From assembly GCA_054600435.1 (NCBI GenBank), contig BAAIJX010000004.1, positions 805,159 to 825,158 on the forward strand: a DNA stretch of 20,000 nucleotides, in the 5' to 3' direction. The stretch comes from Neophaeotheca triangularis (taxonomy: Eukaryota). A model generated the notes under the pieces. The model saw nothing but the letters and a program-made list of their open reading frames with translations. It did not search any database and was not told the origin of the DNA. Below, piece after piece: positions 1 through 20,000 of the stretch. Positions within the stretch are counted from its first letter, which is position 1; each line of letters starts with the position of its first letter. The position numbers and the translations under genes were made by a program.

Positions 1-282
1 TTCAACGTCAAAGACTTTGGCGATTCCATCCCAGGCCACGGCGGTATGACGGATCGCATGGACTGCCAGTTCATCATGGGCTTTTTCGCTTTCATGTATT
101 ACCAGTCATTCATCGCTGTCTATAAAGCTAGCGTCGGCAGTGTCATGGAGACTGCAATTATGAGTTTGTCCGCCGAAGAGCAGATGGAGGTTGTCAAGGG
201 TTTAGCCAAACATTTGGTTAATCAGGGGCAGGTGGGCGAGGGGGTTTTGAGTTATTTGGGGGAGCAGATGGTTAGGAAGTAA
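1..282 (+). CDS. CDS1: Phosphatidate cytidylyltransferase (CDP-DAG synthase), 3' end; gene starts upstream of the window
   Basis: Frame 1 is open from base 1: FNVKDFGDSIPGHGGMTDRMDCQFIMGFF, containing the CTP_transf_1 signature KDFGxxIPGHGGxxDRxDC; stop TAA at 280-282. Confidence 0.92.
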   Translation, partial: FNVKDFGDSIPGHGGMTDRMDCQFIMGFFAFMYYQSFIAVYKASVGSVMETAIMSLSAEEQMEVVKGLAKHLVNQGQVGEGVLSYLGEQMVRK

Positions 283-1303
283 GGTGCTCGGATCTAGATG
301 GGAACGGGGTGGTGGAGGGCAGGAGCGTAGGGGCGGGCGGGTGGTTTCAACACGACCATATGTTGATGGGGATTGTAGATGAGGTGGGCTTTTTTCCTTT
401 CTTTCTTCGTAGCGGAATGGGCGCTTGGGTGGGTGGTGTCGGCCGGGCCACCCCGTAATTACTGTTCGATACCAAAAAAGGGCTCGGTCTGGATTGTGTG
501 GATAGCGAAGAGAAAAGTACCAACTCTTAAGCTCCTACCCATCTCTTGGTCCTCCCGGCACTTTCGCTCATTTCTCCTTTTATGCCGCAGATGCAGACGC
601 CACGTTTCACAAGGGAGGCCTGTGCTTTTTGTGCCACCCACTCATTCACAGCGACGTCATTGTCCATCCTCTTCGCTGCTTACGTAAACAGCCTGGAGGC
701 ACCCACCCACCACCTTCAGGTGAGCAAGCTACCTTACCTTAAACACACTGAGACAACCTTAAACCTACCCGACTACAGAACCTCACGTTGCATTTCTACC
801 TTGACCACCGTATCCGATTCCTCCACTTATTCCACCCATTCCGCAGCTCACTCGACTGCGCCACGCCACCACTTGGACTCGCGAGCAGCCCGCAGGACTA
901 TAGGCAGCCTTGTCTCCGCCGTCCTTCCTTGTCGGCAGCAGCTTGATTGAGTCGGGAGCGGGAAGAGGATACCTTACCGGTCAAAGACAAAAGGAGCAAG
1001 TCACGGGACGCAAAGACGGACGGAAGCTTTTGATAAGCGGATCGCGCTGCGCAGACTGGGCTGACTGGCTCGGGCCCGTTTGCTGGGTCAAGGTTGTGAA
1101 GAGGAGGGCTTTGCTTCTCGTCACTTCTGCCTGCTCAATACTCTGGAGACTGTGGAAGCTGAAGTGTCTTCGTTGTCTCGACTCAGCAAGCGCTTGTCGT
1201 GGTTGAACTCATAGCTACGCTGAGCGCTAGACCTTGCAACTCTCACGCTTTTGACCTACCAACCAACCAACGACATCCAACTTGACGACGACCTACCACA
1301 AAC

Positions 1304-2881
1304 ATGGCCGACGACCGCCGCTCCCGCTCGCCCCATCGCAGCGATCCTCCCTCTCCTCCCTCTCCTCCCGCTTCAGTCCCTCCAAACCGACCAAACAACT
1401 GCGAGATCATGTACTGCCATGAATGCGAAAACGAATGGTACCGCCAAGACAGCGGCCTCACTTGCCCAGAGTGTCGTTCAGATTTCACCGAAGTCATTGA
1501 AGATGGCAACGATCCGCGGGATCCACCGGAAGAGGTGCCGGAACCGGGTTTAGCTTGGGAGGGGTTGAGAGGGCATAGGCCTTGGGGAGAGGAGGGTGGT
1601 GATGGTGATGGTGGTTTGCATTGGACACTCAATGGGCAGGGTGGGATGAGGGCGACTATTAGGAGGGATGTTACGCTTGGAGGAGATCAGCAGGGCCAGG
1701 GTCAGGGTCAGGGGTTTCTGGGTATGTTTACGCCTATGCTGCAGGGGTTGTTAGGGGCCGGGCAGCAGCAGGCTCAGCAGAGGACTCAGCAGCATCAGCA
1801 TGAGGAGGGACTGGATGAAGGAGAAGACGGACAGCAGCAAGGTAGAGGAGGCGGGAGTACAACACACAGACACTTCAGCGGCCCGGGCTTCACCATGTCG
1901 TACACAACCACTACCAGCGGCGGCATGACACGTGGAGGCATGATGGGCGGCGGTATGATGGGAGGTGGCGGCGAAATGAACAATCCCGGCCTCCAACCCC
2001 GCGATGCCAACAATCCACAACCTATGCAGGGCCAACCCGACGACTTGCAAAACATCCTCAACCAAATGTTCATGAACATTGGCGCTGGACCCGGCGCGGA
2101 CGGCCATCACCATCATCACCCTCACCACCAACATCCACCCTTTGCACACGGCGGTGGGGGGGGCGGCCCAGGCATGCCCTTCGGCAACCTCTTCCAGCTC
2201 CTCGGCCTCCCCGGCGGCGGCCCCCTCGGCGGCGGCCAAATGGGCGACGCCGTCTTCTCCCAAGAAGCCCTCGACCGCGTCATCTCGCAACTCATGGAAC
2301 AGCATCAATCCGGCAACGCGCCGGGTCCGGCCTCTCGCACCGCCATCGACGCCCTTCATACCAAAACCCTCACCCCATCCGACCTTGATCCCGCAACGGG
2401 CAAAGCCGATTGCAGCATTTGCATGGAGGACGTCGAAGTTGGCGGCGAGGTCACCGTTCTGCCTTGCAAACATTGGTTCCATCGCGAGTGTGTCGCTGCT
2501 TGGCTGGGTGAGCATGATACTTGTCCACAGTGTCGGAGGGGGATTATGGCGAAGACTGGTGAGGATGGGGAGGGCAGGGTCAGGGGTGAGGGTGAGGAGC
2601 CCAGGGTTGATATGAGTAATCCGCCTCCCTCTACTGCTGGTGCTGCGGGTGGGGCGGCGCAGGGTGGCATGGGCCAGGCTTCGCGCCAGGGTATGCCTGG
2701 TGGTATCCCCAATGAGGGATTTCCAGGACAGGGATACGGTCAGGCTACTGGCGATGCCGGCGCTGGAGGTGTTTTCGGCCGTATGAGGCAGGCTTTTGGC
2801 AATGGCGGTGGTAGTGGTGGTGCGGCTGGAGGAGCTTCAGGTGGTTCGCAGCAGCCGCCACCGCCGGCTTCGGGACAGTAG
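1304..2881 (+). CDS. RING-H2 E3 ubiquitin ligase, RNF126/RNF115-like
   Basis: N-terminal zinc ribbon YCHEC...TCPECRSDFTE; conserved 'GDAVFSQEALDRVISQLMEQ...APGPAS..AI..L' segment; RING-H2 CSICMED...LPCKHWFHRECVAAWLGEHDTCPQCR; Gly/Gln-rich linkers. Confidence 0.9.
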   Translation: MADDRRSRSPHRSDPPSPPSPPASVPPNRPNNCEIMYCHECENEWYRQDSGLTCPECRSDFTEVIEDGNDPRDPPEEVPEPGLAWEGLRGHRPWGEEGGDGDGGLHWTLNGQGGMRATIRRDVTLGGDQQGQGQGQGFLGMFTPMLQGLLGAGQQQAQQRTQQHQHEEGLDEGEDGQQQGRGGGSTTHRHFSGPGFTMSYTTTTSGGMTRGGMMGGGMMGGGGEMNNPGLQPRDANNPQPMQGQPDDLQNILNQMFMNIGAGPGADGHHHHHPHHQHPPFAHGGGGGGPGMPFGNLFQLLGLPGGGPLGGGQMGDAVFSQEALDRVISQLMEQHQSGNAPGPASRTAIDALHTKTLTPSDLDPATGKADCSICMEDVEVGGEVTVLPCKHWFHRECVAAWLGEHDTCPQCRRGIMAKTGEDGEGRVRGEGEEPRVDMSNPPPSTAGAAGGAAQGGMGQASRQGMPGGIPNEGFPGQGYGQATGDAGAGGVFGRMRQAFGNGGGSGGAAGGASGGSQQPPPPASGQ

Positions 2882-3622
2882 CACGGTCTTTCATTCGACG
2901 ATCTGGGGCAGGTTGACGCTCGTGGTAGGGCGAGTGGAAATGGCAGTGGTAGCGGGTGCTCTGATAGGTTGTCTGACGATTCGCACTGGCCGTGAGGGGG
3001 GCCATCGGCAGGCATAATCCAAGCACAAGCGTGCATGACGGGGTACGGCTCTCTCTTTGCCCAGGCATTGAGGCTGGCACAGTTCCCTTGAAGATTTGCA
3101 TGGCGAAGGCGTTTTTGGTTTTGGTTTTGAAGCTGGGATATGGACTTTGAAGCGATGGGTTTTTCCCAAGGGAATTGGGTGCTTGCGCATCAACATGGCC
3201 CTGCCTCTTTTATACCCTATGCGCGATTATGATGGTGATGGTGATGGGTCGTGGGTGGGTGGACCGTGGAGCTGGGTAATCTCTTCTCGTAGGATGAATG
3301 CAGCCGGGTTCTTGACAGAATCGTCCGTTTCTTGTTAAATGAGGTGCGAGTGCGATAGGTGGCGGTGCAGCATTGGTCCTGTCGGGTGATTGGGCTTACG
3401 CTTGTTGCTTTGAGATTGTTGTATAGATTGATCTTGACTGGATTCTCTGATTCAAGTACTCTCGTAGTTTGCCTCGATAGGTTTATCGATTGGGCAGACG
3501 ATTTGCATGGAGATCCCGTGACTCGTGAGATTTTGCGTCTGCGAAAGCCTTACTTGGACCTGTCGGCGCCACTACCTATCTAACCCCATCCCATTTCGTT
3601 CCCTCAAAACAGAACCCTTTCC

Positions 3623-5254
3623 TCATTTTCCCTTCTCAAAAACACACTCCCCCTCAAACCACGTCCCAGTAACCCTCGCTTGCTCAAACTCTCCCTTGAC
3701 CAAATCGCCTCCCTCCACCCTTACAAAATTCGCAACCTTCCCAACCTCCAAACTTCCTAACTCACCCTCCCTCCCCACAGCCTCCGCCCCCGCCATTGTC
3801 AGCAACCTCACCACAATCTCACCCCCAGCTCCCCTGTCCCCATGCCCTAGAGTCTCAACCACAGCCTGCAAACACGGCAACAAGTCCGGCGCATCTCCCG
3901 CCCCCCAATCGCTGCCTAGACTCATAGCCGCGCCCGCCTGCTGCATGCTGCCGAAATCCCAATCCATCAATCCCCCACTCGCAGCCGTCACGGGGTGCGC
4001 GAAGAAGAAAGCCGGCGACATTTCCGCCGTCACCCGCAGTTCGCGGAACTGGGCGTAGTCTTCGGCGTGCACGCCGCTGCAGTGGGCGATTTCGTGCCGC
4101 GGCCCCGATGGGTTGGACGCGCGCACCGAGCGCAGCGTTTGCAGTGCGAACCGCGTGGCGCCTTGGCCGGTGCAGTGGATTTTGACCGTGCGGACGTGGG
4201 AGTCGTGGTGCAGCAGGGCGGGAAGCAGGTCCGCGGCCGGCATAAGGAGTTTGCTGTCGTCGACGCAGGTGCCGTGGTCGTTGGTGGCATTCTCTTCGAG
4301 CAGGGGTGCGTGTGTGCTGTAAGGGGGCAGGGGTACGCCGTCGAGGATGATTTTTACAAACCGCGTGTCCACGTGCTGTGACTGGTAGGTGGAGGTAGCG
4401 GTTTCAATGAGTGAGTGTAGGCTTGAGGCGGACTCGTCCCCGATCCACTCCGGGGCATGCACGATGTGTGGGAACATGTGCAGTTTGAGTTGGTTTTGCT
4501 TCTCGAGCGCCCGGAGGCCTTGGAGCATGGGTGTGTTGGCTGAGGCTTCTTGGCAGGATGTCACGCCGGCTGCGTGGAGCTTCTTCTGTGCGGCCAGCAG
4601 TACTCGTTGGATGTGAGGGAGGCCGGGTTGTGGGATGGCGAGCATTGCTTTGGTAAGGCTGTTTTCGGCCATTTCTCCCGTGAGATGGCCGTTGGAGTCT
4701 CGAAAGTAGCGTGTCCCTTGCCCGTCTGGTTCGTCTTCGATGGAGTAGCCTGCTCGCTCTAGGGCAGCCGTGTTCATGAAGGCACTGTGCGCCGCGCCGC
4801 CGCGTATCAAGACGGGCGTATCGGGGTAGTCAACATCCAGGGCTTTGCGGTCGAAGTTGTCGATGAGAAAGTTGTGGGCAATGAGCCAGTCCTCGTGGAT
4901 GTTGGCGAACTTACACCCGCAGCTGCCTTTACGGAGCTCATCTGCGACATTATCGTTGGTGAGACCGTGTCCGGGTAGCTTGATGTGCGAGGTCATGGAT
5001 ATGCCTGACGCGAGCATGTGCACGTGGGCGTCGTGAATGCCCGGCATGATGAAGTGCCCTCCCAGGTCTGAAACAATGAGGCTTTCATCTTTGGCTTTTT
5101 TCCTCATTTCCTCGTTGCTCCCGATTGCGGTGAAGATGCCTTTTGCGGACACAGCGAATGCTTCGGCCCATGGTTGTCTTGGGTTGACGGTGTAGATTCG
5201 TCCGTTGATGTAGGCTGTGCCGTTCTCGCCCGGTCTCGGTCTGGTGGAAGCCAT
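3623..5254 (-). CDS. Metal-dependent amidohydrolase, Amidohydro_3 / YtcJ-like
   Basis: Uninterrupted 543-aa ORF with NGRIYTVN..QPWAEAFAV, PGIHDAHVH (HxH), H.AFMNTAAL, KIILDG, KIHCTG, RHEIAHC, GSDW and GSLEVGKVANFV. Substrate unknown. Confidence 0.88.
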   Translation of the reverse strand: MASTRPRPGENGTAYINGRIYTVNPRQPWAEAFAVSAKGIFTAIGSNEEMRKKAKDESLIVSDLGGHFIMPGIHDAHVHMLASGISMTSHIKLPGHGLTNDNVADELRKGSCGCKFANIHEDWLIAHNFLIDNFDRKALDVDYPDTPVLIRGGAAHSAFMNTAALERAGYSIEDEPDGQGTRYFRDSNGHLTGEMAENSLTKAMLAIPQPGLPHIQRVLLAAQKKLHAAGVTSCQEASANTPMLQGLRALEKQNQLKLHMFPHIVHAPEWIGDESASSLHSLIETATSTYQSQHVDTRFVKIILDGVPLPPYSTHAPLLEENATNDHGTCVDDSKLLMPAADLLPALLHHDSHVRTVKIHCTGQGATRFALQTLRSVRASNPSGPRHEIAHCSGVHAEDYAQFRELRVTAEMSPAFFFAHPVTAASGGLMDWDFGSMQQAGAAMSLGSDWGAGDAPDLLPCLQAVVETLGHGDRGAGGEIVVRLLTMAGAEAVGREGELGSLEVGKVANFVRVEGGDLVKGEFEQARVTGTWFEGECVFEKGK

Positions 5255-5957
5255 GTTGAGTCGGTGGTTCTATCAATTATGCCGAGGCGAGATTGACACC
5301 TTGCTGGAGTGTAACGAAGGCGTTTGGGAGGTTGTCGTTAATCGTCGTCTGTCTAGACTTGATCTACCGAGGAGAGATACCGTGGCCTCTGGCGTGCGGA
5401 GTAGTTATCTAGCCACATACTGTAAATCTGGGCATTCTATCAAGACCCATCTGCCGAGCATCTTCATCGGTGGAGAGCGTCGCGTGCATCGAGGCTTTAG
5501 AAAAAAGGATGAAAGGAGGGTAGTACAGCGCGGGTTGTGAATAGGAAGTACCTATTCGTAGTGAGGAAGCTACATAACCTACAAACTGTTGATGAGCGGG
5601 GAAACCGAACCCTTATAACGGTCCCTTAATTCACCCTTAGAACCCCATCTATCTTGACTATGATGATAGCTCGGTTTTGGCAATTGTATATTGGTATGCT
5701 TCAACTCTATGCAAACAGTGTAGGACTCTACACGAAGTGGAAGATCGACCAATACTATCACTTTTTCCTCTAGAAAGTTTAGTGAAGCCCACGCCCCCAG
5801 ATGTGATTCACTGATTCATTAGCCGCCCAGATGCAAAGCGAACGCTTCGTTTGCAGACTTGCTACATGGCTTCCTGCATGTGCTGCCCCGGAAGAAGCAT
5901 CGATGTCGAAAAGGCTACCCATCTCAACCAACCCTCAATCCTAACCCCCAATCGTCC

Positions 5958-7034
5958 CTAGCAGCACTTGGCAGTAGGGGGCTGCTGTGTACTCGGATCC
6001 GCATCTTTCCTACCCACAAAGGGGCCCCGGTGGACTGATGCGTCTCCTTTGACGGTGAAATGCGGTGCGTAGCGTGTAGCGTTTAAGATCTTCGCGGTAT
6101 TCCCCGATACCGGTATGGGCGTTCCTCGTTGGAAAACAGAGCGGTTGTCGAGAGTGAACGTATCTGCATAGCCTTCGATACCGCCGCCATAAGTAGCCGT
6201 CTGCCCGTAATCTTCCGCACTTTTTTCCAAGCTCAATTTGAAAGCTCGTACTGTGCAGGACTGAAAGGAAAATGCGCCAATCTTCCGCTCCATTTCCGCA
6301 TCGTTGAGACTGATGGGCGTGTTGGAGACAACCCTGTAGTCCATACAGCCGACTGAAGCCAGCATCGCGCCGAATGCCTCCCAGTTCCACGCTCCCGCAA
6401 GACATTCGCCTACCATGACCGGATCCTGAGAGTACTCGGCGGGAATCGGGCGATCGGAAAAGACATCGGAAAAGTAGAGCTCGCCGCCCGGTTTGAGCAC
6501 GCGGAAGATCTCGCCGATTGCCTGCGGTTTGTTGTCCGAAAGATTCAAGACGCAATTCGAGATGACCAGGTCCATGGAGTTATCCTCGATACCAACGCCA
6601 GCGAGATCTTCAATCCGACCAGTTTCGATATCGACATTGGCAACGCCGAATTTCTCTGCGTGCCAGCTCAGGTTTGCCTTTGCAATAGCGGCCTGTTCTT
6701 CGGTAGTGTCGACGCCGACGACCCTTCCCTCACGGCCGACAAGCTGAGACAGAACGAAACAGTCGCGCCCGCTTCCGCATCCAGCATCCAAGACTTTGAC
6801 GCCGTCGAGACATGGCGGAATGGGCGAGCCGCACCCGTAAAAGCGGTTCTTCACTTCCTCGCTCACGTTTTCCAGGGCGCGAGCTACCAGTTTGTCCGAG
6901 GGCTTGGCAGCTGTGCAGGCGGAAGTCCTCAGGTCGCTCGAGCACGACAATGTCTTGCCGTAGTATTCCTGCACCCCTCCGACGTGGTCAGCAGGGGAGT
7001 TGTTGTTACATGCCCCCATGGTGGTATGTAGCAT
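5958..7034 (-). CDS. arsM: Arsenite S-adenosylmethionine methyltransferase (ArsM/AS3MT family)
   Basis: VQEYYGKTL..S.DLRTSAC, RFYGCG, SAM motif VLDAGCGSGRDC, DLVISNCVLNL, FRVLKPGGELYFSDV, GECLAGA. All four canonical As-binding Cys positions are present, plus a C-terminal CC. Intronless; the start may be a nearby downstream ATG. Confidence 0.93.
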   Translation of the reverse strand: MLHTTMGACNNNSPADHVGGVQEYYGKTLSCSSDLRTSACTAAKPSDKLVARALENVSEEVKNRFYGCGSPIPPCLDGVKVLDAGCGSGRDCFVLSQLVGREGRVVGVDTTEEQAAIAKANLSWHAEKFGVANVDIETGRIEDLAGVGIEDNSMDLVISNCVLNLSDNKPQAIGEIFRVLKPGGELYFSDVFSDRPIPAEYSQDPVMVGECLAGAWNWEAFGAMLASVGCMDYRVVSNTPISLNDAEMERKIGAFSFQSCTVRAFKLSLEKSAEDYGQTATYGGGIEGYADTFTLDNRSVFQRGTPIPVSGNTAKILNATRYAPHFTVKGDASVHRGPFVGRKDADPSTQQPPTAKCC

Positions 7035-7477
7035 GAAAGTGTTTCAAGCAATGATATCTGGAAAGCACCGCAGCGACTTCAACCCGCCATCAAGTACTCC
7101 CTCCATTCTCCGGACAGCGGCTGGCTGGGCACCCCACGTCGCCACTCACTGCGCGACGAATTGCCGCGGTGTAGTGACATGCCCCAGCAAGCCCAGGCAA
7201 TAAAATAATACAACACAACGACAACAGCACCTCTGCAGTGACATGATACTGGAAGAACTCTAGCCGCTGTATGAGAGACCACATGGTGACTTGTCGGACG
7301 CCGGGAATTGTGTTAAGCAGCGTTGAATTGTGCTGGAAAGATCCGACCTCTCATTGACCAGCATCATTCATTAATCATCGTCACTTCTATTCGTGCCACT
7401 CCAGCTATCTCTTCTCTCCTAACATCTTCTCTCCTATGTCCTTGTGCTCTGGCTCGTCCAGGTAGCTCTGACTTCCC
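7035..7477. promoter_or_regulatory. Divergent (probably bidirectional) promoter region between arsM and arsS
   Basis: Head-to-head genes about 440 bp apart; AT-rich element AATAAAATAATAA near 7199-7211; pyrimidine-rich tract before the arsS ATG. Inferred from gene geometry. Confidence 0.55.
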
Positions 7478-8970
7478 ATGTCTCGATCCCGACTAAAGGC
7501 TGGCCTATCCGAAGTGCCCAACTTGAAGGGCTTCATGCGACAGAACCCTGAGCGCCTCGAGCGACAAGCTCGGGAGCGACGTCGTGTAGGGCATGAAATC
7601 GCATTCACAGAGGGCATGCTCAGTACTGACGGCTCGAATCAGATGTTCGACGACGCAAGTGCCGCCGTCCCTGCTTTCTCCCAGACCCTCCGCTCCCAAG
7701 GCCTTGGGCCGTTGAGGCGAGGTTTGTCTTGCTATGTCCGCCTGGATCTCACAGCGGCTGATCGATAATCCAGCTACCCCCACTGTCTTGCAAATCAACA
7801 TTGGCAAATTTTGCAACCTGAACTGTCGACACTGTCATGTTGAATCTGGCCCGACCAAGACGCGGGAAAACATGGACCTGAAGGTAGCCAAGCACCAACC
7901 AACCAGACGGACGACCGAGCGATTAACACTTCCCAGACTGTGCAGCGATGCATTGATTTGCTGAAGAGGAGGTTCGGATATAGATCAAACTGGCCGAGGT
8001 CATGCGCTAACTCTTGCGCAGTCCGACTGTCGACACTGTCGACATCACTGGCGGAGCGCCCGAGTTGAACCCTTTCTTTCGTACCTTGGTGACAGAGGTA
8101 TGCTTTATCTTCCTGTCGGTGTATTCTCTCGCGCTAATACTGGACACAGGCCAGGGCTATGGGCAAGAAAGTCATCGACCGATGTAATCTTGCAGTACTC
8201 TTCGAGAAAGGTCAGGAGGATTTGGCTGGCTTCCTCGCCAGTCAAGACGTCAGCGTGGTTGCCTCTTTGCCCTGCTATACCCCAGATAATACCGATAAAC
8301 AGCGTGGAAAACGTGTTTTTGACGACAGGTTGGTCCCTTTTTCCCAGCTTGCCTTCCCAACCTGCTTCACTAATTCTCGATGTTTTAGCATCACCGCGCT
8401 GAAGCTCCTAAACGACCAAGGCTTCGGTCGTCCTACAGCCCCAGGAACAGACTCCAAAAGAGCTCTCGACCTGGTGTACAACCCCATCAACGAATCTCTC
8501 CCTCCCCCGCAAGCTGCACTGGAGGCGCAATACCGGGACCGCTTGTGGGAAGACCACCAGATTACTTTCAACTCTCTCTTCGCCATCACAAACATGCCCA
8601 TCAAGCGGTTCGCCGACGACCTCTTCAACACCGGTCGATACACGGCGTACATGGAAACCCTTGCGCAAGCTTTCAACCCTGGCACCGTGGGAGGTCTCAT
8701 GTGCCGCCAGACTGTCAACGTAGCTTGGGATGGGAAAATATACGATTGCGATTTCAACGCTGCGCTGGAACTCAATACCGCTGGGAGCGAGCCTTCTAGC
8801 AAGCTCGATGTTTGGGCTCTGGGTTGGTATCATCTGCGGACTATATTGGACCCTGGCTAATGCATACAGAAAACCTTTCCGAGTTGGATGGCGGAGCGAT
8901 TCGAACGGATAAGCATTGTTATGGGTGCACGGCTGGTTAGGGATCAAGCTGCGGCGGCGTGTTGGTTTGA
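7478..8970 (+). CDS. arsS: Arsenosugar biosynthesis radical SAM protein (ArsS; rSAM + DUF3641, TIGR04167-like), 8 predicted exons, internal TAG at 8938-8940
   Basis: Hand-spliced exons 7478-7585, 7643-7721, 7774-7883, 7937-7971, 8022-8097, 8150-8328, 8389-8822, 8870-8970 total 1122 nt in frame. Introns are 47-60 nt GT..AG with branch-like motifs. Product has LQINIGKFCNLNCRHCHVESGP (CxxxCxxC), DITGGAPELNP, IDRCNL, VVASLPCY, QRG..VF..SI.AL..LN..G.G, LDLVYNP, LPPPQ..LE, FNSLFAITNMPIKRF, LMCR, WDG.IYDCDFN and HCYGCTAG*GSSCGG. The start codon and first intron (7586-7642) are less certain. Confidence 0.88.
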
Positions 8971-9130
8971 GTAATGCTCGCTTGTTCTGGCTTTGCCGTC
9001 ATTAAGCATGGTCGGCCCTCTGGGAATATATATTAGTCAAGTAACAGGATCACGAAATATGCATGTCAACGATCCAAACGGCGCTCGTACTCTTGTCACA
9101 GTGTGTCACCATCCACTCGTTTGTCACGTC

Positions 9131-9880
9131 CTACGCATTCTGCTCCGACATGACAGTGCTGAGGTAAGCCATGGTCCGAGGAAAAGGCGTTTGCTTGTCT
9201 TCGCGCGTTTTCCACAAGCCATCTAGATCTGCAGGCTCATCGACGTCCGGCAGCGCCTGAGCAACGTCACAAGTCAACCCGGCATCCATCAATCGCTGTA
9301 CCTGCATCTGACCCGTCTGGTCGCTCGACCACGAGATTTGCGAGAAGATGGCTTCTCCGCTGCAGTCTAGCGGAACAGTCAGCAAGACGTATCCGCCGTC
9401 GTACGCAGGAATCATGAAGGCGTTGCCATGGTGTGTTGATGGCCAATGCATGGCGGTCGAGAAGGTCCCGGGCGTCAGATCGAAGCAATCCATGCCGATG
9501 AAAGTGACACTGGGTCTCGAAACAGACACAACCCCCGCCGTAGACTGAGTAGGACTACGGTGAGAATTCTGGATGAAATCAAGGGCGCCGCTTAGACGAC
9601 CGCCGAGATCAGGAGTCTCGGATTGGCACTGCAGCTCCCATGAATCGTTGAGAGACTCGCTTTTGAGCAAGGCTTGGAGTTCCGGCCTAGCAGTCGCGGG
9701 CGTGTAGAACAGAATGCGGCGACAGGAGGGAAGCGTGCCCGTGAGGTGTAGGAGATCAGTCAGGGCTGCTTTTGCAAATGTGCATGCCCCGTCGGGGCCT
9801 AGACGGGGGTTGAGGCGAGTCTTGCTGCGACCTGGTGTTGGTGCCCTCGCTAGCAGGCCAAGATAGTTAGTGCAACTCAT
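9131..9880 (-). CDS. TIGR04282/DUF2064 family transferase (rSAM/selenodomain-associated transferase 1; arsenosugar-associated, CofC-like fold)
   Basis: ARAPTPGRSKTRL..LG..GA, Q...DLGGRL, FIGMDC..L, PAYDGGYVLL, IFSQISWSS and LPDVDEPADL match the recalled family consensus (KAPxPGxVKTRL, DLGERM, IGSDCP, GPAxDGGYYL, WST, DVDxxEDL). Intronless. Confidence 0.88.
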   Translation of the reverse strand: MSCTNYLGLLARAPTPGRSKTRLNPRLGPDGACTFAKAALTDLLHLTGTLPSCRRILFYTPATARPELQALLKSESLNDSWELQCQSETPDLGGRLSGALDFIQNSHRSPTQSTAGVVSVSRPSVTFIGMDCFDLTPGTFSTAMHWPSTHHGNAFMIPAYDGGYVLLTVPLDCSGEAIFSQISWSSDQTGQMQVQRLMDAGLTCDVAQALPDVDEPADLDGLWKTREDKQTPFPRTMAYLSTVMSEQNA

Positions 9881-10108
9881 GCTGGTAACATGCGTAGGAG
9901 CTCTCGGTATTAAGAGGCAATGCTTATGGAGAGGGGGAGAAGTAAATCTATCTATCTACCGCTGAGGACCCGCATGTCTCTTCCAGAGGTCCGTGCGCGC
10001 CAGGTAAAGCGAGGACTTTCCTCCGTTCAGCTTTCGTCCACCCTCCTGTCCATTATGTGCCGCATTCGGCTTCGTCTAATCTAGCGGAATAAATACACTT
10101 GGACGGAA
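9881..10108. promoter_or_regulatory. Short divergent promoter region between the TIGR04282 and TIGR04283 genes
   Basis: Only 228 bp separate the two head-to-head start codons. Confidence 0.55.
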
Positions 10109-11002
10109 ATGTTTGGTGTAGTCGTACTCTTAAGCGTGCTGCTTGCCGTCGCCATCCTCTACCTTGGTCGGAAGAGTAGCGAACGTTCTCAAAATGTCAG
10201 TACACTGAGCAAATCGCCCGATTCCAAAGCCTCTAGGTCCGTCGCGGTGATTGTGCCAACGCTCCAGGAGACTTCAGTACTTCCCAAGACCATCAATCGA
10301 CTATTTTCTCGAGCCAGCACTTCGAGCAAGGACGATAGCCCGCATGTAGCCGCCTCAATCACCGTCGTCGTGGTTGACGCCTCGCCTACCTCTGCTACCA
10401 GGGAGTGTCTCGACCCTCTAATGACTACTCAACCCTCGTTGCACCTAGTACATTATCCTGGAAAACCTTCACGAGGTGCGCAGATGAACTTCGGAGCCGC
10501 GCACGCTATCAAGCTGGCACCCGAAACCTCGACGTTCGTCTTCCTTCATGCCGACACTCACCTGCCGTTTGCGTGGAACGATGCCATCTGCACTCTTTTG
10601 TCTTCCACGCAAGTCCCGACTCTAGGATGCTTCAAGCTCTCCCTTTCGCCGCCTATCTCACTAGGTTTACAGACGATGCTGTGGTGCGCGAATCAGCGTG
10701 CGAAATGGGGCGGGTTGCCCTATGGGGATCAGTGCTATTTCCTATCTCGAGCTACCTACGATACCGTTCATGGATTCCCGTCGGTGCCTATCATGGAAGA
10801 TCTAGGTATGCTGCGGCGAATCTCACGGATAGGGCAAGTAGTTGTTCTCGACGCAGTAGTGGAGACCAATTCACGTCGGTGGAATAGAAAGGGCGTGCTG
10901 TGGAACACGGTACTCAACCAGATACTTGTCGCTGCCTGGCTGTGCGGTGCCTCGCATGAGAGTATCTATCGATGGTATTATGGTCGAGATGTCTCGGGCT
11001 AG
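10109..11002 (+). CDS. TIGR04283 family GT2 glycosyltransferase (rSAM/selenodomain-associated transferase 2; arsenosugar-associated) with N-terminal membrane anchor
   Basis: VIVPTLQE, VVVVD, RGAQMNFGA, FLHADT.LP, GLPYGDQ..F, GFP.VPIMED, TNSRRW...GVL..T.LN and Y.WYY match the family pattern; hydrophobic N-terminus FGVVVLLSVLLAVAILYL. Intronless. Confidence 0.9.
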   Translation: MFGVVVLLSVLLAVAILYLGRKSSERSQNVSTLSKSPDSKASRSVAVIVPTLQETSVLPKTINRLFSRASTSSKDDSPHVAASITVVVVDASPTSATRECLDPLMTTQPSLHLVHYPGKPSRGAQMNFGAAHAIKLAPETSTFVFLHADTHLPFAWNDAICTLLSSTQVPTLGCFKLSLSPPISLGLQTMLWCANQRAKWGGLPYGDQCYFLSRATYDTVHGFPSVPIMEDLGMLRRISRIGQVVVLDAVVETNSRRWNRKGVLWNTVLNQILVAAWLCGASHESIYRWYYGRDVSG

Positions 11003-11029
11003 TGTACGTTAGTACTACCGACTACTACC

Positions 11030-11688
11030 TATACGGGAATCTCACTCCTAGCTTATATAGACTTGTCATTAATAAAGCCTTATCAAATTAAAATCAATTC
11101 GCCTACTGTTTCGACTTGAACTTAGTGTTAAATCTAGACTAATTCAATTAAACTATAGACCTTAAAAACATTAGGGTCCTATAACACGTGAATTCCTAGG
11201 TTTAGTAGAAGGAATTCAACCCTAACTTCTATCCTTAAAAATATTAGACCCTAATGTCACCTAAATTCCTAGTATAACTACTCTAATAGTATAACTCTGT
11301 TTTACTAGCAAAATTTAGAAAATTAGTTTTTATAGAAGCTAGAGAGTTTTTAAAGACTCCTAGGCAGTTTTCCTACTAGATCTATAAAGCTCTAGCTTCC
11401 TTAAAAAACTATATAGAAGCTCTAGAAAACTCTATTACTTATAGGAAAACTAAGTATAGATTCTCCTAGATAGTATATTATTTATCTAGAACCTTAAGAA
11501 GTTTTCTAGGATTAACTTATAGTTTTCTTAGGAGAGAGTAGGTCTAAGGAAGCTAAGAAACTAAAAATTAAGTTAATAGAAACTCTAGAGCTTTCTAGAA
11601 AACTATAAGTACTTATAGAACTAAGGTACTTCTAAACTCCTAATAAATATACCCTCTAGAGCTATATAGGTCTAAGATAAGTCTAAAT
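11030..11688. repeat. AT-rich, heavily RIP-mutated repeat relic (left part, interrupted by the LTR element)
   Basis: Abrupt GC drop just after the GT2 stop; strong TpA excess and CpA/TpG depletion; no ORFs. The left boundary is approximate. Confidence 0.75.
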
Positions 11689-12107
11689 TGTTACGGCCAA
11701 GCTAAGCAGAGCTGGAATTCCTAGTCGGAGCCAGGGTCTAACCCTAAGGCTTACCGGACACGTGATCTCAGAACTAGCTAAGACGTTCGCTTAGACTTTA
11801 ACTAAGCATGCTCGCTTAGACTTAGACTGAGTCTAAGCCAGGACACTTAGGATCAGTCTAATCCTAAGCACGACGGATTAGTCAAGAACTGATCTAACAC
11901 GAATCTCCTATATATATAGCTAGCGATATTTCCTAGGTAGAGATTTATGTTTAACTCATGTTACAATCTTACTGAAAGGTCTATAGCGACACTTCACGTA
12001 TCTTTGAAATCCTTACGATAAAGGAAACACCCTTGCTAGCCTTCTTCGACATCTCTCCTCTTCCGCTACGAGCTCTACCCGTGAGACTACCTTGTAGGAT
12101 CGCAACA
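11689..12107 (+). repeat. 5' LTR
   Basis: TGTTAC...GCAACA; 13 mismatches to the 3' LTR by manual comparison. Confidence 0.95.
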
Positions 12108-12147
12108 CTTTAAACACCCTCTAGGAAAGAGAGATTAATAGGCAAGT

Positions 12148-14367
12148 ATGTCCCTATCCGATAACCGAGACGCAAGCGTCGCTAGCACTTAACGAGGAGT
12201 ATTAACTATGGTTACTAGTAAGGTTGCTAAACCGGACTACTTCTATAGCGAACGTAACAAGCTAGACGACTAGGTCAACTAGATGATGATGTTCTTCCTT
12301 ATAGAAAGCGTTAGTAAGTAGAAGCAACCTCTTACTACTGCTTCGTTCCTTCGAGGAGAAGCTTAACACTAGATCCGCCCTAAGCTTACGGATTTCCTTA
12401 TAGAACGAATCGACCCCGAAGGACTGTTCTCGAACTAGAAGTCTTTCGTCAAAGTTATCCGCAACGTCTATAGATTGAGCAACGATCGACAAGTTGCTAT
12501 CCGAATGATTTAGCACCTTACGTAGAAAACGTCTGCCTCTTAGTACACTGCCAAATTTCAGGAGCACTTAGCCAAGACTGACTAGGACGACAACGCTCTT
12601 ATGACCATGTACTACCGAGGACTTAAAGATAACGTGAAGGACGAACTTATACGCCACGGAGGCGATCAGTCAACTCTCCCCGGTATGATCAAATTAGCGA
12701 TTAAAGTTAATGACGCTCTCTACGAACGGTTTATAGAAAAACGCCACACTAGACAATTTCGCGGACGAACTAGCTATGCTACCGGCAGCCGGCCTGTCGG
12801 TTAGCAACGTCGCGATCCTAATGCGATAGAACTCGACTCTACGCAATAGCGTCCTAGGAAGGGCAGGGATGGAGGACGGGGCAAACAGAACGCCCTAGGC
12901 AAGAAACGGAACGGACCGGAATGCTATAACTACTACAAGATAGGGCACTATGTACGAGACTGCCGTGGGAAACAGATGCGCCCACGATAGGAGGTTAATG
13001 CGATTTTGACCCGACAGGATAACGACTCTCCTACCGATAAGAGCCGCGGAGCTTACGACATTACCGGAACCTACGAAGAACCGGAACACGACGAACTTTA
13101 CTAGAGGTTTTGCGAAAGGGATTATTGCTTAGTGCATAAAAGTCAAGGACTAGTAACTAACGGTATATCTACTAAACCTCGGAAGGAAGTGAACGTCATC
13201 GAACGAGTTACCCTAAAGTCCGGAACGGACGCACTAATCGAGCAATACTAGAAGCTTAGGGAGTTTCACGACGACTTAGTTAGTCATAAGGAATAGACTA
13301 AAGAGCACTTCAACCTTATGATCTAAGTAGCCGATTAGATAGCAGATCTGAACGACAGGATTAAGGCCATAACAGAGGAAGAATCTAAGTAACTACGCAA
13401 GCCTTAGAAGGAACTCAACATAATGTCAAGACGCTAACCATTATAGCAGTTAAGGGACGACGGCAACGCAGCCCGAGGAAGGTCCCCACCTCTATTTGTA
13501 TAGGAGGACGACAAACTGCAAGAAAACCAAGTACTATTACCGATGATGGCACTACTAACACCCGACTTAGACAACGAAGAAATATCTTAGACACTAGAAC
13601 TCACTGCGATCGTACTAACACCGGAGATTAGCCCCTTAAGACTATCGATGCCCCTAGAGATTCTAGAATCGTAAGAAGATACGACAGTGACGGATTCCGA
13701 AGACGACTCCGAATACGACTATACCGACGATAACGAACCAGACGATAACGACGTAGCAGAGTTCATTATGCACGGACTAAACCTAATCAAGAAGATAGTC
13801 ATTCACATTGCACGATCGTACGAAGAAGTGTTCCTAAGGATCTAAGGCAAGCGACGCTTAGAACCTAATCAATTCGAAGCCATGCTTATGCGATTACGAG
13901 CAATGTTCTAGGACTACCGAAAGGTCGCCGTCGAGTATGACGCTGCCACCTTTGTCTAGGACAGGCTACTAATGGGAAGCACTTTTCACGGAGAAAACGG
14001 CTACATTACGCTAGACGGGATACGAATCCCACATTCTATAAGACAACGAGTCAAAATAGTCAAGAATCGTTACAGAGAATTCTAGCTCATTTAGGAGCAA
14101 TGGAGAGAAGAAGAAATCACGCTACAAGAAATGAAGAAGCAAGTACAGGATTCCTTAGACTAATAGACTATAGTACCGCGCGACAAGTTCTTACTACTAG
14201 TCGACCGAAAGATGATCCTCGGACATGTTAAAGTAACCACACGAGGACCTATCACCGTACACGCAATCTAAGGAAAAGTCACGATCAGACCTCGGGACGG
14301 ACCCCTTTACTAGGAAGTCTCTCTCGAAACAGCGGATTTATCTACCTACTTCTCAAAAAACGAATAG
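12148..14367 (+). pseudogene. gag: gag pseudogene (long; many RIP stops)
   Basis: ATG at 12148; KVAKPDYFY.ERNKLDD, MYYRGLKDNVKDEL; degenerate CCHC knuckle ECYNYYKIGHYVRDC at ~12919-12963; frame ends with TCA AAA AAC GAA TAG. Confidence 0.8.
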
Positions 14368-17300
14368 GACCTGTCGCTAAGAGCGAGCGTTAGGAACTGA
14401 ACAACACAAATGCTTAACACGAAATAGCATTAGGAACGGTCTTCCGAACAACATGTACTGTCGACGGATACGAAACCCTCGCCATAATAGATTCCGGAGC
14501 CAGCGGAAACTTTATCTCGGAAACTTTCGTACGTTAGCATGGGCTAGCTACCTAGAAGAAAACAGATGGCGGGTACGAACTAATGGCCGTAGACGGCTTA
14601 TCACTACCCGACGTGGATAGCGAAACAGTACCGCTACTACTTGTCTTCTAAAAGCATCACGAGCGAATTGTCCTAGACGTTATGCCTATGGCTAGACATA
14701 ACGTCGTTCTAGGCACTCCTTGGTTAGAACGACACAATCCTATAGTGGATTAGAGAAAACGAGTACTTACATTCGACAGGTGTAGTTGCGTCACTACAAC
14801 CTACCCTGCGCGCCGGCAGCGATCGACGGCAGATAAGAGAAGGTAGATTAACGAGACATATCGCTAATCGACCACGATACTAATACGAATTGGATCGGAC
14901 TCTATAGGTGCCGAACTAGCCTAAACGGACTAACAAGTAAGAGTTAAGGAAGGAAGTCACGTACCTTTAGATATCCCTAGAGAATTCAGAAAATGGAAGC
15001 GCCTTTTCTAGGAAGAGGAAGGAGCAGCCGCTCTACCTAGACATTAACTATAGGACTACCGAATCGACATTCAGCCCGGTGCGAAGATACTATAGGGGCC
15101 ACTTTACGCGCTATCCGAAAAAGAGCTCGAAGAGTAACGACGATGGCTAGATGAAAAAATGAAGAAAGGATAGATTCGACCCTCTACTTCATTAGCCGCT
15201 TCACCACCGTTTTTCGTTCCGAAGAAAGGAGGAAAACTACGAATGGTTATCGATTTCAGACGACTTAATGCGATCACCACCAAAAACCGTTATCCACTAC
15301 CTAACATCGACGAAATAAGGGATCGACTCACCGGTTCACACTAGTTCACTAAGATCGATCTTCGAGATGCATTCTATTCAGTTAGAATAGCAAGGGGGGA
15401 AGAGTAGAAAACAGCTTTTCGAACGCGCTACGGACTTTACGAATTCCAGGTCATGCCTATAGGACTCACGAATGCCCTAGCAACCTATTAACAACTCGTT
15501 AACGACATCCTACGAGACCTACTCGATATCACTGTCATCGCTTACATCGACGACATATTGGTCTTCACGAAAGGATCACGAGAACAACATACTAAGGACG
15601 TACACGCAGTATTCGAACGACTCGACAAAGTAGACTTCAGAACAGCACTAGAGAAATGCGAGTTCTATAAGAAGGAAGTCGACTTTCTAGGTTTTGTGAT
15701 TAGCACTACCGGGATCCGAATAGACCCGAAGAAAACTTAATCGATCGAGGAATGGCTAACACCTAAGTTAGTCAAGGACATCTAAGCATTCCTCGGATTA
15801 GCTAACTACAATCGGAAATTCGTGAAGGATTACTTAAGGCTCGCTACGCCTCTAACTAACCTTACGAAAAAGGACACACCATTCGTATAGGGAAAGATTT
15901 AACAACAATCCTTCGACAAGCTTAAGGAGTCATGCACGACTGCTCCTACGCTAAGGATGTTTGACCCTAAGAAACCAATTCAAATCGAAACCGATGCCTC
16001 CGACAGAGCAATAGGAGCTTGCCTCACGTAGGAGGTTGAAAGTAAACGACACCCTATCGCTTACTTCTTAAGGAAGATGTCACTAGCGGAATAGAACTAC
16101 GAGATCTACGACAAAGAACTGCTCGCAATCGTTACAGCATTGCGATACTAGAGAGTGTACTGTAAAGGAGTAACCGGACTAACTATTTACTCGGATCACA
16201 AGAACCTGCAATACTTCATAACAACTAAGGAATTGTCACGCCGACAATGCAGATAGTTAGAGCTACTCGGACAATACAAGTTCGACATAGTCTACACTCC
16301 CGGAAAAGACAATAGGCGCGCCGACGCGCTAAGTAGAAGAAGCGACTACATAGAAGGACACCTTCTATAGCAACACCGTATACTGAAGGTTAATAAGGAC
16401 GGAAGCCTAAGCGCTAACCCCTAGGAATTTAACTTAGTACTACGAGTACTTAGGGATAACACCGAGGAATTCCCTGTCGAACATAGGAAGTTCAGGGTTC
16501 TAAACGAAAGGGAACGCTAGTGCATCTAGGACTACCACGATGGACCTACTAACGGACATCTAGGAATCGCTAGAACAGTAGAACACATTAGACGCAACTT
16601 CGTGTTCCCCGGAATGAGACAGAAGGTCTTAGAGTACATCAAGAAATGTACGAGCTGCTAACGAAACAAAGCTTCGAGACACGCTAAATATGGGAACCTA
16701 CAATTCTAGGAGCCACCGGATCTACCATGGAACGAGGTCACAATGGATTTTATCGTCAAGTTACTAAGATCTAAGGACCCGTCAACAAGCAAGAACTACG
16801 ATTCAATTCTAGTCATAGTCGATAGACTCACGAAGTATTCACATTTCGTTCCCTACAACGAGACAATCACTGTAGAAGAACTCGGATACCTTGTTCTCGA
16901 CAGATTAGTACGATACCACGGCATTCTAACGGTTCTAATTACGGATAGAGACAAGCTCTTCACATCTAACTACTAGAAGACCTTGATATTAGCGATAGGA
17001 GTGAAACACAAGCTCTTAACAGCATTTCACCCCGAAACCGATAGATAGACAGAACGCTCAAACTAATCCCTCGAGACGTACTTAAGACATTACGTTAACT
17101 ACGCTTAGGACAATTAGGTAGCGCTCTTACCTATAGTACAGCTCGCACTCAACAACAATGCCTTAGAAACGACAGGCTTAACTCCGTTCTATGCAAATTT
17201 CGGAAAGGATCTAAACACATTTATAGAACTAAAGCTAGGACCGCTCGTAGAAAGAGCCCTACAAACTTCTTCGTAGCTGTAGGAGGCACATAAATAGGCG

Positions 17301-17807
17301 AAAGACAAAATTACATAGTCGTAATAGCGACTCGAGTCATAAAGACATAAGGACTCCAAAACGGCACCTTAGCTTAAGAAGGGGGATAAGGTATACCTAC
17401 TCACGAAAAACCTAAAGACAAGGAGACGAACACGAAAACTAGACTATGTTAAAGTCGGACCGTTTCTAGTTAAAGAACAAAGAGGAAAAGTCAACTACCT
17501 CCTCTAACTCCTAAAAGACGCTAGAATCCACCTAGTCTTCCATATATCCTTGCTCGAACTAGTAGACCCCGAAACACTAATCCAAGACACCTTTCACTAC
17601 GATCCACTAGAGGAAGAAGCCGAGTACGAGGTCGAAAAGATTCTAGACAAGGACGGTTAGAACTACCTCGTGAAATGGAAAGGTTACCACGCAAGCGAAA
17701 ACACTTAGGAACCTAAGGACAACTTACTTAACTGCTAGAAGGCCCTGTAATAATATCATCAGGACCGAAATCCTAAAGCTCGGAAGGAAGATCTAAGCCG
17801 TCGATAG
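14355..17807 (+). pseudogene. pol: pol pseudogene: protease, RT, RNase H, integrase, chromodomain
   Basis: All domains share one frame: AIIDSGASGNF (14481), [22 protein letters not shown] (15543), IETDASD.AIGA, H..GH.G...C..C, MDFIVKL (16743), and chromodomain EYEVEKIL...YLVKWKGY..SENT*EP (17622). Stops mostly fall at Gln/Trp positions. Confidence 0.92.
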
Positions 17808-17856
17808 CACTCTAGTCCTACGTCGACATCTCTAGAATACTAACAAAGCCTAGACG

Positions 17857-18345
17857 CTACGCAACCTTAACCCTAGTGTTAACCGGACCCAAGAGATCTT
17901 CCTCTAACCGATCCACTTGCTCTAAATCCTCTAACTCTCTAGACACCGCGGTTTCCGTGCGACCCTTAGCATGACGAAGCTGTTTTCGCAACCGCAACTT
18001 TTTCGAACGACGCTCGTGCAGTTTTTGTAAAAGCTCGAGCTCCTCCTCCTTACACTCCTCCAACTGCCGTTGCAGTTTGTTGCGTGAATCTCTCCATTTT
18101 TCCCACTTAGGACGACTAAGCTTTGCGTCACACTTAGTATACCCTTTGCGTATATATTCCGAACACCGACTAGATCGAGCACTAATCATACATCGTACTG
18201 GTTCGGCCGAAGGCGATTTCCTCGTAGATCGACAGGCTAAACAGGGTGCCATATTGGTTGTTCTAGACTTCTCGATTTCGGCCGAGAGATTAAGACGTTG
18301 TTGTTTACGGGACAGGGTAGAAGACATCGCGAAACTTAATGACAA
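17857..18345 (-). CDS. Antisense accessory ORF of the retrotransposon: Zn2Cys6-like Cys motif plus coiled coil
   Basis: 162 open codons between pol and the PPT; PCLAC...RC...RCSE(Y)IRKGYTKC followed by a charged heptad-like helix. Expression unknown. Confidence 0.5.
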   Translation of the reverse strand: MSLSFAMSSTLSRKQQRLNLSAEIEKSRTTNMAPCLACRSTRKSPSAEPVRCMISARSSRCSEYIRKGYTKCDAKLSRPKWEKWRDSRNKLQRQLEECKEEELELLQKLHERRSKKLRLRKQLRHAKGRTETAVSRELEDLEQVDRLEEDLLGPVNTRVKVA

Positions 18346-18411
18346 AACGATGTGGGGAATGACGGAACTTTATCAGGCTTCGAGGACGAAGCTAGGCTAA
18401 AAGGGGGATAG

Positions 18412-18830
18412 TGTTACTGCTAAGCTAAGCAGAGCTAGAATTCCTAGTCGGAGCCAGGGTCTAACCCTAAGGCTTGCCGGACACGTGATCTTAGAACTAG
18501 CTAAGACGTTCGCTTAGACTTTAACTAAGTATGCTCGCTTAGACTTAGACTAAGTCTAAGCCAGGACACTTAGGATCAGTCTGATCCTAAGCACGACGGA
18601 TTAGTCAAGAACTGATCTAACACGAATCTCCTATGTATATAGCTAGCGATATTTCCTAGGTAGAGATTTGTGTTCAACTCATGTTACAATCTTACTGAAA
18701 GGTCTATAGCGACACTTCACGTATCTTTGAAATCCTTACGACAAAGGAAACACCCTTGCTAGCCTTCTTCGACATCTCTCCTCTTCCGCTACGAGCTCTA
18801 CCCGTGAGACTACCTTGTAGGATCGTAACA
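18412..18830 (+). repeat. 3' LTR
   Basis: TGTTAC...GTAACA; preceded by the PPT and followed by the TSD TAAAT. Confidence 0.95.
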
Positions 18831-18835
18831 TAAAT

Positions 18836-20000
18836 ATACTTTAAAGTAAAGTATCTAGGGAATATATAGCTTAATAGTAAACCCTTAGGTATCTACTACC
18901 CTACTCGGTAGTAGAACTAACTTATACCGGCAAAAAACGGTCTATTTTACTAGCAAATTTAAATTCTTGTTTTTTTAGTAGTAGAACCGGGAATTTCGAT
19001 ATTTTAAGGTAAGGAATCGATTCCTAAGGGCTTAAATACCCTAGAAAACATATTAAAACATTAGATTTACTTAAGTCTCTTAATAGGGTAGGGTAAAGGC
19101 CCTAGACCTTAGGGTATAATCCTAATTTCTAAAAAGGGAAATTTTGTAAAATCTAAAGTTATAGTCTTCTTCTTTAGGGTCTATATAGCTACTTTATAGC
19201 TTAAAAGTATAGGAATACCTAGTGTAGTAATTAAATAAGGGTGCTTTTAGATTAGAGTTAGAGATATTAAGGAACTTAGGCCTTATAAAATATAGGAGGG
19301 GTTTATACTTAATAGGAACTTTACCCTAGCCTTTTTTAGGGTTTAGGAAGTTATATACTAAGCCTATATAAGTATTAAAGGGTGTACTAAGGTTATTAAA
19401 GAATTAAATCTAGTTTAAAGTAAAGAATCTTAAGGATAACTAAAGTATTATAGGATTAACATCTAGTATATATAAGTAATAGTATTCTTAGGGTTTATAT
19501 AGATCTTTAGCGATTAATAGAGTATATTAAAAGTCTCTTTATAGTAGTAGAGGCCCTTAGTAGTACTAGTAAGACTAAATTAGAATAAGGTCTCTCTTAC
19601 TAGTAAAGTACTTTAAGGACTATCTCTAGACTAGCGCTATTATATTAGACTACTACTATATTATAATAGTATTTAAAAGGTCTTTAGGCTCCTAAGTAAC
19701 TTAGCTTAAAGCTCTAGTAGTTTATTATAAGTTAAAGGGAAGTTAAGAAGTATAGTAAATAAGGTAAAGTAGAAATAATAGGGAGTAATATATTATTATA
19801 AAGTAAATAAGATTAGGATATATATAAGGTAATATAAATATACTATTCTCTTTAGGTATACTTAAGCTCTCTTTTAGCTAAAGGATTAGTCTATAAGTAG
19901 TAGTAATGTATATAGATAAGGATCCTTAGCCTAAAACTAAAATTTAGTATAGAGATAGTAGTAATAGGGGTATAACTATAAAATCTTTAGGGTTAGCTCT
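18836..20000. repeat. AT-rich, heavily RIP-mutated repeat relic (continues past the window)
   Basis: Very low GC, extreme TpA excess, CpA/TpG nearly absent, no ORFs; original element not identifiable. Confidence 0.8.

Follow-up and report, generated by a model that had tools for sequence, protein, structure and literature searches.

A candidate arsenosugar-type gene cluster, with arsS interrupted by a stop codon, in the fungus Neophaeotheca triangularis

The window analyzed here, a 20,000-nucleotide stretch of a contig of the black-yeast-like dothideomycete Neophaeotheca triangularis, carries four adjacent genes between positions 5958 and 11002, which encode an ArsM-type As(III) methyltransferase, an ArsS radical-SAM/DUF3641 protein, a DUF2064/TIGR04282 transferase and a TIGR04283 GT2. 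The genes lie within 5 kb as two divergently transcribed pairs: arsM (ORF 5958..7043, minus strand) with arsS (7478..8970, plus strand), and the DUF2064 gene (CDS 9131..9880 within ORF 9131..9955, minus strand) with GT2 (CDS 10109..11002 within ORF 10085..11002, plus strand). The intergenic regions from which the two pairs diverge, 7044..7477 and 9881..10108, respectively, are each presumed to hold a shared promoter. NCBIfam, Pfam and PDB matches across the locus agree with the four gene families that an earlier note had assigned there. In the HMM searches named in that note as a check, all four proteins matched their family profiles, but none reached the curated NCBIfam cut-off (169 vs. 263 bits for ArsM, 232 vs. 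300 for the largest arsS exon ORF, 109 vs. 134 for DUF2064 and 171 vs. 182 for GT2).

The arsM ORF matches the NCBIfam arsenite methyltransferase model PRK11873 (E 1.2e-49, 169.3 bits; cut-off 263) and scores lower, at 103.2 bits (cut-off 400), against the 'arsenosugar ArsM' model NF038099 than against this general one; both models are tuned to prokaryotes. Its class I SAM methyltransferase domain is recognized by Pfam Methyltransf_31 (PF13847; E 3e-31, 108.5 bits; cut-off 27), and the protein matches eukaryotic/algal arsenite methyltransferases in the PDB (5evj, E 7.7e-88; 4fr0, E 9e-80). Four cysteine motifs, TSAC, GCG, SNCV and GECL, are all identical to those of 5evj in the alignment; the accessible portion of one study attributes As(III) binding in this family to four conserved cysteines (bioRxiv 10.1101/2024.02.01.577332). 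The arsM ORF extends from one stop codon to the next; within it, the second Met (ATG 7019-7017) is the most likely start, since a sister sample has ATA in place of the first ATG (7034-7032), owing to a variant at 7032. RNA contigs from marine metatranscriptomes cover arsM over 5934-6733.

The arsS gene was modeled as eight exons on the plus strand (7478-7585, 7643-7721, 7774-7883, 7937-7971, 8022-8097, 8150-8328, 8389-8822 and 8870-8970; 373 codons). As the earlier note had claimed, the gene is split by introns: the seven in the model are 47-60 nt long, all with GT..AG ends and CTAAC/CTAAT/CTGAC-like branch sites, and three (7586-7642, 7722-7773 and 8098-8149) are confirmed by spliced RNA joints, the remaining four having been placed by homology and their GT..AG ends. 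The RNA contigs are mostly at least 99% alike to the window, and both RNA runs belong to one study. One contig (X5, record 18) runs from 7257 to 7585 and is then spliced to 7643, so that the arsS transcript extends upstream at least to 7257; no contig in these metatranscriptomes covers GT2, the DUF2064 gene or the arsS TAG site described below. The modeled protein aligns collinearly with ArsS of fungi and bacteria, shares 59-60% identity with three full-length fungal proteins and, in the alignment, has an N-terminal extension that is absent from the bacterial proteins. The CX3CX2C radical SAM motif lies in exon 3 as FCNLNCRHCH, aligned with its homologues. The largest read-through ORF matches TIGR04167 (E 1e-68) and PF12345 (DUF3641; E 4.2e-37, 127.6 bits; cut-off 24.9), and the exon carrying CX3CX2C also matches TIGR04167 (E 9.8e-12); the TIGR04167 scores of 231.8 and 44.7 bits (curated cut-off 300) are those of single-exon ORFs, not of the spliced model.

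Codon 364 of arsS, in the last exon (8938..8940), is an in-frame TAG inside the C-terminal motif, which thus reads HCYGCTAG*GSSCGG. The stop leaves a protein of 363 residues, which lacks the C-terminal 10 and with them the third conserved, invariant Cys; beyond the stop the frame stays open to a TGA at 8968-8970. The first sequence-only reading of the locus had overlooked this codon. The complete motif, HC[FY]GCTAGxGSSCGG, occurs in 110 of 120 ArsS homologues and is missing from the window allele; at the position of the TAG (x) homologues have A (93), S (9), N (3), R (2), C (2) or T (1). At position 8939, sample X1, from which the window probably comes, has A (word depth 129.5) and the sister sample X2 has C, which restores TCG, Ser and a complete motif; besides this site, arsS differs between the two samples by six synonymous and two missense changes. 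Because the TAG falls inside the C-terminal motif and the sister sample has TCG, the window allele lacks the final conserved cysteine, and it is probably a knock-out of natural and recent origin, produced by a C-to-A nonsense change from TCG to TAG. With that cysteine lost, the ArsS step, and the pathway with it, is probably disabled in the sequenced strain, and the cluster as sequenced is probably not an intact biosynthetic one.

The DUF2064 gene is a single exon that converges on the 3' end of arsS and encodes a GT-A-like protein of 249 aa. It matches TIGR04282 over profile positions 3-189 of 189 (E 2.7e-31, 108.8 bits; curated cut-off 134) and PF09837 (E 1e-12, 48.4 bits; cut-off 25.8), and it (P0241 in the protein search) has all the residues that are invariant among 20 fungal-type homologues. 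In the PDB it is related solely to 3cgx, a structure from structural genomics labeled 'putative nucleotide-diphospho-sugar transferase'. GT2, of 297 aa, matches TIGR04283 over positions 2-221 of 221 (E 3e-50, 170.9 bits; curated cut-off 182) and keeps eight invariant family columns, including F153, H155, D157, G214, D215, Q216 and E238. Its AlphaFold model (pLDDT 89.4) has a GT-A fold, for which the best PDB matches are GT2-type enzymes (TM about 0.5-0.56), and an N-terminal hydrophobic helix (residues 6-36) that is absent from bacterial homologues.

Spliced RNA joints, eukaryotic neighbor genes and a RIP-like repeat uphold the earlier view that this DNA is fungal. Domain scans located the C-terminus of a CTP_transf_1 (CDS1-like) protein at 1-279, a RING protein at 1286-2878 and an RVT_1 fragment, the remnant of a RIP-like retroelement, at 15492-15737. 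RIP-like dinucleotide indices occur at 11001-20000 but nowhere else in the window; the label 'chromovirus' found no support in the 22 scanned ORF fragments of 11000-20000, which showed neither a chromodomain nor an integrase. An independently assembled 13.3-kb X1 contig spans the cluster and, as read from its coordinates, about 7.9 kb beyond 5900 toward the CDS1-like and RING genes. The cluster is also present, at about 1% divergence, in the sister sample of this organism.

The proposed synteny across fungi was recovered on metagenome contigs that are independent of the window: L001 and L002, near-copies of each other, bear all four genes within ~5 kb, intron-bearing and with ArsS as split HSPs. 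Gene order differs between the window and L001, where the cluster is flanked by a bacterial-type CDP-alcohol phosphatidyltransferase, an MFS transporter and an ABCD-type transporter. Among named fungi, linked genes have adjacent locus tags in Aspergillus sp. HF37 (PHISP_05987/05988) and Monosporascus ibericus (DL764_010572/010573), and nearby, non-adjacent tags in A. tanneri (EYZ11_007783/007791). Eleven contig sizes recur across the ArsS, GT and DUF2064 protein searches (for example 9908, with ArsS P0016, GT P0125 and DUF2064 P0250) and, like the locus tags, put the genes together in several named fungi. In the ArsS tree, the window protein, eight named fungal rows and seven other rows form a clade of 16 (SH-like 99) apart from 104 other rows. 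Most likely, the gene set was acquired from bacteria, has gained introns since and was kept in scattered fungi. UniRef auto-naming already labels the Elsinoe australis and M. ibericus proteins 'Arsenosugar biosynthesis radical SAM...'. The earlier note knew of no description in ascomycetes, and a full-text literature search likewise turned up no paper on a fungal arsS cluster; the novelty is in the literature and the cluster, the gene calls being already in databases.

Among 80 ArsS-anchored bacterial loci, GT2 is within reach in 41, DUF2064 in 30, ArsM in 22 and all three in five; no ArsM-like gene is nearby in 58. Seen from DUF2064, ArsS is within reach at 32 of 78 bacterial loci and at 20 of the 39 that are at least 8 kb long. 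A tight arsS-GT2-DUF2064 operon confirms that TIGR04282 and TIGR04283 co-occur with this radical SAM family in bacteria, as had been stated; locus L133 has the order arsS-arsM-GT2-DUF2064, and GT2+DUF2064 fusions make up 6 of the 120 GT matches listed. In Synechocystis and other cyanobacteria, arsenosugars are made by a pathway of ArsM and ArsS. Two Cyanobium loci, which we take to be relatives of a proven arsenosugar producer, have neither GT2 nor DUF2064 within reach (L129, in which ArsM lies 140 bp from ArsS, and L158); the pair is thus not needed beside arsS for arsenosugar synthesis.

With moderate confidence, we read the locus as a genuine fungal cluster in which ArsM and a bacterial-type trio of ArsS, GT2 and DUF2064 constitute an arsenosugar-type pathway, with arsS probably disabled in the sequenced strain. 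ArsM would methylate As(III) to dimethylarsenite, as shown for its homologues. The fungal ArsS would cleave SAM at the CX3CX2C [4Fe-4S] cluster, and the 5'-deoxyadenosyl radical would combine with dimethylarsenite to give 5'-deoxy-5'-dimethylarsinoyl-adenosine; by analogy with ArsM and ArsL, its C-terminal Cys motif may hold the trivalent arsenic. For bacterial ArsS, the available text of two sources describes SAM cleavage and addition of 5'-deoxyadenosyl to dimethylarsenite, yielding DDMAA (PMC13598754; bioRxiv 10.64898/2026.04.29.721666). After loss of adenine, DUF2064 could serve as a nucleotidyltransferase-like activator, and an inverting GT2 could move the arsenoribosyl group to an acceptor, forming a beta-riboside, either an arsenosugar or a lipid-linked form. 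The change from TCG to TAG would disable the second step in the sequenced strain; the sister sample has the intact codon. The cluster product is probably a set of sugar-linked arsenic compounds, arsenoribosides, in whose synthesis co-location and database names suggest a putative role for TIGR04282 and TIGR04283. Of the original arsenoriboside-cluster claim, the gene identities, the fungal residence and the homology to the bacterial set stand, the intactness of the sequenced allele does not, and the product is what we infer.

It is quite unlikely that the cluster functions despite the TAG, either through activity of the 363-residue ArsS with two of its three C-terminal cysteines or through partial readthrough. 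The truncated protein retains the first two of these cysteines (HCYGC), one thiol ligand suffices for dimethylarsenite, and the frame after the TAG is open and conserved. However, the GSSC part is kept in all 110 of the 120 homologues that bear the motif, none of the 120 ends at the TAG position, and an open frame is expected equally after a very recent mutation. That the genes are bacterial contamination or an assembly chimera is scarcely conceivable. All four families are mainly bacterial, and the accessible part of one report treats contamination of fungal assemblies as a known problem (PMC12628603), but the fungal proteins are only 30-55% identical to the bacterial ones and fall in separate clades, and the seven spliceosomal introns of arsS (three confirmed by spliced RNA), the second sample with its roughly 1% divergence and the eukaryotic flanks refute this reading as far as sequence allows.

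We also consider it unlikely that the product of the ArsS-like enzyme and the two transferases is not an arsenosugar but something else, such as a riboside of another metalloid (e.g., selenium) or a non-metalloid glycoconjugate, with the methyltransferase acting as a general metalloid methylase. This would fit the 58 of 80 bacterial arsS loci without a nearby arsM, the frequent occurrence of the GT2-DUF2064 pair without arsS, transferase names that are annotation alone, and the first notice of the family for selenocysteine-containing members, reflected in the TIGR04167 name 'rSAM_SeCys' and in the consulted portion of PMC9312934. Against it, the sole characterized ArsS-family enzyme acts on dimethylarsenite, according to the excerpted sources (PMC13598754; bioRxiv 10.64898/2026.04.29.721666), arsM is a cluster member in both the window and L001/L002, and ArsM retains all four As(III)-binding Cys motifs.

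A more speculative and rather improbable extension of the arsenosugar-type reading is that cluster-bearing fungi make membrane-bound or lipid-linked arsenoribosides by an undescribed route. A housekeeping methylthioadenosine phosphorylase would convert DDMAA to 5-dimethylarsinoyl-ribose-1-phosphate, DUF2064 would activate this to an NDP-sugar, and the membrane-anchored, inverting GT2 would form a beta-riboside on glycerol or a glycerolipid. If true, the route would yield arsenosugar (phospho)lipids, and perhaps the precursors of fungal arsenobetaine that have long been sought. Pointing in this direction are the GT2 helix, the CDP-alcohol phosphatidyltransferase and the MFS and ABCD-type transporters of L001, and the CDS1-like gene 5.7 kb away in the window.

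In the available portions of recent reports, the fungal route to arsenobetaine and arsenocholine 'remains under investigation' in Hebeloma and may pass through arsenosugars (2026; PMC13314834), and arsenobetaine biosynthesis 'remains unknown' in Agaricus (PMC9609160). A conserved, intron-bearing arsM-arsS-GT2-DUF2064 cluster, with arsM and arsS transcribed, offers concrete candidate genes for complex organoarsenicals of fungi. With TAG in one sample and TCG in the other, this organism offers a naturally occurring knock-out pair on which the hypothesis can be tested directly, and the cluster could give a first functional handle on two transferase families that are widespread but uncharacterized in bacteria. 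It also illustrates the domestication, in fungi, of a bacterial metabolic set made up of several genes.

Like the cyanobacterial ArsM and ArsS system, the window has the two genes adjacent, an ArsM with four Cys motifs, and an ArsS with CX3CX2C, DUF3641 and a C-terminal Cys motif. It differs in that the fungal genes are intron-bearing and arranged in divergent pairs, that ArsS has an N-terminal extension and is cut short by a stop in the window allele, and that two transferase genes are clustered with it. With the bacterial arsS-TIGR04283-TIGR04282 operon it shares the same three linked families, which arsM joins in 5 of the 80 ArsS-anchored loci; JGI names TIGR04283 and TIGR04282 'rSAM/selenodomain-associated transferase 2 and 1'. 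The fungal genes, in contrast, are non-operonic and rearranged in order, GT2 carries an extra hydrophobic helix at its N-terminus, and identity to the bacterial proteins is 30-38% for GT2 and 27-34% for DUF2064. Finally, horizontally acquired fungal arsM is likewise a bacterial-type arsenic gene resident in fungi; the accessible parts of those reports (PMC5552862, PMC5398495) concern arsM/AS3MT alone, whereas the locus described here unites several genes, one of which encodes a radical SAM enzyme.

Stop-to-stop ORF lists and HMM scans against NCBIfam and Pfam agree that, as an earlier note had proposed, four adjacent genes of the arsM, arsS, TIGR04282 and TIGR04283 families occupy positions 5958-11002. 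The arsM-like methyltransferase (ORF 5958..7043, minus strand) matches PRK11873 arsenite methyltransferase (E 1.2e-49) and Methyltransf_31 (E 3e-31). The ArsS-type radical SAM, DUF3641 gene (7478..8970, plus strand) belongs to TIGR04167 and PF12345, with matches in ORF 8138-8860 (TIGR04167, E 1e-68; PF12345, E 4.2e-37) and ORF 7716-7964 (TIGR04167, E 9.8e-12). It is followed by the DUF2064 transferase (ORF 9131..9955, minus strand; TIGR04282, E 2.7e-31; PF09837, E 1e-12) and the GT2 transferase (ORF 10085..11002, plus strand), which matches TIGR04283 (E 3e-50) over profile positions 2-221 of 221. Although all four match the expected families, none reaches the NCBIfam curated cut-off: the scores are 169.3 against 263 for ArsM, 231.8 against 300 for ArsS, scored on its largest exon ORF only, 108.8 against 134 for the DUF2064 protein and 170.9 against 182 for GT2. 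Because these cut-offs were set on prokaryotic proteins for all four families, we read the four proteins as diverged family members rather than strict equivalogs. Among solved structures, the methyltransferase also matches two arsenite methyltransferases, 5evj (E 7.7e-88) and 4fr0 (E 9e-80), and in the printed alignment its TSAC, GCG, SNCV and GECL cysteine motifs are all identical to those of 5evj. In X2, a sequencing run from a sister sample, the ATG that comes first in frame in the arsM ORF (7032) is replaced by ATA; the second Met (7019) is thus the probable translation start.

Sequence reading and homologue alignment resolve arsS into eight exons (7478-7585, 7643-7721, 7774-7883, 7937-7971, 8022-8097, 8150-8328, 8389-8822 and 8870-8970) separated by seven introns of 57, 52, 53, 50, 52, 60 and 47 nt, all with GT..AG ends. 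The resulting 373-codon model is collinear with other ArsS proteins, has no notable internal gaps and carries its CX3CX2C motif as FCNLNCRHCH. It is 59-60% identical to the full-length ArsS of Coccidioides immitis, Exobasidium rhododendri and Lithohypha guttulata, and 54-55% identical to three bacterial ArsS proteins. In the alignment, fungal ArsS proteins share an N-terminal extension of ca. 60-105 residues that the bacterial proteins lack. Arg, Ser and Thr abound in this extension in the three full-length fungal matches P0005, P0011 and P0012; the extension is shorter in the window protein (7478-7721) and could be an organelle-targeting peptide. As the earlier note had anticipated for automatic methods, the public Neophaeotheca triangularis annotation misses the full gene, holding only a 213-residue fragment (P0001) that runs into the last intron. 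The window DUF2064 protein is matched in the protein collection (P0241); GT2 (10085-11002) has no 100% match there, and the public annotation may lack this gene or model it differently.

Transcription was assessed with RNA contigs of two runs, X3 and X5, which come from a single study of marine metatranscriptomes and hence are not independent. Five of the seven X3 contigs examined are at least 99% alike to the window, and RNA contigs cover arsM over 5934-6733. Removal of intron 7586-7642 is seen in both runs (joint 7585>7643; shorter side 34 and 24 letters), whereas the removal of introns 7722-7773 (joint 7719>7772, cut +2; shorter side 40 letters) and 8098-8149 (joint 8095>8148, cut +2; shorter side 23 letters) is seen in X3. 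Two of these four shorter-side values fall below 30 letters and so form a weaker class. RNA support extends to three arsS introns, with the other four, GT2, DUF2064 and 8858-9031 (including the TAG site discussed below) outside coverage; these gaps carry no information either way. Despite the weaker joints and the single study, the spliced joints show that a near-identical organism transcribes and splices arsS in nature.

The earlier note overlooked an in-frame TAG in arsS at 8938-8940 (codon 364). The last exon reads ...DKHCYGCTAG-stop-GSSCGGVLV-stop, interrupting the motif HC[FY]GCTAGxGSSCGG. Of the 120 best ArsS homologues, 110 carry this motif in full; the other 10 deviate from it, either as wrongly modelled fungal proteins or in other ways. 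Position x is occupied by A (93), S (9), N (3), R (2), C (2) or T (1), and none of the 120 ends at the codon-364 site. Since none of the 120 stops within the motif, these matches do not reveal where selenocysteine lies in the selenoprotein forms of ArsS. We compared public runs with window positions 5900-11100. X1, the likely source of the window DNA, is identical over 5201/5201 bases at a word depth of 129.5, so the A at 8939 is no slip of the deposited assembly. X2, which carries the same organism label, is ca. 1% diverged and has C at 8939, giving TCG (Ser), the residue that the nearest fungal homologues (Lecanosticta, Elsinoe and Aspergillus sp. HF37) also have at this position. Apart from the TAG/TCG site, arsS differs between the window and X2 by six synonymous and two missense changes, and past the TAG no further stop interrupts the frame before the TGA at 8968-8970. 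The open frame and the few missense differences argue that arsS was under purifying selection until recently and that the nonsense change is young; being a C-to-A transversion, it is not RIP-like. X8, a third sample under the same organism label, gave next to no sampled words, which is no evidence of absence.

Truncation deprives ArsS of the third conserved cysteine. In a related enzyme, ArsL, a C-terminal Cys motif has been proposed as the As(III) site (bioRxiv 10.1101/2024.02.01.577332); by analogy, loss of this cysteine would probably abolish ArsS activity. The window copy is therefore probably broken, the sequenced allele probably being a natural knock-out, and the pathway in the sequenced strain is probably blocked at ArsS.

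The proposal that the cluster resides in fungal DNA holds in its main points: three arsS introns are spliced out in RNA, the neighbours include a CDS1-like C-terminus (1-279, plus strand; Pfam CTP_transf_1, CDP-diacylglycerol synthase-like) and a RING-finger protein (1286-2878; Pfam), and the cluster, whose dinucleotide indices are not RIP-like, adjoins an AT-rich, RIP-like stretch that starts directly behind the GT2 stop codon and runs from 11001 to 20000 (TpA/ApT 1.15-2.07; (CpA+TpG)/(ApC+GpT) 0.09-0.67). The earlier note had also named a chromovirus in this DNA. The stretch contains an RVT_1 fragment (15492-15737; Pfam), but no chromodomain or integrase was found in the scanned ORF fragments of 11000-20000, which supports a retroelement remnant and not a chromovirus. 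An independently assembled X1 contig ends ca. 200 bases beyond 11100, inside the RIP-like repeat. On the other side, the distance from the CTP_transf_1 gene to the cluster is 5.7 kb, and an Amidohydro_3 protein (3623-5269, minus strand; E 5.3e-44) with weak NCBIfam matches to guanine deaminase and 5'-deoxyadenosine deaminase is encoded between the RING gene and arsM. We weighed this protein as a fifth cluster member that might deaminate the adenosyl product, and rejected it: it is absent near the cluster in the fungal-type metagenome loci L001 and L002, and a relative lies ca. 5.4 kb from arsS in just 3 of 80 bacterial loci.

Fungal-type relatives were found for all three proteins searched (ArsS, GT2 and DUF2064). 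Among the matches listed, the named ArsS relatives are from Lecanosticta acicola, Aspergillus sp. HF37, Elsinoe australis, C. immitis, A. tanneri, Monosporascus ibericus, E. rhododendri and L. guttulata; 19 GT2 relatives are 42-59% identical to the window protein, against at most 36% for most bacterial matches, and 35 DUF2064 relatives, including that of Lipomyces kononenkoae, are 42-64% identical, against at most 34% for bacteria. Linkage was judged for named fungi by locus tags and equally long contigs, and by the DNA itself for L001 and L002 only. Locus tags adjoin in Aspergillus sp. HF37 (PHISP_05987/05988) and M. ibericus (DL764_010572/010573) and are eight apart in A. tanneri (EYZ11_007783/007791). 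Eleven identical contig sizes recur between protein searches (e.g., 9908 for ArsS, GT2 and DUF2064, and 193224 for L. acicola ArsS and GT2); this recurrence is suggestive, though no proof, of linkage on the same contigs. L001, from a 72.7-kb metagenome contig, and L002 are near-copies of one another, and both hold cluster DNA. L001 encodes ArsM (6303-7337, minus), DUF2064 (7778-8410, plus), ArsS (8645-9863, minus) and GT2 (10632-11378, plus), 47-61% identical to the window proteins; its ArsS falls into four collinear HSPs, indicating introns. Relative to the window, ArsS and DUF2064 have exchanged positions, but both layouts consist of two divergent pairs.

An unrooted FastTree of ArsS (120 rows) places the window protein with eight named fungal and seven unnamed rows in one 16-row clade (SH-like 99), separate from the 104 other rows. 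On these sequences, the clade fits one origin of the fungal genes, with no donor named by the tree. For GT2, the tree requires two changes rather than one to account for the 20 fungal-type rows, so a single clade is neither shown nor excluded. L001 also encodes a CDP-alcohol phosphatidyltransferase ca. 1.5 kb from arsM (4193-4804, plus; L002:6434-7042; PF01066, E 6.8e-10), for which the nearest named Atlas clusters are bacterial, a match with a score of 0.92 that serves as a lead only. No homologue was found in the window; a 29%-identical relative lies ca. 0.8 kb from the GT2-DUF2064 pair in the bacterial locus L016. Behind GT2, L001 carries an MFS transporter (11466-12491) and then an ABCD-type ABC transporter (13093-15672).

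According to PMC13598754 and bioRxiv 10.64898/2026.04.29.721666, ArsS homologues add a 5'-deoxyadenosyl radical to dimethylarsenite, giving DDMAA (5'-deoxy-5'-dimethylarsinoyl-adenosine), after which adenine is removed and the ribose later derivatised. In the fungal cluster, ArsM would supply the dimethylarsenite, DUF2064 might activate arsenoribose-1-phosphate as an NDP-sugar, and GT2 might then transfer the arsenoribosyl group to form a beta-riboside linkage. The DUF2064 protein is GT-A/CofC-like; its sole PDB relative is 3cgx, a 'putative nucleotide-diphospho-sugar transferase', and bacterial members give weak CofC matches. The GT2 structure model (pLDDT 89.4) has a GT-A fold, for which Foldseek returned generic GT-A/GT2 matches only, without clue to donor or acceptor. 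GT2 enzymes invert at the anomeric centre and arsenosugars carry a beta-riboside linkage, the one that an inverting GT2 would form. The model of the fungal GT2 also shows an additional hydrophobic helix at the N terminus (ORF residues 6-36), which suggests a membrane location.

The earlier note knew of no such fungal cluster, and neither our full-text search for arsS in fungal context and fungal arsenosugar clusters, with subscription journals largely uncovered, nor one for the family accessions and arsenosugars in fungi found a description. Some fungal ArsS-type proteins are already named publicly (e.g., UniRef 'Arsenosugar biosynthesis radical SAM...'), and horizontal transfer of arsM into fungi has been published (PMC5552862 and PMC5398495). 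For algal gene neighbourhoods, the accessible sections of PMC7826186 describe other arsenic clusters, not arsS. The arsenosugar reading is partly supported by gene identities, fungal residence and a bacterial counterpart, but the sequenced arsS allele is truncated by the TAG. With moderate confidence, we regard the cluster as a bacterial arsenosugar-type gene set that was domesticated, with introns, in scattered fungi. Its function is predicted by homology, and it provides a testable way into the biosynthesis of organoarsenicals in fungi.

The bacterial counterpart was characterized by neighbour counts, which are lower bounds, each family having been searched with one or two tblastn queries. 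Among 80 ArsS-anchored loci with up to 10 kb each side, 41 have GT2, 30 DUF2064, 22 ArsM and five all three partners; among the 50 with at least 5 kb on both sides, the numbers are 30, 24, 15 and three, with no partner in 11. Of 78 DUF2064-anchored bacterial metagenome loci, 60 have GT2, 32 ArsS, nine ArsM and seven all four genes. Scanned with Pfam, 150 of the 200 ORFs in 20 of these bacterial loci (16 complete, L144 in part) showed a tight arsS-GT2-DUF2064 order, with arsM inserted behind arsS in L133; no nucleosidase, phosphorylase or CDP-alcohol transferase recurs beside the trio in these ORFs. Six of the 120 listed GT2 matches are PF00535-PF09837 fusions, which links both transferases to a single process. 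Two scanned loci have a Pyr_redox_2 flavoprotein disulfide reductase directly upstream of arsS (L115:7821-9950, fused to a VTT/DedA domain; L133:2534-3949), a possible redox partner that the fungal cluster lacks. The two Cyanobium loci have arsM (L129) or nothing (L158) beside arsS and no transferases in either; thus, the GT2-DUF2064 pair is no universal companion of arsenosugar synthesis. The fungal cluster mirrors the bacterial arsS-type gene set, which includes arsM in a minority of cases.

Follow-up and report, generated by a model that had tools for sequence, protein, structure and literature searches.

A polymorphic in-frame TAG in the last exon of an ArsS gene from Neophaeotheca triangularis, at the edge of the conserved Cys/Sec tail

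The stretch of DNA analysed here (the window, 20,000 nt from Neophaeotheca triangularis) was found to contain a seven-exon fungal ArsS gene at 7478-8970 on the forward strand. The gene lies in a compact set of four genes of bacterial type (5958-11002), all of whose families are named in NCBIfam for arsenosugar biosynthesis (Table 1). The open reading frames of the three neighbours gave full-length family matches, with both transferases scoring somewhat below the curated bacterial cut-offs. ArsS is divided by six short introns, while its three cluster neighbours are uninterrupted. No description of such a fungal arsenosugar cluster was found in a literature search.

Table 1. Positions of the ArsS gene, of the in-frame stop and of the surrounding features in the window
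Feature	Position	Strand	Basis or remark
RING-finger protein ORF (zf-RING_2)	1286-2881	+	E 8e-17; looks like an ordinary flanking gene
Amidohydrolase ORF (Amidohydro_3)	3623-5269	-	E 5e-44; looks like an ordinary flanking gene
ArsM-like arsenite methyltransferase ORF	5958-7043	-	divergent from ArsS; uninterrupted, ends in TAG
ArsS exons	7478-7721, 7774-7883, 7937-7971, 8022-8097, 8150-8328, 8389-8822, 8870-8970	+	tblastn and GT-AG check
In-frame TAG, ArsS codon 383	8938-8940	+	base 8939 is A in the window, C (TCG, Ser) in X2
Nine intact codons (GSSCGGVLV) and original TGA	8941-8970	+	invariant Cys387 at 8950-8952
TIGR04282-like arsenosugar glycosyltransferase ORF	9131-9955	-	108.8 bits, cut-off 134; uninterrupted, ends in TAG
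TIGR04283-like arsenosugar glycosyltransferase ORF	10085-11002	+	170.9 bits, cut-off 182; uninterrupted, ends in TAG
AT-rich, RIP-like degraded retroelement block	11001-20000		GC content and dinucleotide indices; context, not part of the lesion

The ArsS exons were placed by searching the window with fungal homologues (tblastn), and the GT-AG boundaries were then checked. All six introns are of the GT-AG type and measure 47-60 nt. Counted from the ATG at 7478, the reading frame comprises 392 codons followed by a TGA, and a TAG at codon 383 is the sole break in the frame of the gene model. Exons 5-6, read through the intron between them, matched the ArsS family profile TIGR04167 (arsenosugar biosynthesis radical SAM (seleno)protein) with 231.8 bits, and the last exon, with an X put at the stop, matched its positions 275-303 of 303 with 36.1 bits (E 4e-9); the curated cut-off of 300 bits applies to the whole protein, and the ArsS of the window was scored in these pieces. 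The DUF3641 domain (PF12345) was detected in exons 5-6 with 127.6 bits, for a cut-off of 24.9, and the last exon, again with an X at the stop, matched positions 108-133 of the 134 of this profile with 36.8 bits. Exon 2 gave a weak match to PF04055 (E 0.0025). The CX3CX2C triad of radical SAM enzymes is present as C95/C99/C102 in CNLNCRHC, and its columns are invariant in an alignment of 78 sequences. Further cysteines lie in two motifs, CX9GX4C (residues 320-335) and CX2C (residues 376/379). The alignment has 75 invariant columns, and the ArsS of the window keeps every one of them, including the G, S, S, C, G and G that are encoded beyond the stop.

The closest database protein, P0002, is labelled Neophaeotheca triangularis and is identical to the ArsS gene model over 201 residues. 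This public model of 213 aa is incorrect at either end: it starts in exon 5, leaving out the radical SAM domain, and runs on into the last intron, leaving out the final exon. Several further database models of fungal or eukaryote-like origin (P0007-P0011, P0014 and P0017) likewise stop no later than the last intron. Compared with the characterised TIGR04167 ArsS of cyanobacteria, the fungal gene has the same CX3CX2C triad and DUF3641 domain, its DNA keeps HCYGCTAGxGSSCGG, and ArsM and two family-associated transferases adjoin it. It differs in being eukaryotic, in having six spliceosomal introns, in the extension of its N-terminus by about 85 aa, and in that the frame of the window is cut at position x of the motif, so that the encoded product is left without the GSS(C/U)GG tail.

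The stop lies in the C-terminal motif encoded by the last exon, where 8914-8970 reads CAT TGT TAT GGG TGC ACG GCT GGT TAG GGA TCA AGC TGC GGC GGC GTG TTG GTT TGA. Translation of this segment gave HCYGCTAG[X]GSSCGGVLV, closed by the TGA at 8968-8970. The presence of an in-frame TAG within the C-terminal motif of ArsS, with the nine codons beyond it intact, had been proposed in an earlier note on this DNA, and was confirmed by the sequence, its translation and the profile matches. As judged from the DNA, the homology passes through the TAG and continues until the family profile ends, far beyond what chance would produce. The lengths given earlier for the interrupted and the complete protein (363 and 373 aa) become 382 and 392 aa with the ATG at 7478, and the difference of ten codons is the same. 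The product is predicted to end after HCYGCTAG, without GSSCGGVLV, and the complete motif HC(Y/F)xCTAGxGSS(C/U)GG is absent from it, the TAG occupying position x; the allele of a second sample, X2 (see below), encodes the motif in full. Two ways of accommodating the TAG without a lesion were considered and rejected. A very short intron excising it would have to be GTTAG or a 13-nt GT...CAAG, either of which is far shorter than the 47-60 nt of the introns of this gene, and a reassigned genetic code is contradicted by the three neighbouring genes, each of which ends in TAG where its family homology ends.

The residue expected at codon 383 was examined in homologues. Six of the best 14 homologues have a complete C-terminus, in which codon 383 corresponds to S, S, S, A, T and A, with GSSCGG following in each case, and the remaining eight are models whose end lies within the last intron or ahead of it. 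In a comparison at the protein level, Ser is found in all three of the closest fungal homologues that have a complete C-terminus. In a wider set of 120 homologues, the motif pattern was matched in 109, with the distribution A91, S10, N3, R2, C2 and T1 at codon 383, and neither Gln nor Trp was found at this position in any of the 109. Among the 11 without a pattern match, a CTSG variant, together with Ala and the Cys, is seen in two, and one has a divergent end. Of the residues observed, only Ser (as TCG) is a single step away from TAG. The stop is not conserved, since a sense residue is found in X2 and in all six fungal homologues with a complete C-terminus.

Whereas codon 383 is variable, the last cysteine beyond it (Cys387) does not vary among the aligned full-length homologues (78 of 78), and each of the 109 motif matches has Cys at the corresponding residue. 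That one of the C-terminal cysteines of the family is selenocysteine (Sec) in some bacteria had been stated before, and a collection of bacterial and archaeal genomes was searched for the back-translated motif with TGA at the Cys387 position. The search returned 100 bacterial loci, of which 95 have ArsS context and five look like chance matches, and the 95 loci bear the statement out. They show C(Y/F)x-CTAGxGSS-TGA-GG behind a long open frame, usually with five more codons to the stop, and when the TGA was read through, six of six tested loci passed the TIGR04167 cut-off (394-439 bits against 300). The residue predicted to be removed by the TAG is the Cys/Sec site of the ArsS family. The TGA form of ArsS is found frequently in Gram-positive anaerobes associated with hosts (Gemella, Anaerococcus, Parvimonas and Fenollaria) and in Eggerthellaceae and Coriobacteriales, and it also occurs in Nitrospirota-like, Ktedonobacteraceae and deltaproteobacterial MAGs.

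Four public runs (X1, X2, X11 and X4) were compared, as Logan contigs, with positions 7450-9050 of the window. The first of these, X1, which may be the source run of the window, yielded a single contig of 13,314 nt with a word depth of 129.5 and no bubble; it keeps the TAG and shows no difference from the window over 1601 bases. Since X1 may be the window's own data, this agreement makes an assembly error less likely without bearing on an artefact of the sample itself, and since contigs drop rare variants, a minor TCG subpopulation in X1 is possible. The second run, X2, carries the same organism label and derives from another sample. It has a C at 8939, with a depth of 108/108, so that codon 383 reads TCG (Ser) and the ArsS frame is open to the normal TGA. 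The earlier note had called for this codon to be compared in another isolate and had expected CAG; a sense codon was indeed found, although it is TCG. Over the 1601 bases, X2 differs from the window at 16 positions, nine of them transitions and seven transversions. The flanking changes in the last exon are harmless, 8928 C>T being synonymous (Cys) and 8965 G>A replacing Val by Ile. The coding differences comprise eight synonymous and seven non-synonymous changes, the nonsense change included, numbers that do not suffice for a test of relaxed constraint. The informative isolates thus number two (X1 and X2), as the third sample with the same label, X11, yielded no contig over 7450-9050.

Because Ser is the state both of the three closest fungi and of X2, the mutation is read as TCG>TAG, a C>A transversion. 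The TAG is therefore interpreted as a real genomic nonsense allele, polymorphic within the species, in which Ser383 was lost by a single C>A change in the last exon, and a probability of about 0.8 is assigned to this reading. The lesion is taken to be recent because everything else in the gene, as well as the three cluster neighbours, is intact; on the sequence evidence, a single mutation has recently struck a four-gene cluster that is intact elsewhere. That the nonsense change is recent and specific to the strain, and that the last conserved Cys is lost through it, had been suggested earlier, and this part of the suggestion agrees well with the TCG of X2 and with the intact remainder of the gene. 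Oxidised guanine typically gives rise to G:C>T:A transversions, and one may speculate that the C>A change at 8939 had such an origin.

A different origin had initially been favoured, in which a CAG (Gln) codon was hit by a CpA>TpA change leaking from a repeat block about 2 kb downstream through repeat-induced point mutation (RIP). The block itself was correctly recognised. Positions 11001-20000 have a GC content of 27-49%, a positive AT skew and many stops, with a TpA/ApT index of 1.15-2.07 and a (CpA+TpG)/(ApC+GpT) index of 0.09-0.67, and a fragment at 15492-15737, broken by stops, matches the reverse transcriptase family RVT_1 (E 1e-14). It is probably a RIP-degraded retrotransposon, and its position about 2 kb downstream of ArsS lends the proposal what plausibility it has. 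The proposed route through CAG, however, did not survive comparison with the other sequences. Its starting codon is missing, for the sister isolate X2 has TCG and the closest fungi have Ser, while Gln occurs in none of the 109 motif-bearing homologues and in only three of the 95 distant bacterial Sec forms. Moreover, RIP, a fungal process, produces only C:G>T:A transitions, mainly CpA>TpA, so that it cannot generate TCG>TAG, which is a transversion. None of the 16 differences between X1 and X2 carries the CpA>TpA signature in the lineage of the window, that is, at none of them does the window have TpA where X2 has CpA or TpG, and the indices of ArsS itself are not RIP-like (TpA/ApT 0.64; (CpA+TpG)/(ApC+GpT) 1.24). 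The repeat block has left no mark on ArsS, and leakage of RIP into the gene is regarded as extremely improbable.

Explanations in which the stop is bypassed or spurious were weighed against the nonsense allele as well. Recoding as Sec had been discounted in the earlier note, with good reason: the TAG occupies a variable position four codons upstream of the Cys/Sec site and is absent from X2; TAG is not known to be decoded as Sec, and most fungi are not known to possess the Sec machinery. No tRNA gene was found in the 20,000-nt window. The bacterial selenoprotein forms of ArsS do resemble the fungal gene in having an in-frame stop within the same C-terminal motif and homology beyond it, but their stop is a TGA at the Cys position itself, conserved over 95 loci, unlike the fungal TAG at a position otherwise held by a variable, small residue. 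Simple readthrough, in which ribosomes would pass the UAG often enough to supply useful full-length ArsS, so that the allele is tolerated, would be in keeping with the nine intact, in-frame codons downstream and with the basal readthrough known from eukaryotes in general. Intact downstream codons are, however, equally expected after a recent mutation, the stop is not shared with X2, the GGA UCA that follows it is not a readthrough context of the CAR-YYA type, and the three neighbouring genes use the same TAG as their terminator; readthrough on this scale is considered unlikely. A-to-I editing of the mRNA would turn UAG into UGG (Trp) and restore the frame, and the U at -1 of the edited A is the context favoured in editing by Sordariomycetes. 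Against this, Trp is found at the position in none of the 109 homologues and none of the 95 bacterial Sec forms, the other allele of the species encodes Ser, and stage-specific editing of this kind is described in Sordariomycetes and some Pezizomycetes and is not known from this Dothideomycete lineage. Editing thus has a negligible share among the explanations, similar to that of RIP. Finally, the isolate might truly be TCG and the TAG an error of sequencing or assembly, an alternative that the earlier note had also raised and that gains something from the fact that a single base is concerned and that X1 and the window may represent one data set. The independently assembled X1 contig nevertheless keeps the TAG at a depth of 129.5, without a bubble and without a difference over its 1601 compared bases, which speaks against an assembly error, and the public model P0002 avoids the last exon, consistent with a stop there. 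An error of either kind is judged very unlikely. Neither editing nor readthrough is needed to explain the data, and the TAG allele is ordinary biology, a strain-specific nonsense polymorphism that arose by natural mutation.

The consequences of the nonsense allele for the protein were considered with the help of a structural model. ArsS is described as adding the 5'-deoxyadenosyl radical to dimethylarsenite, yielding 5'-deoxy-5'-dimethylarsinoyl-adenosine (PMC13598754; bioRxiv 10.64898/2026.04.29.721666). No solved ArsS structure was found, the sole sequence match being SkfB (E 7e-4), and a literature search yielded no account of fungal ArsS or of what the C-terminal cysteines of ArsS do. The AlphaFold model of a full-length fungal homologue, P0013, has a mean pLDDT of 84.9 and a pTM of 0.81, and is confident except in the N-terminal extension and in the last ten residues, the mean pLDDT falling from 92 for residues 391-400 to 54 for the tail (residues 401-410). 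Its best fold matches are radical SAM enzymes of the Twitch/SPASM group, led by SkfB (Z 19.6, rmsd 2.9, 235 residues aligned, model residues 106-397) and followed by SuiB (Z 18.3), ChlB (Z 17.7), BlsE (Z 17.6) and anSME (Z 16.8). ArsS, as modelled in P0013, shares its predicted fold with the Twitch/SPASM enzymes (SkfB, SuiB, anSME, BtrN and MoaA), and the protein of the window has CX9GX4C and CX2C, the ligand pattern of a Twitch-type auxiliary cluster. ArsS departs from these enzymes in having an additional invariant Cys/Sec, located in the low-confidence tail past the last aligned helix. The model suggests that the DUF3641 domain of ArsS holds an auxiliary Fe-S cluster and presents the Cys/Sec on a flexible tail.

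From these features, a course of events in the TAG isolate may be outlined. Translation would end at the TAG, which serves as an ordinary stop in the Neophaeotheca triangularis genome. As a rule, an mRNA whose stop lies in the last exon escapes nonsense-mediated decay; the ArsS transcript would be expected to do so, and a truncated protein would then be made. This product of 382 instead of 392 aa would keep the radical SAM core and the four cysteines of the putative auxiliary cluster, and would lose the flexible tail GSSCGGVLV with Cys387. Its conservation, together with its substitution by Sec, suggests that the tail residue may handle or bind the trivalent arsenic substrate, or take part in a redox step. 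The truncated enzyme would then be a null or a strong hypomorph, and the arsenosugar pathway would be blocked after ArsM in the TAG isolate. By its sequence, the TAG allele is probably a loss-of-function or weakened allele. That the truncated ArsS, or a rare readthrough product, still supports arsenosugar synthesis appears unlikely; if it were so, the invariant Cys/Sec tail would be dispensable or required only for the delivery of the substrate, and a bacterial-type four-gene arsenosugar cluster would be at work in a Dothideomycete.

The allele has close parallels among the nonsense polymorphisms of dispensable fungal metabolic clusters, where a single point mutation has likewise arisen recently in one isolate, with the rest of the gene and cluster intact and a functional allele in a sister isolate. 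The ArsS lesion is special only in that it removes just the Cys/Sec tail. For annotators, it is a warning that ArsS is probably a fresh pseudogene or hypomorph in the TAG isolate. For biochemists, the isolates with TAG383 (predicted to be tail-less) and Ser383 (full-length) form a natural allelic pair, which offers a ready comparison for the role of the Cys/Sec tail and also bears on whether fungi with a cluster of ArsM, ArsS and transferases make arsenosugars. The modest value of the locus lies in this natural truncation variant and in the indication it gives that a Dothideomycete has an arsenosugar cluster of bacterial type.

Some further observations concern the distribution of the gene and the makeup of the second sample. 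In X4, the RNA library of a marine metatranscriptome, a 134-nt piece identical to 8533-8666 (exon 6) was found, with adaptor ends and a depth of 3.5, alongside five pieces of low identity that probably belong to other organisms; the 134-nt piece, the sole RNA-library piece identical to the window, ends short of the TAG and is a weak hint of the organism or its transcript in seawater, which falls short of proof of transcription. The exact 24-nt stretch just 3' of the TAG had no match among JGI metagenome contigs. At 8170-8283, X2 is represented by two contigs with depths of 76.9 and 57.6, one of which equals the window while the other has five differences. The flanks of this segment are single contigs with depths of 108-127, and X2 is uniformly C at 8939. 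X2 carries two local haplotypes, as a diploid, heterokaryotic or mixed sample would, or as would follow from a duplicated segment.
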